A stretch of DNA of 64,000 bases from Gemmatimonadota bacterium. Lineage in GTDB: Bacteria > Gemmatimonadota > Gemmatimonadetes > Longimicrobiales > RSA9. This document shows, piece by piece, positions 1 to 64,000 of the stretch. A program made the position numbers and the translations under genes. The DNA lies in NCBI GenBank assembly GCA_039715185.1, contig JBDLIA010000006.1, positions 1,736 through 65,735 on the forward strand, read 5' to 3'. A model generated the notes under the pieces. The model was not told where the DNA came from and did not search any database. It saw only the letters and a program-made list of their open reading frames with translations. The stretch's first letter is position 1; every line of letters begins with the position of its first letter.

Positions 1-2
1 GA

Positions 3-1799
3 GCCGAGGAGACCGGCTATACGTGGTCGGTCACCGCGGGGATCCTGCCCCCGGGACTCGACCTGTCGGCGGACGGCGTGCTCGGCGGCGTTCCGACGGT
101 GGATGGCGTGTTCCCGTTCACGATTCGCGCGACCGACATCGACGGGATCGGCGGCGAGCGCGCCTACGACGCCCGGATTTGCCAGGGTGCGTTGCTGCTG
201 GCCGTGGGCGAGGTCGATATCACCACGTACCCCAACCCGTGCCCACCCCTGCTGCCGGCGTCCGACGCGGGCACATACCGCGTGGGCGTGATGGCACGCG
301 GCCAGGATCGCATCTGGACTCGCGAAGTGGCCGGAGGACTGGCGCTCAACGCCGCGACGGAGGGTCAAGCGGCCATGGGAGCCGGCCTGCGTGTCGATGA
401 GCCCCAGCTTCCGCAAATCGACGGGTCGGTCGCTCTCCAGATCGCGCCCGATCCCACGACCGGGTGGTACCACGAGGAGACCATAGAGGCCGTCGGCCGC
501 TCGTTCCGACCGCGTGTGAACGCGACTGGTACCCACGCCGCGCTTCTCGCCGACCCGGCTCCTCACCGTGAATTCCTGGTGTTCGGCGACGCAGACCAGC
601 TCGTCACCGTCGGCGCTACGCTGAGGGCTTTCTCGGAGACCGTCGCGTACTACGAGGAGGACGGACTCGTGGCCGCGGGCGGCACCCGGTACTCCGACCA
701 GGACATCCAGGAGGTCCTGGCGTATCACGATCTGCATTCCCATCCCGTGCTAACGGAGGCGTTCGGGGGCTACGGGCCACCCGGGACGGTCCAGGTGTTC
801 ACCGACGACGCGGGCAACGTCCTGGACAAGCAGGTCGGAGACCTGGACGGCAACGGCCGCCTCGTGGCTCTGCAACTGAGACTCGACTGGATGCGTGGGG
901 CCATAGGCTTCGTGGCGTTCTGCGACTTGGTCCCGCGTCCAGAGCACGCGGTCGAGGGGTTTGCGAGCTGCCCGGCGAGCAACGAGAGCGAGATCATCTA
1001 CGTGCGCGCGCCCGGCAAGGCGCTCTTCGCGCACGAAGCCAAGCACGTGAGTAGCGGCGGCTGGTTCACCTACGGCGGCAGGGAACCTCACCGCGCCCCC
1101 TGGATCGAAGAGGGCACGGCGGTGCTGGCCTCGGAGCTCGCCAGCCGGCACGCCGCGGGCGTGGCGCCAACACAGCGCATCGGAGCCGCGGATGTCTACG
1201 TAGCCGGACAGCGGCCCGTTCCGGACGACCCGTCCTACCTGATGTGGGCCGCGACCGTGACCGGATATAACTATCTGGCCGCTGCGCCGTTCTCGGGGAT
1301 CACGGGGGATCCGAACCCCAACCCTAACGGCTCATCCTTCTACGGCGCGTCCTGGCTGTTCCACCGCTATGTGCTGGATCAGTACGGAGCCGGTGACCCG
1401 CATGGTCTCATGCGGCGGCTGAACACCGTTTCGGGTGGCGTCGCGGGACTGGAGGCGGAGACCGGTAGACCGATAGCCTCCCTCTTCACGGAGCTGATGG
1501 AGGCCGCGCTCGTGGACGACGAGCCGGCCGCCCGCTCGGCGGCGGCGCACCGATTCCAGAGCTACGACTTCGGCGACATCATCGAAAGCGATCCGGCTGG
1601 CGTCACCTGGCCGCCGTTCATTGCGAGAGTCGGCTTCGGCGCCGGCACCTGGGATCTGCCCACCTGGGAGACGTCTTCGAACCTGTTCGAGTTCGTCGCA
1701 TCCGGCACGCAGGACCAGCTTCTGTCGCTGACGCGAGGCGACGGCACAGAGGTCACGCCCGAACACGATGTCGCCCTGCTGGTCGTGCGGGTGCGCTGA
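3..1799 (+). CDS. Exported Ig-like-repeat / HExxH metallopeptidase-like protein (5' end outside window)
   Basis: The frame of listed ORF 78..1799 is already open from base 3 (AEETGYTWSVTAGILPPGLDLSADGVLGGVPTVDGVFPFTIRATD, a 'putative Ig' repeat signature). HEAKH (HExxH) zinc-site motif mid-protein. G/C-rich third codon positions. Confidence 0.6.
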   Translation, partial: AEETGYTWSVTAGILPPGLDLSADGVLGGVPTVDGVFPFTIRATDIDGIGGERAYDARICQGALLLAVGEVDITTYPNPCPPLLPASDAGTYRVGVMARGQDRIWTREVAGGLALNAATEGQAAMGAGLRVDEPQLPQIDGSVALQIAPDPTTGWYHEETIEAVGRSFRPRVNATGTHAALLADPAPHREFLVFGDADQLVTVGATLRAFSETVAYYEEDGLVAAGGTRYSDQDIQEVLAYHDLHSHPVLTEAFGGYGPPGTVQVFTDDAGNVLDKQVGDLDGNGRLVALQLRLDWMRGAIGFVAFCDLVPRPEHAVEGFASCPASNESEIIYVRAPGKALFAHEAKHVSSGGWFTYGGREPHRAPWIEEGTAVLASELASRHAAGVAPTQRIGAADVYVAGQRPVPDDPSYLMWAATVTGYNYLAAAPFSGITGDPNPNPNGSSFYGASWLFHRYVLDQYGAGDPHGLMRRLNTVSGGVAGLEAETGRPIASLFTELMEAALVDDEPAARSAAAHRFQSYDFGDIIESDPAGVTWPPFIARVGFGAGTWDLPTWETSSNLFEFVASGTQDQLLSLTRGDGTEVTPEHDVALLVVRVR

Positions 1800-1849
1800 A
1801 ACCCGACCGGGACGTGTGACCCCGACCGCCGCCGCTTGGCCGGTCGGCG

Positions 1850-2416
1850 TCAGCGCCTGCGTTTACAGCTCGACGTCCAACCAGGGTCGTCGCCGCCGGA
1901 GTGCCAGTCGAAGCCCTGGTCGGTGATGTTGTGGAAGGTCAGCGCTGGGCCCTCAGTGCGGCCCTCTCGGCGGATGTGGATCTCGTCGCCCACCTGCCGC
2001 CCCTGCCACGCGCTGCTCTGGTAGCCCGGCATGCGGAAGAAGGTCACGCGCCAGGATTCGGTCTCCGAATCGAAGATGCGCACGTTCGAGGTGAAGAACG
2101 TCGGCGTCCAGTAGTGGTCCTGGATGCCGAAGCCGTTCAGGAAGTAGCGCGCGTTCCATATCGCCGGGAACTCGTTGCGAGATCCATCCGCCTGCCTCAC
2201 CGAGTCCACGCAGTCGAACTCGCCGATGAAGAACGCGAACTGGCCGAGCTCGGGCGGCGCCTCGGGGTTGGGCCGGCCGAAGGGAAATGCGGGGCTGGGG
2301 GCGTAGCGCGTATCGACCTCCTCCTGCTCCTGGGCCAAAGCGGGCGACGCGCTGGCGCCAAGCGCCGAGGCAACGAAAGCCAGTCCGGCCGCGAATCTGG
2401 TGGGCGAATCGATCAT
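1850..2416 (-). CDS. Secreted hypothetical protein
   Basis: Listed ORF 1850..2524. The internal ATG at 2416 gives a clean signal peptide MIDSPTRFAAGLAFVASALGASASPALAQ. No assignable motif. Confidence 0.55.
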   Translation of the reverse strand: MIDSPTRFAAGLAFVASALGASASPALAQEQEEVDTRYAPSPAFPFGRPNPEAPPELGQFAFFIGEFDCVDSVRQADGSRNEFPAIWNARYFLNGFGIQDHYWTPTFFTSNVRIFDSETESWRVTFFRMPGYQSSAWQGRQVGDEIHIRREGRTEGPALTFHNITDQGFDWHSGGDDPGWTSSCKRRR

Positions 2417-2693
2417 CGTTCTCCGGTGTCGAGATTCCGCGCCCGCGCCGGGTCTGCCGTCGACTCCGAGAGGGATTCCCGGAGGTAAGGACAGGCGCCG
2501 GTCACGAGGGCGTCCATCGTACAACGATCGAGGCCCCCCAGTAGCCTACGACCCCGACTGTAACAACGGGAATTACCTTACGACCGGTCGGGTCCTCCCC
2601 TACAGTCCGATCCCCTTTGCGTCACAAGATTACTTCCATGAACCAGCATCCCGACGACACCGAAAAACAGTCCTCCCAACGCGGAGGAGACCA

Positions 2694-3926
2694 GTGAAGA
2701 ACATCGTGATTCTCGGCGCCGGAACCGGCGGGACGATGATGGCCGCGAAGCTCCGTCGGGCGCTCGATCCCGACGAGTGGAGCCTCACCGTCATCGACCG
2801 GGATGACCGGCACATATATCAGCCCGGCCTGCTCTTCCTGCCCTTCGGCATGTACAACGAGCGGGACCTCTTCAAGCCCCGATCTCGCTTCATTCCCTCC
2901 GGCGTAGCGATGGTCTTCGGCGAAATCGACGTGATCGAGCCGGAGCAGAACCGCGTACGGATGGCGGGCGGAAGGACCCTGGATTACGACCTCCTCATCA
3001 TCGCCACCGGAAGCCGCATCGCCCCGGAGGACACGGAAGGCATGACGGCCGCCGGCTGGCGAGACAGCGTCTTCGACTTCTACACGCTGGAGGGTGCCCA
3101 GGCGCTCGGCCGGTCTCTGCAGCGCTTCGACGGTGGGCAGCTCGTCGTTCACATGACCGACATGCCCATCAAGTGCCCCGTGGCCCCCCTGGAGTTCGCC
3201 TTCCTCGCGGACTGGTACCTGCGGGAGAACGGGCTGCGGGAGAAGACCCGGCTGACCTACGTGACCTCCCTCTCGGACGCCTTCACCAAGCCTCGCGCCT
3301 CCGCGGCCCTGGCGGACCTCCTGCGCACGAAGGAGATCGAGATCGAACCCGATTTCGCCGCCGCTTCGGTCGATGGATCGGCCGGCGTGCTGAAGAGCTG
3401 GGATGATAGGGAGGTGCCGTTCGACATGCTCGTCACCGTCCCGATCCACAGGGGCAGCGAGGTGATCGCCCGCTCCGGCATGGGAGACGACCTGGACTTC
3501 GTGCCCACCGATCCATACACGCTGGTCGCGCGGGATTGGCCCAACGTGTTCGTGATCGGCGACGCGACCGACGTGCCGACGTCGAAGGCGGGATCGGTGG
3601 CCCACTTCGAGTCCGAGATCCTGTTCGACAACGTGCTCAGGTGGGTGGGCGGCCGCGAGCCGGTGTCCGCCTTCGATGGCCACGCGAACTGCTTCATCGA
3701 GACGGGCTTCGGCAAGGCGGTGCTGCTCGACTTCAACTACGACACGGAACCCCTGCCAGGGAAGTTCCCGCTCCCCGGCCTCGGCCCCCTCTCGCTGCTC
3801 GCCGAGAGCGAAGCGAACCACTGGGGCAAGCTGGCCTTCCGCAGCGTCTACTGGAATCTGCTGATGAGGGGTGCGGACCTCAGCGCCGTCGGGCCGGCCA
3901 TGCCGATGGCGGGGAAGTGGACCTGA
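2694..3926 (+). CDS. Sulfide:quinone oxidoreductase-like NAD(P)/FAD-dependent oxidoreductase
   Basis: Inside ORF 2400..3926. GTG at 2694 is preceded by GGAGGAGA (2683-2690). Rossmann motif VILGAGTGG. IKCPVAPLEF and VIGDATDVPTSKAG motifs are typical of SQR-type flavoproteins. Confidence 0.8.
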   Translation: MKNIVILGAGTGGTMMAAKLRRALDPDEWSLTVIDRDDRHIYQPGLLFLPFGMYNERDLFKPRSRFIPSGVAMVFGEIDVIEPEQNRVRMAGGRTLDYDLLIIATGSRIAPEDTEGMTAAGWRDSVFDFYTLEGAQALGRSLQRFDGGQLVVHMTDMPIKCPVAPLEFAFLADWYLRENGLREKTRLTYVTSLSDAFTKPRASAALADLLRTKEIEIEPDFAAASVDGSAGVLKSWDDREVPFDMLVTVPIHRGSEVIARSGMGDDLDFVPTDPYTLVARDWPNVFVIGDATDVPTSKAGSVAHFESEILFDNVLRWVGGREPVSAFDGHANCFIETGFGKAVLLDFNYDTEPLPGKFPLPGLGPLSLLAESEANHWGKLAFRSVYWNLLMRGADLSAVGPAMPMAGKWT

Positions 3927-3928
3927 CC

Positions 3929-4909
3929 ATGAACGAGTCGATGCCCTGGTCGACCGAAGCCGAGCGCTCGGAAGGGCTGCGCGAAGAACTCGGACGACTG
4001 AACGACAAGCTCGATCGCCTCACCACGTCGATCGCTCTGCTGGATCGACGCCGCAGCGAGGCGGAAGAGATGGTGGCGGATATGATGCCCGCGGCCAACG
4101 GCGCGGTGCGCCTGGCCGCCGACCGGCTCTGGGAGCTGGAGAAGAACGGCGTCCTGGAGACCGCCAGGGAAGGCGCGGCGGCGGCCGCGTTCGCGGCGCG
4201 ACAGGTCGCCCCGGCGGATCTGCGGGACCTGGCCATGAACGCCGGCTTGGCGGTTCGCATGTTGGGCGACCTCACGGGGCCGGAGATGGCGACGCTGTCC
4301 GAGCGCACCGTGCGCGCGCTGCGAGAAGCGCGCACGGGGACGCCGCCGACAGCGTTCGCTCTCGCCAGGAAGCTGCGCCAGCCGCACGTCCGGCGCGGCC
4401 TGGGCGCGGCGCTCGCGATCCTGGAGGCGCTCGGCGAGGGCGCGCATCCCGTCACCCCGGGTGAGGCGATCGCCCCCACCACGAGCGCGCCTCCGCGCGA
4501 GCGCGCCCGTCCGGCGGCCGCTCCTATGGCGCGGCCTGCGCAAGCGGCGGTCTCATCGACCCCGGCGACCGCTCCCAGGACGGGACCGGACGGCCGGGGG
4601 ATGGTGGTCGGGGACCGCACCGTTCCGCTCGACGCCGACGGATTCCTGGTCGACCCCGCGGACTGGTCGCCCGACGTGGCCGAGACCCTGGCGGCGCAGG
4701 TGGGCATCGGCCCCCTCGACGGCGACCACTGGAAAGTGATCGAATTCTGCCGCTCCGACGCGGGCCCCATGGGAGTTGCTCCCGGGCTGCGTCGCATCAC
4801 CAAGGAGCTCGAGATTTCTCCCAAGGACATGTACCGGCTCTTCCCCAAGGGTCCCGGCATGCTGGCGGCCAGACTGGCCGGGCTGGGCAAGCCCAAGAGC
4901 TGCGTTTGA
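3929..4909 (+). CDS. DUF1641-like N-terminal domain fused to TusE/DsrC-family sulfur-relay domain
   Basis: ATG at 3929, 2 nt after the upstream stop. The N-terminal ~170 aa are helical and end ...LRQPHVRRGLGAALAILEALGEG (DUF1641-like). A Pro/Ala-rich linker follows. The C-terminal part DADGFLVDPADWSPDVAE...HWKVIEFCR...ISPKDMYRLFPKGP...GKPKSCV matches TusE/DsrC, with the penultimate Cys. Confidence 0.75.
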   Translation: MNESMPWSTEAERSEGLREELGRLNDKLDRLTTSIALLDRRRSEAEEMVADMMPAANGAVRLAADRLWELEKNGVLETAREGAAAAAFAARQVAPADLRDLAMNAGLAVRMLGDLTGPEMATLSERTVRALREARTGTPPTAFALARKLRQPHVRRGLGAALAILEALGEGAHPVTPGEAIAPTTSAPPRERARPAAAPMARPAQAAVSSTPATAPRTGPDGRGMVVGDRTVPLDADGFLVDPADWSPDVAETLAAQVGIGPLDGDHWKVIEFCRSDAGPMGVAPGLRRITKELEISPKDMYRLFPKGPGMLAARLAGLGKPKSCV

Positions 4910-4921
4910 GGAGGTTTGACC

Positions 4922-5449
4922 ATGAGCACGACAATGACCGATCCGCGGATGGAAACAGGCCTGGCCGCGCCGGCAACCGGAGAAGCACCGGCGCGGCGCA
5001 AGGTGGCCATCATCTGCTCGAAGGGCAGCCTGGACATGGCCTACCCCGGCCTCATCATGGCCAACGCCGCCCGCATGATGGACATAGACGCCATGATCTT
5101 CTTCACCTTCTGGGGCCTCGATGTGGTGCGTGAGAAGACCGTGGACAAGCTCCAGCCGGGCATCGTCGGTAACCCGGCGATGCACATGCCGCACATGGTG
5201 AGCGGATTGCCCGGAATGGGCGCCATGGCGGGCCGCATGATGCGCAAGCAGATCGACGCGATCGAAGTGCCACCGGTGCGGGAGCTGCTCGAGACGCTCG
5301 AGGAGTCGGGCGCGGAGCTGTATGCCTGCCACATGGCCATGGACATGATGGGCTTCACGAAAGAGGACCTGATACCGCAGGTCCACGATGTGATCACGGC
5401 GATGGAGTTTTACGAAAAGACGGAGGGTGCTCAGATCATTTTCGTCTGA
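4922..5449 (+). CDS. DsrE/DsrF/DrsH-like sulfur-transfer protein
   Basis: ATG at 4922, 7 nt after GAGGAGG (4908-4914). KVAIICSKGSLDMAYPG and the conserved-Cys segment LYACHMAMDMMGF are typical of DsrE3-type proteins. Confidence 0.8.
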   Translation: MSTTMTDPRMETGLAAPATGEAPARRKVAIICSKGSLDMAYPGLIMANAARMMDIDAMIFFTFWGLDVVREKTVDKLQPGIVGNPAMHMPHMVSGLPGMGAMAGRMMRKQIDAIEVPPVRELLETLEESGAELYACHMAMDMMGFTKEDLIPQVHDVITAMEFYEKTEGAQIIFV

Positions 5450-5523
5450 ACCACCTGAGTCCGAAGGAGGAGGCGCGCGGGACCGCACCCTCCGTCGTCG
5501 AACGCCACAATCAGGAGGATCTG

Positions 5524-7026
5524 ATGAATACAAGAGCGATGCGGCCCGGCACCGTGCTGGCCGCCCTCGCGATGGGTCTGGTCGCCGCGCCCTCGGCGGC
5601 CCAGACCAACGGCTACGTTCTCCACTGCATGTCCGCGCGCGCCGCCGGCCAGGGGTGTGTAACCCGCGCCCAACCGGCTCTGCCTTCCAGCCTCTTCCGC
5701 GATCCCGCGGGCCTCGCGGCCTTCGACCGGGCCATGCTGGAGGTCAACGCGGCGCCCTTCCTGCCCTCCATAACGTTCGAGAACGCGGCGAACACCAGGG
5801 TGGACGGTACGCGGCACGTGTACCCCCTGGGCAGCGTCGCCTTCGTGGGACGTCCGCTTGGCGACCTGGCCTGGGCGGTGGGTTTCGAGCCCATCGGCGG
5901 CTTCGGCTCCGACTTTCAGTTGAAGCATGAATTGCTGAGCGGATCCACCGGTGATCTCATCGACTACGAGAGCTACTTCGCAGCCGCGAAGGCGGGCCCG
6001 GCGGTCGCCTACGAGTTGGCACCCGGACTCTCGGTGGGAGCCAGCGCGAGCCTCGTCTACGGCCAGATTCGCGACTTCCGGATGCCGTTCTCGATGCCGC
6101 CTAGCACAGCGAAGGGCATGGCCGCGATTCCGGGGCTGGACCCGGCCGTATACGGCCCGCTGTTCCAGCAGTTCACGGAATTGACCGCCTACGGCAACTC
6201 CGAAGGCTTTTCCGGATTCACCTGGGCGGCCGATCTGGGCATCGGCTACCGACGTGCCTCCGGCTTCGCGGTGTCGGCGTCCTGGGCCCCCGAGCGAGCT
6301 CTCGAGGTGGATGGTGGCGGGGCGCTGATCGACATGAGCGCGCAATTCGGGCAGATGATGATGGCAATGGTGTCGGCGCGGGCGGAAGCCTATCAGGAGG
6401 ATCTCGGGCAGGCGCAGGCCGCCGTGCTGGACCAGCTCGCGGCCGCCGGCATCGATCCCTCGGTGGGTATGGCCGCCGCGTACGAAGCGGCCACCACCAT
6501 CACCCTGCCCATGACCGCCGGCCTGGGCATGAGCGTGCCTCTCACCGGCGCATGGAAGGTATCCGGAGAAGCCGAATGGAGGCGTTGGTCGACCGCCGAG
6601 GACGTGATGCCGTTCAGGCTCACCGGCGGCGAGAACGCGAACATCAACCTCATGGTGAACGGCGACCCGGCCGACGGGAGCTTCACCTATCCCTTCCCGC
6701 TGCACTGGCAGGACACGTGGACGGTGAAGCTGGGAACCGAGTACGCGCTGGGCTCGACCGCGCTGCGCACGGGCTTCATCTATGGCGAGAACCCGGTGCC
6801 GCACAACACCGTGTTCATCACCTTCCCGGCGATCTGCACGCGGGCCCTGACCGCGGGAGTGGGCTGGACGCTGTGGGGCTTCCCGCTGGACGCCTCCTAC
6901 GTGTACACGTCCGATCACGAGGCGCTAGGTCCGGACGCCGGGCACCTGCTGGGCACCGAGTACAATCAGAGCCGGACCACGATGAACGAGAGCACGTTCA
7001 CGATCGGCACGACGCTACCCTTCTGA
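5524..7026 (+). CDS. Outer-membrane beta-barrel transport protein (OMPP1/FadL/TodX-like)
   Basis: RBS CAGGAGGA upstream. Signal peptide ...GLVAAPSAAQ. C-terminal aromatic terminus ...TIGTTLPF. FadL-like N-terminal segment (RDPAGLAAF). Family assignment is by eye only. Confidence 0.65.
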   Translation: MNTRAMRPGTVLAALAMGLVAAPSAAQTNGYVLHCMSARAAGQGCVTRAQPALPSSLFRDPAGLAAFDRAMLEVNAAPFLPSITFENAANTRVDGTRHVYPLGSVAFVGRPLGDLAWAVGFEPIGGFGSDFQLKHELLSGSTGDLIDYESYFAAAKAGPAVAYELAPGLSVGASASLVYGQIRDFRMPFSMPPSTAKGMAAIPGLDPAVYGPLFQQFTELTAYGNSEGFSGFTWAADLGIGYRRASGFAVSASWAPERALEVDGGGALIDMSAQFGQMMMAMVSARAEAYQEDLGQAQAAVLDQLAAAGIDPSVGMAAAYEAATTITLPMTAGLGMSVPLTGAWKVSGEAEWRRWSTAEDVMPFRLTGGENANINLMVNGDPADGSFTYPFPLHWQDTWTVKLGTEYALGSTALRTGFIYGENPVPHNTVFITFPAICTRALTAGVGWTLWGFPLDASYVYTSDHEALGPDAGHLLGTEYNQSRTTMNESTFTIGTTLPF

Positions 7027-7108
7027 CTCAGGTCGGCCGTCGTCGCCCGTGCAGGGCGGCGACGGCCAGCCTCCCCTCCTCCCAGCCTTCCACTGCCCTC
7101 TCGTGCGC

Positions 7109-8830
7109 CTAGGCGGAAATCTCGTGCGCGGGTCCCGCCCCCGAGGGCACCCGGATGGAGTCCACCAGGGCGCCCACGTGCGCCGGTGGCGGCGGCGTGA
7201 GCGCGGAAACGACAAGGGCCACGCCGAAGTTGACGAGCATGCCCAGCGCACCGATGCCCTCGGGCGAGACGCCAAACCACCAGTTCTCCGGGACGTTGGC
7301 GGCGGGGTTCACGAACTTGAAGTAGACGATGTAGGCCGCCGTGAACGTGATCCCGCTGACCATGCCGGCGATGGCGCCTTCCCGGTTCATGCGCCGGGAG
7401 AATATCCCCAGCAGCAGGATCGGGAAGAACGAGGAAGCCGCCAGCCCGAACGCGAACGCGACGACCTCCGCCACGAACCCGGGAGGATCGATCCCCAGGT
7501 AGCCCGCGACTATCACCGCGGCGCCGGCCGCGACGCGCGCCGCGATCAACTCGCCGCGCTCGCTGATCGTGGGTCGCAGCGCGCGCTTGAGCAGGTCGTG
7601 GCTCACCGCCGACGACACCACCAGGAGGAGGCCTGCCGCCGTGGAAAGCGCGGCGGCCAGCCCGCCCGCCGCCACCAGCCCCACCACCCAGTTGGGCAGG
7701 CGCGCGATCTCCGGGTTGGCCAGCACCATGATGTCCTGGTCTATGGTCAGCTCGTTGCGCACGGGCTCGCCCGCCGGGTCGGTGGCGTCCGGGCCGACGA
7801 ACTGGATGTGCCCGTCGCCGTTGTGGTCCTCGTACGCGATGAGCCCCGTCGATTCCCAGGTCGTGAACCACTCGGGGACCTCCGCGTACGGCCGGCCCGA
7901 GACGGTATTCAGGAGGTTGGTCCGGGCGAACGCCGCCACCGCCGGCGCGGTCGTGTACAGCAGCGCGATGAACAGCAGCGCCCAGCCGACGCTCGCCCGC
8001 GCGTCGCGCACCCGCGGGACGGTGTAGAAGCGGATGATCACGTGCGGCAGGCCGGCCGTCCCGACCATGAGCGCCGCCGTGATGGCCAGCACGTCGATGG
8101 TCGATTTCACCCCCGACGTGTACGCCGCGAACCCCAGCTCCGCGTGCAGTCCGTCCAGGCGCTCGAGCAGGAACGTTCCGCTGGCCTGGTCCACGCCGCC
8201 GAACCCCAGTTGCGGGATCGCCTTGCCGGCTATCAGGAGCGACAGGAAGATCGCCGGCACCAGATACGCGAAGATCAGCACGCAGTACTGCGCCACCTGC
8301 GTATAGGTGATCCCCTTCATGCCGCCCAGCACGGCGTAGAAGAAGACGATGCCCATGCCGATCATGACGCCCACGTGGACCGGCACTTCCAGGAAGCGGC
8401 TGAACACGATGCCGACGCCGCGCATCTGCCCCGCCACGTACGTGAACGAGATGAACACCGCGCACACCACGGCCACTATGCGCGCGGTCTGCGAGTAGTA
8501 TCGATCGCCCACGAAGTCCGGGACGGTGTACGCGCCGAACTTCCTCAGGTAGGGCGCCAGCAGCAGCGCCAGGAGCACGTAGCCGCCCGTCCAGCCCATC
8601 AGGAAGACGGAGCCGTCGTAGCCCCGGAAGGCGATCAGGCCGGCCATGGATATGAACGACGCGGCGGACATCCAGTCGGCCGCCGTGGCCATGCCGTTCG
8701 CGAGCGGCGGCACCCCGCCACTCGCCACGTAGAAGTCGCGCGTGGACCCGGCCCGCGACAGGATCGCGACGCCGATGTACAGCGCGAAGGAGAGCGCGAC
8801 GAGCGTGAACGTCCAGGCCTGGACGTTCAC
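7109..8830 (-). CDS. actP: Cation/acetate symporter (sodium:solute symporter family)
   Basis: 573-aa polytopic protein. N-terminus ...RDFYVASGGVPPLANGMATAADWMSAASFISMAGLIAFRGYDG is characteristic of ActP. Preceded by its usual DUF4212 partner. Confidence 0.85.
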   Translation of the reverse strand: MNVQAWTFTLVALSFALYIGVAILSRAGSTRDFYVASGGVPPLANGMATAADWMSAASFISMAGLIAFRGYDGSVFLMGWTGGYVLLALLLAPYLRKFGAYTVPDFVGDRYYSQTARIVAVVCAVFISFTYVAGQMRGVGIVFSRFLEVPVHVGVMIGMGIVFFYAVLGGMKGITYTQVAQYCVLIFAYLVPAIFLSLLIAGKAIPQLGFGGVDQASGTFLLERLDGLHAELGFAAYTSGVKSTIDVLAITAALMVGTAGLPHVIIRFYTVPRVRDARASVGWALLFIALLYTTAPAVAAFARTNLLNTVSGRPYAEVPEWFTTWESTGLIAYEDHNGDGHIQFVGPDATDPAGEPVRNELTIDQDIMVLANPEIARLPNWVVGLVAAGGLAAALSTAAGLLLVVSSAVSHDLLKRALRPTISERGELIAARVAAGAAVIVAGYLGIDPPGFVAEVVAFAFGLAASSFFPILLLGIFSRRMNREGAIAGMVSGITFTAAYIVYFKFVNPAANVPENWWFGVSPEGIGALGMLVNFGVALVVSALTPPPPAHVGALVDSIRVPSGAGPAHEISA

Positions 8831-9102
8831 GAGCCGTCCTCGTCCAGGCCGAACTCCCGGTCCAGCCGATTCATCAGGCGCACGTAGATGAAGATCAGGA
8901 CGACGAAGACGTAGATGGATCCCTGCTGCGCGAACCAGAAACCGAGCGGGAAACCGGTGCCCGGGATGCGGATCCGGTCGAGTTGCTCCACGAACAGGAT
9001 GCCTGCGCCGTAGGACACCGCGAACCAGACGACGAGCAGCGCGCCGACGTAGCGCAGGTTGCGGCGCCAGTAGGCCGACTGACGGCGTTTCGGCTGGGGC
9101 AT
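8827..9102 (-). CDS. DUF4212 small membrane subunit associated with solute symporter
   Basis: Listed ORF 8827..9174; internal ATG at 9102 is preferred. FPLGFWFAQQGSIYVFVVLIFIYV motif. 4-nt overlap with the actP start. Confidence 0.75.
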   Translation of the reverse strand: MPQPKRRQSAYWRRNLRYVGALLVVWFAVSYGAGILFVEQLDRIRIPGTGFPLGFWFAQQGSIYVFVVLIFIYVRLMNRLDREFGLDEDGS

Positions 9103-9214
9103 CACCCGTCGCTCCCGGTATCTGAGGATTTCAAGGCAGCGCCGAAGATCGTAGAGCGCAGGGGCCGGCGGCAAACCCGCAGTCGAGCGGAGCGAGGTCG
9201 AGCGCTCCGCGCGC

Positions 9215-9254
9215 CTACGTCATCTGCCCGCCCCATCTACGTCACCCTACGTAG
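9215..9254. promoter_or_regulatory. Three phased CTACGT(C/A)(A/G) repeats in a divergent intergenic region (candidate operator)
   Basis: CTACGTCA at 9215 and 9237, CTACGTAG at 9247. Start-to-start spacing is 22 and 10 nt, so all three sit on the same helix face. Located between the DUF4212-actP operon (minus) and the GNAT/ThiF operon (plus). Confidence 0.3.
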
Positions 9255-9277
9255 ACATCCACGATCGCGCCCGCGCC

Positions 9278-10204
9278 ATGTTGGGTGTGCAACGAACGCA
9301 CACTCGGAAGGCGGCCATGATCCGCATGCATCGGCTGGGCTGGAGAACGCTGGACCTGGAGCTCGGGACCGCTCGGGGCGTGTCCGTGCGCATCCTGGAG
9401 CGGCCGGGGCGTTGGCTGGACGACGCCCGACGCGCGCGCCTACTCGGGGAAATGCGCGAGGTCGCGGCCCCTGCGGCCGGCGGCGGTGAGCTCCCCTACG
9501 GCGTGCTTTCAGGAGACGACGAGCGCTGGAACCGGGCCATCCTGACCACCCTCCGCGATCGACACAGCGGCCGCCTCGTTGGCTTCAACGCCATGTCGCT
9601 GCTGGACGTCGAGCTCGACGGCGCCAGCCAGGACGTGCTGCACCTCGGGCTTCTCGTTCTCGATTCCGATCATCGCGGCAGGGGCCTCTCGCGGTTGTCC
9701 TACGGGCTGAGCATCGCGCTGGTCCTGGCGCGCAGGGGCGGGCGCTCGGTCTGGGTGAGCAGCGTGACTCAGGTCCCCGCCATCGCCGGCATGGTGGCCC
9801 AGACCCTGGCGCACGCGCACCCGGCCCCTGGCAGCGCGCCGACGTCTGCACACGTCAGAATCGCCCGGCAGATCATGCGCCGACACCGGTCGGCGTTCGG
9901 AGTGGGCGAGGACGCGGGTTTCGACGAGCGGCGCTTCGTCATCACGAACGCCTACACCGGCGGATCCGACCACCTGAAGAAGAGCTACTTCGAGGCGCCG
10001 AAGCACAGGAACCCGGCGATCAACGCCTGGTGTCACCGCGAACTCGATTACGAGCGCGGGGACGATGTCCTGCAGATCGGCCGCTTCACGGCGCGCGTGG
10101 CCTGGGGCTGCGTGCGCCGCTTTCTCGCCGGGAGAGCCACCGTGGCTCCCAACGCCAGGGACCTGGGCCGCGCCCCGACCCGAACCCGGCCACGTGAAGC
10201 ATGA
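9278..10204 (+). CDS. Hypothetical protein with GNAT-like acyl-CoA motif
   Basis: ATG at 9278 (alternative ATG at 9317). LVLDSDHRGRGLSRLSYGL resembles GNAT motif A (R-x-x-G-x-G/A). Stop overlaps the next start (ATGA). Confidence 0.5.
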   Translation: MLGVQRTHTRKAAMIRMHRLGWRTLDLELGTARGVSVRILERPGRWLDDARRARLLGEMREVAAPAAGGGELPYGVLSGDDERWNRAILTTLRDRHSGRLVGFNAMSLLDVELDGASQDVLHLGLLVLDSDHRGRGLSRLSYGLSIALVLARRGGRSVWVSSVTQVPAIAGMVAQTLAHAHPAPGSAPTSAHVRIARQIMRRHRSAFGVGEDAGFDERRFVITNAYTGGSDHLKKSYFEAPKHRNPAINAWCHRELDYERGDDVLQIGRFTARVAWGCVRRFLAGRATVAPNARDLGRAPTRTRPREA

Positions 10205-11076
10205 ACGGCGCTCCATTCGTCGACTTCGACTACTCGGTCATGACCGAGCGCAACGCTGGCTTCGTCACCGCCGAGGGCCAGCGACGGCTGCGTGCGGGCG
10301 CGGTGTTCGTGTGCGGCGTCGGGGGCATGGGCGGCGCCGCGCTGATCGCCCTTGTTCGCGCCGGCGTGGGCAACGTCGCCATCACGGACCCGGATCGCTT
10401 CGAGCTGTCCAACCTGAACCGCCAGTTGCTGGCCACGCTCGACACCGTGGGTAAGCAAAAGGCGCTCGTAGCCCGCGACCACGTACATCTCTTGAATCCC
10501 GAGGCTCGGGTCGCGACATGGGGCGACGACTGGGTCGACAGGCTCGACGAGATCCTTCCCGCCTATCCGCTCGTCGTGAACGGCATGGACGACGTCCGCG
10601 CCGCCATTCAGCTCTACCGTAAGGCCAGGGAACACCGAGTCGCGGTCATAGACGCCTACACCGCCCCCATGCCGTCCCTCATCCGCGTGGGGCCCGACGA
10701 TCCGAGGCCCGAGGAGCGACTCGACTTCCCCTCCCTGGGGCGCGACCCGGCCACGCTTTCCGCTCGGGAGATAGCCGAGTGCGCCCGTCGTGAGATCGAG
10801 TTCGTGATCACCCACACCTCCGCGCTCGCCCATTTCGACGCGCGCGTGGCGGTGGAGGTGCTCGACGGACTGCGGGCACGCCCCTCGTTCGCCCCGGTGG
10901 TGCTGACGGCCGGCCAGCTCATGGCCGGGGAAGCTCTGTCGTGCCTCCTCGGCCGCCCGACCAGTACCGATCACCGCGGCTGGTTTCTGGATCCGTGGAA
11001 CGGGCGGATCGAGCGGCCGTGCCACGACGACGCTCTCCCTGGGTCCGCGACGCCGCCCCCCACGCCCGGAGGATGA
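10201..11076 (+). CDS. ThiF/HesA/MoeB-family E1-like adenylyltransferase
   Basis: VFVCGVGGMGGAALIALVRAGVGNVAITDPDRFELSNLNRQ is the canonical ThiF nucleotide-binding signature. ATGA overlaps at both ends. Confidence 0.8.
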   Translation: MNGAPFVDFDYSVMTERNAGFVTAEGQRRLRAGAVFVCGVGGMGGAALIALVRAGVGNVAITDPDRFELSNLNRQLLATLDTVGKQKALVARDHVHLLNPEARVATWGDDWVDRLDEILPAYPLVVNGMDDVRAAIQLYRKAREHRVAVIDAYTAPMPSLIRVGPDDPRPEERLDFPSLGRDPATLSAREIAECARREIEFVITHTSALAHFDARVAVEVLDGLRARPSFAPVVLTAGQLMAGEALSCLLGRPTSTDHRGWFLDPWNGRIERPCHDDALPGSATPPPTPGG

Positions 11077-12200
11077 CCGTGCAACCGACCTACCGATTGG
11101 AGGAGCGCGACGTCGGCGGATTCTTCCGCGTTCCGTTCGAAGCGTACCCCGACGATTGGCCGTACGCGTCGCCCATGGCGAGCGACCTGCGCAGGCTGCT
11201 CGATCCGCGGCGCAATCCGTTCTTCGGAGAGGCCGGCGACGGAACGACCTTCACCGCCTATCGGCGCGGCCGGCCGATAGGCCGAATCAGCGCGCACGTG
11301 CACCACGACGCCAACCGCCGGTTCGGCCTGAAGCGGGGCTATTTCGGCTTCTTCGACGTCGCGGACGACGAGGACGCCGGCCGACTGCTCCTCGAAGCGG
11401 CCGAAAGCTGGGTGCGCGAGCGGGGCTGCGAGGAGATCGCGGGCAACTTCAACCTCACGTCGGTGCAGGAGATCGGGGTGATGACGAGCGGGTACGCCCG
11501 CCGCCCGTACAGCGCGATGTGTTGGACCCCGCCGCACCTGCCGGGGATGCTCGAAAGTGCCGGGTACGGGCCCTTCTTCCCGATGTCCACGTTCGAGCTC
11601 GAGCTCGCCGAGTTCGACCCGGCGACGCTCATGGGCCCGCGGCAAGAGCGCCTCTTGAACTCGGGAGCGCTCGCCTGGACCAGTCTCGGCCGACCTGGGT
11701 TCCGGCGCCGCAGCGAGAGCGTTCGCTGGCTCCTGAACGAAAGCTTCGCCGACAATCCGCACTTCGTGCCGGTGCCGAAAGCCGAGTTCGACTTCCAGGC
11801 CGGGCCGCTCACGTGGATCGTGGATCCGAGGCTGTCCGTGCTGGCCGACTACGAAGGCGCGCCGGCGGGGGTGATGGTCTGCATTCCCGATCTGAACCCC
11901 TTCCTGCGGAGCACGCGGTCCCGCATGAGGCCGTGGACGCCCAGCCGATACCTGCGCCATCGTCGGCGTCGCGACCGCGCCGTGATCGTCTTCTCGGGCG
12001 TGGCTTCCGCGCTGCGGAACGAGGGCCTCGGCAGCGTGATGCTGCACCGCGTCGTCCGCGCCCTCAAGGAGTCCGGATACTCACGCCTCGGCATCACGTG
12101 GGTCTCCGACCAGAACGGGCCGAGCCTGCGTTTCGTCGAGAAACTGGGCGCCACGAAGCTCCACGACCTGGCGCTGTACAAGAAACCTCTGGAGGCGTGA
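11073..12200 (+). CDS. Large (375 aa) GNAT-family N-acetyltransferase-like protein
   Basis: ATG at 11073 inside ORF 10941..12200. The C-terminal region AVIVFSGVASALRNEGLGSVMLHRVVRALKESGYSRLGITWVSDQNGPSLRFVEKLGA is GNAT-fold. Confidence 0.7.
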   Translation: MTVQPTYRLEERDVGGFFRVPFEAYPDDWPYASPMASDLRRLLDPRRNPFFGEAGDGTTFTAYRRGRPIGRISAHVHHDANRRFGLKRGYFGFFDVADDEDAGRLLLEAAESWVRERGCEEIAGNFNLTSVQEIGVMTSGYARRPYSAMCWTPPHLPGMLESAGYGPFFPMSTFELELAEFDPATLMGPRQERLLNSGALAWTSLGRPGFRRRSESVRWLLNESFADNPHFVPVPKAEFDFQAGPLTWIVDPRLSVLADYEGAPAGVMVCIPDLNPFLRSTRSRMRPWTPSRYLRHRRRRDRAVIVFSGVASALRNEGLGSVMLHRVVRALKESGYSRLGITWVSDQNGPSLRFVEKLGATKLHDLALYKKPLEA

Positions 12201-12201
12201 C

Positions 12202-13869
12202 ATGCGACGGCCCGTGCCAACTACCTTGCTGACCATCGCGGTCCTCGCTTCCAACGGGTGTTCGGGCCTGTTGCGCGGGTACGCCGAAGGCGAGTCCACG
12301 GCGCTCGGTGAGTCCCTCCCGGAGACGTACGGCGCGACGTCGGGGATGGTGCGTTTCGCGCTCGACGATCTGGGCACGCTCAACACCGATGCCCTCGAAA
12401 CGCACGCGCTCCCGTGGAAGGTCGCGGTAGCGGCCTTGCTGGTGAACCGGCGCGCGCTGGGGGAGGACATTCCCCTCGAACCCGAGGCGATCTTGCCGAT
12501 CCTCCGTGAGTTCGGGTTCGTGACGCCGGACACGATCCGCAACTGGGAGGGCGCCCCCTACCCAGGGTTCGCGGACGGGCCGGTAGGCATGCTGCGCGGG
12601 GTGGCCCGACGGGGGTTCCCGCGTGTCGTCGTGGAGGTCGCCGGATTGGGGTGTGCCTCCTGCCACGCGGGCGTCCTCTACGACGAGTCGGGAAACCCGA
12701 CGAACGAGGTTTGGCTGGGATTGCCGAACACGTCGCTCAACCTGGGGGCGTACTCCGACGCGCTGTCGAAAGCCTACTCGCATGCCGTCTCCGTCCCCGA
12801 CCGGATCCTGGCCGCCCTGGACACGCTGTACCCGGCGCTGAACGCCGAGGAACGACACACGATCGAGGAGCACGTACTTCCGGGGCTCATGGAAGAGGTG
12901 CCCGAGCTGAACCGCCGCTTTGGATCGCTTTCGCCATTCAACCCGGGAGGTCCGGGCACCCCCAACGGGGTCGGCTCGCTCAAGCGCATGCTCGGACTTC
13001 TGGAAGAAACGCGAGACGACGAGGTGAGCCTGGCCCAGATCCCCGACCTGGGCGACAGGGTGCTGCGTACTTCGCTCACGGTCGACGGCGCGTACCGCAT
13101 CCCCGGCCGGCCTCGCTTCGCGGCCATGACGCCCGACGAAGTAGACGCCCGTCACCTGGACGGACTCACGCGCATCGCCGCGTTCTTCGCGATGCCCGCC
13201 ATGGGGGCCCGGGCAGGCCGGATCGAGCGCTCCGTGCCGCGCGTGCGCGAGATCATGGAGTACCTGCGCCACTACAGGCCTCCTCCCTTTCCGGGGCCGG
13301 TCGACTCGGCGCTCGCCCGCCGCGGCCGTTCCGTCTACGATCGCGCGTGCGCGGAGTGCCACGGCACATACGCCCCCGGGCTGGAGGGCAGGCTCACTGA
13401 GTTCCCGAACGCGCTCGTGGCCGGCGACGACATCGGCACCGACCCCGTGCGCTGGCAATCCGCCTCACCCGACGTGCTGGCGGTCCTGGAGGAACTGGAC
13501 TACGCGCGCTACCTGGATCCGGCGCCGACCGGTGGCTACGTGGCGCCGCCGCTGACGGGCCTCTGGGCGACGGCCCCCTACCTGCACAACGCCTCGGTTC
13601 CGACCCTCTGGCACCTCATGCATCCCGAGCTGCGACCGGGACGGTTCGAAGTGGGCGGCCACATGCTGGACTACGATCGACTGGGGCTGGCGGGTGTGCT
13701 CGACCGCGAAGGCGTCTTTCGTTACCCGGAAGGATACCGGCCCTGGTCGACTCCCTTCGTATACGATACGAGCATCAGGGGTCAGTCGAACGGAGGCCAC
13801 TCCCGCGAGTTCGCGCACCTCTCCGAGACGCAGAAGCGGTCTCTGCTGGAGTACCTGAAGTTGCTGTGA
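12202..13869 (+). CDS. Lipoprotein c-type cytochrome, di-heme peroxidase (CCP/MauG)-like
   Basis: RBS GGAGG 6 nt upstream. Lipobox LASNGC. Two CxxCH sites (CASCH, CAECH). LTGLWATAPYLHNASVPTLWHLM resembles the conserved CCP/MauG segment. Confidence 0.7.
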   Translation: MRRPVPTTLLTIAVLASNGCSGLLRGYAEGESTALGESLPETYGATSGMVRFALDDLGTLNTDALETHALPWKVAVAALLVNRRALGEDIPLEPEAILPILREFGFVTPDTIRNWEGAPYPGFADGPVGMLRGVARRGFPRVVVEVAGLGCASCHAGVLYDESGNPTNEVWLGLPNTSLNLGAYSDALSKAYSHAVSVPDRILAALDTLYPALNAEERHTIEEHVLPGLMEEVPELNRRFGSLSPFNPGGPGTPNGVGSLKRMLGLLEETRDDEVSLAQIPDLGDRVLRTSLTVDGAYRIPGRPRFAAMTPDEVDARHLDGLTRIAAFFAMPAMGARAGRIERSVPRVREIMEYLRHYRPPPFPGPVDSALARRGRSVYDRACAECHGTYAPGLEGRLTEFPNALVAGDDIGTDPVRWQSASPDVLAVLEELDYARYLDPAPTGGYVAPPLTGLWATAPYLHNASVPTLWHLMHPELRPGRFEVGGHMLDYDRLGLAGVLDREGVFRYPEGYRPWSTPFVYDTSIRGQSNGGHSREFAHLSETQKRSLLEYLKLL

Positions 13870-13898
13870 GTGCGCGGCCCCGGCGCCCGGACGGCGAC

Positions 13899-15161
13899 TC
13901 AGGCTTGGAGCCGGGCGAGCCGCCGGGCGAAGTACGACGCGACCGGCTCGGCGTCTCCGCGGGCCACTGCCTCCTTGTAGCGAGGCGGGACGTACGCGCA
14001 GCACGGCTCTGACTCCGTGGGGTCGCCCGTCATCGCCCAGGCGCGCGCGCGGCTGCCGCCGCAGATGCCGCGAAAGGCGCACACCGCGCACTTCCCCTTG
14101 AGCCGGTCGCGGTCGCGCAGGGCACGCATCAGCGGAGCCTCACGGTACGTCCGCGCGAGGCCATCCCGGCGCACGTTGCCAACCGTGATCGGAAGGAAGC
14201 CGGAAGGCTGGATCTCGCCCTTGCGGCCCACGAACACGAAACCGTCGCCGTCGTTGACGCCGCGGGCACGGCCTATGCCGTCTCGCTGCACTCGACCCGC
14301 GTGGCGGGAGCGCCTCGCGCCGGGCATCTGCGTGGCACTGACGGCTCCCGGAGGCGAGCCGGCTCGCCGCGCGGCGCGGTCCGCCTTTGCCGCCTCCTGC
14401 CAGGCGACCCTGTGGCAGTGAGGCGCCGCCGTCGCCTTCACGTCGAAGGGCAGCGTCTCCCCCCGTCGGTGCAGCCATCGCAGAGTCCGCTCGAAGGCGT
14501 CCGCGCCGACCACATCTTCGGGCCGCGCGCGGCCGACGGGTACGAGGAAGAACACCTCCCAGAAGACGATGCCGAGGCGCTCGGCCAGGGCCGCCATGGC
14601 CTCCAGGTCGTCGAAGTTGTGGTGCGCGACGACGGTGTTGATCTGCGTGGACAGGCCCGCGTCCCGAGCTTCCTCCAGCACGCGCACGGCCTGGTCCCAG
14701 GCGCCGGGCACGCCGCGAAAGTCGTCGTGGATGGCGTCGGACGCGGAGTCGATGCTGACGGCCAGGCGAGCCAGGCCCGCGTCGCGGAATCGCTCGAGGC
14801 GCTCCCGATCGGCGAGCGGCGTGGCCGCCGGCGTGGCGGCGACGCGCAGCCCCAGGTTCGCCGCGTGCGCGGTCAGCTCGAAGATGTCCGGACGCTTGAG
14901 GCAGTCACCCCCGCTGAAGACGAATACGATGGGGCCGAACTCGCGCACCTCATCGAGCATCTTCTTCGCCTCGAAGGTGCTCAGCTCGTCGGGCTCCCTG
15001 ATGGGACAGGCTTCCGCGCGGCAGTGCTTGCAGGCCAGGTCGCAGGATCTCGTCGTCTCCCAGATGACCAGAAAAGGGGCCTCTTCGAAGGGCGACGGCT
15101 GACCCGGCGGCGGCTCCGGCGGGGGCGCTGGTCTCGCGGACGAGGTGGGCATGATTCTCAC
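13899..15161 (-). CDS. Radical SAM / SPASM-domain protein (TIGR04053-like)
   Basis: FLVIWETTRSCDLACKHCRAEA carries the CX3CX2C cluster. C-terminal Cys-rich SPASM region (GKCAVCAFRGICGGSRARA). RBS AGGTGAG upstream. Confidence 0.85.
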   Translation of the reverse strand: MRIMPTSSARPAPPPEPPPGQPSPFEEAPFLVIWETTRSCDLACKHCRAEACPIREPDELSTFEAKKMLDEVREFGPIVFVFSGGDCLKRPDIFELTAHAANLGLRVAATPAATPLADRERLERFRDAGLARLAVSIDSASDAIHDDFRGVPGAWDQAVRVLEEARDAGLSTQINTVVAHHNFDDLEAMAALAERLGIVFWEVFFLVPVGRARPEDVVGADAFERTLRWLHRRGETLPFDVKATAAPHCHRVAWQEAAKADRAARRAGSPPGAVSATQMPGARRSRHAGRVQRDGIGRARGVNDGDGFVFVGRKGEIQPSGFLPITVGNVRRDGLARTYREAPLMRALRDRDRLKGKCAVCAFRGICGGSRARAWAMTGDPTESEPCCAYVPPRYKEAVARGDAEPVASYFARRLARLQA

Positions 15162-15209
15162 CTGTAACGGGGCATCCTCTACAGAGAATGCGCCGCGACG
15201 CGGCCCCGG

Positions 15210-16421
15210 TCAGTGGGGAGGAGTCCCGTCCTCGGTGGGGAGAATCGCCACAGGCAACCGGCGCTCCGCGGCGCGCTCCAGCGCCCACGCGGCGTGTTCG
15301 CGCACGAGCGGCTCCTCGTCCTCCAGCGCGTCGCCCAGCAGGCGCACGGCTTCGTCGTCGGGCGGTCCGGGCCCGGCCAACCAGTTGCCGATCGCCACGA
15401 CCACGTTACGCCTGAAGCCCACGTACCCGGCGCGCCTGATCGCCGAGCCGCGCGAGAATTCGTCCCATTCCTCCTCGCTCATTCTCAGCAGGTCCAAGAG
15501 CGCCGGCGCGTCGGTGCCGGGGTGCGCCGCGCCCGTCGATCCAACCGGCGCGACACCCGCCGGCGCCTCGCCGGGCCCGCGCGCCGCGTAGGCGGGGTCC
15601 CCCTCGGACGTCGCGAAACGAACGTTGAACGGACACACCTCCTGACAGATATCGCAGCCGAAAACGCGGTTTCCGATCGCCGGCCGCAGCTCCGCCGGGA
15701 TCGGCCCGCGGTGCTCGATCGTGAGGTAGGAGATGCAGCGCCGCGCGTCCATCACGGGCGCCCCGGCCGAGTCGCGACCCAGGAGCGCGTCCGTCGGGCA
15801 TGCGTCCAGGCACGCCCGACACGTGCCGCAGTGGTCTGCCGTGAAGGGCTCATCGGGGGCGAGTTCGAGCTCAGTCAAGAGAACGCCCAGGAAGAAGTAC
15901 GAGCCGCGGCGCGGGTGAATCAGCATGGTATTGCGGCCGAACCAGCCCAGGCCCGCCGTGCGCGCCAGCTCGCGTTCCAGCACCGGGCTCGTGTCCACGC
16001 ACGCGCGCGCCGCCGGCAACGGTCGCCCCACCTCGCCCTCCAGCCAGCGCAGCAGACGCCGGAGCCTTCCCTTGACTACCCGGTGGTAGTCGCGCCCGCG
16101 GGCGTAGCGGGCGATGGTCGCGCGCTCCCTATCCGCGGGGTCGACCAGGTCCCCCGCGCCGTAGGAATCCGCGATCACGAGCGCCGAGCGCAGCCGCTGG
16201 TCACGCGCTCGCGGGTCGAGGCGCCGTGCGACCGCATCGTCGCGCTCCAGGTAGGCCATGTCGCCGTGCAGTCCGTCGGCCAGCCAACGCTCGAGCAGAT
16301 CCCCGTGGTCGCTCGGCCGGAGCCGGCACACGCCGGCGGACTCACACCCCTCCGTGGCGGCCCTGCGCTTGAGGCGTTGGGCCAGGTCCACGGGATCGTA
16401 GCCGGCCGCCTCCCCCCTCAC
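15210..16421 (-). CDS. queG: tRNA epoxyqueuosine(34) reductase
   Basis: Two ferredoxin-type clusters (CGTCRACLDACPTDAL, CDICQEVCPFN). N-terminus resembles QueG (LHGDMAYLER). HEAT-like C-terminus. GTG at 16421 overlaps the upstream stop (GTGA). Confidence 0.85.
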   Translation of the reverse strand: MRGEAAGYDPVDLAQRLKRRAATEGCESAGVCRLRPSDHGDLLERWLADGLHGDMAYLERDDAVARRLDPRARDQRLRSALVIADSYGAGDLVDPADRERATIARYARGRDYHRVVKGRLRRLLRWLEGEVGRPLPAARACVDTSPVLERELARTAGLGWFGRNTMLIHPRRGSYFFLGVLLTELELAPDEPFTADHCGTCRACLDACPTDALLGRDSAGAPVMDARRCISYLTIEHRGPIPAELRPAIGNRVFGCDICQEVCPFNVRFATSEGDPAYAARGPGEAPAGVAPVGSTGAAHPGTDAPALLDLLRMSEEEWDEFSRGSAIRRAGYVGFRRNVVVAIGNWLAGPGPPDDEAVRLLGDALEDEEPLVREHAAWALERAAERRLPVAILPTEDGTPPH

Positions 16422-17515
16422 GTCGGGTCCGGGTTCGCGCGAGCCTCCAGCGCCGCCGTCGCCAGCGCGCCCACGGGGTAGGTCAGCGCGAACAGAATGG
16501 GCTGCGCGTGACGCGCGTAGGTGAGGACCCAGAACAGCAGCGACAGGCCGGTGGCATACAGGCCCCAGCGGCCGACGGCCCCTCCCCACGCCAGCGCCAG
16601 CGCCAGGGGCGGGATCACCCAGAGCGCCAGCGTCAACGCCGAGCCCAGCCAAGAGCCCACGGGACCGGAGGACCTCCGGGCGGTGCGGGCGCCCGCCGCC
16701 AGCGCGCCGACGGGCCCGGGCTTACGCTCGCGTCGAGCGCCGAACGCCCGGCTGGACAGGAATCGCTCTCCGTGCAGCAGGCGCACGACGCCTCCTCCCT
16801 CGAGCACGCGTCTGGCCACGCTCGTATCGGCGGTCGCATCGGCGCGCGCGGCCTCGTGTCCGCCGGCGTTCAGGTAGGCCGCGCGCCGCACGAGCAGGAA
16901 GCCGGGATTCACGAGCACGCTACGCGCGTCGCGCACCCGGTTGACCAGCCTGGCGTTCAGATAAGCCAGCTCGCCTCTGGCTAGCAGAGCCGGCGCCAGC
17001 ACGCGCTCGAGCAGCGTCTCCAACTCGTGCCTCGGGAGCAGGCTCAGGGCCGCGGCCTCCCCCTCCTCGAGCGCCGCTACCGCGCGAGCGAGCGCCTCCG
17101 GATGGTGGCGCGTGTCGGGGTCCGAGAACAGCAGCAACTCACCGGCGCCCGCGCGCGCGCCCTCCCGGCAGGCCCAGGCCCGCGACCGCCAGCCCTCCCG
17201 CGGGGTGCCCACGCCGAGCACCCGCACCCGGTGCGAGCGCTCCGCGACGGCGCGCGCGACCTCGAGGGTGCCGTCGCTGCTCGACTGGTCGGCGACGATG
17301 ATCTCCAGGTTCGGATAGCGAGCCGCGAGCAGCGTCCCCAGACAGGGACCGATGTCGTGCCCCGCGTTCAGCGTCGGCACCACCACGGTGACGGTCGGCG
17401 AGCCCGATCCGAATCCCCGCGCGGGGAACGCGCCAAGCCGCGGACTGGGCACCAGCCGCAGCAGGGCCCACACACACAGAGCTGCCCAGGGCAGGGACGC
17501 GATGAGGGGTTCCAT
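16418..17515 (-). CDS. Family 2 glycosyltransferase, membrane-associated
   Basis: VTVVVPTLNAGHDIGPCLGTLLAARYPNLEIIVADQSSSDGT is a GT2 N-terminal signature. Hydrophobic N- and C-termini. Confidence 0.8.
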   Translation of the reverse strand: MEPLIASLPWAALCVWALLRLVPSPRLGAFPARGFGSGSPTVTVVVPTLNAGHDIGPCLGTLLAARYPNLEIIVADQSSSDGTLEVARAVAERSHRVRVLGVGTPREGWRSRAWACREGARAGAGELLLFSDPDTRHHPEALARAVAALEEGEAAALSLLPRHELETLLERVLAPALLARGELAYLNARLVNRVRDARSVLVNPGFLLVRRAAYLNAGGHEAARADATADTSVARRVLEGGGVVRLLHGERFLSSRAFGARRERKPGPVGALAAGARTARRSSGPVGSWLGSALTLALWVIPPLALALAWGGAVGRWGLYATGLSLLFWVLTYARHAQPILFALTYPVGALATAALEARANPDPT

Positions 17516-17614
17516 GGTGCCCGGAAGCTAGGCTCCACGGGCCGCGGCGGCGACACTCGCGGCCTCGGCTCCTGGCGGTGGCCGCGCCCCCTCGGGCCGG
17601 GTACGTTGGTCGCC

Positions 17615-17950
17615 ATGACGACCACCCAGCCCCCGGAGCTCACTCTGGCGGAGGCGCAGCGCGAGGTAGACGCGTGGATCGGCCAGTTCCGGGAGGGATA
17701 CTGGCCGCCCCTGGCGAACCTGGCGCGCCTGATCGAGGAAGTGGGCGAACTCGCCCGCGAGGTAAACCACCGCCACGGCCCGAAAAGGAAGCGCGCGGAC
17801 GAGCCGGACGGAGACCTCGCGCTCGAGCTGGGAGACGTGCTGTTCGTGCTGATGGCTCTCGCCAACGAGCAAGGCATCGACCTGGACGACGCGCTACGCC
17901 GCGTGCTCGAGAAGTACCGGGAGCGCGATTCGGGGCGCTGGGAGCGCTAG
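17615..17950 (+). CDS. MazG-like nucleotide pyrophosphohydrolase
   Basis: ATG at 17615 inside ORF 17027..17950. The EEVGELAREV ... ELGDVLFVLMALANEQGIDLDDAL helix pair is typical of small MazG proteins. Confidence 0.8.
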   Translation: MTTTQPPELTLAEAQREVDAWIGQFREGYWPPLANLARLIEEVGELAREVNHRHGPKRKRADEPDGDLALELGDVLFVLMALANEQGIDLDDALRRVLEKYRERDSGRWER

Positions 17951-18114
17951 TGTGCCGGCGCGGAAGTCCCGTGTGCACCGAGGCGCGTGATGCGCCCGCG
18001 GGGCAAGGCGGAACGACGCGCCGTAGCCGTCGCTACGGCAAGGAGTTCCAACGCCGCATCCGCGGGATGCAGCGCGAGCCGAATGCCTACGGGACTTCTG
18101 CAACGGTACGCTAG
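17949..18114. repeat. 166-bp structured repeat element, copy A (identical to 42757-42922)
   Basis: Base-by-base comparison shows 166/166 identity with copy B in the same orientation; the flanks differ immediately. Multiple nested stems. Its first 2 nt are part of the MazG TAG stop codon. Confidence 0.9.
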
Positions 18115-18118
18115 GCCC

Positions 18119-18262
18119 TCAGGCGAAAAAGCTCAGCGCCAACAGGACCGCGCCCACTACCAGCGCGATCTTCGCGAGCGTGAGCAGGGTTCGAATCACG
18201 AACCCCACGACCGCGACTCCGATGAGGACCGCCGCCAGGACCGCCAATGGGCCTATCGTCAT
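18119..18262 (-). CDS. Small (47 aa) hydrophobic membrane protein, below the ORF-track cutoff
   Basis: Translated by hand: MTIGPLAVLAAVLIGVAVVGFVIRTLLTLAKIALVVGAVLLALSFFA. Two predicted TM helices. ATG lies 9 nt downstream of the oxidoreductase stop on the same strand. Confidence 0.4.
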   Translation of the reverse strand: MTIGPLAVLAAVLIGVAVVGFVIRTLLTLAKIALVVGAVLLALSFFA

Positions 18263-18271
18263 CGGTCCGAC

Positions 18272-19300
18272 TCAGGGCACGAGGACGATCTTGCCGAAGG
18301 CCTCGCCCGACTCCAGCCGTGCGTGGGCTTCGCGGATCTCCGACAGCGGCCGCACGCTGTCCACCACGGGGTCGAATTCGCCCGAGAAGACCAGGTCCAT
18401 GACCTTCAGGAATTCGGCGTGGTTTGCCATCGTGGAGCCCACGACATGCGCCTGCTTCCAGAACAGCAGCCGCAGATCGAGCTCGCCGGTGGGGCCGGTC
18501 GTGGCGCCGTATACGATCATCCTGCCGCCGCGGGCCAGCGACCGGACGCAGGGTCCGAAGATCGTCGAGCCCGAGGAGTCCAGTATCACATCCACGCCGC
18601 GCTTGCCCGTCTCACGCCAGACGGATCGAGACCACTCCTCGTCGGAGCGGTCGTAGACCACGTGCGCGCCGAGTTGCCGCACGCGATCCAGGTAGGGCGT
18701 GGACGTCAGCGCGAGCACGCGGGCGCCCGCGAAACGCGCGATCTGAACGGCCGCGGTCGCGACCCCACCGGACGCCCCGGTGATCAGGACCGTGTCGCCC
18801 GGCCGCAACCGGCCCTGGGTGATGAGGGCGCGCCACGCCGTCATGAACGCTAGGGGCGCCGCCGCGGCCCGCTCGAAGGCCACGCCATCCGAGATCGGGT
18901 AGACGTTGCGCGCGGGCACCACCACGAACTCCGCGGCGCCGCCCCGCACGTGCTCGCCGATGATCCGGTAGCGGACGCACAGGCTGTGTTCTCCGCGGGC
19001 GCACCACTCGCACTCGCCGCACCACAAGGACGGATTCACCACGGCCCTCTGGCCCGGCTTCACGCCGAACACCACCGGCCCCACGTCGTCCACCTCTCCC
19101 GCGATGTCCGAGCCGCCGATGTGCGGCATCTCGATATCGATCGGGAGTCCGCGCCGGACCCAGAGGTCCAGGTGGTTCAGCGCCACCGCGCGCACCCGCA
19201 GGCGCACCTCCCCGGGGCCGGGCTGGGGCACCTCTACCTCTTCTATCCGGAGCATCTCCGGGCCGCCGTGCTCGTAGAAGAGCGCCGCTCGCATTCGCAT
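18272..19300 (-). CDS. Zinc-type alcohol dehydrogenase / quinone oxidoreductase (MDR family)
   Basis: Internal ATG at 19300 gives MRMRAALFYEHGGPEMLRIEEVEVPQPGPGEVRLRVRAVALNHLD. GASGGVATAAVQIA is the nucleotide-binding motif. Confidence 0.85.
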   Translation of the reverse strand: MRMRAALFYEHGGPEMLRIEEVEVPQPGPGEVRLRVRAVALNHLDLWVRRGLPIDIEMPHIGGSDIAGEVDDVGPVVFGVKPGQRAVVNPSLWCGECEWCARGEHSLCVRYRIIGEHVRGGAAEFVVVPARNVYPISDGVAFERAAAAPLAFMTAWRALITQGRLRPGDTVLITGASGGVATAAVQIARFAGARVLALTSTPYLDRVRQLGAHVVYDRSDEEWSRSVWRETGKRGVDVILDSSGSTIFGPCVRSLARGGRMIVYGATTGPTGELDLRLLFWKQAHVVGSTMANHAEFLKVMDLVFSGEFDPVVDSVRPLSEIREAHARLESGEAFGKIVLVP

Positions 19301-19358
19301 CGGTTGGGCTTCTCGTGATTGGTCCCGGGGCCACTCCCCTCGAACCACCGCCAACCCT

Positions 19359-19832
19359 ATGCCCCCGGAGCGCACGCCGCTAGCCGGTTGTGCGCGGCTC
19401 GCGCTCATGGGACATTTCCTGGCAATGACTCATCACGAAGGAAACGGGTCCGCGCCGGATCTGATCGACACGCTGCGCGCGACCAAGCGCGCCACCGGCG
19501 AGGCGGCCGATGCCACGCTCGCCGGGTATCGTCGCGAGCACGAGCGTCCGCCGGCGTTCGAGGGGGTCGATGGCCACGCCTACACGGTGGAGGTCGACGT
19601 CGAGGAGACCGACGACCCGAGCCGACCGTACGCCTCGTTCTTCGTGTTTCCGCGCTGGGCGGCGACCGGCGCGGGCATCATGGGCCACGTGGAATCACGC
19701 GACGTGGCCTCCGGAAGAAGCGCGGCCGAGGCGCGCGCGTCGGCCGAGGGCTGGACCTTGTTCGAGATTCGCGCGGAGCTGGACGCCGCCATCCGGCGCA
19801 GAGCGGAGGACCTTGGAGACGAAGCATGCTGA
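19359..19832 (+). CDS. Hypothetical protein
   Basis: ORF with coding-like composition. Alternative starts at 19407 and 19425. Overlaps the next gene by 7 nt. No motif recognised. Confidence 0.4.
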   Translation: MPPERTPLAGCARLALMGHFLAMTHHEGNGSAPDLIDTLRATKRATGEAADATLAGYRREHERPPAFEGVDGHAYTVEVDVEETDDPSRPYASFFVFPRWAATGAGIMGHVESRDVASGRSAAEARASAEGWTLFEIRAELDAAIRRRAEDLGDEAC

Positions 19833-20794
19833 AGGACGTCCTGCTCGCGTTGAGCGAGAGTTCGCTCGGACGCCGCATCGCGACGGACGCGCCGTTCGCT
19901 CGATCCGTCGCCCGTCGGTTCGTCGCCGGAGAGACCGTCGAGGACGCGCTCGCCGCGGCCCGGGCGCTGAACGAGGGCGGCATGCACGTCTCCCTGGACT
20001 ATCTGGGCGAGTCCGTCAACAGCGCCGAGAAAGCGCACGCCGCGGGAGCGACGATCGGCGCCGTGGTGAGCGCGATCGGCCGGGAAGAGCTGGACGCCAA
20101 CGTGAGCGTCAAGCTCACGCAGCTGGGGCAGGACATCGACGATACGTTTCTCCTGGAGGTGGTGAATCCCCTGCTCGACGCGGCCGCAGAGCGCGACCTG
20201 TTCATCCGCTTCGACATGGAGTCGGCGGAGTACACTCAGCAGACCCTGGACTTCTTCGTGGAGCGCTGGAACGAGGGCCGCCGCAACGTGGGAGTGGTGC
20301 TGCAATCGTACCTCTACCGCACGGAAGAGGACGTCGCGAAGGCGAATCGCCTGGGGGCGAGGGTGCGGCTGTGCAAGGGCGCCTACAAGGAGCCGGAGGA
20401 GGTCGCGTACCCGGACAAGACCGACGTGGACGCCAACTTCGTCCGCTGCATGGAGGCGCTGCTCACGGACGGGAACTATCCCGGGATCGCCACGCACGAT
20501 GAGGCGATGATCCAGGCCACCAAGCGCTTCGCCCGGGACCACCGCATCGACCGCGATCGCTTCGAGTTCCAGATGCTATATGGAGTCCGCAGGGACATCC
20601 AGAGGCAGCTCGTGGACGAGGGGTACCACCTGCGCATATACGTACCGTTCGGCGAAGCGTGGTATCCCTATTTCATGCGCCGCATGGCCGAGAGACCGGC
20701 GAATCTCCTGTTCGTGGTCGACAGCATCGTGCGCGAATCCCCGCTCGGCTTCCTGCGCGGGAACGGGTCGAGAGGGAGGAAGCCGACGGCGTGA
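19826..20794 (+). CDS. Proline dehydrogenase (monofunctional)
   Basis: ATG at 19826 inside ORF 19319..20794. VSVKLTQLG, VRLCKGAYKEP and IATHDE...FEFQMLYGVR are hallmark proline dehydrogenase segments. Confidence 0.85.
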   Translation: MLKDVLLALSESSLGRRIATDAPFARSVARRFVAGETVEDALAAARALNEGGMHVSLDYLGESVNSAEKAHAAGATIGAVVSAIGREELDANVSVKLTQLGQDIDDTFLLEVVNPLLDAAAERDLFIRFDMESAEYTQQTLDFFVERWNEGRRNVGVVLQSYLYRTEEDVAKANRLGARVRLCKGAYKEPEEVAYPDKTDVDANFVRCMEALLTDGNYPGIATHDEAMIQATKRFARDHRIDRDRFEFQMLYGVRRDIQRQLVDEGYHLRIYVPFGEAWYPYFMRRMAERPANLLFVVDSIVRESPLGFLRGNGSRGRKPTA

Positions 20795-21495
20795 GCGAGG
20801 GTGCCGCCCCGACGGATTCGGCCGCCGCAAGATCGGATTTACTGCGCGTCACCGAGATCTTCCACTCCATCCAGGGAGAGGGCACGTGGGCGGGGCTGCC
20901 GTGCACGTTCATCCGCCTTACGGGATGCCCGCTCCGGTGCGTGTGGTGCGACACCGAGTACGCGTTCCACGGCGGCGAGCGAATGACCCTGAGGGCCATC
21001 GTGGAGCGCGCGCGGTCGATCGGCACGCCGCTCGTGGAGGTGACCGGCGGCGAACCCTTGGTCCACCCGGGAGCGTTTCGGCTGTGCACGCTCCTCCTGG
21101 ACGCCGGCTTCACCGTACTCGTCGAGACGTCCGGCGCATTGGATGTCGGCCCGCTCGACCCCCGAGCCCACAAGATCATGGACCTCAAGTGTCCTGGGTC
21201 GGGAGAGAGCCACCGAAACCTCTGGTCGAACATCGACAAGCTCACCGGACGCGACGAGGTCAAATTCGTCGTGGCCGACCGCGTCGACTACGAGTGGGCT
21301 CGTGAGACGATCGCTGTCCGCGGGTTGGACGAGCGCGTGCGGTCCGGCCAACTCCGCGCGCTGCTCATGGCACCAGCCTGGGGCGCCGTGGAGTGGGCGG
21401 ACCTGGCCGGCTGGATCCTGGAGGACCAACTCCCCGTGCGCCTGCAATTGCAGTTGCACAAGCTCATTTGGGGGGCGGACGCCACGGGCGTGTAA
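20791..21495 (+). CDS. queE: 7-carboxy-7-deazaguanine synthase (radical SAM)
   Basis: GTG at 20791 (GTGA overlap with the upstream stop). EIFHSIQGEGTWAGLPCTFIRLTGCPLRCVWCDTEY is the QueE signature. Confidence 0.85.
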   Translation: MSEGAAPTDSAAARSDLLRVTEIFHSIQGEGTWAGLPCTFIRLTGCPLRCVWCDTEYAFHGGERMTLRAIVERARSIGTPLVEVTGGEPLVHPGAFRLCTLLLDAGFTVLVETSGALDVGPLDPRAHKIMDLKCPGSGESHRNLWSNIDKLTGRDEVKFVVADRVDYEWARETIAVRGLDERVRSGQLRALLMAPAWGAVEWADLAGWILEDQLPVRLQLQLHKLIWGADATGV

Positions 21496-21496
21496 C

Positions 21497-21515
21497 CGCG
21501 CGTCGACGACGCGCG
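21497..21515. terminator. GC hairpin between convergent genes
   Basis: CGCGCGTC-GAC-GACGCGCG, an 8-bp stem with a triloop, immediately after the queE stop. Only a weak T-rich tail. Confidence 0.3.
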
Positions 21516-21540
21516 CTGTCTGGTGGTCTGTTACAGCCCA

Positions 21541-23844
21541 CTAGTTGATCGCCGGCGCCCCGCCGCACGCGTCCGGCGGCTGACTCAAGCGAAAACCGCT
21601 GTCCGGGTCGAGCACCCGCAACGCCCGCTCCACGGTCTCGAGCTCTTCGAGCAGGGCCTCCAGTTCCGGGCGGACCTCCTCGGGGACGGGTTCCTCGCGC
21701 CACCTCCTACCGTACAGCCTGCGCGCGAGCCACCGGCGGCCCGCGTCCCCCGCCAGCGCCCGGCCCCGCTCCAGAGCGAGTCCCCGCGCGACCGACCGCG
21801 CCGCCTGGCGGATGAGCTCGCGTCGCGCGCCGGCGCGGGCGTCGCCGTAGGCCGCGCCAGGCGCCAGGCAGATCCACGCGTCCAGCGCGTCCGCGGCGAG
21901 CTCGTAGCCGCGCAGCGCGGTGCGCAGGCGGCGCGGGCCGCGCCGCGCCGCGGCGCCCTCGGGGAAGCGGGCGTCGCGGGGGTCCGCCAGAGCCAGCCTC
22001 AAGAGGTCCATGGCGGTATGGGCTCGGCCCGGCCCGAATCCGGACAGGAACCACTCGCGTGTCTCCGCGTACACCGGCGCGATGTCGTCCAGGATCGCTA
22101 CCAGCGCGCCTCCAGCCTTCCCGCTGACGTCGGGGGGCGGGACCGTGCCGTACCCGGTCAGGACGTCGTCCTGCACGGACGACAGGTACCCGTTCATGCG
22201 ACCCTCGTGGCCGAGCGCCACGACACTGAACCAGTCGATTCCCCGGGCAAACACTTCGGCGGGTCTCGCCCAGTGGCTGCCGTCGGCAGGCGCGGCGGCG
22301 GCGCTGGAGGCTGCAGCCGCGAGCCCGCGCACCGAGGTCGCGAACGAGTCGCCCGCGCCCCGCACGGATCGATCGGTGCCGTAATCGCCCCGGACGTGGT
22401 AACGGCGCAGTGCCACCTGCCAGTCCAGGTCGTGCGCGATCTCGTGCGCCAGCGTCCCGGCTCCGGTGAGGGGCGGGAGATAAAGGCGGCGCTCCCCGGG
22501 GTCGTGCAGCGCGAGGGGGCCGGTGCGCTCCGCCGCGCCGACGTGGATGCGCAGGCCGTCCAGCCGCAGGGTGGGCATCACGCGCCGCAGGTCGGACACC
22601 GCCACGTCGAGGACGGCCAGGTAGTACGGCCTCCACGCCTCGGCCACGCTGGCGTCGAACGTCACGCCGGCGATCCCATGACGCTCGGCCAAGTCAGCCT
22701 GCAGAGGCGCCGGCGAGCCCGGGAACCACGGTCGCTCCTGGGCGAACGCTCGCGTGCCGACAGCGGACCACAGAGCGACCGCGTTGCCCACCGGATGGTC
22801 CGCGGTGCGGGCGTTGAGCAGTACCAACTCGGCCGCGAGCGCCTCCTCGGTCGTGGCCCGGCTCAGGAACCGCCGCGCGGCCACGCGCCCGTGCGCTCCG
22901 AACCCCACGCCGCTGCGCAGAACGGTGGCGTGGGATTCCAGGGCGAGAGAGATCGCCGGGCGCGGTGGCGCGTGGTGACGGTTCGCAAGGGCAGCCAGGC
23001 GCGTCGCGGCTGCCGCAGCGAGCAACGGCCTGGAAGACCGCTCTCCGGCAATCCCCCGGGTCGCGCCCGGCCCGGCGAGGTTACGGACGGCGTCCACCAA
23101 CAGCGCCGCCAGGCGCAGTCCCTCCGACTCCAGCGCGGGCGTGGGGGGCTGGCTGAGCGGCTCCTCCACTCGCGCACCGCCGTCGGCGCGCCAAGCCGGC
23201 AGGATCGTCAACGCGGACTCGCCGCTCTCCTCCGCCGCGGCCAGCAACGCCAGGGCGTCTCGTCTGGCCAGCTCCCGGTCCCGCAGAAGCGCCGCCACAC
23301 GGATGGCGTTGCGGACGGCCGATCGCTTGACGACGCCCTCGGCTCCGGCCAGCGCATAGGCGACACGCACCGCCAGCTCACCCGCGCGAGGATCCTCGGC
23401 TTCCCGGATGGTGCGCTCGATCAGCCGGACGTGATCGGACCCGGGCCGCACTTCGCGGCGGCCCATGAGGACCTCGGCTCCGTCCAGCACCCGTGAGTCG
23501 ATCGCGTAGATCTGTCGGCGCAACGTCCGCTGCAGGATCGACGCCGCCACCGGCCGGCGATCGGCCTCCGTGACGCGCGGATCCGTCAGCGCGAACTCGG
23601 CGAGTCGGAATGGCGATCCCAGCCCCAGGCGTGCGCGCTCGAGGTATCCGACGCCGATCAAGCGAGAGTCGGACAGCTGCCCGCCCCGACGCGCCGCGCG
23701 CACCCAGCGCGACGCCTTGGCCGCACCAAGGCCCACCTCCGCGGCCGCATCGATCGGGGGACTCGGCGCCTCCTGCGGCCCGCACCCGCCCACGAGTAGG
23801 GCCGTGAGGGAGGCCGTAACCCAGCCCTTCCGCGGCGCGCTCAT
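21541..23844 (-). CDS. Large lipoprotein with HExxH motif (putative metallopeptidase-like), function unknown
   Basis: Lipobox LLVGGC near the N-terminus. AHEIAHDLDW motif. 767 aa. Start overlaps the HNH gene stop (ATGA). Confidence 0.6.
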   Translation of the reverse strand: MSAPRKGWVTASLTALLVGGCGPQEAPSPPIDAAAEVGLGAAKASRWVRAARRGGQLSDSRLIGVGYLERARLGLGSPFRLAEFALTDPRVTEADRRPVAASILQRTLRRQIYAIDSRVLDGAEVLMGRREVRPGSDHVRLIERTIREAEDPRAGELAVRVAYALAGAEGVVKRSAVRNAIRVAALLRDRELARRDALALLAAAEESGESALTILPAWRADGGARVEEPLSQPPTPALESEGLRLAALLVDAVRNLAGPGATRGIAGERSSRPLLAAAAATRLAALANRHHAPPRPAISLALESHATVLRSGVGFGAHGRVAARRFLSRATTEEALAAELVLLNARTADHPVGNAVALWSAVGTRAFAQERPWFPGSPAPLQADLAERHGIAGVTFDASVAEAWRPYYLAVLDVAVSDLRRVMPTLRLDGLRIHVGAAERTGPLALHDPGERRLYLPPLTGAGTLAHEIAHDLDWQVALRRYHVRGDYGTDRSVRGAGDSFATSVRGLAAAASSAAAAPADGSHWARPAEVFARGIDWFSVVALGHEGRMNGYLSSVQDDVLTGYGTVPPPDVSGKAGGALVAILDDIAPVYAETREWFLSGFGPGRAHTAMDLLRLALADPRDARFPEGAAARRGPRRLRTALRGYELAADALDAWICLAPGAAYGDARAGARRELIRQAARSVARGLALERGRALAGDAGRRWLARRLYGRRWREEPVPEEVRPELEALLEELETVERALRVLDPDSGFRLSQPPDACGGAPAIN

Positions 23845-24194
23845 GGCGCCCGCGCTCGCTCGGCGGCGGCGCGCTCGGAGGCGCTTCGGGCGGCCTCGAT
23901 TACCGCCCTGCGGTGGCGCGGCCAGACCCAGCGAGCGCTGCGAAGGAAGTTCTCACGGGCCATTGCGTCCGACTCCAGGTAAGCCCAGGCCGGTCTGCCG
24001 GCCTTGCCCCGATTACAGGTCAGGCAGGCGGTAACGAGGTTGCCGTCGGAGTGATCGCCACCCCTTTGCCGCGGCTCCACGTGGTCCACGCTCAGTTGGC
24101 TCTCCTCGTATGGCCGCCCACAGTAGACGCACCGGTAGCCGTCGCGCTCGAAGATCCTGCGCCGTCTTTCCGCCTTCGCGCCGCCGGTAGTCAT
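23841..24194 (-). CDS. Small HNH endonuclease
   Basis: Internal ATG at 24194 of ORF 23841..24560. RCVYCGRPYEESQLSVDHVEPRQRGGDHSDGNLVTACLTCNRGK is a complete HNH (CxxC ... H-N ... CxxC) motif. Confidence 0.8.
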   Translation of the reverse strand: MTTGGAKAERRRRIFERDGYRCVYCGRPYEESQLSVDHVEPRQRGGDHSDGNLVTACLTCNRGKAGRPAWAYLESDAMARENFLRSARWVWPRHRRAVIEAARSASERAAAERARAP

Positions 24195-24257
24195 GATCCG
24201 TCCTACACGGCCCGCGGCGAGTTTGCTCCCCGCCGAGGGCTCGGGTAGTCTGGCGCC

Positions 24258-24851
24258 ATGTCGCAGCTTATCGAGGCCCTGCGCGCCACCCTTCAGGACC
24301 GGCCCGCGCGGACCGTGCACAGACCGGATGGGACCACAGAGGCCGCCGTGGCGCTGCTGCTGCGAGCTACTCCGTCCCTGGAGCTCCTGCTGATCCATCG
24401 CGCCGAGATGGCGGGCGACCCCTGGTCCGGGCACATCGCGTTCCCCGGTGGGAGGCGCGAATCGGCCGACAGCACGCTGCTGGAGACGGCCCTCCGCGAA
24501 TCGGATGAAGAACTGGGAGCCAACGTGTCCCGACTCGGACGGCCCCTCGGCGCCCTTCACGAAATGGCGCCTTCAGCGCGCCGGTTGCCCTCCATCGTCA
24601 TCGCCCCCTTCGTGGTCGCGGTGCCACCGGATCTGCGGCTGCGGCCGGATCCGCGCGAGGTGCAGGAGGCCTTCTGGGCCCCCGTGGCCGACCTGAGAGC
24701 GGAGGCCTCGGCTACCGAGATCGTCCACGGGACCGGCCCCGAAGCGCGCACGTTCCCGGCCATCCGACACGGGCGACACACGGTCTGGGGGCTGACCCTG
24801 GGGGCGCTGTGGGGACTGTTCGACGCGCTCGATGCGGCCGCCGGGGGCTAG
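24258..24851 (+). CDS. Nudix hydrolase, CoA pyrophosphatase-like
   Basis: LLLIHRAEMAGDPWSGHIAFPGG (CoA-type upstream motif) followed by the Nudix box GGRRESADSTLLETALRESDEELG. Confidence 0.75.
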   Translation: MSQLIEALRATLQDRPARTVHRPDGTTEAAVALLLRATPSLELLLIHRAEMAGDPWSGHIAFPGGRRESADSTLLETALRESDEELGANVSRLGRPLGALHEMAPSARRLPSIVIAPFVVAVPPDLRLRPDPREVQEAFWAPVADLRAEASATEIVHGTGPEARTFPAIRHGRHTVWGLTLGALWGLFDALDAAAGG

Positions 24852-25987
24852 AGTGTACCGTTGGAGAAGTCCGTGCGGTGCGCGAGTCCCGGCTGGCGCA
24901 CGCCGGCGCTGAAGCCGTCGAATTCCGCCGCGGGGCCCTCGGGCATGCGCGCGTCCCTGTTCTCCAACGCACGCTCGGCGGCGCGCGCCACTTCCTGGGT
25001 CACCTCTTCCTCGATCGCCTCCAGTCTCTGCCTCGGCACGCCCCGTCCCACGAGCCACTGCTCGTAGAGGCCGATGGGGTCGCGCTTGCCCCACTCGCGG
25101 AACAGCTCGGCGGGAAAAGTACGCCGCGCCTCTGCCTCGTCGTGGGTGGCGTGCCCGCCCATGCGGAAGGTGTCGGCCACGATGATCGTCGGGCCTCCTC
25201 CCGCGCGTGCGCGGTCGGCGGCCACGCGCGTGGCCGCCAGCACGTCCAGCACGTTGTTGCCGTCCACCCGGTCGCCCGCCATGCCGTACATGCGCGGCCA
25301 CGCGTCGAAGTCACCGGCGTGGTGCTGATCGACTCGGGTCCCCAGGGCGACCTGGTTGTTCTGGATGATGAACACGGCCGGCACGGCCTGCACCGCCGCC
25401 AGGTTGAGCCCCTCGTGAACTGTCGCGGTCTTGGTCGCGCCGTCGCCGATCCACGTCAGCGCCACTCGCGGATCTGCGCGATTGCGGAACGCCAGCGCGA
25501 CACCGGTCATGACGGGGACCATGTCGCCCACGTGCGAGATCGGCTGCAGCACCCCACTGGCGGCCGATCCCACGTGCAGGTCGCGCCCCCCGTTGGGCCC
25601 GTCCGCGGTGCCCAGGTAGCCGGCGAAGAGATCCTCCAGGCGCATGCCCATCTCGTGGCACGCGCCGGCGTTGCGGATCATCGGAGCGACGACATCGCGC
25701 TCGCGATCCAGCGCGTGCACGGCGCCCACCGTCACCGCTTCCTCACCCGTCCCCAGCCACGCCTTGGAGATGACGCCGCGCCGCACCCAGCGCTTCAACT
25801 CGGTGTCGTGGGTGCGATTGCGCACCATGCCGGCGTACAGGTCCAGGAACTCCTGCGGCTCCAGCGCGGAGATCACGGACCGGCGCGACGGGTTCTCGTC
25901 GAGCGCCCGTCCGTACGCCAGGGTCAGCGCGGGATCGGGCTCCCAATCCACGTACTCGGGCGGATCGAAAGGGGGGTATCTGCGCAT
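24848..25987 (-). CDS. Thiamine-diphosphate-dependent 2-oxoacid dehydrogenase E1 alpha subunit
   Basis: GTGEEAVTVG, IGDGATKTATVHEGLNLAA and FIIQNNQVALGT are typical of E1 alpha. No beta subunit is adjacent. Confidence 0.8.
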   Translation of the reverse strand: MRRYPPFDPPEYVDWEPDPALTLAYGRALDENPSRRSVISALEPQEFLDLYAGMVRNRTHDTELKRWVRRGVISKAWLGTGEEAVTVGAVHALDRERDVVAPMIRNAGACHEMGMRLEDLFAGYLGTADGPNGGRDLHVGSAASGVLQPISHVGDMVPVMTGVALAFRNRADPRVALTWIGDGATKTATVHEGLNLAAVQAVPAVFIIQNNQVALGTRVDQHHAGDFDAWPRMYGMAGDRVDGNNVLDVLAATRVAADRARAGGGPTIIVADTFRMGGHATHDEAEARRTFPAELFREWGKRDPIGLYEQWLVGRGVPRQRLEAIEEEVTQEVARAAERALENRDARMPEGPAAEFDGFSAGVRQPGLAHRTDFSNGTL

Positions 25988-26132
25988 GGGACAAACCTAG
26001 CCTGTGGCGGCGGAATCGGGCCACCCACGGAACCGGGTGAGCGATGGCTCCGTTGCCGCGCGTCGCTCGCGCCCCCACTTTGCCGCTCGCGATCCCGTGC
26101 GGATCGCTCCGACGATTCGGCGACCTGCAAGA

Positions 26133-26762
26133 ATGACCACCGACCCTTCCGCGCGCCTCGACGGCACTATCGCGGCTCGGCTTCCGCTCGTGCTGCTGGA
26201 GACCGTGCGCGCCATCGATCTGCCCGAGGAGATCCTCGAGAACGAGGATCTCCCCGCCAGCCTGCCACGCCGCTTCGGCTTGAGCGACGTGGTGGCACGG
26301 CGCATCACGGGTTACGAGGCAGCGGCCCGAGACGGGAAACGCGTACCGGTGGAGGAGGTGGTCGACCTCTTTCGGCTCGTAATCCGCCGGCCCGACGCAC
26401 GCAACGTGCTCCGCGAGGCCGGGGTCGCGTTCGCGCGGCGCTCGCTGCCGCGGTTTCGAGTCGGCCCCGGACTGCCGTCCTTTCTCCGACGCATCGCCGC
26501 ACGGCGCGCGGCGAGGTCCCTGCTGAGGCCGGTGGGCACGCCCGGCGGGCGGTTCAAGGTAGAGCGGCCGTTGGTGGTTCGGTCGCCGTCCCCGTTCACC
26601 GCGGCGGCCGACGACCTGGGTACCGGCTGCGCGGTGGTTACTGGCGCCCTGGACGAGCTGGCCAGGACGTATCTGCGGGACCACCAGGGCGTAACCCACG
26701 AGCGCTGCGTGAAACGCGGAGACGACGCGTGCGAGTGGGTCGTGAGTTCCGCCGAAGACTGA
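26133..26762 (+). CDS. V4R (4-vinyl reductase)-like small-molecule-binding domain protein
   Basis: ATG at 26133 inside ORF 26004..26762. The C-terminal GCAVVTGALDELARTYLRDHQGVTHERCVKRGDDACEWVV matches the V4R Cys pattern. Confidence 0.55.
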   Translation: MTTDPSARLDGTIAARLPLVLLETVRAIDLPEEILENEDLPASLPRRFGLSDVVARRITGYEAAARDGKRVPVEEVVDLFRLVIRRPDARNVLREAGVAFARRSLPRFRVGPGLPSFLRRIAARRAARSLLRPVGTPGGRFKVERPLVVRSPSPFTAAADDLGTGCAVVTGALDELARTYLRDHQGVTHERCVKRGDDACEWVVSSAED

Positions 26763-26777
26763 CGGCGGGGAGGCGAA

Positions 26778-27746
26778 GTGGTCGACCTGGAGGACATCAG
26801 AGCCGCTCGCGAGGTGGTCTACGGAGCGCTCGGCCGCACGCCGCTTCTTCGCTCGACCACGCTGGGTGAGCGCGCCGGGGTAGATGCCTACCTGAAGGCG
26901 GAGAACCTGCAGCGCACCGGATCCTTCAAGACCCGCGGCGCCACGGTGCGCGTCTCCCACCTGAACGCCGCCGAGCGCGCGCGGGGCCTGGTCGCGGTTT
27001 CGGCGGGGAACCATGCGCAAGCCGTCGCCTACGCCGCCAGCGCCGCCGGCGTTCGAGCCACGGTCGTCATGCCCGAAACCGCGCCGCGCGCCAAGGTGGA
27101 AGCGAGCCGCGGCTACGGCGCGGAAGTGGTGCTCCACGGCACCGTTTACGACGCCTTCGACAAGGCCGACGAGCTGAGCCGTGAACGCGGCCTCGTCTAC
27201 GTCCACCCCTTCGACGATCCGCACATCATCGCCGGCCAGGGGTCGGTGGGGCTGGAGATTCTGGAGGACCTGCCGGACGTCGACGCCATCGTGGTGTGCG
27301 TCGGCGGCGGCGGCCTCATTGCGGGCATCGCGACCGCCGTGAAGTCTCTGCGCCCCGGAACGCGCGTGATCGGGGTCGAGCCCACGGGCGCCGCGTGCGT
27401 GGCCGCCGGCCTGCGCCAGGGCAGCGCCCACTTCCTCGATGCCGTCACCACCATAGCCGACGGGCTCGCCACGCCGACGAGCGGAGACCTCGTGCTCGAG
27501 CACCTGCGGGCGTACGTGGACGACATGGTGCTGGTCGACGACGAAGAAATCGTGGAAGGGATGCGCTTCCTGCTTCAGCGGGCGAAGCTGCTCGCGGAGC
27601 CCGCGGGCGCCGCCGCGGTCGCGGCGGTGCTCGCCGGCAAGGTCGACCTGCCCCCGGGTGGCAGGGTGGCGGTCACGGTGAGCGGCGGCAACATCGATCT
27701 GGGCAGGCTCAGCCAGTACCTCGAGCACGGGCCGCCGGACGCCTAG
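26778..27746 (+). CDS. Threonine/serine ammonia-lyase (PLP-dependent, no regulatory domain)
   Basis: YLKAENLQRTGSFKTRGA is the PLP-lysine motif. SAGNHAQAVAYAA and VGGGGLIAG are also present. Confidence 0.85.
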   Translation: MVDLEDIRAAREVVYGALGRTPLLRSTTLGERAGVDAYLKAENLQRTGSFKTRGATVRVSHLNAAERARGLVAVSAGNHAQAVAYAASAAGVRATVVMPETAPRAKVEASRGYGAEVVLHGTVYDAFDKADELSRERGLVYVHPFDDPHIIAGQGSVGLEILEDLPDVDAIVVCVGGGGLIAGIATAVKSLRPGTRVIGVEPTGAACVAAGLRQGSAHFLDAVTTIADGLATPTSGDLVLEHLRAYVDDMVLVDDEEIVEGMRFLLQRAKLLAEPAGAAAVAAVLAGKVDLPPGGRVAVTVSGGNIDLGRLSQYLEHGPPDA

Positions 27747-27762
27747 TGGACTCCCGGCTCGC

Positions 27763-29304
27763 TCAGGCCCCTTTGGCCCCCTCGCGCTCGTGCATCCCCT
27801 CGGCTATGCGCCGGGCGACCGCCATGATGGTGAGCGAGGGATCCTTCGATACGCTGCCCGGCACCGCCGCTCCGTCCGCCACATACAGGCCCCTCAGGCG
27901 ATGCGACTCGCCGTTGGGGTCCGCGAAGGAGTCCTGGGGGTCCGCGCCGATCGGCGCCGTTCCCAGAAAGTGGCTGCCAGCAGCGAACTGGGCGTTGGGC
28001 ATGACGGACCGGATGCCGATATTCCGCTCGACCTCGTCCTCTGCGCGCACCACGGTGCCCCACACATCTGGTATCCACACCTCACGCGCGCCGGCCGCCA
28101 AAAGGATGCGCGCGGCGTTCCTCATGTAGTCCACGGCCTTGTGGACGTCGACTCCGCGCACGCGGTGCCAGCTGCGCCGGTGGCCGTCGTCGTCCACCCA
28201 GATGCGGCCGGGGTTGGTCTCGTCGATGACCGACATCAACGAGCCGAGCTGGCGATACTTGCCGATCCGCTCGCGGTGCGCCGCGCCGATCTCGCTCAGC
28301 GTCGCCGCGGTCACCCCCGGCGACTGGTGGTTGCAGAGCATCGTATAGCCGCCGCCCTGATAGCCGCCCGTAGCGTCCGTATGCAGCTCCCGGAACTGGC
28401 TCACTTCGTACGCACAGGGGATACCGGTGACGTTGTCGATCTCGCGCCCGAAGTCGCCGTACACGAAATAGTGCGGGTTCATGTAGAGCCGCTTCCCCAC
28501 CGTGGGATCCTGCACGTTGCGAAGCAGGAATTCGGCTGACCCGATGGCCCCGCCCGCCACCACCACCAGGTCGGCGTCCACGCGGAAGGTTCCGCGCGGC
28601 TCGTCGGTGTCCCGACTCAGCAGCGCACCCTCCACGCCCCGCACCCGGCCGCCCTCGACGATCAGCCGATCCGCGCGCGCGTCGCTGTAGACGCGACCGC
28701 CCCGGATGGAGACCCGGGGGATCGTGGTGATGAGCTGCGAACTCTTGCGGTTGTAGGCGCAGCCGTACTGCGTCCACCCGCAGCCGATGCAGTCCACCCG
28801 CGCGGTGGGAACCGCGCCACCCTCTACGCCCAGTTCCTCGCAACCCTGGCGCACCAGACGGTTGTTCTCGTTGAACAGGCGCTCCTCGCAGATGTGTATG
28901 CCGAGGTCCTCCTCGATCGCGTCGAAATGGGGCGCCAGGTCCGCGACCGTCATCCAGTCGATGCCGAGCCCCCTCCACACGTCCAGGCGGTCCGCCGGCG
29001 CGCGGAACGAGTCGCCCCAGTAGTGCACCGTACAGCCGCCCACGCATTCGGCGTAGTTCAGGAAGTAGGCGTTGTCCACGGTGGAATCGAGCCCGCGGCG
29101 GCCGTTGAAATCGGCCATCGCCTCGTTCTCCCGCTGGCTGAAATCTTCGGCCCGGAAGAACCCTCCCTTCTCCAGCATGACCACGTCCCACCCGCGCTCC
29201 GACAGGAAGTCCGCGAGCGTGCCACCGCCGGCTCCGGTGCCGATCACGATCACATCGGCCCGGTCGCGGATCTCACCGGTACGGTGGGTGCCCTGGATGA
29301 TCAC
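27763..29304 (-). CDS. GMC-family FAD oxidoreductase
   Basis: GTG at 29304 (GTGA overlap with the upstream stop). DVIVIGTGAGGGTLADFLSERGWDVVMLEKG is the FAD motif. The C-terminal GTAPIG...HRLRGLYVADGAAVP is a GMC signature. The rest of listed ORF 27763..31149 is a high-GC artefact. Confidence 0.85.
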   Translation of the reverse strand: MIIQGTHRTGEIRDRADVIVIGTGAGGGTLADFLSERGWDVVMLEKGGFFRAEDFSQRENEAMADFNGRRGLDSTVDNAYFLNYAECVGGCTVHYWGDSFRAPADRLDVWRGLGIDWMTVADLAPHFDAIEEDLGIHICEERLFNENNRLVRQGCEELGVEGGAVPTARVDCIGCGWTQYGCAYNRKSSQLITTIPRVSIRGGRVYSDARADRLIVEGGRVRGVEGALLSRDTDEPRGTFRVDADLVVVAGGAIGSAEFLLRNVQDPTVGKRLYMNPHYFVYGDFGREIDNVTGIPCAYEVSQFRELHTDATGGYQGGGYTMLCNHQSPGVTAATLSEIGAAHRERIGKYRQLGSLMSVIDETNPGRIWVDDDGHRRSWHRVRGVDVHKAVDYMRNAARILLAAGAREVWIPDVWGTVVRAEDEVERNIGIRSVMPNAQFAAGSHFLGTAPIGADPQDSFADPNGESHRLRGLYVADGAAVPGSVSKDPSLTIMAVARRIAEGMHEREGAKGA

Positions 29305-29879
29305 GCGATCTCTCCGAAGTCCACCGGCGGTACCGGGAAGGAGAAGCGCTCGGGCCACGGACCCTCGAAGCCCGTGACGGCCCAGGTCTCCTCGCGCAGA
29401 TAGGTATTGAAGAAGAGGAAGCCGCGCGTGGCCTGGAACGCCGCCCGGCGCAGGTTGAGGCGGCTCCGCGCCCAATCGAGCAAGTAGGCGCGGCGATCCT
29501 CCAGGTTCAGCGACGTGAAACGACGCAGGTGGCCGCTCAGCGGCGTGAGGTGTTCCAGCAGAGTGAGGACCGTCCGCATGTCGGCCCGGATCGGGTCGCC
29601 GACCGCGGCCAGGTCCGCGTCGACCGCGCGCGCGACCAGCGCCGGCTCGACCGGGACGTCCACCAGGAGAGCCTCCGCCGCCGCCCGCGCCACGGCGTAC
29701 TGCTTGGCCGAGAGCGCCCGCAGCCGCGTCCCATCTTGCTGCGCCGCGGGGTACGCCTCCAGCGTGCCCGGGGGCAGCGCTCCGGCGAGCGCGATGGCGG
29801 CGCCACCGCCGGCGGTGGCGCGCAGGAAACCACGCCGGTTCATGCCCGTCTCGGCGCCCGGGTCGGGTGGCTGATTCAT
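29301..29879 (-). CDS. Tat-signal small subunit (gluconate 2-dehydrogenase subunit 3-like)
   Basis: MNRRGFLRATAGGGAAIALAG is a twin-arginine signal. Usual partner of membrane-associated GMC dehydrogenases. Confidence 0.7.
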   Translation of the reverse strand: MNQPPDPGAETGMNRRGFLRATAGGGAAIALAGALPPGTLEAYPAAQQDGTRLRALSAKQYAVARAAAEALLVDVPVEPALVARAVDADLAAVGDPIRADMRTVLTLLEHLTPLSGHLRRFTSLNLEDRRAYLLDWARSRLNLRRAAFQATRGFLFFNTYLREETWAVTGFEGPWPERFSFPVPPVDFGEIA

Positions 29880-30024
29880 GCGCGGATGATAGCGTCGGCG
29901 CATGGGTGGCGACACCCGTAACACGCTTGTACCGAACCAACTTCGGCGCTAGCTTTGCGCGATTCGTGTCTCCCCCGGCGACGCCCACGGACGGGCGAAA
30001 AGCGCCGCGACAACCGAGTGGACG

Positions 30025-31242
30025 GTGCGCTTGCAGGCGATTCGCTTCCACTACAATCCCCTGCGGTACATCGCTACGCGGATGGTGGCCAAGCGCCGAC
30101 CGTCCGCGGCCGTGGGGAGCCTGGGCTGTACCCGGCTGGATGACGTGGATCCCCCGGCGCTTCCGGGCCCGGGCTGGGTGCGCGTACGAACCGTCGTAAG
30201 CGGAATCTGCGGCAGCGACCTGTCGGCGGTCACCGCGCACGATTCGTTCACGCTGGAGCCCTTCGGCGCGTTCCCGTTCACCTTCGGGCACGAGAACGTC
30301 GGCACCGTCGCGGAGGTGGCGGGGGACGTGGGCGACTGGCGCGTCGGGGACCGCGTGGTCGTGAACCCGATGCTCGCGTGCGAGCAGCGCGGGCTCGACC
30401 CTTGCGCGGCCTGCCTGCGAGGCGAACGGGGGCTGTGCAGGCGCACGGTGGAAGGCGACCTGGGTGTGGGGCCCATGGCCGGCTACAATCCGGTCGTTGG
30501 AGGGGGCTGGGCGGGCTCGTTCGTGGCCCACCGATCGCAGCTCCATGAGGCCGGCGAGCTCGACGACCGCGTGGCGGTCTTGACCGATCCGTTCGCCTCG
30601 GCGCTGCGCCCGGTGTTGCTGCACCCGCCGCGTACGGACGACGTCGCGCTCGTGATCGGGGCCGGCACGATCGGCCTCCTGACGATCCGTGCGCTGCGGC
30701 TGGTCGGGTACGGGGGCACGATAGCCGCTACGGCTCGCTACGACGCGCAGCGGCGCATGGCTGAAGCCGCCGGCGCGGATGTGCTCCTGCGCGGCGGCGA
30801 CGACGCGCTGAAGTGGGCCGCGAGCCTCCCCGGCGCGAGGGTGTTCGAGCCGAGCATGGCGCCCGACTTCGTGGAGGGCGGACCGTCGCTCGTGTTCGAC
30901 ACGGTGGGCAGCCAGCGCACCGTCGGCGAGGCGCTGACGCTCACGCGCGAGGGCGGACGCCTGGTGCTGGTGGGTGGCGCCGCCAAGGTGACCGCGGATT
31001 GGACGCGGGTGTGGTACCGGCAACTGACGATCGCGGGGGTCATCGCTTACGGCGACGCGCCCTTCCGCGGTCAGAGGAGAGACATATACGACATCGCCCT
31101 CGAGCTGATGCGCGAGGGAGGATTGAACGACCTGGACCTGGTCACGCACGAATTCGGCCTGGAGGACTACCGTGACGCCCTCGACACCGCCCTCGACAAG
31201 CGCGGACGCGGCTCTATCAAAGTCGTCTTCCGCCCCAATTAG
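30025..31242 (+). CDS. Zinc-dependent alcohol/threonine dehydrogenase-like (MDR family)
   Basis: GICGSDL and FGHENVGTV are catalytic-Zn ligands. CEQRGLDPCAACLRGERGLC is the structural-Zn motif. VIGAGTIGLL is the Rossmann motif. Confidence 0.8.
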   Translation: MRLQAIRFHYNPLRYIATRMVAKRRPSAAVGSLGCTRLDDVDPPALPGPGWVRVRTVVSGICGSDLSAVTAHDSFTLEPFGAFPFTFGHENVGTVAEVAGDVGDWRVGDRVVVNPMLACEQRGLDPCAACLRGERGLCRRTVEGDLGVGPMAGYNPVVGGGWAGSFVAHRSQLHEAGELDDRVAVLTDPFASALRPVLLHPPRTDDVALVIGAGTIGLLTIRALRLVGYGGTIAATARYDAQRRMAEAAGADVLLRGGDDALKWAASLPGARVFEPSMAPDFVEGGPSLVFDTVGSQRTVGEALTLTREGGRLVLVGGAAKVTADWTRVWYRQLTIAGVIAYGDAPFRGQRRDIYDIALELMREGGLNDLDLVTHEFGLEDYRDALDTALDKRGRGSIKVVFRPN

Positions 31243-32545
31243 TGGAGCGCTCCACGACTATACGAGCGCTCCGTTTGGCGGGCTGTTTTCGCGCTTTACC
31301 GCCGACGACCTGATCCAGGAAGGCTCGCTGCTGGACTGCCCCGGCGCGCGCCGCTGGTTCGAGCGCTTCGAGGTCGGGCTGGTCGATGACATCTACACGT
31401 TCCAGTTGCCGCTGGATCGCATGGCGGGGCCCGACTCGGCCGCGCTCGGCGAGCCGATCGTGATGTTCTCCACGTACAGCTACCTGGGGCTCATCGGGCA
31501 CCCCAGGGTGCAGGTGGCCGTCAAGGAAGCGGTCGACCGGTACGGCACCTCCACCGGCGGAGTCCGGCTCCTGACGGGCACGCTGGCTCTCCACCTGGAG
31601 CTGGAGCGAGAACTCGCCGACTTCCTGGGCCAGGAGGCGGCGGCGGTCTACCCGTCGGGCTACGACGCCAACGTGGCCTCCATTACCTCTCTCTTCGCGT
31701 CGGAAGACATCGCGCTGCTCGACCAGTACGCGCACGCCAGCATCGTGGAGGGAGTGCGCACCGCCGGCGCGGAGTTGCGCCGCTTCCGCCACAACGACAT
31801 GGGGGACCTGGAGCGGCGACTCCGGCAGGCCCGCAACCGGGGCTACAAGCGCATTCTGATCGCGGTGGACGGGGTGTTCAGCATGGACGGCGACCAGGCA
31901 CCCATAGCGGAGCTCATCCGGCTGAAGCGGGAGTACGGCGCGTTCCTGCTGGTGGACGAGGCGCACAGCCTGGGCGCCGTGGGCGAGACCGGGCGGGGCG
32001 TGTGCGAGGCGCAGGGAGTGGACCCGCGCGGCGTGGACATCCACACCGGCTCGCTCTCCAAGGGCGTGCCGTCCTCGGGCGGTTTCGCGGCGGGGAGCGA
32101 GTTGCTCAAGATCTACCTACAGCACGGTTCCAACCCCTACATCTTCTCGGCCGCGCTCACGCCGGCCAATTCCGCGGCGTGCCTCGAGGCCATCCGCGTG
32201 CTGCTCGAAGAGCCCGAGCACATGGAGCGCCTGCGCGAGAACACCCGCCTCCTGGACGAGGGGCTCCAGCGTCTGGGCCTGAACCCGGGGACCGCCGAAT
32301 CGCCGGTCATCCCGATCATGCTGGGCCCGGATCGGCGCGCCTTCCTGTGGTCCAAGTGGCTGCTGGAAGACCACGGCGTGTTCACCTCCTCGGTGGTCTT
32401 CCCCGCCGTATCGCCGGGCCAGGCCCGTTTGCGAATATGCGCAACAGCGGCGCACCGGCCCGAGCACTTCGAGAGGCTGTTCGCGGGCCTGGAGGCCTGC
32501 CTGAAGCGGGAAGAGGCGGAAGCGGGCGAGGCCGAGGCCGGGTAG
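31172..32545 (+). CDS. Alpha-oxoamine synthase family PLP enzyme (2-amino-3-ketobutyrate CoA ligase / AONS-like)
   Basis: MFSTYSYLGL, SGYDANVA, DGVFSMDGD and DEAHSLG...TGSLSKG (PLP lysine) motifs. Start is uncertain: ATG at 31172 would overlap the upstream gene by 71 nt. Confidence 0.8.
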   Translation: MTPSTPPSTSADAALSKSSSAPISGALHDYTSAPFGGLFSRFTADDLIQEGSLLDCPGARRWFERFEVGLVDDIYTFQLPLDRMAGPDSAALGEPIVMFSTYSYLGLIGHPRVQVAVKEAVDRYGTSTGGVRLLTGTLALHLELERELADFLGQEAAAVYPSGYDANVASITSLFASEDIALLDQYAHASIVEGVRTAGAELRRFRHNDMGDLERRLRQARNRGYKRILIAVDGVFSMDGDQAPIAELIRLKREYGAFLLVDEAHSLGAVGETGRGVCEAQGVDPRGVDIHTGSLSKGVPSSGGFAAGSELLKIYLQHGSNPYIFSAALTPANSAACLEAIRVLLEEPEHMERLRENTRLLDEGLQRLGLNPGTAESPVIPIMLGPDRRAFLWSKWLLEDHGVFTSSVVFPAVSPGQARLRICATAAHRPEHFERLFAGLEACLKREEAEAGEAEAG

Positions 32546-32571
32546 GAACGAGCCGGACCCCAACCGATGCG

Positions 32572-32607
32572 AAAAACGCGGCGGACCCGAAGGTCTGCCG
32601 CGTTCTT
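32572..32607. terminator. Bidirectional rho-independent terminator
   Basis: AAAAA-CGCGGCGGACC-CGAA-GGTCTGCCGCG-TTCTT: an 11-13 bp stem with a tetraloop, an A-run on the left and a T-run on the right. Lies between convergent genes. Confidence 0.55.
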
Positions 32608-32634
32608 CCATAAGAGCTGCAGCGCGACGCCGAA

Positions 32635-34035
32635 CTAGCGGTTGCGGCCGGACCCCATGCTGAGGATCAACTCGATCGTCTGCTGGTCGAAGTAGCGCTG
32701 CCAGCCAGTCTCGGTGAACTCCTCCGGATGCGTGGCATAGACCTGGTGGAAGTTGCCCCAGCCGGTCTGGTCGTAGAAAACGAACACGTCGTTCCTGCTC
32801 CCGGCGTACCGCCACACTTCGTACATCCGCTCTCCGGTGCGCACCCGAAGGCCCTCTCCAACTGGGCCCGTCGTGGGCCGCGTAAACCGCTCGAAAGGCG
32901 CGCCCTGCATGACCCACACGCGACCACGAGCCGTCGCCCAGCCCTCGCCCGGATTGCCCGCGAAGTCGAACTCGCGGTTGGCGTACTCGACGCGGTCCAT
33001 GTACTCCTGGTACGCCTCGTTGGGGTCCCCCGCGATCGGGTCGCGCCGGCTCCAGAATTCCTCCATGAAGCGCCGCTTGCCCTCCGCGGAGAGACCCTTG
33101 AACATGCGCCGCTCCCTGGGCGTGGCGATGTAGTCGACCTTGAGGTAGAGCGAGTCGAGCTGGGCTTCGGAGTGGCTCGGGAACAAGTCGGTCCTCGCCG
33201 GCCCGACCGCCGCCACCCGCGGCGCGCTCAGCTCAAACCGCTGGTACGCGGTGACGGCGGTGTCCGGGAAGGCCACCCGCACGCCGACCCGATACGGACC
33301 CGGCGCGAGTCCCTCGACCGGCACCCGCACCAGCTCCAGGCCACCTCCGGGCGGGTAGCGCTTCTGCACGGGCGGCGCCTCCTGCTGGAGGTCGGGCGTC
33401 TCCTCCGCCGCGAGCAGGATCTGCACGTCGGCCACGTCCTCGCCCTCGGCCGTCTGGGGCGGGTAGACCTCCGTGTACACCTGCACCAACGCGCCGTCCG
33501 CCGGCAGCGTCCCGGTCAGGTTCGGCGCGATCGCGAGCCCGTGCCTCAGTAGCGACCCGGCGGGCGCCTCCCCGCCTTCCGGAACCCGATCGATCGAGTG
33601 GGCCAGCAAGAGGTCGCCGATCAGCGGCCGCTCCCCCGTCGCGTCTATCACCTCCTCGAGGCGCGTCGATTGGCCCGAGACCGAGTCTCGCACCTCGACC
33701 GCCAGGCGGTACTCTCCCGGCTTCAGATCGAAGCTCATGTTCTCGACCGCCTGAGAGCTGGAGGGGACCTCGCCCATGCCCACGCGGACGCGATTACCCC
33801 AGTCCTCCTGAACCAGGACGTTGCCACTGGCGTCCAGGATGGTCAGTCCGATCTCGTAACGGGCCACGCGGCTGCGTTCCTCCGCGTCTTCAGCGTACGT
33901 CAGTTCGGCGAGCGGCACGGAAACGAAACAAACCACGTTGGTGATGTCCGGCGCCCGCCAGTAGCGATAGACGTGGAGTTGAGCCGTGGTGTCGGCGGGC
34001 GGCGCCAGCAGCAGCGCCGACAGCAATGCAATCAT
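32635..34035 (-). CDS. GWxTD domain-containing secreted protein
   Basis: Signal peptide MIALLSALLLAPPADTTAQ. C-terminal GEGWATARGRVWVMQGAPFERF is the GWxTD motif. AGGAGG RBS upstream. Confidence 0.8.
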   Translation of the reverse strand: MIALLSALLLAPPADTTAQLHVYRYWRAPDITNVVCFVSVPLAELTYAEDAEERSRVARYEIGLTILDASGNVLVQEDWGNRVRVGMGEVPSSSQAVENMSFDLKPGEYRLAVEVRDSVSGQSTRLEEVIDATGERPLIGDLLLAHSIDRVPEGGEAPAGSLLRHGLAIAPNLTGTLPADGALVQVYTEVYPPQTAEGEDVADVQILLAAEETPDLQQEAPPVQKRYPPGGGLELVRVPVEGLAPGPYRVGVRVAFPDTAVTAYQRFELSAPRVAAVGPARTDLFPSHSEAQLDSLYLKVDYIATPRERRMFKGLSAEGKRRFMEEFWSRRDPIAGDPNEAYQEYMDRVEYANREFDFAGNPGEGWATARGRVWVMQGAPFERFTRPTTGPVGEGLRVRTGERMYEVWRYAGSRNDVFVFYDQTGWGNFHQVYATHPEEFTETGWQRYFDQQTIELILSMGSGRNR

Positions 34036-34178
34036 GAATCCTCCTGAAAGAAACGCTTTCCGCTCGGAGGTGGCGGCGGCGGAAGCGCGAGCGGCCCGCT
34101 CCCGGAGGAACGGGCCGCTGCTCTTACATCAGGACCGGCGCAGCTCCGCTGCAGCGATGATCCGCCGGCGACGTGTCC

Positions 34179-35318
34179 TCAGAAGTTGATAGACACGCTG
34201 AACATATTGGTTCCCTCGAGCAGCCCGAGGTGCCGGTAAGCGTAGTCCAGCGAAAAGCCGAACGACTCGGGATCGGACGGCCGCCAGGAGATTCCACCTC
34301 CCCCAGCGAGTCCGTCGGCGCCGTCGTCGTCGAGTGACAGCGAGGTGCCGACCGTGGTCTCGTCGAAGCTGCGATCGGGCTCGTACGTGTATCCGCCGCG
34401 CAGCGCCGCCGAGAAGCCCGGCACGCCTTCCGGCATGATCGTGTACTCGGCGCCGAACGCCGCCGACGTGTTGTTCTGCTGCGGCTGCCAGAACTCACCG
34501 GACAGCATCAGCCGGTTCGAGGCAGTCGACACGGCGTCGTATGCCAGGCCCACCTTGAACATGACAGGCAGGGGGAAAGGCTGCGTCCGCAACTCGGCGC
34601 GGTCCTGCCGGTTGGGCTCGTTCGGGTCCGGGTTCTGGACGGTGATTTCCAGGTCCGAGCCGGACTGTTCGATCTCCCCACCCAGATTCAGGATCGCGAA
34701 GCTGGCCCTCAGCATCCGGTCCGAAACCGTGGTGTGGAAGTTCGTGCCCAGATCCACCGCCAACGTGGAGCCATCGGTGTCCGCCAGGCTCTCCTGGACG
34801 AACTTCCCGGTGGCGCCGAACGAGAAGCGATCGGTCACGTTGAAGGCCGCCGTCAGCCCGCCCACGAACATGCTGTTCGAGAACGTGGAGCCGGTGCCTT
34901 CGGGCTGAGCGACGGTGGTCTCGAGGCCATCCTCGAAGCTGAAGCCGCCGACCTGGAAGCCGATGACCCAGTCTCCCCCGCTCAAGGGGAAGGTCACGCC
35001 GCCCCACGAATAGCTAGTGTCGAGCACGTAGTCGTAGAACGAGAAATGCGCGTTGACCTTGTCGGACGCGAACCCGGCGTTGGCCGGATTCCAGTACAGC
35101 GACGTCGCGTCATCCGCGAACGCCGAGGCCGCCTGACCCATGGCCGCGGCGCGAGCACCGACCGGCACGAGCAGGAACTCGCCCGCGCGCGTTCCGAACG
35201 CGATCTGGTCGATGCTCGCATTGGGATCGGCGCTGTCCTGGCCCACCACCTCCCCGCCCGTGAGGGCGAGGAGGGTGGCCACCGTAAACGCCGAAGTCAG
35301 AAACTTTCCTCTATGCAT
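34179..35318 (-). CDS. PorV/PorQ-family outer-membrane protein (T9SS-associated)
   Basis: Signal peptide, then GARAAAMGQAASAFADDATSLYWNPANAGF (PorV/PorQ N-terminal signature). C-terminal ...FSVSINF beta-barrel terminus. Confidence 0.75.
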   Translation of the reverse strand: MHRGKFLTSAFTVATLLALTGGEVVGQDSADPNASIDQIAFGTRAGEFLLVPVGARAAAMGQAASAFADDATSLYWNPANAGFASDKVNAHFSFYDYVLDTSYSWGGVTFPLSGGDWVIGFQVGGFSFEDGLETTVAQPEGTGSTFSNSMFVGGLTAAFNVTDRFSFGATGKFVQESLADTDGSTLAVDLGTNFHTTVSDRMLRASFAILNLGGEIEQSGSDLEITVQNPDPNEPNRQDRAELRTQPFPLPVMFKVGLAYDAVSTASNRLMLSGEFWQPQQNNTSAAFGAEYTIMPEGVPGFSAALRGGYTYEPDRSFDETTVGTSLSLDDDGADGLAGGGGISWRPSDPESFGFSLDYAYRHLGLLEGTNMFSVSINF

Positions 35319-35336
35319 TGTGTCGTCTCCCCGGCG

Positions 35337-38300
35337 TCAGTTGTTGGGCGCCTGAATGATGGTCATCCGGCCGAGCTTCTCGGCGCCGGTCGGCGTGCTG
35401 ACGTGATAGAAGTACACGCCGCTCGCCACGAACTGGTTGTTCCGGTTGCGGAGATCCCAGTTCGCCGTCCCGCCCCCGGCGGGATCCTCGTGCATGATCG
35501 CATCGACCAGCACGCCGGAAAGCGTGAAGATCCGGATCGTGGCCTGCGTGGGCAGGTTCACGAACAGGATCTTGCGATCCGAGGAAGCCTGCTGCAGCGC
35601 CGACGATCCCCGGAACGGGTTCGGCACCGTGTGCACGTCCTCCAGCGAGGCGCTGGCCACGTCGAAGGTCTCCGGCGAGCTCACGGTTACGGCGGCGCGT
35701 AGCCCCGGAATGGGGGGCGGGCGCGGCGACTCCAGGAACGAGTAGGCGCTCGTCGTGGAGTCCTGAACCACCGTGCCAGAGTATGTGCGCAGCTTCCACA
35801 CGTCACCGGCGGCCGGCAGCGTCGAGGTCTCGAAGAGCCACGCCTCCCCGGCGACGAACATGCCGAAGCCCTGCGTGTCGGCCACGTCCACCACCTCACA
35901 GAACTGACCACAGCTCTGTGAGCCAGGTGGCACCGTTGCCATGGGCCCGATCACCGCGGTCTGGCTGAAGGAACCCGCCACGCCAGCGACAGGCAGCCAG
36001 GTAGCCAGCGGCTCGATGCTCCAGAAGTCGCCGGCGGACAGGATGTTGTCCTCGTTGACGTTGTTCAGAACGCCCCAACTCGCGGCCATGTTGGCCGAGA
36101 ACGGAATGTCCACGTTGTGCGTCAGGTCCCGCACGCCGGCGACCGTGCCGCCCGCGCCCCATGTGACCTCGATGTCCGCGGCGCGCCACAGACCGCTCTG
36201 GGTGTAGACGCCCAGCCAGCGCATCGATACGTCCTGATCATACTGGCTCGGCAAGCTCCAGATGGTCACGCCCGGGAGCGAGCCGGTGGCGTTGCCCAGC
36301 GTCGGGTCCGCCGCAGGCGCGTCGCCCGTGAACCAACGCGAGCCGCCTTCCGGGCCGACCACGTGCGAGCGGTTCGACGCAACCGTCTCGGACTGCGACA
36401 TCAAGTGCGTCGGGCCGTAGGTGATGTTTCCGCCCAGGGAGCCGACGAAGATCGACGGATCCACGCCCTGCGCGTTCGCAGCCGCGGCGTCCGCGAGGAC
36501 GGACACCGGCGATATGTCCTGAGAGATGGTGCCGATGCAACCGAACAGGCCAAACGGCTCCTTGACCTCCTGCGGAATCTCCGTCGCCGTCCCGTCCGGC
36601 GCCGTGGCCGTCAGGTAGTACACCGTGGAAGTGCCCAGACAGTTTGGAGTAGCAGGCTGAACCCCCCCGCCAGCGCCGACGGCTGAAACCACCGAGTCGA
36701 TCCGGATCTCGTAGTCACCCGCCTGCACCAGCGCGGGCTGCGGCAGGTTGACCAGCGCCGCGAAGGAGTTGGTCGGCGGAGCTGCGCCACCGAATACTCC
36801 CGTGGTCGCGTCGATCGCGGGCATGCCGCCCGTGGGATCCAGAACGTTGCCATCACCGTCGAACAGCACCGGATCCCCGATCACGGCCGCGGTCCTGCCG
36901 GCCGCCGTGCTGCGCGGGGTCGCCGCCGCGCCACCCGCGGCCTGCGAAGCCACCGACAGGCGCCGGCCCGACTCGAGCGAGCTGCCGCCCGGGGCGAACG
37001 GCGTATTGATGTCGAAGGACGTAACGGCGTAGAAGTACGTCACGCCGTTGAGCAGCCCCGGGCCGTTGGCGGCGTCGGGGAAGCGCCCGCCGCGATCCAC
37101 CAGCGTGAACTGCAGGCCGGTGTCCGTAGAGCACGCGACAGCCTCCTGCCCCGCCAACTCGGGCTGGAGCGGCACGCAGAAGTCGGCCGTGTCGGTGCGG
37201 ACCGCCAGGAACGAGCTGTCCACCACCTGCACGCTGTCGGTGGTCACGATCTGCGCGCCGACGCCGTCCTTCAGGTCGAACTGCGCGATCTGCGTCCAGG
37301 GGTCGGCCGCCCGCACCTTGCGGTACACGCGGAAGCCCTGGAAGTCGAACTCGTTGAAGTCCGTGATCGAGAAGTTCTCGGCGATGTCCGCGAACGGGTC
37401 GCGGGCGTTCACTGGGTCGGCGCCCCAGGTGATGAAGTTCTGCTGATCACCAGGGATCGCCGTGACCACCGGGGCCGGCGGCGGGCTGGGCAGCAGGAAG
37501 TTGTTCTTGAACAGGTTGTTCGCGTCCAGAACCTGCTTGAACAGCGACGGGTACGCGGTCGTCTCGACGCCGCGGCCCATGATCTTCTCGATGATCCGAC
37601 TGGTGTCGCCCGGCAGTCCGTGCGGCACCAGTGTGCCCGGCGTGAAGCCCGGCACGTTCAGCACCGGAGCGCCACCGACCAGACCCACGACGACCTCGAC
37701 GCTGTCGCCGGGCGCCAGGTCGAACGGACCCGTCGCGTGGAAGTAACGCGTGTCCGCGGGGGCCGGCTGATCCACGAACCCGAAGCCCGCCGGGGCGCCC
37801 ACGATCTGGGACAACTCGGAGGCGTTCAGGTTCCCGGAGTAGTAGCGCCACGACTGCGCCGCGTCGGTCGGGTCGGGGAAGACCCCGCCGCGGGTGGTGT
37901 TGGAGCCGAAGCTCTGGCCGATCTCGTGGATGCGCAGGCTGTCCTGCGCGGCCACGTCTCCGAACGCGGCGAGCTCGCGCAGCTCGGCGAGCGTCTCCTG
38001 CTCGATCGGCGGCACGATGATGAACGTCGTGTCGGCCACGTTGGTCGTGACCGTCTGCACGACGATCGTGTCGCCCGTGTTGTTATGGGGCGAGCGCAGG
38101 AACGTCGTACCCACGAAGCCGGGCACCGAGCAGAACCCGCACTGGGCGTACGGCTCGAAGTCGGTCGCGTCGAAGTCGCCCAGCCAGATCGTGCCAATGT
38201 TGAGGGCCGTTTCGTCGTCCAGGAACGGCACGAAGCTGCCCCAGTTCTGGTCCAGGTCGTTGCCCGACACGTCGGCGTCGTGGCCGACCGCCAGGTAGAA

Positions 38301-39044
38301 GTCCTCCAGCGTCCACCCGCCGGCCGGCACGGCCAGCGCGGGGTTGGCGCTCTGGAAGAGCGGGGTGTCGGAGATGTTCTTGATCTTGAAGATGAAGAAC
38401 AGCATGTCCCTGAAGCCTTCGAGCGTGAAGGTCAAGGTGTGCTGCACGATCTCGACCCCCATGGGGTGCCCGCCCGGCACCGTGAAGGACGGGTTGCCGT
38501 CCCAGTAGCGGGCGCACGTGTCGAGCTGCGACAGCGACTTCACAAGCTCGCCCGTCTGCGGGTTCGCAAGCAGACAGGTGTCCGGCCAGTTGTCCAGGTC
38601 GTCCGACACGTCCGAGTGGAAGATCCCGTCCAGCGGCCCGCACTGCGCGTTGGTCGCGCTCACGTTGAAGCAATGCGCGGCCACGAAGCCGTTGGGATCG
38701 AGCGGATCGCGCGCGGCGAACTGCAGGCCGGCGAGGAACACGTACTGGTTGGTCGTGCCGATCGGCCAGAAGCCGCCGCCACCCGTGGTGCTACCGAAGG
38801 TGTTGACGCAGATGCTCCCGTCGCTCCGGAGCCCGCACAGCCAGTTGTTGACGTTGAGGGTAAGGTCCGCGTCTCCGGACCCACCCAGGTTGACGTTGCT
38901 CACGTCGAACGCGCTCCGGCCGGCCTCCCACTCCTGAAACTTCTGGAGGCCAGTCTGGGCCTGGAGCGCGCCGGCCCAGAGCGCCGCGACGCCAAAGGCC
39001 ACGGCGAGCGGGGCAAATCGATTCCGGCGCAAAGTTCTCTTCAA
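35337..39044 (-). CDS. Very large secreted protein with T9SS C-terminal sorting domain
   Basis: TTG at 39044 is preceded by GGGAGG (6-nt spacer) and gives signal peptide LKRTLRRNRFAPLAVAFGVAALWAGALQAQ; the alternative ATG at 39134 overlaps the upstream gene. The C-terminal ...ATIRIFTLSGVLV...WDLRNRNNQFVASGVYFYHVS...GRMTII is a T9SS type-A CTD. Confidence 0.7.
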   Translation of the reverse strand: MKRTLRRNRFAPLAVAFGVAALWAGALQAQTGLQKFQEWEAGRSAFDVSNVNLGGSGDADLTLNVNNWLCGLRSDGSICVNTFGSTTGGGGFWPIGTTNQYVFLAGLQFAARDPLDPNGFVAAHCFNVSATNAQCGPLDGIFHSDVSDDLDNWPDTCLLANPQTGELVKSLSQLDTCARYWDGNPSFTVPGGHPMGVEIVQHTLTFTLEGFRDMLFFIFKIKNISDTPLFQSANPALAVPAGGWTLEDFYLAVGHDADVSGNDLDQNWGSFVPFLDDETALNIGTIWLGDFDATDFEPYAQCGFCSVPGFVGTTFLRSPHNNTGDTIVVQTVTTNVADTTFIIVPPIEQETLAELRELAAFGDVAAQDSLRIHEIGQSFGSNTTRGGVFPDPTDAAQSWRYYSGNLNASELSQIVGAPAGFGFVDQPAPADTRYFHATGPFDLAPGDSVEVVVGLVGGAPVLNVPGFTPGTLVPHGLPGDTSRIIEKIMGRGVETTAYPSLFKQVLDANNLFKNNFLLPSPPPAPVVTAIPGDQQNFITWGADPVNARDPFADIAENFSITDFNEFDFQGFRVYRKVRAADPWTQIAQFDLKDGVGAQIVTTDSVQVVDSSFLAVRTDTADFCVPLQPELAGQEAVACSTDTGLQFTLVDRGGRFPDAANGPGLLNGVTYFYAVTSFDINTPFAPGGSSLESGRRLSVASQAAGGAAATPRSTAAGRTAAVIGDPVLFDGDGNVLDPTGGMPAIDATTGVFGGAAPPTNSFAALVNLPQPALVQAGDYEIRIDSVVSAVGAGGGVQPATPNCLGTSTVYYLTATAPDGTATEIPQEVKEPFGLFGCIGTISQDISPVSVLADAAAANAQGVDPSIFVGSLGGNITYGPTHLMSQSETVASNRSHVVGPEGGSRWFTGDAPAADPTLGNATGSLPGVTIWSLPSQYDQDVSMRWLGVYTQSGLWRAADIEVTWGAGGTVAGVRDLTHNVDIPFSANMAASWGVLNNVNEDNILSAGDFWSIEPLATWLPVAGVAGSFSQTAVIGPMATVPPGSQSCGQFCEVVDVADTQGFGMFVAGEAWLFETSTLPAAGDVWKLRTYSGTVVQDSTTSAYSFLESPRPPPIPGLRAAVTVSSPETFDVASASLEDVHTVPNPFRGSSALQQASSDRKILFVNLPTQATIRIFTLSGVLVDAIMHEDPAGGGTANWDLRNRNNQFVASGVYFYHVSTPTGAEKLGRMTIIQAPNN

Positions 39045-39121
39045 CGGATTCCTCCCGTTGTGGCTCGGAGTGGGCGCGGAGTAGCCGCGCCCACCCGTGC
39101 GAGTGTCGTCAAAGTCCAAGG

Positions 39122-42100
39122 CTAGAACTCCCATTCCAGGCCCAAGCGGATCTGCCGCGGCTGGCCGAACTGCTGGCCGTACACGATGTTCGTCTGGTTC
39201 GCGTCCGTCCCCGAATTCAGGAACGACAACGCCGAGCTGAGCTGCTGCTCGTCGACCGACAGCACGCCGTCTCCATTGCCGAAGAACACGTCCCGGCGGC
39301 GCAACTGCTCGCGCTGCAGGTCGGTAAGCGCGCTCCCCAGGAGCGTGGCGGTCGGGTCCGTGTAAGCGACTTCCTCACCGAACACGCGCTGCGTGCCCGA
39401 CGTCCGGTTGGACAGGAAGTTCGCGCCCGGGTTGAGCACGTCGCCCGTCAAGCTCCACACGTCGTTCGGGTTCTTGAAGTTCGCGATGTTGCGGACGTCG
39501 ACGTAGGCCCGCACGCGCATGTCCCTGGGCAGCTCGAAGGCCTTGCCGACGCTGGCGTTGAGCAGGAACGTCCACGGCAGGCGCGACCCGTTGACCTCCT
39601 CGTTGAAGACCGGGTCCGGCCCCAGAATGCTGGCCGTCGCGCCGGGCGTGGTCGACGAGGTGTACGGCAGCCCCGAGCGGGCCGAGAGCGCGCCGTTCAG
39701 CGTGACGTTGCGCAGAACCTTGTTGAGGCCGCTGCGCTCCTCCAGGAAGTCGTCCGGCATCGTCATGACCAGCGAACCCGTGAACGTGTGGGTCCGGTCG
39801 AAATCGGCCGGCAACGCCGCCTGCGGCGGAACGAACGGCTGACCAGTCACCGGATTCGCCTGGCGTCCGATGGTGCGCAGGAAGTTGGTCGGGTCGGAGC
39901 CCGTGGTGCGCGTGGTCAGGAAGCTGTAGTTCACCTGCGCGAAGAGCAGGTCCGTCCAGCGCCGGCTCAGGCGCGCGTCCATGCCGCGCACGTAGCCGAA
40001 GTCGCCGTTGGTCAGGAAGGCGACCGTCTTGGCGCCGCCCTGGCCCGGAATCACCAACTGCGCCTGGCGGAACGCTATGTCACCCTGCTTCTCGCGCGTG
40101 TAGCCGGAGATGTCCACGACGGTCAGCGGATCGAACGAGTGCGTGAAGCCGAACTCGTAGCCGATCGTGCGCCCGAACTCGATGGGCCGCCCGAAGATGT
40201 TGTTCGGGTTGGTCTTGGACAGGTCGTTGGTGATGCCGCCGAACAGGAAGTTGAGCGGGGGCGCCTGCGTGAAGTGCCCGTAGCTCAGCCTGAACTGGGT
40301 GTTCTCGGTGACCGGGAACCCTACCCCCAGGCGCGGGCTGAACTGCCACACCGTGGCCTGCTCGATGAACTCCGGCTCGACGAGCCCCAACTCGGGGTCC
40401 TGGGCCGCGATCGTGAAGCCCGGGATCGCCGGGTACACGACGTCGCTGTCGAACATGTCGACGCGGCCGCCTATCTCCAGCACGATGTCGCCGATGTCGA
40501 TGCGGTCCTTGGCGTAGAAGCCCGCGATGACAGGCGAGGCGGCGTACACGTTCTGGAACGTCGGGCTGGTGTTGCTGACGCCGCTCTGCGCGGTGCCGAA
40601 CGAGCTGCCCGAGCCGATGTTCTCGATGTCCTTCCAGTAGACCTCTCCGCCGATGCCGACGCGGTTGTGGCGGTTGTACTGCCAGTCCAGGTCGGCACGC
40701 ACGGACAGCGTCTGCTCCCTGCGGAGGCCGAAGGGCGAGAAGCCCTGGCCGAAGAAGTCGTTGATGCCGAACGGATTGTCCGCTCCGCCACCCGCCGTCT
40801 GGAAGAGGGCGCCCTCTTCCAGCGTGAAGTTCTCGCCCGTGGCCGGGTTGACGATGGTCTCGAAGGGCGTCAGGAAGCCGAGCGACGGGTTTTCCTGGAT
40901 CTCGTCGAAGCGCTCGAACCAGGCGTCCGTGGTAAAGCTGTCCTCGAACGGGAACGTGAAGTCGTCGAACGTGAAGCCGAAGAAATCGCCTCCCTGCTCG
41001 AACTTTTCGCCCTGGATGATCGCCAGAGTGTCGGCTAGGGTCTCGCCGAGCATGCCGCGCATGAACTCGTCCTCGCCGTAGCCGACGTTGACGCGCAGCG
41101 TGGCGCTGGACTCCGAGGTCTGGAAGAGCAGGTGCTCGATGCCCCCCCTGATCAAGTAGCTCTTGTCGCGGCGACCCAGCATCGCCTGCGGCCGGAATGC
41201 GTACCGCGGCGAAAAGAACCGGCGCTGGTTGCGCGCCAGCGTCACGCCCGCGTTGTAGCGCGTCCCCGCGCCCGTGCCGCCGCGCAGCGTCAGGTTCAGG
41301 TTGTACTCGTCGCCGTTGTTCCAGGGTAGCTTGGCGCCGATGTCATCTCCGGAGCAAGAGGCCCCGGACGGCGTGCCGTTCGAGCAGATCTCCGCGAAAT
41401 TGTTGACGATGGTGCCGTCGTCGAGCGTCGTCTGCGTGCCCGTCGGCGCGAAGAACCGATCCGGCTGCGCGCCGATCGTCAGGTTGTCGAAGTCGGCGAA
41501 CGTCAGCGTCCCGGGGGAATCGCCCAGGCGGGTCGGCCGGGCGTCCTCCTGGCCGACAGCTACGCCGGACAGCGAGAAGCCCAGGTACTCGCCGAAGATC
41601 GGCCCGGCCACGCTCGCCTCCAGGCGCGTGTAACCATAGCTGTTCTCGATCTCGACCTGGTCGGTCTCGAGGGCGATGGAGCCGCTGAACGCGGTGCCGC
41701 CGCCCTTCGAGATCAGGTTGATCACGCCGGACTGGGCCTGACCGAACTCGGCGCCGAAGCCGCCGAGCAGCACGTCGGCCTCTTCCACCGCGTTGGTCTG
41801 AAGCGTGATCTCGCTCTGCGAGCCCGCGTTGAAGTTGCGCACCAGGACGCCGTCGATGAAGACCGCGGCCTCGCCGGGGCGCCCGCCGCGGATCACCTGA
41901 CCCAGGCGGCTGCCGGTGTCGACGACGCCCGGCTGCAGGGCGATGACGGCGCGCACGTTGTCCAGCGGAACGGCGTCGAAAACCTCCGACGTGATGATCG
42001 CCTTGGACAGCGTCTGGTCACGCGGCACGAGCGGGTTGGTCTCACCTTGGACGGTGATCCCCTCGATCTGTACCGCCTGCTGCGACAGCCCGAAGTCCAC

Positions 42101-42418
42101 GATCGCTGACTGGCCGGCCAGCACGCGCTGACCGGTCACGGTCACCGTGCCGTAGCCGATGAACTGTGCCCGGATGTCGTGAACGCCGGCCGGTACGTTG
42201 TTGACGAAGTAGTAGCCTTCCGCGTTGGCGATGTTGCCCAGCGTGGTTCCGACCACGGTAATCTGGGCACCCGCCAACGGTGCGCCGGATTCCGCGTCGC
42301 GGACGTGGCCTTCGAGCTTCCCTTGCGTCGCCTGGGCGAGCAGGGAAGTCGAGGCCGCCGCAAACGCGACTCCGACGAGGAAAGCCGTTAGACCGGCGCG
42401 CCTCACCGAAACGTGCAT
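39122..42418 (-). CDS. TonB-dependent receptor with N-terminal carboxypeptidase-regulatory-like domain (SusC/RagA-like)
   Basis: Signal peptide. GKLEGHVRDAESGAPLAGAQITVVGTTLGNIANAEGYYFVNNVPAGVHDIRAQFIGY is the CarboxypepD_reg domain. Plug and barrel follow. Terminal ...LGLEWEF. Confidence 0.85.
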   Translation of the reverse strand: MHVSVRRAGLTAFLVGVAFAAASTSLLAQATQGKLEGHVRDAESGAPLAGAQITVVGTTLGNIANAEGYYFVNNVPAGVHDIRAQFIGYGTVTVTGQRVLAGQSAIVDFGLSQQAVQIEGITVQGETNPLVPRDQTLSKAIITSEVFDAVPLDNVRAVIALQPGVVDTGSRLGQVIRGGRPGEAAVFIDGVLVRNFNAGSQSEITLQTNAVEEADVLLGGFGAEFGQAQSGVINLISKGGGTAFSGSIALETDQVEIENSYGYTRLEASVAGPIFGEYLGFSLSGVAVGQEDARPTRLGDSPGTLTFADFDNLTIGAQPDRFFAPTGTQTTLDDGTIVNNFAEICSNGTPSGASCSGDDIGAKLPWNNGDEYNLNLTLRGGTGAGTRYNAGVTLARNQRRFFSPRYAFRPQAMLGRRDKSYLIRGGIEHLLFQTSESSATLRVNVGYGEDEFMRGMLGETLADTLAIIQGEKFEQGGDFFGFTFDDFTFPFEDSFTTDAWFERFDEIQENPSLGFLTPFETIVNPATGENFTLEEGALFQTAGGGADNPFGINDFFGQGFSPFGLRREQTLSVRADLDWQYNRHNRVGIGGEVYWKDIENIGSGSSFGTAQSGVSNTSPTFQNVYAASPVIAGFYAKDRIDIGDIVLEIGGRVDMFDSDVVYPAIPGFTIAAQDPELGLVEPEFIEQATVWQFSPRLGVGFPVTENTQFRLSYGHFTQAPPLNFLFGGITNDLSKTNPNNIFGRPIEFGRTIGYEFGFTHSFDPLTVVDISGYTREKQGDIAFRQAQLVIPGQGGAKTVAFLTNGDFGYVRGMDARLSRRWTDLLFAQVNYSFLTTRTTGSDPTNFLRTIGRQANPVTGQPFVPPQAALPADFDRTHTFTGSLVMTMPDDFLEERSGLNKVLRNVTLNGALSARSGLPYTSSTTPGATASILGPDPVFNEEVNGSRLPWTFLLNASVGKAFELPRDMRVRAYVDVRNIANFKNPNDVWSLTGDVLNPGANFLSNRTSGTQRVFGEEVAYTDPTATLLGSALTDLQREQLRRRDVFFGNGDGVLSVDEQQLSSALSFLNSGTDANQTNIVYGQQFGQPRQIRLGLEWEF

Positions 42419-42562
42419 AGAGTGCCTCCTGCGGGGTGGATGCAGGCCTCACGCGCGCAGGCGCGCGGGAGCCTGTTGAAACTGACGGCCATCGTCATGG
42501 ACCGTATGATCGATCGACTGTGTATACCGCGCGGCGGATTTTCGGCCGCAAGCGAATCCGAC

Positions 42563-42591
42563 AGCCTACCGTTGAGCCAGTTTGGTGTCAA
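42563..42591 (-). promoter_or_regulatory. Candidate sigma70-type promoter for the TonB-receptor operon
   Basis: On the minus strand: TTGACA (complement of 42586-42591), a 17-nt spacer, then TAGGCT (complement of 42563-42568). Sits in the only AT-richer patch of the 500-nt intergenic region, about 140 nt upstream of the ATG at 42418. Confidence 0.35.
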
Positions 42592-42756
42592 GAGTGCGTA
42601 ACCTATCTATTTAACTGCAACTTGCGCGGGTGCGATCCCCGGACTTCGTACGCCCCGCGTCCGCCTGAGACAGACTCACCGGAACGTGTACTGGAGAACG
42701 ACCGAGCGCCCCCACACGTGACGCCTCCCGGTCAGGGACTTGTCAGAGAAGTATCG

Positions 42757-42922
42757 AGTGTGCCGGCGCGGAAGTCCCGTGTGCACCGAGGCGCGTGATG
42801 CGCCCGCGGGGCAAGGCGGAACGACGCGCCGTAGCCGTCGCTACGGCAAGGAGTTCCAACGCCGCATCCGCGGGATGCAGCGCGAGCCGAATGCCTACGG
42901 GACTTCTGCAACGGTACGCTAG
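42757..42922. repeat. 166-bp structured repeat element, copy B (identical to 17949-18114)
   Basis: 166/166 identity with copy A in the same orientation. Its last nucleotides (cta, 42919-42921) are the complement of the trpE TAG stop codon. Confidence 0.9.
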
Positions 42923-44421
42923 CGGCCGGAGCGCTCGAGGGCGGCCGCGACGCGGAGCAGCGCGCGCGCCTTGGCGAGCGTCTCGTCGTACTCGCGATCG
43001 GGATCCGAGTCGATCACGATCCCCGCCCCCGCCTGCACCGAAGCGACGCCCGCCGAAACGGTCATCGTGCGGATGGCGATGGCCGTGTCCATCACCGCCC
43101 CTCCGTAGCCGATGTAACCGATGGCGCCGGCGTAGGGCCCACGTCTGGTGGGTTCCAGCTCGTCGATGATCTCCATCGCCCGCACCTTGGGCGCGCCGGA
43201 CACCGTGCCGGCCGGGAAGCACGCGCGTAGCACGTCCAGCGCGTCCAGGTCGGAGCGGAGCGCGCCCTCCACCTGGCTCACGAGGTGCAGGACGTGGCTG
43301 TAGCGCTCCACGTCGCGCAGCCTGGTCACCCGGACGGATCCGTGGTCGGCGACGCGGCCCACGTCGTTGCGGCCCAGGTCGACGAGCATGAGGTGCTCGG
43401 CGAGCTCCTTGGGGTCGCCCCTCAGCTCTTCCTCCAGGCGGGCGTCTTCCGCCGCCGAGCCGCCGCGCGGTCGCGTCCCCGCGATGGGGCGCACCGTGAC
43501 CACACCGCCCTCGAGCCGCACCATGACCTCGGGCGAAGAGCCGACGATGGCCATGCCGTCCAGGTCCAGGTAGAACAGGTACGGCGAGGGGTTCGTGGTC
43601 CTCAGCAGCCGGTAGGCGTCGAGGGGCTCCGCCGTGAGCGGCATGGTCAGCCGTTGCGACAGCACCACCTGGTACGCGTCTCCCTGGGCGATGTAGGCGC
43701 GCACGCGCTGGACCGCCTCCTTGAAGCGCTCGCGCGTAAAGGTGGACCGGAAGGCGGCGTCCGCGTCCTCAGCGCGCAGCTCCAGAGGAGGCAGGTCGGG
43801 CCCCGACTCCAGCCGGCCTATCGTCTCCTCGATCGTCTCGACCGCGTCGTCGTAAAGGCGCCGCAGGTCGGCGCCGTCCGGATCGCCGGAGGCGTCGACC
43901 AACCGAATCGCGCGCGCGCGGCCGAACAGGTTGTCGATCGCGACGACGATGTCGGTCAGCATGAAGACGCCGTCGGGGATACCGGCGTCGTCCGGCGGCG
44001 CGGCCGGCAGCCGTTCGATGTAGCGGACCGCGTCGTACGCGAGGAAGCCGACCAGGCCGCCCAGGAACCTGGGCAGCCCTTCGACCTGAACTGGCGACAG
44101 GGTACCGGCCAGCGAGGTCAGCTCGGCCAGCGGGTCTTGCAGTACCATGGCGGGGCCCCAACCCTCAGCGGGCGTCCAGGCGCGCACCGCGCCGCCCGGA
44201 TCGACGCGCCAGGCGGCGCGCGGCTCGGTGCCCAGAAAGGTGTAACGGGCCCACGTCTCGCCGCCGACGACGGATTCGAACAGGAATCCGAACGGCGGGC
44301 GCGCGACGCGCCTGTACGCGCCTACGGCGGTATCCCTGTCGAACAGGAATTCGCGCCAGACGGGGATCAGGTCTCCCCTCTCGCGCAGCGCGAGGAAGTC
44401 GTCGAAACTCGGGCCTATCAC
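42919..44421 (-). CDS. trpE: Anthranilate synthase component I
   Basis: 500 aa. LFESVVGGETWARYTFLG, VTVRPIAGTRPRG, HLMLVDLGRNDVGRV, GTVSGAPKVRAMEIIDELE and GAGIVIDSDP are canonical TrpE motifs. Confidence 0.9.
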   Translation of the reverse strand: MIGPSFDDFLALRERGDLIPVWREFLFDRDTAVGAYRRVARPPFGFLFESVVGGETWARYTFLGTEPRAAWRVDPGGAVRAWTPAEGWGPAMVLQDPLAELTSLAGTLSPVQVEGLPRFLGGLVGFLAYDAVRYIERLPAAPPDDAGIPDGVFMLTDIVVAIDNLFGRARAIRLVDASGDPDGADLRRLYDDAVETIEETIGRLESGPDLPPLELRAEDADAAFRSTFTRERFKEAVQRVRAYIAQGDAYQVVLSQRLTMPLTAEPLDAYRLLRTTNPSPYLFYLDLDGMAIVGSSPEVMVRLEGGVVTVRPIAGTRPRGGSAAEDARLEEELRGDPKELAEHLMLVDLGRNDVGRVADHGSVRVTRLRDVERYSHVLHLVSQVEGALRSDLDALDVLRACFPAGTVSGAPKVRAMEIIDELEPTRRGPYAGAIGYIGYGGAVMDTAIAIRTMTVSAGVASVQAGAGIVIDSDPDREYDETLAKARALLRVAAALERSGR

Positions 44422-44430
44422 GGGGGCCGA

Positions 44431-46476
44431 ATGTCCCGCAGCCAGGTCGAAGTGTCAATCATCGGGGTCGACACCGGGGGCACCTTCACGGACCTCGTCG
44501 GCTGGATCGCGGGTGAGTGGCACCGCCTGAAGATTCCGTCCACCCCGGACGATCCGGGGCGCGCCGTGGTGGAGGGAGTGCGACGGCTTCTGGCCAAGGA
44601 AACGCGCGCCCGCGTGGTGCACGGGTCGACCGTGGCCACCAACGCGCTGCTGGAGCGCACCGGCGCGCGCACCGCGCTCGTCACCAACCGAGGCTTCGAG
44701 GATCTGCTCGAGATCGGACGACAGGCTCGGCCGACCCTGTACGCGCTGGAGGCGAGCCGGCCGGCGCCGCTCGTGAGCGCCCGGGACCGGGTGGGACTGG
44801 CCGGCCGCATCGGCCCCACGGGAGAGGTGGAGGAGGCGCTTTCGGCCGCCGAGTTGGAGGCGCTGCCGGGTCGACTGTCGGAGGCCGAGTCGGTGGTCGT
44901 GTGCCTCCTGCACGGGTACGCGAACCAGGCCGAAGAGCGGCACGTCGCCGAGGCGCTCGCCGGCTTCGACGGCGCGCTGACCCTCGCCTCCGTGCTGGTG
45001 CCGGAGTTTCGCGAATTCGAGCGGCTCTCCACGGCCGTGGTGAACGGCTACGTGATGCCGCTGATGGCCGGGTATCTGAGCGCCCTGGTCGCCGAGCTGG
45101 GTTCCGACGCGGTTTCGGTGATGGGTTCGGGGGGCGGCTGGCTGAGCGTACCGCGCGCCTCAGCGGAGCCGGTGCGCACGGTGCTGTCCGGGCCCGCCGG
45201 AGGCGTCCTCGGCGCGCGGCACGTAGCCGCCGAGGCGGGCGTGGAAAGGGTGCTCTCGCTGGACATGGGCGGCACCTCGACGGACGTCGCGCTGTGCCCC
45301 GGCGAGCCGCTGCGCACGCGAGAGCTGCGGGTCGGGGGACAACCTCTCGCGATCGACGTGCTGGACGTACACACCGTCGGCTCGGGGGGAGGCTCGGTGG
45401 CGTGGGTCGACCCGGCGGGGGCGCTGCGGGTGGGGCCCAGGAGCGCCGGCGCCCGGCCGGGCCCGGCGTGCTACGGTCTGGGCGGTGAACGCGCGACCGT
45501 GACCGACGCGAACATGGCGCTGGGGCGCCTGCCCGCTGACGCGTTCGGCCTGGAGGGAAAGCCCCTCGACCCGGCGGCGGCGCGCCGCGCGCTGGAGGCG
45601 CTGGGGCGCGACCTGGGCGTGGACGCCGAGGTAGCGGCGCAGGCGATCATCGACGTCGCCGACGCCGCCATGGAGGCAGCGCTCCGCCTGGTCAGCGTGG
45701 AGCGCGGATACGACCCGGCGGAGTTCACGCTGGTGGCGTTCGGCGGAGCGGCCGGACTGCACGCGGCGTCGCTGGCGTCGCGGCTGGGAGTCCCGAGCGT
45801 GCTCGTGCCGCGCGATCCGGGTATCCTGTCTGCGTACGGCATGGTGGTGGCGCCGGCGCGCAAGGACGCGTCGCGATCCGTCCTGTGGACGCACTCGCAG
45901 GACACCGAGGTGCGCGTCCGGCGACTGCTCGATGAGCTCGAGGAGGGCACGCGCGAGGCGCTCGGGCGCGACGGCCTGGATGCGGCCGACGTGGTGACAC
46001 GGCGTTGGGTCGATGCCCGTTACCTGGGTCAAAGCCACGAATTGCGGGTCCCGGCGGACGGCTGGGCGGAGCGGTTCCACGCGCGGCACGAGTCGGCGTA
46101 CGGGTACCGCAGGGATGATCCGGTGCAGGCGGTCACGCTCCGCGCGGAGTCCACGGCGGAGCTCGGCGTAGTACGCGAGCGGGAGGCGCTCGGCGCCTCC
46201 GACGGCAACGGCGACGAGCCGGCACGGGCTCACGCGGCGCACGCGAACGGCCACGCGCGGGTCCTCTGGCGCGGGAGCCAAGTGGCTGCGCGGGTGTCGC
46301 CCAGGACGGCGCTTTCGGCGGGAGAGGCCAGCGCGGGTCCGGCGATCCTGACCGAGTACACGTCCACCACCTGGATTCCGCCCGGTTGGAGAGCGGTGGT
46401 GCTGCCCGGCCTCGCCCTCGAGTTGGCCCGGACCGAAGACCCTTCCGCGCCGAACTCAGGGCGGCTCGGCGGGTAG
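44431..46476 (+). CDS. Hydantoinase/oxoprolinase A-family protein
   Basis: ATG at 44431 (or GTG at 44452) inside ORF 43285..46476. IIGVDTGGTFTDLV N-terminal signature. LSLDMGGTSTDVAL second ATPase motif. No B subunit adjacent. Confidence 0.8.
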   Translation: MSRSQVEVSIIGVDTGGTFTDLVGWIAGEWHRLKIPSTPDDPGRAVVEGVRRLLAKETRARVVHGSTVATNALLERTGARTALVTNRGFEDLLEIGRQARPTLYALEASRPAPLVSARDRVGLAGRIGPTGEVEEALSAAELEALPGRLSEAESVVVCLLHGYANQAEERHVAEALAGFDGALTLASVLVPEFREFERLSTAVVNGYVMPLMAGYLSALVAELGSDAVSVMGSGGGWLSVPRASAEPVRTVLSGPAGGVLGARHVAAEAGVERVLSLDMGGTSTDVALCPGEPLRTRELRVGGQPLAIDVLDVHTVGSGGGSVAWVDPAGALRVGPRSAGARPGPACYGLGGERATVTDANMALGRLPADAFGLEGKPLDPAAARRALEALGRDLGVDAEVAAQAIIDVADAAMEAALRLVSVERGYDPAEFTLVAFGGAAGLHAASLASRLGVPSVLVPRDPGILSAYGMVVAPARKDASRSVLWTHSQDTEVRVRRLLDELEEGTREALGRDGLDAADVVTRRWVDARYLGQSHELRVPADGWAERFHARHESAYGYRRDDPVQAVTLRAESTAELGVVREREALGASDGNGDEPARAHAAHANGHARVLWRGSQVAARVSPRTALSAGEASAGPAILTEYTSTTWIPPGWRAVVLPGLALELARTEDPSAPNSGRLGG

Positions 46477-46480
46477 GGAG

Positions 46481-48871
46481 GTGCCGCCAGGGCAGACGGC
46501 GGCCCGACAACGACACGCGAATTTGCGAGCGGCGATGGCATCCGACCGATCCGGTTCTCGCAGGAAACGCGCGCAGGCGAGCGCGTCAGATCGACAGAGC
46601 GGTCCTTCGACTCCCAGCTACGAGCCCCCTTACCGCTGGGCGTTGCTGGCCGGCGGGCTCGTGTTCGTGCTCTACATCCTCACGCTGGCGCGTACGACCG
46701 CGTTCTGGGATACGAGCGAGTACATCGCCACCGCGCACATGCTGGGCGTCCCGCACCCGCCGGGAAATCCGATGTTCGTGGTATTCGCCCGCGCTTGGGA
46801 CCTGCTGCTGACGCCCATCATCGACTCGACCGCCATCCGGCTGAATCTCTTCAGCGCGTTCATGTCGGCGGCCGCGCACGGATTCTGGTTCCTGGTGGTG
46901 TACCGCATCCTGGCCGACTTCTCCGACAACAAGACCTTCCGACTGGTCGGCGCCTGGGCGGCCGTGCTGCTGAGCGCGACTGCGTTCACGGTCTGGAACC
47001 AGAGCAACGTCAACGAGAAGGTCTACACCGTCTCGCTGCTCACCATCGCCCTGCTGTCCTGGCTGGCCTTCCACTGGCGGGACAACCTGGGAAGCCCCAA
47101 GGACCACAACCTCATCCTGCTGGGCGCCTACATCCTGGCGCTGTCGGTTGGCAACCACCTGATGGCGTTCCTGGCGGCGCCCGCGCTGTTCGTGTTCATC
47201 ATGATGGTGGACCGGTCGATTCTGACGAACTGGCGGCTCTACGCCGGCATGGCGCTGGTGGCCGTAATCGGCCTTTCGATACACCTGTACCTGCCAATCC
47301 GCGCCGGGCTGGATCCGGTGATAAACGAGGTGGACCCGTCCACCCTGGATGCGCTTTTCCAGTCGCTCGGTCGCACCCAGTACGACAAGCCGGGCGTGAT
47401 GGCGCTGCCGTGGGACCCGAGGCTGCCCCGCTCGCCCGAGCTGTTCGCCGCGCAGATCGGCAATTACGCGCAGTACTTCGACTGGCAGTGGGCGCGCTCG
47501 CTGGCGGGCAACGACTCCACCTTCGGGGGCTGGCGGCCGATCTTCACGGCGCTGTTCCTCGGGCTCGGGGTGGTGGGCGCGTACCGGCACAGCCAGAGCG
47601 ACCGCTCGAGCTTCGCCTACGTGGCCATCCTGTTCGCGACCGTGTCACTGGGGCTCGTCTTCTACCTGAATTTCAAGTACGGCTACAGCTGGCGCCGCGA
47701 CGTCTACCCCGCCCAGGCCATGCACGAGGTTCGCGAGCGCGACTACTTCTTCATCGTGAGCTTTTCCTTGTGGGGGCTGTGGGCGGGCGTGGGGCTGGCC
47801 TCGCTGTGGCGTCAACTCGGGCAGAAGCTGGGCGGCGCGGGGCGCGGGCTGAAGCTCGCCTCGCCGCTGCTCGCGCTGGGCTTCGTGCCGCTGTTGGCGA
47901 ACTGGGGCTGGGCCACGCGGGCCGACGACTACTCGGCGCGCGACTGGGCTTACAACCTGCTCAACAGCGTGGAGCCGTACGGCGTCCTGATCACCAACGG
48001 CGACAACGACACGTTCCCGCTGTGGTACCTGCAGGAGGTGGAGGGCATCCGCCGCGACGTGCAGGTGATCGTGATGAGCTACCTCAACACGGCGTGGTAC
48101 GTCAATCAGATCAAGGATCTCACGACGCCCTGCGGCCCGGGCGAAGATCCGGACGCTGATCCCACGCGGATCCTGTGCCAGCGGCCCTACGAAGTGGACG
48201 CTGGGCCAGGCATATACCGGACCCCCTCGCTGAGCGCGGACCCACCGCCGCAGACCGTCGGTGGCGACCCGGGACCCGGCAGGCGTCCGCCCACGCAGTC
48301 GATCATCCAGATGGAGCCGGCGGAAGTGGACGGGGTCGCCAGGGGCGGCTTCCGGGTCCGTCAGAACCAGGAATTCGCCGCCGGCCGGATACGCACCATC
48401 ATCGCTGCGGGGACGGTGTTGCTGCCCTCCGACGTGTTCCTGGGGCACATCATCGGCCAGGCGATCGAAGACCGGCCCATCTTCTTCGCGACGACCACTC
48501 AGGCCTACCGGAAGCTGGGGCTGGCGCCGTACCTGGTGCGACAGGGGGTGGCCTATCGGCTCAACGACGGCGCTCCATCGGAGGGCGCCGGCGTGGTGGA
48601 GATAGACGACCCCGCCGCGGCCATGACCGCCGGGCGCTGGGTGGACGTGGAGCGCACCGACTCGCTCCTGTGGAACGACTTCGTGCACCGCGAGGGCTTC
48701 CCGGACAACCAGGAGTTCTGGGTGGACGAGTCGACGCAGGGGATCCCGTTCTACTACGGCTCGGCGCACGTGGCGGCGGCGCAAGCGCACATGGCGCAGG
48801 CGGGCGACACGGTTGCGGCGCGGCGCCACATGCTGCGCGCCGACGAGTGGTTTCGGTTGGCGAACCAGTAG
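46481..48871 (+). CDS. DUF2723 (GT117-like) polytopic membrane protein
   Basis: AFWDTSEYIATAHMLGVPHPPGNPMFVVFARAW is the DUF2723 signature. Many TM helices, then a soluble C-terminal domain. Alternative ATG at 46535. Confidence 0.8.
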   Translation: MPPGQTAARQRHANLRAAMASDRSGSRRKRAQASASDRQSGPSTPSYEPPYRWALLAGGLVFVLYILTLARTTAFWDTSEYIATAHMLGVPHPPGNPMFVVFARAWDLLLTPIIDSTAIRLNLFSAFMSAAAHGFWFLVVYRILADFSDNKTFRLVGAWAAVLLSATAFTVWNQSNVNEKVYTVSLLTIALLSWLAFHWRDNLGSPKDHNLILLGAYILALSVGNHLMAFLAAPALFVFIMMVDRSILTNWRLYAGMALVAVIGLSIHLYLPIRAGLDPVINEVDPSTLDALFQSLGRTQYDKPGVMALPWDPRLPRSPELFAAQIGNYAQYFDWQWARSLAGNDSTFGGWRPIFTALFLGLGVVGAYRHSQSDRSSFAYVAILFATVSLGLVFYLNFKYGYSWRRDVYPAQAMHEVRERDYFFIVSFSLWGLWAGVGLASLWRQLGQKLGGAGRGLKLASPLLALGFVPLLANWGWATRADDYSARDWAYNLLNSVEPYGVLITNGDNDTFPLWYLQEVEGIRRDVQVIVMSYLNTAWYVNQIKDLTTPCGPGEDPDADPTRILCQRPYEVDAGPGIYRTPSLSADPPPQTVGGDPGPGRRPPTQSIIQMEPAEVDGVARGGFRVRQNQEFAAGRIRTIIAAGTVLLPSDVFLGHIIGQAIEDRPIFFATTTQAYRKLGLAPYLVRQGVAYRLNDGAPSEGAGVVEIDDPAAAMTAGRWVDVERTDSLLWNDFVHREGFPDNQEFWVDESTQGIPFYYGSAHVAAAQAHMAQAGDTVAARRHMLRADEWFRLANQ

Positions 48872-48919
48872 CGACGCGGGTCGGCGCGAAGGCGCTCGCC
48901 GCGGCGGCCTCGCCGGGCT

Positions 48920-51364
48920 TCAGCCGCGCAACGCGGCCAGCGGCAGTGTGTCCGCGCCCGGCGCCACCGACTCCGGGCTGACCACGCTGCTGCCGGTGCG
49001 CTCGTCGTAGCCCACCCGCAGCACGTGGTCGACGCCCTCGCGGATCTCCTCCACGTGGGTGATAAGGAGCACCTGGTCGAAGCGCGTGCGCAGGCGCTGC
49101 AAGAGGCCCAGGACGCCGCTGCGTCGCTGCGCGTCGAGCGAGCCGAACACCTCGTCCAGGATGAGCACCGACAGCGGCTGACCGGCGCGCTCGGCTATCA
49201 TCTGGCTGACCGCCAGGCGCAGCACGAGGTTGGCCACGTCCTCCTCGCCTCCGCTGATCACCGGCTTGGGCGTGCCGTCGTCCAGGACGAGCACGTCGTA
49301 GGCCTCATCCACTTCCACCGCCGCGTAGCGGCCGTCGGTCACGAGCGCCAGGAAATCCCCCGCCAACGCGCCCAGCTCGGGCCGCACGCGGGCGTTCAGC
49401 TCCGCGCGCAGCTCGCTGAACACGCGGTCGAGCTCGTCGTGAAGCCGCCGCTCGCGCTCCAGCGCCTCCAGGCGCGCCCGGCGCGTGGCGTCCTCGGCCA
49501 ACGCCGTGTCCGCGTGCGCCAGCCGTTCGCGGGCCGCGCGTTCCTCGGCGCGCGCCTCGCTCAACGCGAGATCCGCCGCGCGCGAGTCCGCCTCCGCCCG
49601 CTCGTGATCGTGCAACGCGTCCCGGTAGGCGGTCTCCTCGAAGCCCAGCTCCGCGCGCGCGGTCGTGATCGCGGCGTGGGTCTCCTGCGCCCTTTCTCTG
49701 GTGGCGCGGGCGGCGGCCGCCTCGGACGACCAGCGCGCGCGCGCCGACAGCGCCTCCTCGAGCGCGCTCGCGCGCATCGTCGCGTCCCGCAGCTCGGCCA
49801 GCGAGGCCTCCGCCGCGGCCAGCGCGGCCGGGTCGAAGTCGTCGGGGAGAGCCTCGATCTCCGAGTCGGCGCGCGCCAGCCGTTCCCGCAGGCCCGCTGC
49901 CTCCGAGCGGGCGCGCTCCAGGTCCCGCACGCCGTTCGCGCACCGCTCCAGACGCGAGCGCAGGCGATCCACCTCTGTGGCGGCGGACCCGCGGGCGGCC
50001 GCCGCGGCGCCCACCTCCTCGGGCTCCTCGCCCAGCTGCTCGACGCGCTGCCGGTAGTACTTGCCGTCCTGCCGCAGGCGAACGCGCTCGTCCTCCAGCG
50101 CCTTGAGGGCGCTCTCGAAGCCCGCCCCGAGCGGCCTTCCGCACGTCGGGCAAGGGCTTTCGGGGCCCACTTCCACCAGCCGCTCGATGCGCTGCTCGAG
50201 GTCCTTGTATTCGCGGTGGTAGACGGCCAGCGCCGCCTCCACTCCCTGCCTCTTCTGCCCCCACGCCTCGCGCTGCGCGGCCTCCTCCGCGCTAGCCTTC
50301 TCCAAGGCCTCGCGGGCCCGTGTGGCTTCGGCTTCGCACTCGGCGAGCAGTCGCGGAGCCTGCTCCAGCCCCTCCAGGCGGGCCTGCTTGGCGTCCATGT
50401 CGCGGCGACTGTCCGCCGCCGCCTCGAGCAACGCCCGCCGGCGTTCGTGCACCCGCGCCAGGTCCTGCTGGGCGCGCACGGCGGCCTCGACCTCGCCCAG
50501 CCGCGCAAGCCCCGGCCGCAACGCGGCCAGCTCCGACTCGGCGGCCTCGGCGCGCGTCAGCTCCTCACCGGCCGTCCGCTCCGCGCGCTCCGCGGCGTCC
50601 CGCTCCGCCAGCGCGGCCGCGGCGCGCGTGGCGAACGCCGCGTCTTCCTGTCTGGCGCGCTCCAGCGCCGCCCTCAGCGGCGCGGCGCGGGCCACCTCCG
50701 CGGCGGCCGCCCCGGCCGTTCCCTCGGCACCCCGCGCGGCTTCCGCCGCCCGGTCCAGCCGCGCCTGCGCTTCGGCCCGCTCGCGCTCCAGCCCGGCCCG
50801 CGGCGGCAGCGCGCCGGCGAGTCCGGTGGCCTCGTGCCGAAGTTCGGTGCGCCGACCGCGGGCGAGGTCCTGCGCCCGACGCAGGCGCTCGTAGCCGAGC
50901 ACCTGGTTCAGGAAGCGGGCCCTTTCGGCCGGGCCGAATCGCGCCAGGAAGTGGAGGTCGCGCTGCCCCGTGTAGTAGGTGTTGAAGAACTCATCCCTGG
51001 CCATGCCCAGGCGTCGGGCCAGGTACTCGGTGACCCCGCCGACGCCGCTCGCGACGGGCTCGGTGCCCCCATCCACGAACGCGTCCGCGGACGACAGAGA
51101 GCGCCGGACGCGGTACTCGTGCAGGCCCATGCGGAAGGTCAGCTCGGCGCGAACCCGGGCCCCGGCGGGCGCGCCCGCGTTGCGGATGGTGTCGTTCGTG
51201 CCGCGCGTCGCCGCCGCCCCGTATATGGTCCAGCCGACGGCCTCCAGCAGCGACGTCTTGCCCGCCCCGTTGGGGCCGATTATGGCGGTGATCCCGTCGT
51301 GAAACTCGACCTCCGTACTGGCGTGCTGGCGGAAGTTCTCGAGCGCGAGCTGCACCAGCTTCAT
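48920..51364 (-). CDS. sbcC: SbcC/Rad50-type ATPase
   Basis: ATG at 51364 (ATGA overlap with sbcD). Walker A IIGPNGAGKTSLLEA. Long coiled coil with CPTCGRPL zinc hook. C-terminal signature SGGEEDVANLVLRLAV and Walker B LILDEVFGSLD. Confidence 0.8.
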   Translation of the reverse strand: MKLVQLALENFRQHASTEVEFHDGITAIIGPNGAGKTSLLEAVGWTIYGAAATRGTNDTIRNAGAPAGARVRAELTFRMGLHEYRVRRSLSSADAFVDGGTEPVASGVGGVTEYLARRLGMARDEFFNTYYTGQRDLHFLARFGPAERARFLNQVLGYERLRRAQDLARGRRTELRHEATGLAGALPPRAGLERERAEAQARLDRAAEAARGAEGTAGAAAAEVARAAPLRAALERARQEDAAFATRAAAALAERDAAERAERTAGEELTRAEAAESELAALRPGLARLGEVEAAVRAQQDLARVHERRRALLEAAADSRRDMDAKQARLEGLEQAPRLLAECEAEATRAREALEKASAEEAAQREAWGQKRQGVEAALAVYHREYKDLEQRIERLVEVGPESPCPTCGRPLGAGFESALKALEDERVRLRQDGKYYRQRVEQLGEEPEEVGAAAAARGSAATEVDRLRSRLERCANGVRDLERARSEAAGLRERLARADSEIEALPDDFDPAALAAAEASLAELRDATMRASALEEALSARARWSSEAAAARATRERAQETHAAITTARAELGFEETAYRDALHDHERAEADSRAADLALSEARAEERAARERLAHADTALAEDATRRARLEALERERRLHDELDRVFSELRAELNARVRPELGALAGDFLALVTDGRYAAVEVDEAYDVLVLDDGTPKPVISGGEEDVANLVLRLAVSQMIAERAGQPLSVLILDEVFGSLDAQRRSGVLGLLQRLRTRFDQVLLITHVEEIREGVDHVLRVGYDERTGSSVVSPESVAPGADTLPLAALRG

Positions 51365-52554
51365 GCCGCGCCCCCATCCCCTGCGCGCGCCAGGTAGGCC
51401 TCGGCGAGCCTGGCCAAGCGCGGCGCGTCCAGGTCGGCGGCCGAGGGTTGCCAGTCGCGCAGGAAGGCGCCGACCTCCTCCTCCAGCGAGAGGCGGCGCT
51501 CCGGGGGCGTCGCCGGCGCGCGCGGCGCGGCGGCTCGGTCGGGGCGGCGCACGTCCAGGTGGAAATGCAGCGCCCTGGCCCGGTAGGACCGCAGCCGCTC
51601 GTGATCCAGCGCCGTCTGCTGAGCCCGCGGAGCCTCGCGCAGGACCAGGCGCACCAGCTTGCCGTCGATGCCTCCGGGCACGGCGTCCACCCGCTTGCCG
51701 ATACGCTCGTCCAGTACCGCCGGGTCGAGGAAGTCGCCGCCGGGGGCGCGGCCGCTCAGGGGCTCCAGGTCCAGCACGGGACGGGTGGCGATGGGGTGGA
51801 ACCGCGCGCTCGCCGAAACGGTGTCGAAAGTCACGAACCCGTTCGGTTCCTCCGCCTCCGCCCAGATGTTGGTGCTGGTGGATTCGGTGGCGCCCGCGTA
51901 CCAGGTGTTGGGGGCCAGCTCGGTGGCGACGTGGTAGTGCCCCAGCGCGACGTACGTCCAGCGCTCCGGGCGCAGCTCCTCCAGGCCGAGCTCGATCCCC
52001 CCGTACCCCACGCCCCGACGGATCTTCTGGGCGTTCGGCCCGCCCACCACCGTCGCGTGCATGAGGAGGACGTTGTGCCGGGCCGCCGGGTCCGGCTCCA
52101 GGATCAGCGGCTCGCCGCGCGCCAGCGCCGCGTAGGGCACGCACAGGACGGAGGTGTCGGCCCCTCCGGCCTGGACACGCACGGCCTCGGGGGCGCGGCC
52201 GTCGGCGACGTGAACCCCCGGGATCTCGGCGAACAGGCGCAGGATGCTGCCGGTCTCGGCGGACCGGGGCGCGTCGTGGTTGCCGGAGATGATGACGATG
52301 GGAGAGTCGGGCAGGCCAGCCCGCAGGCGCAGTATCTGGCGGAACGCGTCGGTGATGGCGGCGTTCGGGGGGCGCACGGCGTGAAACACATCGCCCGCGA
52401 TCAGGACCAGGTCCGGGCCGAGCCGCAGCACGCCCTGAATGGCGGCCTCGAACCCGTCGGACACGTCTCGCTCGCGCTGATTGCGTCCGTCCGGCGCGGC
52501 CCTGTGGTAGGCGCGGTAGCCGAGGTGGGGGTCAGCGATGTGCGCGAGGTTCAT
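51361..52554 (-). CDS. sbcD: SbcD/Mre11-type nuclease
   Basis: AHIADPHLG, LVLIAGDVFH and ISGNHD are calcineurin-like phosphoesterase motifs. Confidence 0.85.
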   Translation of the reverse strand: MNLAHIADPHLGYRAYHRAAPDGRNQRERDVSDGFEAAIQGVLRLGPDLVLIAGDVFHAVRPPNAAITDAFRQILRLRAGLPDSPIVIISGNHDAPRSAETGSILRLFAEIPGVHVADGRAPEAVRVQAGGADTSVLCVPYAALARGEPLILEPDPAARHNVLLMHATVVGGPNAQKIRRGVGYGGIELGLEELRPERWTYVALGHYHVATELAPNTWYAGATESTSTNIWAEAEEPNGFVTFDTVSASARFHPIATRPVLDLEPLSGRAPGGDFLDPAVLDERIGKRVDAVPGGIDGKLVRLVLREAPRAQQTALDHERLRSYRARALHFHLDVRRPDRAAAPRAPATPPERRLSLEEEVGAFLRDWQPSAADLDAPRLARLAEAYLARAGDGGAA

Positions 52555-52567
52555 TGGCCCCGGTGCC

Positions 52568-53890
52568 TCAGCTGTAGCCGCGGGCGGGGACGCCGATGAC
52601 CTGGCCCGTGACCCCGGTCGCGCCGTCGCCCGCCAGGAACGCCACGACCTCGGCGACCTGTTCGCGCGTCACCCAGGCGACGGACTCGGGGGACTCGGTC
52701 CCGCGACGGTTCTCCTCGGTGTCCACCATGCCTGGCGCTATGGCGTTGACGCGCACCCCGTGATCCTTCTCCTCCAGCGCAACCGTGCGCGTAAACGCCA
52801 CGACGGCGGCCTTGGCGGCGGCGTAGGCTCCGAGTCCGCCCACGGCTCGCTCGGCCGCCTTGCTGGCGAAGTTGACCACCGAGCCCCCGGTCTCCCGCAG
52901 TGCCGGCAGCGCGGCTCGGGTCATCACGTAGGCGGTGGTGGCGTTGCGCTCGATTTCTCGGGCCCAGCCGTCCAGCTCGGTCTCCGCCACGGGCGCGACC
53001 AGGCCCAGGCCGCCGGCCACGTTCACCAGCGCGTCCACCCTGCCGTAGCGTTCCAGCGTGGTCTCGAGCACGCGCCTGGCGCCCTCCGGGCGGGACAGGT
53101 CCGCGCTCACGCCCACCACGTCGCCGTGCGCCCGCAACTCATCGGCCAGGCTCTCGACGACCGTGGACAGATCCGCCACGACCACGCGCGCCCCCCGCGT
53201 GATCAGCGTTTCGGCGACCGCGAACCCGACCTGACCGCGCCCGCCGACGCCGGTAACGATGGCCACTCGATCCTGCAGGTCCACGCGCAACTCCAGTCGC
53301 TTCCGGTTATCGTAGACGCCCGCGAAGGCAACCAGAACGGCGGCGCCCAGCATGGACGATCCCAGGGGCGCGGCCGGTACCAGCCACGAAGCTGACACGA
53401 GCATGCCCAGTCCGGCGCCCAGCAGAACCGCGGTCGGCGGCGGCACGGGCGACGCACCCGCCGCTATGCCCTTCGCGGCCGTACCGCCGCGTAGAGCCGC
53501 GTCCGCCTTCGCCAACGCGGTCGCCAGCGCGGCCAGCGCGTACGCTGGCTCGGCGATCAGCAGCACCACGGCGAGCAGGCGGCCCCACAGCGACGTCCGC
53601 AGAACGGGCAGGAACAGCCAGGCCTCCGCGTACAGCGCGGCGGCCGCGAACGCCACGACCAGCGCCGTCCAGCGACCGCGCACCGCGGAGGGCGAAGGCG
53701 CGCGCCCCGCGTGCACCCAGATGCCCGCCGCCGCCGCCGTCGCGGAGACCGCCATCAGGAAGGCCGCAGCGCGTAGCAACCCCGCGCCGGTATCCAGCGT
53801 CAACGACGCGCCGATGAGCGTGACGGCCCCGTAGGCAACGCCCGCCACCCCCGCGCCGACCGCGCTGGGCCAGGCGCGCCGCTCGGTCAT
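52568..53890 (-). CDS. Membrane-anchored short-chain dehydrogenase/reductase (polytopic N-terminal domain fused to SDR)
   Basis: ATG at 53890 (ATGA overlap with the upstream stop). The first ~190 aa are Ala/Leu/Gly-rich hydrophobic helices. An SDR domain follows, with VAIVTGVGGRGQVG and YAAAKAAV (YxxxK). Confidence 0.7.
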   Translation of the reverse strand: MTERRAWPSAVGAGVAGVAYGAVTLIGASLTLDTGAGLLRAAAFLMAVSATAAAAGIWVHAGRAPSPSAVRGRWTALVVAFAAAALYAEAWLFLPVLRTSLWGRLLAVVLLIAEPAYALAALATALAKADAALRGGTAAKGIAAGASPVPPPTAVLLGAGLGMLVSASWLVPAAPLGSSMLGAAVLVAFAGVYDNRKRLELRVDLQDRVAIVTGVGGRGQVGFAVAETLITRGARVVVADLSTVVESLADELRAHGDVVGVSADLSRPEGARRVLETTLERYGRVDALVNVAGGLGLVAPVAETELDGWAREIERNATTAYVMTRAALPALRETGGSVVNFASKAAERAVGGLGAYAAAKAAVVAFTRTVALEEKDHGVRVNAIAPGMVDTEENRRGTESPESVAWVTREQVAEVVAFLAGDGATGVTGQVIGVPARGYS

Positions 53891-54477
53891 CGAGTGTACC
53901 GGCCGTATCCGCCGCGGTAGTAGACCAGCGGTGACCCTTCCCGTGCGTTCCCGCCAACGACCTTGCCGACCATGATGGAGTGGTCGCCGCCGGCGTAGCA
54001 TTCCCAGATGGTGCACTCCACCCAAGCGAGCGCCGAGTCGAGGATCGGCGCCCCGGTCGCGCCTCGGTGGAAAGCCACGCCTCCGAATTTCTCGGCGGTG
54101 TTCCAGGTGGCGAAGCGACGCGACAGCCGCTCCTGATCCTCCGACAATACGTTCACGCCGAACGACCCCGCCGAGACGATGCGGTCGTGGGAGTCGGCGG
54201 AGTGGTCCACGCACACCAGCACCAGCGGAGGGTCGAGCGAAACCGAGGCCACCGCGTTGGCCGTCAGGCCGCACGGCTCGGCTGTCTCGGAGTCCGCCGC
54301 CGTGACGATCGTCACGCCGGTGATGAAGTGCCCGAGAATGCGCCTGAACTCAGCGGACTCGAGCTCGGGGTTGTCGGCCGAGGGGCTCACCCCTGAAGGG
54401 TCCGCTCCGTAGCCGGGCCTCTGCGTCGCCTCGTCGAACGAACTATGCATTACGTTGCGTTTGGGGTACGGCCCCAT
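53887..54477 (-). CDS. Flavin reductase-family protein
   Basis: FRRILGHFITGVTIVTAA...GLTANAVASVSLDPPLVLVCV is the flavin reductase (HpaC-like) signature. Start is either 54477 or 54450. Confidence 0.8.
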   Translation of the reverse strand: MGPYPKRNVMHSSFDEATQRPGYGADPSGVSPSADNPELESAEFRRILGHFITGVTIVTAADSETAEPCGLTANAVASVSLDPPLVLVCVDHSADSHDRIVSAGSFGVNVLSEDQERLSRRFATWNTAEKFGGVAFHRGATGAPILDSALAWVECTIWECYAGGDHSIMVGKVVGGNAREGSPLVYYRGGYGRYTR

Positions 54478-54523
54478 CTACTCTTGGCGCTCGACGAAAC
54501 GGGGCCCGTCCACCTCCTCTTCC

Positions 54524-55564
54524 ATGCGGCCGCTGACAGCACGAGAGCCTGCCGAATCGCGCCCCGGAAAAGGGCCGCTGAGCGCCCTGGGCGCGCTCAT
54601 CTTAATCCTCGCTTCGGGCTGCGACAACGTGGCCTGGGGCGGCGTCGATTTCGATGTGGTGCCGCCGCCGCCGCGGGAACAGCCCGCGGCCGAAGGGGCC
54701 TCCGCCGAGGCTTCTCCCGAGACCATCGCCCTGCCCACCGCCGCGGTCCTGTTCGTGGCTCGTGCCGGCGGCGGTGGCGCTCGCCTGCGCCCGGTCGCGG
54801 AACTCGCGGAAGACGGTCTCAGGCCGCTCGGTCTGGAGCCGCTCCCCGAGGAGTATTGGCGGCGATTCGTCACGGAGTTCATGCGCCAGGGCAGCGAGTT
54901 TTCGCTCTACAGGGCGGGACGGAGGGCCGGAACGTTCGTGCTCGACGGCGCCTCGCCGTCGGGCGACGGCGCGTGCGCGGCGACCGCGACCGCCACCGGC
55001 GGCCTGGAACTCGCGGCCGGCGTCGAGCGCGCGGGCGACTTCCTCGCGCTCGCCGAGGGCACGCTGCCGCCGCAGACGGGAGTGGGCCGCGACTCGGCGG
55101 CGGCGGCCGCGCTGCGCGCGCGCGGCAGGCGGGTCGGTCCCATCCTGGCCGAACGACTCCTGCGCGCGCGCGGCGCCGGCCTGCCCGGAAACTGGCAGGC
55201 GGCGCTGGTCCAGGCGCAGGCCTTTCCGAGCCCGGACGGCGGGGACGGCCTCGTGGCCACTTTGCTCGTAGGGGATACCCTGGGGCCCGGCCTGGACGAC
55301 CTGGGCTTCGCGCTGTTCTACCTCGCGACGCCGAGTGCGGATCGATCCGGCATCGGCCTGGACACGGTGTTCACGGCCTTCTGGGACTACCCCCAGACCG
55401 GCAAGACGGCGCCCAGGGTGCTCGGCTATCTGGACTGGGATCGGGACGGATGGCCCGGATTCGTGCTGGAGGTGTTCGACACCTCCTCCAGTCGGCTGGA
55501 GACCCTCCAGCGCGATGAATCGGGGCAGTGGGCGACGGCGCCGCTGCTCGACTGCACGCCGTAG
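54524..55564 (+). CDS. Hypothetical lipoprotein
   Basis: Internal ATG at 54524 of ORF 54455..55564 gives ...GALILILASGC (lipobox). No RBS seen. No motif recognised. Confidence 0.45.
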   Translation: MRPLTAREPAESRPGKGPLSALGALILILASGCDNVAWGGVDFDVVPPPPREQPAAEGASAEASPETIALPTAAVLFVARAGGGGARLRPVAELAEDGLRPLGLEPLPEEYWRRFVTEFMRQGSEFSLYRAGRRAGTFVLDGASPSGDGACAATATATGGLELAAGVERAGDFLALAEGTLPPQTGVGRDSAAAAALRARGRRVGPILAERLLRARGAGLPGNWQAALVQAQAFPSPDGGDGLVATLLVGDTLGPGLDDLGFALFYLATPSADRSGIGLDTVFTAFWDYPQTGKTAPRVLGYLDWDRDGWPGFVLEVFDTSSSRLETLQRDESGQWATAPLLDCTP

Positions 55565-55583
55565 CGGGCCTGGCCGGGTCCCC

Positions 55584-56531
55584 TCAGAAAATCTCCAGAT
55601 TGATGTACTTACGAGGGTTGGCCCGCACGTCCTCGAGCAACGCGTTCAGACTCTCCGTCGCCGCCTGCATGCCGCTGGCCGCGCCGGTCAGGCTCAGGTA
55701 GAGAGAGTCGTCGGCGCTCAGCAGACCCAGCGTTCCCTCGCCGCGCTCCATCCGCCCCAGCACCTCCTGGAGGGACGCGGTGGTGGCGGTCAGGTGCGTG
55801 GACGCCTGCGTGAGCTCGGCCGTGAGGGAGTCCATGCGGGCCACCGCGCGCTGCAGCTCGGGCCCCGACGTGGCCCTCTCCAGGTTCTCCGCGCTGACCC
55901 GCAGCGAGCGCGACAGACCCGCCAGGTCCGAGCGCTGGGCCACCACCAGCTCGCGCGTTTCCACGAGCAGCGCGCGCAGCTCGGACACCGACGCGTGGAC
56001 GTCATCGACCAGGCGATCCGAAACCATGCCCTCGGCCCTGAGCAGCAGCGTGTCCACGCGCGCTATGCCCTCGGAGTCGGGGTCGAAGAGCCCGCGCACG
56101 ATGGTGCCCGGGATGGTTTCTCCGCCCTGAAGGAATTCGTCGGAGACGCCCGGTTCGATGTCGGCGACCATGCCTCCGACGAGTCCGGCGGAGCGAAGCC
56201 GAACCCGCGAGTCGGCCGGCACTTCGTATGCGCGCTCGAGCTCGATCCGGATGCGCACGCCGCCCCCCCTCTCGAGGTCGAACTCGGTGACCCGCCCGAT
56301 GTTCACGCCGAGCATGCGAACCGGGTCGCCGTTGCGCAGTCCGCCGGCGTCGGGGAGGACCGCGAACACGTTGGCCCGACCGCGGAACGTGCCCGGGTCC
56401 GTGAGCATGATAAGCGTCACCAGCGCCGCGACGACGCCGATGATGGCGAAGACTCCGGCCCAGATCTCCCGCCGTGCGGGGCTTGGAGGGACGAGGTTTT
56501 CCAGATCCTGGCGTTGGGGCGACGCCGCCAT
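55584..56531 (-). CDS. mlaD: MCE-domain protein (MlaD-like)
   Basis: N-terminal TM helix (IWAGVFAIIGVVAALVTLIML), then the MCE core GLRNGDPVRMLGVNIGRVTEF. Follows mlaE-mlaF. Confidence 0.75.
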   Translation of the reverse strand: MAASPQRQDLENLVPPSPARREIWAGVFAIIGVVAALVTLIMLTDPGTFRGRANVFAVLPDAGGLRNGDPVRMLGVNIGRVTEFDLERGGGVRIRIELERAYEVPADSRVRLRSAGLVGGMVADIEPGVSDEFLQGGETIPGTIVRGLFDPDSEGIARVDTLLLRAEGMVSDRLVDDVHASVSELRALLVETRELVVAQRSDLAGLSRSLRVSAENLERATSGPELQRAVARMDSLTAELTQASTHLTATTASLQEVLGRMERGEGTLGLLSADDSLYLSLTGAASGMQAATESLNALLEDVRANPRKYINLEIF

Positions 56532-57295
56532 CAGATCGCCTCCATCAAGGAGAGAGAGACCCGCGGGTCCTGACTCAGGTATGCCTGCACCATCGGATCG
56601 TCCGTGTTCTTGAATTCCTCGGGCTGGCCGACGAATCGGATGGTCCCGTTCGTCAGCATGGCGACGTGATCGGCGATCACCAGCGCCCCGTGCACGTCGT
56701 GCGTCACCAGTATCGAGGTGACGTCCAGCTCCGCCGCGAGACGCTCGATCAGCAGGTGGATGCTCGCGGCGTTTACCGGGTCCAGCCCCGTGACCGGCTC
56801 GTCGTAGAGCAGGATCTCGGGTTCCCCCACGATCGCGCGCGCCAGGCCCAAGCGCTTCCTCATGCCGCCCGACAGCTCCGAGGGCAGCTTCGCCAGGACC
56901 TGCGCCGGATCCAGATTGACGTGCTCGAGGGACCTCGCCACCCGGGCCATCAGCTCGCTACGCGGCATGGCTCGAAGCCTGGCCTCCGGGATCCCCTGCG
57001 AGACGTTCTCGAACACGTTCATGGAATCGAACAGGGCCGAGCCCTGAAACACGTACCCGACGCGCTGCCGCACCCGCTCGAGCGTCCCGCGCCCCGAAAA
57101 ATACACCGACTCGCCGTCTATGCAGACGTCGCCCCGATCCGGCACGATCAGGCCGATGGTGGTCTTGAGCAGCACGCTCTTGCCGGTGCCCGATGGGCCG
57201 ACGACGGCCATCGTTTCGCCGGTCTCCACGCGCAGGTCGACGCCTGTCAGAACGGGCAGGTCGAACGCCTTGTGGATGTTCTTGTACTCGACCAT
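56531..57295 (-). CDS. mlaF: ABC transporter ATP-binding protein (MlaF-like)
   Basis: Walker A GPSGTGKS, signature LSGGMRKR, Walker B LLYDEP. Confidence 0.85.
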   Translation of the reverse strand: MVEYKNIHKAFDLPVLTGVDLRVETGETMAVVGPSGTGKSVLLKTTIGLIVPDRGDVCIDGESVYFSGRGTLERVRQRVGYVFQGSALFDSMNVFENVSQGIPEARLRAMPRSELMARVARSLEHVNLDPAQVLAKLPSELSGGMRKRLGLARAIVGEPEILLYDEPVTGLDPVNAASIHLLIERLAAELDVTSILVTHDVHGALVIADHVAMLTNGTIRFVGQPEEFKNTDDPMVQAYLSQDPRVSLSLMEAI

Positions 57296-58090
57296 TCAGT
57301 TCAGCAGGATGGGCGGCATGGAGGCGTCCAGTATGAGGACCGCGAGCGTCATGAACACCACCGCCGACGTGGTCGCCTTGCCCACGCCCTCGGCGCCTCC
57401 CTGGGTCTCGAACCCCATGTGCACGGCGATGAACGGGATCCAGAAGCCGAACGCCGTCGCTTTCACCAACGAGTACACCAGGTCCCACTTGTGCCAGTAC
57501 AGTTGGGCCCCGTAGAAGAACGACCCGGACCCGAGGCCCATCGTCAGGTTGGCCGCGACCATGCCGGTGAACACGCCTACTACGTTGGCGATCGCGACGA
57601 GAACCGGCACCACGAGAATGCCGGCGGCCACGCGCGGCGCGGCGAGCACCACGACGGGATCGCGTCCGAGCGAGCGCAACGCGTCGATCTGCTCGGAGAC
57701 CTTCATCGTCCCGAATTCGGCTGTGATGCGGGCCCCCACCCGCCCGACCATGACGATCGCGGTCATCACGGGTCCGAGCTCGAGCACCACGCTGGAGGCC
57801 ACGACGCTGCCCAGGATGTAGAGCGGGATGGCGCCTGTGAACTGATACCCTCCTTGCTGGGACGTAACGATGCCGCCGAGCATGGCGGTGACGATCACGA
57901 TGGGGATGGACTGGACCCCCATCCACCAGATCTGATCAACCACCGCGCGCAGCGGTACCCGGCCCCGCGCGAACGCCCCCACGATCCCCGCGAAGAGACT
58001 GACCATGCGTCCGGCGTGCCGCGCCACGTTGTGCGCCGTCCGTCCCCACGATGCCAGGAGACGCCCCCCGACTCCCGCTGCCGCGTTCAT
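57296..58090 (-). CDS. mlaE: ABC transporter permease (MlaE-like)
   Basis: 264-aa polytopic protein. VSEQIDALRSLG is a hallmark MlaE motif. Confidence 0.85.
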   Translation of the reverse strand: MNAAAGVGGRLLASWGRTAHNVARHAGRMVSLFAGIVGAFARGRVPLRAVVDQIWWMGVQSIPIVIVTAMLGGIVTSQQGGYQFTGAIPLYILGSVVASSVVLELGPVMTAIVMVGRVGARITAEFGTMKVSEQIDALRSLGRDPVVVLAAPRVAAGILVVPVLVAIANVVGVFTGMVAANLTMGLGSGSFFYGAQLYWHKWDLVYSLVKATAFGFWIPFIAVHMGFETQGGAEGVGKATTSAVVFMTLAVLILDASMPPILLN

Positions 58091-58168
58091 CCGTTCCGAT
58101 CGCTGTTCCTGGCGGGCCGGCCGCCCGACGAGGCCGGAATGTCACCACGGCCCGCTCGCGGGACAAGC

Positions 58169-58198
58169 TTGCCAGGCTCACCGGGTCTGCAGTAGGGT
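58169..58198 (+). promoter_or_regulatory. Candidate promoter for the riboswitch-btu operon
   Basis: TTGCCA (58169-58174), an 18-nt spacer, then TAGGGT (58193-58198), directly upstream of the riboswitch core. Confidence 0.3.
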
Positions 58199-58199
58199 A

Positions 58200-58400
58200 G
58201 GGTCGGCCCCGGCGCTGAAAGCCGGAGCCGATGACAGACGAGAGTACGCGGGCGGTGCCAAACGGAAGCCGGTGAGATTCCGGCGCGGCCCCGCCACTGT
58301 GAGAGGCCCCGGCAACTGCGCCGGGCCAGGCCCGTTCAGCGAGCCACTGGAGCGAGATCTCCGGGAAGGCGAGCGGCGCCGCCTCGAGCCAGGAGACCGG
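58200..58400 (+). promoter_or_regulatory. Cobalamin (B12) riboswitch
   Basis: GGTGCCAAACGGAAGCCGGTGAGATTCCGGCGCGGCCCCGCCACTGTGA core, plus the B12 box AGCCACTGG...GGGAAGGC. Located 5' of B12-type uptake genes. Confidence 0.85.
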
Positions 58401-58446
58401 CACGTCCGCGCCCCGAACACACGTCCTTCGAGGGAGAGGGCCGGGG

Positions 58447-59505
58447 GTGCACGGCGCGTGCCCGCTCGGCCCGGTCGTGTCCCGGCCCGTCCCCGTAACG
58501 CGGGAGCGGGCCTTGTTGCATCGTGGAGTTGGCGGGACCGGCTGGGTCACGCTGGTGGCGGCGCTCGGCCTGTGGAGTTGCGCGGGCGAGGTAGGGGCGG
58601 GTGACGCTGGCGCGGCGCAAACCGCCGCCGCCGCGTTACGGGTCGTGGACGATGCCGGCAACGCGGTGGACCCGGCAGCGGCGCCCCGGCGCATCGTCTC
58701 GCTCATCCCCGCGGTGACGGAGTTCGTCGTGGCGCTGGGCGCGGCGGACAGGCTCATCGCCCGCACCGACTACGACACCAACCCCCTGCTGGACACGCTC
58801 CCGTCGGTGGGGGGAGGCCTCACCCCGGACCTCGAGTGGCTGGTGCAGCGGCGCCCGGACCTGGTGATCGGCTGGACCGACGGCACCGCCCGCACCGTTC
58901 TGGGACGGCTCCGGGACCTGGGTGTCTCGGTCTACGCCGCCGACATTCAGTCGCTCGCGGACGCCGACTCGACGGTCCTTCGCATCGGTCGGCTGCTGGA
59001 CCTCCGCGAAGCCGCCGAGGGCATCGTCCGCGACACGCGCTCCGGGCTGGACGAGGTCAGGCGCGCCGTGGACGGGATGCCGCGGCCGAGCGTCCTGTAC
59101 GTGCTCTCGACCGATCCCCCCATGACGGCCGGTCCGGGCACGTTTCTGCACGAGGTGATAGAGCTGGCGGGCGGGATCAACGTGTTCGCGGACGCCGGCG
59201 CGCGCTGGCCCACAATCAGCCTCGAACAGGTTGTCGCTAGAGACCCCGACGTGCTGCTCGTGCCCGTGGGCGAGGAGGGCTTCGCGCACGCCGATCAACT
59301 CGCTCGACTCCCGGGCTGGGCCAGCCTGTCGGCGGTGCGCGCCGGCCGCGTTCACGAGGTCGACGCCGAGCTGTTCCACCGGCCGGGTCCGCACCTGGTG
59401 GACGTGGCCCGCACGCTCGCGCGCACCTACTACCCGGGCGTCGGGCTGGACGGAGACGACGGCGCGCCGGGGAGCCGAGGCACCCCGACGGAGGTCGAGG
59501 GCTAG
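58447..59505 (+). CDS. btuF: Periplasmic cobalamin/siderophore-type ABC substrate-binding protein
   Basis: GTG at 58447 after GGGAGAGGG. RIVSLIPAVTEFVVALGAADRLIARTDY is typical of the BtuF/FhuD family. Start is uncertain (possible lipobox LWSC at ~aa 44). Confidence 0.7.
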   Translation: MHGACPLGPVVSRPVPVTRERALLHRGVGGTGWVTLVAALGLWSCAGEVGAGDAGAAQTAAAALRVVDDAGNAVDPAAAPRRIVSLIPAVTEFVVALGAADRLIARTDYDTNPLLDTLPSVGGGLTPDLEWLVQRRPDLVIGWTDGTARTVLGRLRDLGVSVYAADIQSLADADSTVLRIGRLLDLREAAEGIVRDTRSGLDEVRRAVDGMPRPSVLYVLSTDPPMTAGPGTFLHEVIELAGGINVFADAGARWPTISLEQVVARDPDVLLVPVGEEGFAHADQLARLPGWASLSAVRAGRVHEVDAELFHRPGPHLVDVARTLARTYYPGVGLDGDDGAPGSRGTPTEVEG

Positions 59506-60482
59506 TGGCGCGCCTCTTTCTGCTGGCCGTGCTGCTCGCCGCGCTGGCCGTGCTGGCGGTCGGCGTAGGATCGGCGGGGCTTCCCCTGGCCGACGTGGTC
59601 GCCGCGCTGCGCGGCGCCGCCGACGAACCCACGCGCGTCATCGTGTGGGAGTTGCGCTTGCCGCGCATAGCCCTCGCGGCGCTGGCGGGCGGAGCCCTGG
59701 CGCTGGCCGGCGCCGTGTTCCAGGCGCTGCTGCGCAACCCGCTCGCCGATCCCTACGTGCTGGGGGTGTCCGGCGGCGCGGCCGTGGGCGCGGTGCTGGC
59801 GCTGGCGCTGGGACTGCCGCAGACCTCTTCCGTCGCCCTCCCCGTGGCCGCGCTGGCCGGCGCGCTCGGCGCGACCGCTCTGGTTTTTCGCATCGCCTCC
59901 GCCCCGGGCCGGGCGCTGGACACCCGCGTGCTGCTGCTGGCCGGAGTCATCGCCGGAGCCTTCTTCAACGCGGTCATCCTGCTGCTGCTCACGTTCGCCA
60001 GCGCGGAGACGTTTCGGTCCGCGATCTTCTGGATGATGGGCAGCCTTTCCGGCACCGGGTGGCGCGCACCGTTGGCCCTGGCGGCCGCCGTGTTGCCCGC
60101 GTCCGCCGCCCTGGTGGCGCTCGCCCGTCCGCTGAACCTGCTCGCGATCGGCGAGGACACGGCGCTGTATCTGGGCACCCGCGTGGAGCGCGTGAAGATC
60201 GCGGCCTATTTCCTCGCCTCGCTGCTGGTCGCCGGGGCGGTGGCCGCCGCCGGAGTCATCGGCTTCATCGGCCTGGTCGTCCCCCACGCGTTGCGGCTGG
60301 TGTGGGGGGGCGATCACCGGCTGCTGCTGCCGGCGAGCCTGCTGGGGGGCGGGGCGTTCCTGATCGCCGCGGACACGCTGGCTCGCAGCGCCACGGAGGC
60401 CATGGAGTTGCCGGTGGGCGTGGTCACAGCGCTGATCGGAGTGCCGGTCTTCGCGCTCCTGCTGAGGCGGAGCCTCGCGTGA
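59505..60482 (+). CDS. btuC: FecCD/BtuC-family ABC permease
   Basis: Polytopic. LRLPRIALAALAGGALALAGAVFQALLRNPLADPYVLGVSGGA is the FecCD signature. Confidence 0.85.
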   Translation: MARLFLLAVLLAALAVLAVGVGSAGLPLADVVAALRGAADEPTRVIVWELRLPRIALAALAGGALALAGAVFQALLRNPLADPYVLGVSGGAAVGAVLALALGLPQTSSVALPVAALAGALGATALVFRIASAPGRALDTRVLLLAGVIAGAFFNAVILLLLTFASAETFRSAIFWMMGSLSGTGWRAPLALAAAVLPASAALVALARPLNLLAIGEDTALYLGTRVERVKIAAYFLASLLVAGAVAAAGVIGFIGLVVPHALRLVWGGDHRLLLPASLLGGGAFLIAADTLARSATEAMELPVGVVTALIGVPVFALLLRRSLA

Positions 60483-61318
60483 GGGGGGCGCCCGAGTTCC
60501 GCGCCCGGGGCGTGACGTTTCGCTACCCGAGGAGCGCGCGGCCGGCGCTCGACGGCGTCGACTTCCACGCGCCCGCGGGCGTCCTGTCGACGGTGATAGG
60601 CCCCAACGGCAGCGGCAAATCGACGCTGCTCCGGGTGCTGCTCGGCGCCCACGTTCCCACCACCGGCGAGGTCACGTTCGCCGGCGCATCGGTGCCCGCG
60701 TGGGATCGGCGGGCGCTCGCGCGCCGGGTGGGAGTGGTCCCCCAATCGGAGACCGTGGCGTTCCCCATGCGCGTGCGTGACTACGTCGCCATGGGGCGCT
60801 ACCCACACGTGGGACCGTGGCGACCCATGGCGGACTCCGACCACGCCGCCGTCTCCGACGCCATGGCGCGCTGCGACGCCGGCGCCTTCGCAGACCGCCT
60901 CCTGTCGACGCTGTCGGGCGGGGAGATGCAGCGCGTTCGCATCGCCCGCGCGTTGGCCCAGGAGCCCGAGGCGCTCGTCCTGGACGAGCCCACAGCGGCG
61001 CTCGACGTGCGCCACGAGATGGCCATTTTCTCGCTCCTGCTGGGCCTCGCCCGCGAGGGGCGCGCGGTGGTTCTCGTCACGCACTCGCTCAACCTCTCGG
61101 GGCGCTTCGCGGATCGCGTACTCCTTCTGGACCGGGGGCGGCCGAGGGCCGAGGGCCCTCCCGGCGATGTGCTTCGACAGGAGCACATCGAGCGGGTCTA
61201 CGAGTGGCCCGTGCGCATCACGACACACCCGGGACCGGGTCGAGACCAGGGCGCGCCGCAGGTGGTGCCGCTGAGGAGACCGATCCGGCCCGGACCGCAA
61301 CCCATTCCACCCGCATAG
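60479..61318 (+). CDS. btuD: ABC ATP-binding protein (BtuD/FecE-like)
   Basis: GTG at 60479 (GTGA overlap with the upstream stop). Walker A GPNGSGKST, signature LSGGEMQR, Walker B LVLDEP. Confidence 0.85.
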   Translation: MRGAPEFRARGVTFRYPRSARPALDGVDFHAPAGVLSTVIGPNGSGKSTLLRVLLGAHVPTTGEVTFAGASVPAWDRRALARRVGVVPQSETVAFPMRVRDYVAMGRYPHVGPWRPMADSDHAAVSDAMARCDAGAFADRLLSTLSGGEMQRVRIARALAQEPEALVLDEPTAALDVRHEMAIFSLLLGLAREGRAVVLVTHSLNLSGRFADRVLLLDRGRPRAEGPPGDVLRQEHIERVYEWPVRITTHPGPGRDQGAPQVVPLRRPIRPGPQPIPPA

Positions 61319-61331
61319 TCGCAGGAGAATC

Positions 61332-63296
61332 ATGCGCATCCGTACTGCCCTCGGCGTCGCGACCACGACGCTTTGCCTTCTGGTTGCCCCGGGCGCGGCC
61401 CAGGAGTCCGCGGACACGGTCGTCTACCCGCTGCCCGGGCTGAGCGTCACCGCGCTACGCCTTCCGGTGCCTCGGGCCGCCGTACCGCTGAACGTGACGG
61501 TGGTCGATGGGGAGACGCTGCGAGCGCGCGGAATACGGTCGCTGGCCGAAGCGCTCGATGAGTGGGCGGGGATAACCGTCGTCGAAACCGGCTCGTTCGG
61601 AGGCACGACCTCCATCTTCGTGCGCGGCGGCGAGAGCGACTACGTGCGCGTGCTGATCGATGGCGTTCCCGTGAACGCCCCGGGCGGGGGGCTGAACATC
61701 GCCCACCTGACGGCAGCAAACATCGATCGCATCGAGGTCGTACGCGGTCCCAGCAGCGTGCTGTACGGATCCGATGCGGTGGCCGCGGTGATCGAGATAC
61801 ACACCAGGGAGGGTGCGGGCGCGCCGAAGTTGGACGCGCGCGCGCGGGGCGGCAGCCACGGCACCGTGGACCTGGCGGTCGCGGTCTTCGGGGGCGGCGA
61901 CCGGCTCTCCTACTCGGCGTCGCTGTCCAACTTCGACACCGACGGAGTATTGGATTTCAACAACCAGTATCGAAACACGGAGGCCAGCGCCCGCCTGGCG
62001 CTCCAGCCCGATGAGCTCACCTCGATAGCGCTTTCGCTGCGCTACTCGGACCACGACTTCCACTTCCCGACCAACGGCGCCGGCGCGCTCGTCGACCGAA
62101 ATCAGTTCACCGCGGGCGACCGCACGGTGGCGTCGCTGGACGCCAGCCGCCGTTTCGGCCCTGTGGAGGCGGAGATCACGCTCGGAGCGCACCGCAGCGA
62201 CGAGGGCATCCGCGACGCGTTCGATGACGCGGAAGACGCCGAATCGCTGCGCACCGACGACGAGGCGCGACGGCTGCTCGCGGACGCCCGTGCGCACGTT
62301 CGGTTGGAGGAGACCGCGGTCCTGACTATCGGCGGTCTGGTCGAGGACGAATCGCTGGAGACGGCGCTCGCCTCCGAGAGCTCTTTCGGGCCATTCGAGA
62401 GCGCCGCGGCCAACGATCGATCCACGCGCGCCCTGTACGGTCAGGTCCTCCTCACGCCGCGTACCGACGTGTCGCTCACCGGAGGTGTGCGTTACGAGGA
62501 CAACGAAATCTTCGGAAGCCACACGACCTGGCGCCTGGGGGCGTCCTTCGCCCCCGCGGCTGCGCTCCGCGTGCGCGCGTCGGCCGGAACGGGCTTCAAG
62601 GAGCCGACCTTCTTCGAGAACTTCGCGGAAGGATTCGCGCTGGGGAATCCGGATCTCGTGCCGGAGGAATCGCGGAGTTGGGAGGTCGGGTTGGACGCCG
62701 CCACCCGGGACGGTGCGGCGACCCTCTCGGCGACTTTCTTCGATCAGCGCTTCGACGAGCTGATCGACTTCACGTTTGCGCCGCCGGTGGACGGAGACCC
62801 CAACTTCTTCAACATCGCGCGCGCCGATGCCCGGGGCATGGAGATAAGCGGGGAGGCAGCGCTCGGCGGCGGCATCGGGATCGCCGCGGACTACACGTGG
62901 CTGGACACCGAGGTGCGCGATCCGGGGTTCGACGTGACGGCCGACGCCACGTTCGCGCCCGGCCAACGGCTCTTGCGCCGGCCTCGGCACTCCTGGTCTT
63001 CGCGCGTCACATGGCGTTCACAAGCCGTCGGCGTCCTGGCCGCGGAAGGGCGCTACGTCGGCGCCAGAGAAGATCAGGACTTCTCTTCCTTCCCCGCGGT
63101 CCGCGTGGAGTCCGACGCGTTCTTCCTGCTGGACGTGTCCGCCGAGGTACCCCTGCTCCGTTCGGACCGCGGGCGCCGCTTGGCGGCCGTCGTGCGAATC
63201 GAGAATCTGCTCGACGAGAGCTACGAGGATCCCACCGGGTTTCAGGCGCGAGGCTTCACCGTGCTGGCCGGCCTACGCGCAGGACTCGGTCGTTGA
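61332..63296 (+). CDS. btuB: TonB-dependent receptor (BtuB-like)
   Basis: Signal peptide. TonB-box-like DTVVYPLPGLSVTA. Plug motifs IEVVRGPSSVLYGSDAVAAVI. Last gene of the riboswitch-controlled operon. Confidence 0.8.
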   Translation: MRIRTALGVATTTLCLLVAPGAAQESADTVVYPLPGLSVTALRLPVPRAAVPLNVTVVDGETLRARGIRSLAEALDEWAGITVVETGSFGGTTSIFVRGGESDYVRVLIDGVPVNAPGGGLNIAHLTAANIDRIEVVRGPSSVLYGSDAVAAVIEIHTREGAGAPKLDARARGGSHGTVDLAVAVFGGGDRLSYSASLSNFDTDGVLDFNNQYRNTEASARLALQPDELTSIALSLRYSDHDFHFPTNGAGALVDRNQFTAGDRTVASLDASRRFGPVEAEITLGAHRSDEGIRDAFDDAEDAESLRTDDEARRLLADARAHVRLEETAVLTIGGLVEDESLETALASESSFGPFESAAANDRSTRALYGQVLLTPRTDVSLTGGVRYEDNEIFGSHTTWRLGASFAPAAALRVRASAGTGFKEPTFFENFAEGFALGNPDLVPEESRSWEVGLDAATRDGAATLSATFFDQRFDELIDFTFAPPVDGDPNFFNIARADARGMEISGEAALGGGIGIAADYTWLDTEVRDPGFDVTADATFAPGQRLLRRPRHSWSSRVTWRSQAVGVLAAEGRYVGAREDQDFSSFPAVRVESDAFFLLDVSAEVPLLRSDRGRRLAAVVRIENLLDESYEDPTGFQARGFTVLAGLRAGLGR

Positions 63297-63312
63297 CCGA
63301 GCGCGGATCGGG

Positions 63313-63999
63313 TCAGCGCCGCGGCTGACCGGCCAGGTCCTCCAGCAGGAGCTTGTAGCTCTCGTAGCGGGGCGAGCCTATCTCGCCGCGCTCGAGGGCG
63401 GCGACGACGGCGCAGTCCGGCTCGTGCGTGTGCGAACAGGAGCTCCCGAAGCGGCACGACTCCAGATGAGGCCGGAACTCGACGAAGGCGGCGTCCAGTT
63501 GGGCGGGATCCACCCCCCAGAGGCCGAGCTCGCGCAGCCCCGGAGTGTCGGCCACGTAGGCGCCTTCGGAGAGCGGGATGAGTCGGGCGGCGACGGTCGT
63601 GTGGCGACCCTTGTTTACGGCCTCGCTGACCTCGCCCACGCGCAGATTCAGGCCCGGCCACAGCGCGTTCAGCAGGCTGGACTTGCCCACGCCGGATGGG
63701 CCGGTGAGCACGCTCGTCGAGTCTCGCAGGGCCGCGCGCAGCTCCGCGAGCCCCGCGCCCGACTCGACCGACGTGCGCAACACCGGGTAGCCGATGCGCT
63801 CGTACGGCTCGAACGGATCGGGGTCCGGGACCGCGGGCTCGGCGGCGGACGCGACCTCGGTCATGACCAGGTCCACCTTGTTGGCAACCAGCACCGCCGG
63901 AAGATGGTTCGCTTCGGCGAGCACCAGAAAGCGGTCGATCAGACGCGGATTGGGCACCGGGCTTTCGTAGGCGAACACGACCACGAGCCGGTCCACGTT
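63313..63999 (-). CDS. rsgA: Ribosome small-subunit-dependent GTPase A (N-terminus outside window)
   Basis: VANKVDL, LTGPSGVGKSSLLNAL, GRHTT, ADTPG and the zinc-finger CRFGSSCSHTHEPDC motifs. The ORF is open to the window edge. Confidence 0.85.
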   Translation of the reverse strand, partial: NVDRLVVVFAYESPVPNPRLIDRFLVLAEANHLPAVLVANKVDLVMTEVASAAEPAVPDPDPFEPYERIGYPVLRTSVESGAGLAELRAALRDSTSVLTGPSGVGKSSLLNALWPGLNLRVGEVSEAVNKGRHTTVAARLIPLSEGAYVADTPGLRELGLWGVDPAQLDAAFVEFRPHLESCRFGSSCSHTHEPDCAVVAALERGEIGSPRYESYKLLLEDLAGQPRR

Positions 64000-64000
64000 C

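What the first reader, a model, noticed from the sequence alone, without database searches (positions are those of the whole stretch)
17949..18114. Perfectly conserved, highly structured 166-nt non-coding element present twice (17949-18114 and 42757-42922)
The same 166 nt occur twice in the same orientation. Base-by-base comparison finds no mismatch, and the flanks diverge immediately (t vs g before, g vs c after). I saw no other long repeat in the window, so 166 nt of non-coding identity implies recent duplication or mobility, or strong selection.

The sequence is densely self-complementary:
- Outer stem: GCGGAAGTCCCGT (element nt 12-24) with ACGGGACTTCTGC (nt 141-153).
- Inner hairpin GGCGC-GTGAT-GCGCC (nt 34-48).
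- Inner hairpin GCCGTAGC-CGTC-GCTACGGC (nt 72-91), nested in GGAAC/GTTCC (nt 62-66 / 97-101).
- Inner hairpin GCATCC-GCG-GGATGC (nt 108-122).

I do not recognise it as tRNA, SRP, 6S, RNase P, tmRNA, a group II intron domain or any riboswitch class. It may be a new structured RNA or a new non-autonomous mobile element.
Basis: seen in the sequence. Interest (0 to 1): 0.75.

Follow-up and report, generated by a model that had tools for sequence, protein, structure and literature searches.

The report
Small hairpin transposon inserted at stop codons
The twice-repeated 166-nt sequence is a miniature, non-coding "jumping" DNA element (a MITE) that landed on CTAG/TAG stop-codon sites; it is a fairly ordinary kind of element, but belongs to an apparently undescribed family shared with Streptomyces.

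Summary
The same 166 nt occur at 17949-18114 and 42757-42922, 100% identical, in the same orientation, with unrelated flanks.

It is a non-autonomous transposon (MITE), not an established RNA gene.
- A relative with a 95% identical MazG protein has an empty site: one CTAG where the window has CTAG + 164 nt.
- An 80% relative keeps trpE-receptor synteny without the element.
- The element has 23-nt imperfect terminal inverted repeats (18/23). At copy 1 its flanks fit a TA duplication inside CTAG. Its ends regenerate the TAG stops of mazG and trpE.

It is a distant member of a 160-180-nt hairpin family that I recovered from Streptomyces plasmids and soil metagenomes. A covariance model built without the window hits both copies (E 4e-6 and 6e-5).
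- In that family about 60% of copies sit on a TAG stop codon, in either orientation.
- The main subfamily's terminal 20 nt equal the end of an IS5-family insertion sequence that also inserts C-TA-G.

Rfam has no match.

Unexplained:
- The central motifs (GCAAGGCGGA, CAACGC) are better conserved than the termini.
- One strand always folds better (38/38), through G-U pairs.

Verdict: new member of a known kind; moderate interest.

The parts
17950..18111 (+). MITE copy 1 (162 nt if TA is the duplication; 164 nt are added relative to the empty site)
   Evidence: 100% repeat. Absent from the orthologous site of a relative with a 95% identical MazG protein (L017). CM R1 hit 17948-18113 +, 33.7 bits, E 4e-6.
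17947..17950 (.). Left CTAG of copy 1. It holds the TAG stop of the mazG-like gene and the putative TA duplication (17948-17949).
   Evidence: Sequence. The relative has a single CTAG here.
18111..18114 (.). Right CTAG of copy 1 (putative TA duplication 18112-18113)
   Evidence: Sequence; empty-site comparison.
17950..17972 (+). Left terminal inverted repeat GTGTGCCGGCGCGGAAGTCCCGT
   Evidence: 18/23 identical to the reverse complement of the right end (read). It pairs with the right end in the fold.
18089..18111 (+). Right terminal inverted repeat ACGGGACTTCTGCAACGGTACGC
   Evidence: As above. Its reverse complement shares GTTGC..AAGT with ends of IS5-family insertion sequences (z 4.1 vs L074; GTTGCAGAAG 10/10 with the IS in L008 and L066).
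18003..18012 (+). Core motif GCAAGGCGGA
   Evidence: Shared with the Streptomyces element L002, which was found with a pattern that did not include this motif. Intact in most of the BLAST-derived copies that were not selected by this motif, and the best-conserved region of those 9 copies.
18020..18039 (+). Apical hairpin GCCGTAGC-CGTC-GCTACGGC
   Evidence: Fold. The homologous hairpin differs in sequence between family members while each keeps its own stem, read by eye from the alignment; it lies outside the consensus pairs counted.
18049..18054 (+). Core motif CAACGC
   Evidence: Same 76-nt spacing between GCAAGGCGGA and the 3' arm as in L002. Conserved in the family.
42758..42919 (+). MITE copy 2
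   Evidence: 100% repeat. Relatives with 80% identical trpE keep trpE-receptor synteny with a 311-nt spacer instead of 500 nt and lack the element. CM R1 hit 42756-42921 +, 28.6 bits, E 6e-5.
42755..42758 (.). Left flank of copy 2 reads CGAG, not CTAG (G at 42756 where TA duplication predicts T)
   Evidence: Sequence. The same bases appear in the separate Logan contig L004.
42919..42922 (.). Right CTAG of copy 2. Its CTA (42919-42921) is the stop codon of trpE on the minus strand.
   Evidence: ORF list. The trpE homologue in relatives is 7 aa longer.
17615..17950 (+). mazG-like nucleotide pyrophosphohydrolase (111 aa); its stop codon is the insertion site
   Evidence: P0121 is 100% identical, Pfam PF03819.
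18119..18262 (-). Conserved 47-aa ORF convergent with mazG. In the relative its stop lies 4 nt from the mazG stop.
   Evidence: Called gene in L017 and L019; alignment.
42919..44421 (-). trpE (anthranilate synthase I, 500 aa)
   Evidence: P0001 is 100% identical.
39122..42418 (-). TonB-dependent receptor. Copy 2 lies 338 nt upstream of its start codon.

Best explanation
The 166-nt repeat is two copies of a miniature inverted-repeat transposable element (MITE): a 162-nt, non-coding DNA transposon with imperfect 23-nt terminal inverted repeats.

Inferred mechanism. A transposase encoded elsewhere in the genome binds the two ends, cuts the element out (or copies it) and inserts it at a TA inside a CTAG-like site, duplicating the TA. 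In a 70% G+C genome CTAG is rare and often contains a TAG stop codon, so insertions land exactly on stop codons. Each end of the element starts with G, so TA+G rebuilds the stop and the insertion is tolerated.

The most likely helper is an IS5-family DDE transposase of the clade that in Streptomyces carries the same termini as the main subfamily of this element family. An IS630-type enzyme is the alternative.

Once inserted, the element places a very stable hairpin directly after the gene. This probably acts as a 3'-end barrier or terminator-like structure in read-through transcripts. That last step is inference only.
For: Shown:
- Two identical copies with unrelated flanks.
- A precise empty site. 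Relative L017 reads GAACGCTAGGCGCTCA where the window reads GAGCGCTAG[164 nt]GCCCTCA.
- Relatives L006 and L007 lack copy 2 while both flanks align.
- Terminal inverted repeats, 18/23.
- No Rfam family.
- A covariance model built only from 37 actinobacterial elements finds both window copies end to end on the + strand (E 4e-6 and 6e-5; next hit E 0.29).
- In that family the flanks are CTAG/CTAG in most copies. The variants TTAG on the left and CTAA on the right fit a TA duplication in N-TA-N and contradict a 4-bp duplication.
- A TAG stop of a real-looking gene coincides with the left end in about 12 copies and with the right end in about 14, of 39 (24 distinct copies, two of them at both ends), so there is no orientation bias.
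- Recent mismatches in the stems show no strand bias (22 G-U vs 16 A-C), so inserted copies decay neutrally.
- The terminal 20 nt of subfamily A equal the end of an IS5-family insertion sequence (L069, L070; NF033580 at 131 bits). An intact 946-bp relative (L073) is flanked C-TA...TA-G on a gene's stop codon.
- CTAG occurs 22 times in the window against 176 expected, and at least 9 of the 22 lie on stop codons.

Established knowledge: IS630 makes a 2-bp duplication at CTAG (PMC2577343, Table 1).
Against: - Copy 2 has GA, not TA, on its left flank. The only dinucleotide repeated at both copies is AG. Blunt insertion into CT|AG, or an AG duplication, fits the same sequences.
- No transposase with matching ends was found for the window element. 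Its left repeat is not significantly similar to any IS end tested, and its right repeat only modestly so (z 4.1).
- No IS5 or IS630 transposase lies in the window.
- Only two copies are known in this lineage. The genome, metagenome and protein searches found no others.
- The family was retrieved with motifs taken from the window element, which inflates the model score.
- The central motifs are better conserved than the termini. One strand always folds better. A plain cut-and-paste MITE does not predict either.
Confidence: 0.8

Rival explanations
1. It is a gene for a structured small RNA (or a mobile RNA module). The + strand transcript is the functional product, and the DNA mobility is only its means of spread.
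For: - The + strand folds better than the - strand in 38 of 38 family members, by 24 kcal/mol on average, with 4-12 G-U pairs against 0-5.
- In the interior stems G-U cells outnumber A-C cells 159 to 21.
- Interior stems covary: 18 of 26 pairs of the main helix show double changes.
- Unpaired core motifs are the best conserved part in the pattern-unbiased copies (0.86 and 0.81 pairwise identity vs 0.67-0.68 for the termini).
- The core is shared between Actinomycetota and a Gemmatimonadota MAG.
Against: - No promoter or terminator signal in the element, and no Rfam family.
- Orientation relative to neighbouring genes is random, so host transcripts carry either strand.
- Recent mutations show no strand preference.
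- Complementary arms are expected of inverted-repeat DNA.
- The invariance of the core in 32 of the 37 aligned sequences is imposed by my search pattern.
Confidence: 0.1
2. It is moved as single-stranded DNA by a non-DDE enzyme (HUH nuclease such as a RAYT or IS200/IS605 TnpA, or a serine recombinase). Insertion would be next to ..AG without a true duplication, and the hairpin of one strand would be the substrate.
For: - Only AG is shared by the left flanks of the two window copies.
- CGAG left flanks recur in the family (L062; L009 is similar).
- The strand asymmetry of the fold and the conserved central loops are what a hairpin-recognising enzyme would select.
Against: - The ends are true inverted repeats, and in subfamily A they equal the end of a DDE (IS5-family) insertion sequence.
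- REP-type elements are defined by terminal 20-40-nt palindromes, not a conserved centre.
- No HUH or serine recombinase gene was seen near any copy.
- The TTAG and CTAA flank variants fit N-TA-N.
Confidence: 0.07
3. It is a MITE, but the helper is an IS630/Tc1-mariner-type transposase rather than an IS5-family one.
For: - TA duplication at CTAG is the IS630 hallmark (PMC2577343, Table 1).
- RUP is an IS630-mobilised MITE (PMC2229807).
- IS630 elements sit in the CTAG flanks of family members in L008 and L055.
Against: - IS630 ends tested (L008, L063) are not similar to the family's termini. z is 1.7 or lower, except one outlier (L048 vs L063, z 3.2).
- IS5-family ends match subfamily A 20/20.
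Confidence: 0.15
4. The repeat is an assembly artefact, or a segmental duplication or gene conversion without transposition.
For: The source is a metagenome-assembled genome. Perfect identity could come from mis-joined contigs.
Against: - Logan contigs assembled separately from run SRR27843388 reproduce the left junction of each copy.
- The insertion is exact to the base at a CTAG.
- Homologous elements with the same architecture exist in complete Streptomyces plasmids.
Confidence: 0.02

Closest known systems
Correia / NEMIS elements of Neisseria
   Same: Both are 100-160-bp non-coding elements with about 26-bp inverted ends, found by the hundred between genes. Their transcripts fold into long hairpins that RNase III cuts (PMC2229807). 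The TA target is from my own knowledge. The parent transposase is unknown in both cases.
   Different: I saw no sequence similarity. Correia carries an IHF site and promoter-like ends. The present family has a conserved asymmetric core, and about 60% of its copies lie exactly on TAG stop codons.
RUP of Streptococcus pneumoniae (IS630-Spn1-mobilised MITE)
   Same: Both have a TA target. Termini that match an insertion sequence serve as the evidence for trans-mobilisation (PMC2229807).
   Different: RUP's termini match IS630. Here the matching insertion sequence is IS5-family, and IS630 ends do not match.
IS5-family insertion sequences of Streptomyces (transpos_IS5_3 clade; also the IS112/IS1373 type)
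   Same: Ends of the form GGGCGTGTTTCGAAAGT. Insertion as C-TA...TA-G, often on a stop codon (L073, L064-L067).
   Different: These are 840-950 bp and encode a DDE transposase. The element here is 162 nt, non-coding, and its interior is unrelated to theirs.
REPIN / BIME (REP doublets moved by RAYT)
   Same: Both are roughly 100-nt extragenic hairpins, often between convergent genes, and non-autonomous.
   Different: REPINs conserve the terminal REP palindromes and vary in the centre. Here the centre is the most conserved part, and the ends match a DDE insertion sequence. No RAYT gene was seen.

Membership tests
MITE (generic) | Short (under about 300 bp), no coding capacity for a transposase | tested here: met
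   162-166 nt. A search with the element-encoded peptide found nothing. No transposase in the window.
MITE (generic) | Terminal inverted repeats | tested here: met
   23-nt ends, 18/23 complementary; they pair in the fold.
MITE (generic) | Target-site duplication flanking each copy | tested here: inconclusive
   Copy 1 fits TA (or CTAG). Copy 2 has GA/TA, and only AG is common to both. Family flanks favour TA in N-TA-N.
MITE (generic) | Presence/absence polymorphism at orthologous sites | tested here: met
   Empty sites in L017 and in L006 and L007.
MITE (generic) | Several dispersed copies in one genome | tested here: inconclusive
   Two identical copies in 64 kb. The rest of the genome could not be searched. 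Six near-identical subfamily B copies occur in one metagenome.
MITE (generic) | Autonomous element with matching ends | tested here: inconclusive
   Met for Streptomyces subfamily A (20/20 with L069 and L070). For the window element, only the right end is modestly similar (z 4.1).
Actinobacterial CTAG-flanked hairpin element family (defined here, alignment A5, model R1) | Significant end-to-end match to the family covariance model on one strand | tested here: met
   33.7 and 28.6 bits, E 4e-6 and 6e-5; - strand 10.5 bits. True members score 81-204 bits, so the window element is a distant member. The score is helped by motifs used for retrieval.
Actinobacterial CTAG-flanked hairpin element family (defined here, alignment A5, model R1) | Core motifs GCAAGGCGGA and CAACGC at fixed spacing from the 3' arm; CTAG 12-14 nt outside AAGT/ACTT | tested here: met
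   Seen against L002, which was retrieved with the arm pattern only; alignment.
IS630-derived MITE (RUP type) | Ends similar to an IS630-family element | tested here: not met
   Window ends and the main subfamilies vs IS630 ends from L008 and L063 give z of 1.7 or lower; one outlier family member (L048 vs L063) reaches z 3.2.
IS5-family-derived MITE | Ends similar to an IS5-family element; same target | tested here: inconclusive
   Right end z 4.1 (p 0.004); left end not significant. The C-TA-G target is shared.
Any Rfam RNA family | Score at or above the family's gathering threshold | tested here: not met
   Only a cobalamin riboswitch elsewhere in the window. Best hit on the element is RsmV at 13 bits against a threshold of 100. 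Nothing on the Streptomyces copies.
Intrinsic (Rho-independent) terminator | G+C-rich hairpin followed by a T run | tested here: not met
   No site found at either copy.
REP / REPIN | Conserved terminal REP palindrome with 5' GTAG, and a RAYT gene in the genome | not tested
   No GTAG-type REP is visible in the sequence. The genome outside the window is not available.

The most novel reading that the evidence does not exclude
The conserved, asymmetric centre (GCAAGGCGGA / apical hairpin / CAACGC) would be a functional single-stranded module: an RNA, or a DNA hairpin read by a protein. It would ride on interchangeable transposon ends and have crossed between Actinomycetota and Gemmatimonadota. 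The family would then be a mobile structured-RNA or regulatory cassette rather than inert selfish DNA.
Probability: 0.15. Interest if true: 0.65.

Novelty: new member of a known kind. Interest (0 to 1): 0.35.

Why it matters
For genome annotation, this explains a perfect non-coding repeat and two gene ends.
- The stop codons of mazG and trpE are rebuilt or supplied by the element.
- trpE may have been shortened by it.
- Two direct copies 24.8 kb apart are a substrate for deletion by recombination.

More broadly, the work defines an apparently undescribed MITE family.
- It is common on Streptomyces plasmids (64 records, 108 places) and in soil metagenomes.
- It ties the family's termini to an IS5-family insertion sequence.
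- It shows a tidy rule: CTAG/TA-targeting elements in high-G+C genomes accumulate exactly on TAG stop codons, because their terminal G restores the stop.

A distant relative in a Gemmatimonadota MAG points to transfer between phyla.

The open point is why the centre is better conserved than the ends, and why one strand always folds better. It could be tested with existing Streptomyces RNA-seq data.

Tried and rejected
- Rfam, at gathering thresholds and at E up to 10, on the window and on Streptomyces copies: nothing.
- First metagenome pattern (both arms plus CAAGGCGG): 0 hits.
- Viral contigs and phage genomes: 0 hits.
- The two Planctomycetaceae hits of the genome scan are an unrelated repeat.
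- Orientation bias relative to genes looked real in the first 8 loci (6 to 1) but vanished with 39 (12 to 14).
- The idea that the interior derives from the subterminal parts of a parent insertion sequence: no homology to any IS fetched.
- IS630 as the parent: its ends do not match.
- Search for other copies through element-encoded peptides: none.
- Attempts to read more of the source contig returned only short Logan contigs.
- Literature searches by topic and by sequence string found no description of this family.
- sso-like CS-6 (TAGCGT), bridge RNA, retron and omega-RNA analogies were considered from memory. I dropped them because the motifs are not conserved or no partner gene is adjacent.

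Full report
**1. The observation**

The window (70% G+C) holds one long repeat: 17949-18114 and 42757-42922, 166 nt, 100% identical, same orientation. All other repeat families are 45 nt or shorter at 66-83% identity. A string comparison confirms identity, and the bases just outside differ (T/G before, G/C after). nhmmer and blastn find no degraded copy.

- The + strand RNA minimum-energy fold is a rod of -111.5 kcal/mol (z -9.05). The - strand gives -93.2 (z -5.4).
The best fold that keeps his two local hairpins is -100.2. With DNA parameters the branched form is the optimum.

Two Logan contigs assembled separately from run SRR27843388 carry the left junction of each copy and end 18-24 nt inside the element. 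This is the behaviour of an assembly graph at a real repeat. I do not know whether that run is the one the MAG came from, and the right junctions were not covered.

**2. Context**

The source is an NCBI metagenome-assembled Gemmatimonadota genome (trpE and MazG proteins 100% identical to named records).
- Copy 1 lies between a 111-aa mazG-like gene (+; its TAG stop at 17948-17950 overlaps the repeat by 2 nt) and a conserved 47-aa ORF (-; stop at 18119-18121).
- Copy 2 lies between the upstream region of a TonB-dependent receptor gene (-) and trpE (-). The trpE stop codon (cta, 42919-42921) is inside the repeat's right end.

**3. It is an insertion**

A JGI contig encodes a MazG protein 95% identical (L017). 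It reads ...GAACGCTAGGCGCTCA..., that is mazG TAG, 4 nt, then the stop of the 47-aa ORF. The window reads ...GAGCGCTAG[164 nt ending CTAG]GCCCTCA.... One CTAG in the empty site has become two.

Contigs with 80% identical trpE (L006, L007) keep trpE followed by the receptor gene, with a 311-nt spacer instead of 500 nt. Both flanks align, including CTGACAAGTCCCTGACCG next to the site, and the element is absent. None of the relatives' contigs contains a copy.

**4. Anatomy**

- Read as C-TA-[G...C]-TA-G, the element is 162 nt (17950-18111).
- Its ends are GTGTGCCGGCGCGGAAGTCCCGT and, on the other strand, GCGTACCGTTGCAGAAGTCCCGT, 18/23 identical.
- Both ends start with G. An insertion into the TA of a TAG stop therefore restores TAG in either orientation.
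- Copy 2 departs from this. Its left flank is CGAG, also seen in the separate Logan contig.

There are two readings of copy 2.
- A T-to-G change after insertion at trpE's own CTAG.
- The target was CGAG, so only AG is duplicated (or insertion is blunt in C-N|A-G). In that case the element cut four codons off trpE and supplied the new stop.

The poorly conserved sequence of the relative (CGGAAAAC against CGATAC) slightly favours the second reading. I cannot decide between them.

**5. Relatives elsewhere**

A scan of 185,579 species genomes for the inner arm pair (GGAAGTCCCGT ... ACGGGACTTC) gave one relevant hit. It is a 178-nt hairpin in Streptomyces sp. MspMP-M5, flanked by CTAG on both sides. 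Beyond the pattern used, it shares GCAAGGCGGA and CAACGC, and the same 76-nt spacing between GCAAGGCGGA and the 3' arm.

- BLAST of that element finds 108 places on 64 Streptomyces plasmids at 71-87% identity.
- A metagenome scan with the shared motifs gave 41 loci, 39 of them real.
- The family is 161-182 nt long and has subfamilies with different termini: GGGCGTGTTTCGAAAGT, GGGCCTGTCTCGAAGT, GGGGGTGTCCGCAAAGT.
- It has a common centre: TCGCAAGGCGGAGG, a variable apical hairpin, then CGACAACGCGGCGAG.
- None of it is in Rfam. I found no description in the literature library.

A covariance model built from 37 actinobacterial copies, without the window, hits both window copies end to end on the + strand: 33.7 bits (E 4e-6) and 28.6 bits (E 6e-5). 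The next hit has E 0.29, and the - strand of the same site scores 10.5 bits. True members score 81-204 bits, so the window element is a distant member. The score is also helped by motifs I used for retrieval.

**6. Target and gene context in the family**

- Flanks are CTAG/CTAG in most copies.
- The variants TTAG on the left and CTAA on the right (L010, L023, L032, L046, L062) fit a TA duplication in a target N-TA-N. They contradict a 4-bp duplication.
- Other variants (CTGG, CCAG, CGAG) look like decayed TA.
- In 24 of 39 copies a TAG stop of an ORF with coding-type codon bias coincides with a flanking CTAG: 12 on the left and 14 on the right, two copies counted at both ends. There is therefore no orientation preference.
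- In the window CTAG occurs 22 times against 176 expected from composition, and at least 9 of the 22 lie on stop codons.

**7. Likely helper**

Two plasmid loci (L069, L070) carry the end of an IS5-family element (NF033580 at 131 bits against a cut-off of 110; Pfam DDE_Tnp_1). Its last 20 nt, including the CTAG, are identical to subfamily A's terminus. Relatives differ by 1-2 nt.

- An intact 946-bp copy (L073) is flanked C-TA...TA-G and sits on the stop codon of an alcohol dehydrogenase gene.
- IS112/IS1373-type IS5 elements show the same flanks.
- End-to-end alignment scores against shuffles: subfamily A z 6-9.5; subfamily B up to 4.6; window right end 4.1 (p 0.004); window left end not significant.
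- Against IS630 ends, z is 1.7 or lower, with one outlier at 3.2 (L048 vs L063).
- IS630 is the textbook TA-in-CTAG element (PMC2577343, Table 1). IS630 copies have inserted into the CTAGs that flank family members (L008, L055). So the target alone does not discriminate between the two helpers.
- The interior of the small element is unrelated to the interiors of these insertion sequences.
- No such transposase lies in the window.

**8. Structure**

- On the family alignment 94.7% of cells pair, and 33 of 51 pairs show changes on both sides (0 of 500 shuffles reach this; slid controls 33-47% paired).
- This alone does not show an RNA, because inverted-repeat DNA gives the same signal.
- What is strand-specific: all 38 elements tested fold better on the + strand, by 24 kcal/mol on average, with 4-12 G-U pairs against 0-5. 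In the interior stems G-U cells outnumber A-C cells 159 to 21.
- Rare, presumably recent, mismatches are unbiased (22 G-U vs 16 A-C, p 0.42).
- The asymmetry is therefore a property of the source lineages. Inserted copies decay neutrally.
- In the nine copies obtained by BLAST, which are unbiased by my motif pattern, the two core motifs are the best conserved regions: 0.86 and 0.81 pairwise identity, against 0.67-0.68 for the termini and 0.57 for the apical hairpin.
- No sigma-70-like promoter or hairpin-plus-T-run terminator lies in the element.

**9. Conclusion**

Shown:
- a real, exact repeat;
- a precise insertion relative to close relatives;
- inverted ends;
- a CTAG/TA-type target on stop codons;
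- distant membership of a dispersed family whose main subfamily has the termini of an IS5-family insertion sequence.

Inferred:
- trans-mobilisation by a DDE transposase (IS5-family more likely than IS630);
- tolerance of the insertion because the stop codon is rebuilt;
- a passive 3' hairpin effect on neighbouring transcripts.

Unexplained:
- the GA flank of copy 2;
- the conserved asymmetric core;
- the constant preference for one strand.

These last points keep a small probability for an RNA-level or single-strand-level function.

Noticed in passing
window 58264-58397 (+): Cobalamin riboswitch aptamer (RF00174, 63.9 bits, E 1.8e-13). It lies upstream of a cluster that includes an ABC transporter ATPase and a TonB-dependent receptor (61332-63296).
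   Followed up: partly
window 42563-42591 (-): Promoter-like TTGACA-17 nt-TAGGCT about 145 nt upstream of the TonB-dependent receptor gene. It is conserved in the 80% relatives L006 and L007. The element lies further upstream and leaves it intact. The consensus scan did not report it; I read it by eye from the alignment.
   Followed up: no
window, whole: CTAG is about 8-fold under-represented (22 observed, 176 expected from base composition). At least 9 of the 22 overlap stop codons of coding-looking ORFs.
   Followed up: partly
L008:4175-6183 (Streptomyces cavourensis plasmid): The right-hand CTAG of a family member has been hit twice more: by an 875-bp IS5-like element and by an IS630 element inserted back to back. 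The flanking CTAGs of these small elements are themselves insertion hot spots. In L055 an IS630 end abuts the left CTAG in the same way.
   Followed up: partly
L001:700-959 and L003:5080-5391 (Planctomycetaceae MAG): An unrelated repeat with 24-nt inverted arms (GAAGTCCCGTAGGGACGATTGAAT) around an ~83-nt core. The core is in opposite orientation in the two copies while the outer flanks are alike. This could be an invertible segment or a palindromic mobile unit.
   Followed up: no
L061:484-662 and L062:1714-1905: Family members with extra sequence inserted into the left arm only, so the left arm tolerates insertions.
   Followed up: no
window 18119-18262 (-): A 47-aa hydrophobic ORF between mazG and an alcohol dehydrogenase gene is conserved and called as a gene in relatives (L017, L019). 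It is probably a real small membrane protein.
   Followed up: no
L010:5302-5401 (-): Group II intron domain (RF00029, 46.4 bits) about 1.1 kb from a family member on a Streptomyces plasmid.
   Followed up: no
L069:1960-2080: Next to the IS5 end that matches the small element's terminus, the last ~35 nt of the transposase coding sequence (KLAVRYEATVL) occur again in inverted orientation across the CTAG. This looks like a head-to-head remnant of a second copy.
   Followed up: no

Follow-up and report, generated by a model that had tools for sequence, protein, structure and literature searches.

The Correia or NEMIS elements of Neisseria, the RUP elements of Streptococcus pneumoniae, the Nezha elements of cyanobacteria and the Stowaway elements of plants are all non-autonomous DNA transposons (MITEs) of the IS630/Tc1-mariner type. 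The REP/BIME and ERIC-type palindromes are also intergenic, are transcribed together with their neighbours and can stabilise the upstream mRNA, and they have neither a TA duplication nor terminal repeats that match an insertion sequence. The element described here occurs in two intact copies within a 64-kb stretch of DNA from a Gemmatimonadota bacterium, and we refer to the whole of that stretch as the window. It resembles Correia/NEMIS, RUP and Nezha in that it is non-coding and within the same size range of 100-200 bp, is bounded by terminal inverted repeats and a duplicated TA target, forms a hairpin over its whole length, lies beside genes with which it would be co-transcribed, and would rely on mobilisation in trans. 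It differs from them in that its sequence is unrelated to theirs, its host is a Gemmatimonadota genome of 70% G+C, its clean target site is CTAG instead of a plain TA, its termini (G...C) rebuild a TAG on both sides, and its apical motif is conserved across phyla. With REP/BIME and ERIC it shares an intergenic location, a palindromic structure and co-transcription, yet unlike them it is revealed by empty sites to have entered through a clean, TA-duplicating insertion. In mechanism and anatomy the element is of an ordinary kind, that of the IS630/Tc1-mariner-type MITEs. We put at roughly 0.85 the probability that it is a 162-bp non-autonomous DNA transposon, moved in trans by an IS630/Tc1-mariner DDE transposase encoded elsewhere in the genome.

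A repeat search of the 64-kb window returned a 166-nt direct repeat at 17949-18114 and 42757-42922, the two occurrences being 100% identical and in the same orientation, and neither nhmmer nor blastn detected a third full copy in the window. The borders of the element proper (162 nt, GTGTGCC...GGTACGC) are sharp and were set from this sequence and from an empty site described below, and the coordinates of all features are collected in Table 1. The terminal inverted repeats are imperfect, GTGTGCCGGCGCGGAAGTCCCGT agreeing with the reverse complement of the other end, GCGTACCGTTGCAGAAGTCCCGT, at 18 of 23 positions when counted by hand, and they carry the blocks GTGTGCCGG...GGAAGTCCCGT. The initial annotation, which was made from the window alone, had described the two copies, their imperfect 18/23 repeats and the location of copy A between two convergent stop codons, and all of these factual statements were upheld. 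For the plus strand of the element the predicted fold is one rod-shaped hairpin (-115.7 kcal/mol; z = -7.25 relative to shuffled sequences), and the fold predicted for the minus strand is weaker (-98.5). The wobble pairs, five G-U on one strand and four on the other, are uninformative on strand asymmetry, and the G+C content is 70% in the window and in the element alike. When the four open frames of the element were joined as one protein query, no match was obtained among 5.8 billion proteins. The small size (162 nt) and the want of coding capacity are those of a MITE, as are the terminal repeats and the TA duplication with its corresponding empty site. As the copies are identical, their sequences indicate that both insertions were recent.

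Table 1. Coordinates of the two copies, their flanks and neighbouring genes in the 64-kb window; R1 and R2 are the full and the apex-only covariance models.
Feature	Position	Strand	Evidence
Candidate MITE, copy A, 162 nt	17950-18111	+	100% identical to copy B; missing at the orthologous site in L019; R1 match, 22.2 bits, end to end
Candidate MITE, copy B, 162 nt	42758-42919	+	Missing at orthologous loci L014, L015 and L017; R1 match; R2 26.8 bits with filters off
Left TA of target-site duplication, copy A	17948-17949	.	L019 empty site with a single TA within CTAG
Right TA of target-site duplication, copy A	18112-18113	.	Window sequence; comparison with L019
Left terminal inverted repeat, copy A, GTGTGCCGGCGCGGAAGTCCCGT	17950-17972	+	18/23 against right repeat; 19/27 against L038
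Right terminal inverted repeat, copy A, ACGGGACTTCTGCAACGGTACGC	18089-18111	+	Sequence and predicted fold
Apical module, copy A, conserved GCAAGGCGGA ... CAACGCCGC	17994-18066	+	R2 26.8 bits, E = 1e-4
Terminal repeats, copy B	42758-42780 and 42897-42919	+	Identity to copy A
Apex, copy B	42802-42874	+	Identity to copy A
Single A left of copy B, where TA is expected	42757	.	GA at 42756-42757
Right TA of copy B	42920-42921	.	Part of the present trpE stop
Probable relic of an older copy: CTAG, A, then GTGTACCGTTGGAGAAGTCCGT	24848-24874	+	blastn E = 0.02; alignment
MazG-family pyrophosphohydrolase gene	17615-17950	+	Pfam MazG; protein P0121 100% identical
Conserved small membrane ORF, 47 aa, convergent with MazG	18119-18262	-	47-aa gene also called in L019
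trpE, anthranilate synthase component I, ending ...RVAAALERSGR* at the element edge	42919-44421	-	P0001 100% identical
Probable severed former trpE end, GAT ACT TCT CTG ACA AGT CCC TGA (DTSLTSP*)	42732-42755	-	Orthologue tails

Copy A is the copy for which the insertion event can be reconstructed to the base. The MazG-like gene ends in a TAG (17948-17950) made up of the flanking TA and the G with which the element begins, the stop of the convergent 47-aa ORF lies at 18119-18121 on the minus strand, and removal of the element leaves 4 nt between the two stops. A JGI metagenome contig (L019) shares with the window the 47-aa gene, the alcohol dehydrogenase gene and a MazG gene that is 95% identical, and it is empty at the corresponding site, which reads aacgCTAGgcgc with the junction GGGAACGC-TAG-GCGC-TCA, then GATG. 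The window reads GGGAGCGC TA [162 nt] TA GGCCC TCA GGCG at this place, or GCGC-TA-[162 nt]-TA-GGCCCTCA when followed to the right. Exactly one CTAG stands in L019 where the window has TA, the element and TA. An empty site of the form gcgCTAGgccc had been predicted by the initial annotation, together with a duplicated TA of the IS630/Tc1-mariner pattern. The CTAG found empty in L019 bears out both predictions, and the ends and flanks of two annotated IS630-family elements, L038 and L040, match as well. At the level of sequence, the comparison shows that at site A the element entered the TA of a CTAG, exact to the base, and that this TA was duplicated; the MazG stop is kept intact by the event. 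The left junction of copy A is also present in an independent Logan assembly (L018), whose contig stops 23 nt into the element; short-read assemblies are expected to break within repeats in this way.

The circumstances at copy B are somewhat different. This copy directly follows trpE and lies upstream of a TonB-dependent receptor gene that retains its own conserved promoter-like region. The element is missing at three orthologous trpE-to-TonB-receptor loci (L014, L015 and L017, with trpE 79-80% identical), and the intergenic sequence around site B aligns well with all three. With site A empty in L019 and site B empty in these relatives, the element is not conserved at either locus, in agreement with the mobility that the initial annotation had proposed. 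The present trpE stop, a TAG at 42919-42921 on the minus strand, is composed of TA and the complement of the last base of the element, and the copy is flanked by TA on its right (42920-42921) and by GA on its left (42756-42757), confirming the imperfect duplication previously remarked upon for this copy. The two nearest trpE orthologues end in ENSLTSP* and EDSLTSP*, 15 codons past the sequence RVAA, and the window trpE stops 7 codons past it. If the DTSLTSP* tail on the far side of the element is counted on, the reading again comes to 15 codons after RVAA, the same length as in the nearest orthologues. Restoration of trpE in frame needs an ancestral ...CGC TAC GAT..., and the target at site B was probably CTAC/GTAG before the insertion. 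Judging from these tails, the most likely point of entry is a TA within trpE, eight codons ahead of its former stop, and not an existing stop. The insertion most likely gave the gene its new stop and kept A only at one flank, and the trpE tail was probably truncated benignly in the process. ISY100, a member of the IS630 family, gave TA on one side and A only on the other in 3 of 39 products (PMC2170065), and as such the A-only flank of copy B matches a documented minor class of IS630-family product. An ancestral CTAG with an existing trpE stop, the left TA of which was later changed to GA (T-to-G), was considered as a minor and less parsimonious alternative; a pre-existing stop fits worse than an internal TA, given that the ...SLTSP* tail is restored in frame and that ISY100 yields A-only products. 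The earlier placement of copy B at the trpE stop is upheld insofar as the TAG is shared with the element, but there was probably no stop at that position beforehand, the landing being inside the gene.

That the copies supply part of a flanking stop codon, as the initial annotation had observed, is real at both MazG and trpE, and it recurs in five related copies in which the element edge shares the TAG stop of a neighbour. These are L004, where the stop belongs to an ABC ATPase gene, and L023, L025, L026 and L030, which are RefSeq-annotated Streptomyces copies. With G as its first base and C as its last, the element rebuilds C-TA-G on both sides at every insertion. There are 22 CTAG sites in the window, four of which are made by the two copies themselves, and approximately 10 of the 22 are the stops of long, high-GC3 ORFs. 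Because CTAG holds TAG on both strands, and because about half of the few CTAG sites present at 70% G+C are gene stops, the element tends to hit stop codons and to rebuild them. Stop-codon sharing is as such a property of the family that follows from its choice of target, and selection against harmful insertions is probably also behind it. More generally, CTAG sites are scarce in genomes of high G+C and occur there mostly as part of TAG stops, which explains what is at first sight an odd pattern.

With regard to the source of mobility, the most comparable insertion sequences are IS630 of Shigella, ISY100 of Synechocystis and the IS870-type elements. ISY100 is known to insert at TA and to duplicate it (PMC2170065), and a TA duplication with a preference for 5'-CTAG-3' is reported for this group (Tenzen & Ohtsubo 1991, as cited in PMC2170065). 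The 2-bp TA duplication by which the IS630/Tc1-mariner group is recognised is found at site A and is supported by two Streptomyces relatives (L022 and L033), and the preference for TA within CTAG that marks the IS630/IS870 subgroup is seen at site A, in the Streptomyces element L002 and in most of the other Streptomyces copies. Annotated IS630-family elements from Streptomyces plasmids were collected by tblastn. Two of these, L038 and L040, are the nearest actual examples; they are 1154 bp in length and have perfect or near-perfect repeats, TA/GTGTCCTGCGCCGGAGATCCGT, inside CTAG (their ends are also written TA/GTGTCCTGCGCCGGAGATCCGTCGTT); the corresponding end in the window is TA/GTGTGCCGGCGCGGAAGTCCCGT, at copy A likewise within CTAG. 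In a terminus-anchored comparison with the L038 repeat, the left arm of the window element agrees at 19 of 27 positions, a match equalled in 3 of 5000 shuffles, and the right arm is weaker (15/27). The Streptomyces MITE scores 20/27 in the same comparison (0/5000 shuffles) and the repeat of L004 17/27. The left repeat of the window element is thus like the end of an autonomous family member, the right arm less so, and the comparison with transposase-bearing elements, including their identical CTAG/TA flanks, favours the parentage suggested by the initial annotation. The annotated transposase ORF of L038 crosses the right repeat and stops at a TAG formed by TA and the flanking G. IS870 reportedly ends its transposase ORF at a target-formed TAG in the same manner.

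The window element differs from L038 and L040 in having no transposase gene and in being seven times shorter, and its interior, examined as a possible deletion derivative of the Streptomyces IS630 elements, shows no similarity to them beyond the repeats. A tblastn search with IS630 and IS5-type transposases found none in the 64-kb window, and the element is therefore non-autonomous, as had been surmised from the open reading frames of the window. On the model we favour, a transposase would bind the bipartite repeat, consisting of the terminal GTGT and the subterminal GGAAGTCCCGT, would excise the element by double-strand cuts, and would join the 3' ends of the element to staggered positions at the target TA.

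Relatives of the element were sought by a scan for the pattern GGAAGTCCCGT-N100-130-ACGGGACTTC over collections of genome and metagenome contigs, in which the source genome is not contained. No copy of this exact family was found by these scans, which gave other palindromic elements with the same subterminal core, of which L002 and L004 are related. The matches in Planctomycetaceae, together with L006-L009 and L012, were set aside as having the search key alone in common. In viral contigs the repeat-based pattern produced one chance match only, and blastn of the window and L004 elements against plasmids produced only chance fragments. L002 is from Streptomyces sp. MspMP-M5 and has the flanks ccCTA/G...C/TAGgg and perfect repeats of 28 nt. 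The repeat of approximately 180 nt that it typifies was found at 151 places in 87 PLSDB plasmid records, nearly all of them from Streptomyces. Fifteen Streptomyces plasmid copies were retrieved for a comparison of flanks, and in at least nine of the fifteen a TA stands at either end, in most cases as part of a CTAG. The target that the initial annotation had read from the window accordingly reappears, as cCTA/G...C/TAGg, in L002 and in most of these roughly 15 copies. Two of the copies, L022 (CTA/G...C/TAA) and L033 (CTA/A...T/TAG), favour a duplication of 2 bp (TA) over one of 4 bp (CTAG). An alignment of 13 of the copies displays compensatory double changes in 36 of 68 predicted pairs, along with several conserved G-U pairs and a conserved apical internal-loop motif, represented by ATCGCAAGGCGGAGGG and CCCGACAACGCGGCGAG.

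From the Streptomyces copies alone we built two covariance models, one of the full repeat (R1) and one of the apex only (R2), and applied them to the window. R1 aligned with each of the two window copies over the full length, on the plus strand (22.2 bits), with an E-value of about 0.016, which is marginal and derives from a rough calibration, and it matched the metagenome element L004 at 55 bits. R2 gave the window apex as its top match in 144 kb (26.8 bits, E = 1e-4) and the L004 apex at 26.5 bits, the apex being a region outside the pattern used for the first search. The Planctomycetaceae hairpins, which have the same 11-nt core, were unmatched by R1 or R2, and thus a hairpin and the core are by themselves insufficient to score. 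The window copies escaped a sequence-only nhmmer profile made from the Streptomyces copies; the relationship is therefore distant, and the link rests on the structure-aware models and on the motifs of the ends and apex. In common with the L002-type repeat and L004, the window element has the TA/CTAG flanks, the GTGT and (G/A)AAGTCCCG blocks in its repeats, and a rod hairpin with the apical motif GC-AAG-GCG ... YAA-CGC-N-GC. It differs from the L002-type repeat in lacking the GAA-triloop side hairpin of the left arm and the four extra terminal bases (GGGC), and the likeness is distant (22-27 bits) and extends to another phylum. Hairpin covariation and the shared apical motif nevertheless place the window element in one family with the Streptomyces plasmid repeat and with L004, which lies on an unassigned metagenome contig, insofar as such membership can be read from sequence. 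No account of this family was found in the literature searched, and it seems to be undescribed.

Other explanations for the element deserve consideration. In part already raised by the initial annotation, a functional structured RNA module, whether a 3'-UTR stabiliser, a bidirectional terminator or an sRNA, whose mobility is incidental would be in keeping with the very stable fold and its bias toward the plus strand, with the location of both copies directly 3' of genes, and with the compensated pairs, conserved G-U pairs and apical motif of the Streptomyces relatives. Covariation of the arms is, however, also expected of a foldback transposon, and the element is missing at the orthologous loci of relatives. 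Rfam 15 contained no match to it at the gathering threshold or at E <= 10, and the related loci returned spurious sub-threshold matches only. Around either copy there were zero terminator-like sites, with no T-run terminator and no promoter signal, and the copies do not agree in their orientation to the gene upstream, being sense for MazG, L026 and L004 and antisense for trpE, L023, L025 and L030. We consider it improbable that the element is such a module, and the stabiliser or terminator identity previously suggested for it is not borne out; a stabilising side effect of the hairpin on the 3' end of an mRNA is possible. The CTAG/TA target might alternatively point to a MITE of a different DDE superfamily, either the IS5 family (the IS427, IS1031 and IS5 subgroups, with duplications of 2-4 bp) or a PIF/Harbinger-like one; MITEs of these types are marked by a duplication of 3 bp (TNA) or 4 bp (CTAG/YTAR). 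Site A on its own can just as well be read as a 4-bp CTAG duplication (CTAG-TGTG...TACG-CTAG), and an IS5-like element with TA/TAA flanks adjoins one of the Streptomyces copies and has in its terminal repeat the sequence GTTGCAGAA, which is also present in the right arm of the window element. That 9-nt match is nonetheless at a different distance from the end, L022 and L033 fit a duplication of 2 bp and not of 4 bp, and the best likeness of the ends is to annotated IS630-family elements, which together make this origin decidedly unlikely.

Less likely again is an origin as a single-strand hairpin element (REP/RAYT, or palindromic and IS200/IS605-derived), which an HUH or tyrosine-type enzyme would have placed 3' of a CTA-type target and whose own right end would mimic a duplication. 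The whole element is indeed one hairpin, CTA precedes both copies on the minus strand, and the Streptomyces copies carry a side hairpin with a C-GAA-G or C-GGA-G triloop, of a type that is characteristic of stable DNA mini-hairpins. Elements of this class are distinguished by asymmetric ends and by no duplication, whereas here a duplication is found and symmetric inverted repeats, not two different subterminal hairpins, come right after the TA on both sides; the same ends and flanks occur in IS630-family elements, and no RAYT or TnpA gene was seen. Last, the source is a metagenome-assembled genome (MAG) and repeats are able to mislead assemblers, and one might suspect an assembly artefact or a chimeric join. 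The unique, gene-bearing flanks of both copies are syntenic with relatives on both sides, however, and the independent assembly L018 has the same left junction for copy A, leaving this possibility with scarcely any weight.

Taking the element as an IS630/Tc1-mariner-type MITE, it may be asked whether the resemblance to the Streptomyces repeat has a wider meaning. One may speculate, with considerable doubt, that the window element, the ~180-nt Streptomyces repeat and L004 are parts of one ancient or horizontally spread superfamily of hairpin MITEs, the interior of which is itself under selection, as suggested by the extensive compensatory covariation and the conserved apical loop. Should this be true, the interior would have a function beyond that of the terminal repeats, for example as a site bound by a host protein or a transposase, as a hairpin that helps the ends to meet, or in a structured RNA or single-strand DNA role at the 3' ends of genes, and the rebuilding of stop codons would have evolved as a design for harmless landing instead of arising as a by-product. 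A conserved, covarying interior is unneeded for simple mobilisation in trans, and that a Gemmatimonadota genome, Streptomyces plasmids and an unassigned metagenome contig have one in common is the one surprising aspect of the element.

In any case, these copies document the recent activity of an IS630-type MITE in Gemmatimonadota, a phylum that is mostly known from MAGs, and one of the two insertions has an empty counterpart that is exact to the base. For the purposes of annotation, elements of this kind can set or move stop codons and add very stable 3' hairpins to mRNAs, and they can also break short-read assemblies, the L018 contig that ends inside the element being a case in point. The tie to an abundant and undescribed Streptomyces plasmid repeat with a conserved apex offers a modest lead for transposon biology. 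Only two intact copies are visible, and the accessible 64 kb contain, in addition to this identical pair, one repeat-like stretch that is probably the relic of an older copy (Table 1), positioned at the overlapping stops of two convergent genes (Pfam NUDIX and E1_dh).

Within the window, a single sequence resembling the element's ends was found apart from the two full copies. At this position the stop codons of two genes, NUDIX on the plus strand and the dehydrogenase gene E1_dh on the minus strand, overlap in a CTAG. After the CTAG come an A and the solo 22-mer GTGTACCGTTGGAGAAGTCCGT, which bears a close likeness to the terminal repeat of the 162-nt element. The E1_dh gene takes its final 8 codons from this 22-mer, outside the Pfam domain; the 22-mer is probably the relic of an older copy of the element.

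Just past copy B lies the 18-nt sequence CTGACAAGTCCCTGACCG, which is identical in the three orthologous loci that lack the element (L014, L015 and L017), although trpE there is only ~80% identical. It contains the direct repeat CCCTGAC-N4-CCCTGAC, as well as the heptamer AAGTCCC that is also present in the repeat core. The 18-mer may be under non-coding constraint; one possibility is that a regulator of the TonB-dependent receptor gene downstream binds there. The promoter-like TTGACAC-N17-TAGGCT upstream of that gene is conserved, being common to L014 and L015, and is intact because it lies downstream of the copy B insertion.

An independent short-read contig carrying the left junction of copy A (L018) stops 23 nt inside the element. 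This break comes earlier than collapse of a two-copy repeat alone would predict, and may reflect further copies of the element or strain variation in the SRR27843388 sample.

A ~180-nt hairpin repeat flanked by TA/CTAG is abundant in Streptomyces plasmids (151 places in 87 records; seen at L002 and L020-L034); its arms strongly covary, its apex is conserved, and it carries a side hairpin with a GAA/GGA triloop. No description of this repeat was found in Rfam or in the literature searched. In the Streptomyces IS630-family element of L038 and L040, the annotated transposase ORF crosses the right terminal repeat, and the duplicated TA together with the flanking G makes up its TAG stop. At L024, an IS630-family element, an IS5-like element of ~870 bp with ends TA then AAGGTTGTTGCAGAA, and one hairpin-repeat copy stand back to back, each meeting the next at TA; this arrangement points to a possible hot spot for insertion.

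Covariance models R1 (full) and R2 (apex-only), built from the Streptomyces copies, matched neither a different hairpin repeat of ~190 nt nor the tandem repeats of L007 and L009. The former occurs near contig ends in a Planctomycetaceae MAG and metagenome (L001, L003, L005 and L010) with the same core GGAAGTCCCGT; the latter have a unit of ~43 nt with GGAAGTCCCGTCGGGGGG.

Positions of the features discussed, and of a riboswitch in the window
Feature	Sequence	Position	Strand	Match
Solo 22-mer with CTAG	window	24848-24874		
Promoter-like sequence	window	~42500-42545	minus	
18-nt sequence	window	42729-42746	minus	
Cobalamin riboswitch	window	58264-58397	+	Rfam RF00174, 63.9 bits, E = 1.8e-13
~180-nt hairpin repeat	L002	2326-2502		
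IS630-family element	L038	427-1580		
Three abutting elements	L024	2364-4375		
Contig break	L018 (Logan SRR27843388)	2099-2120
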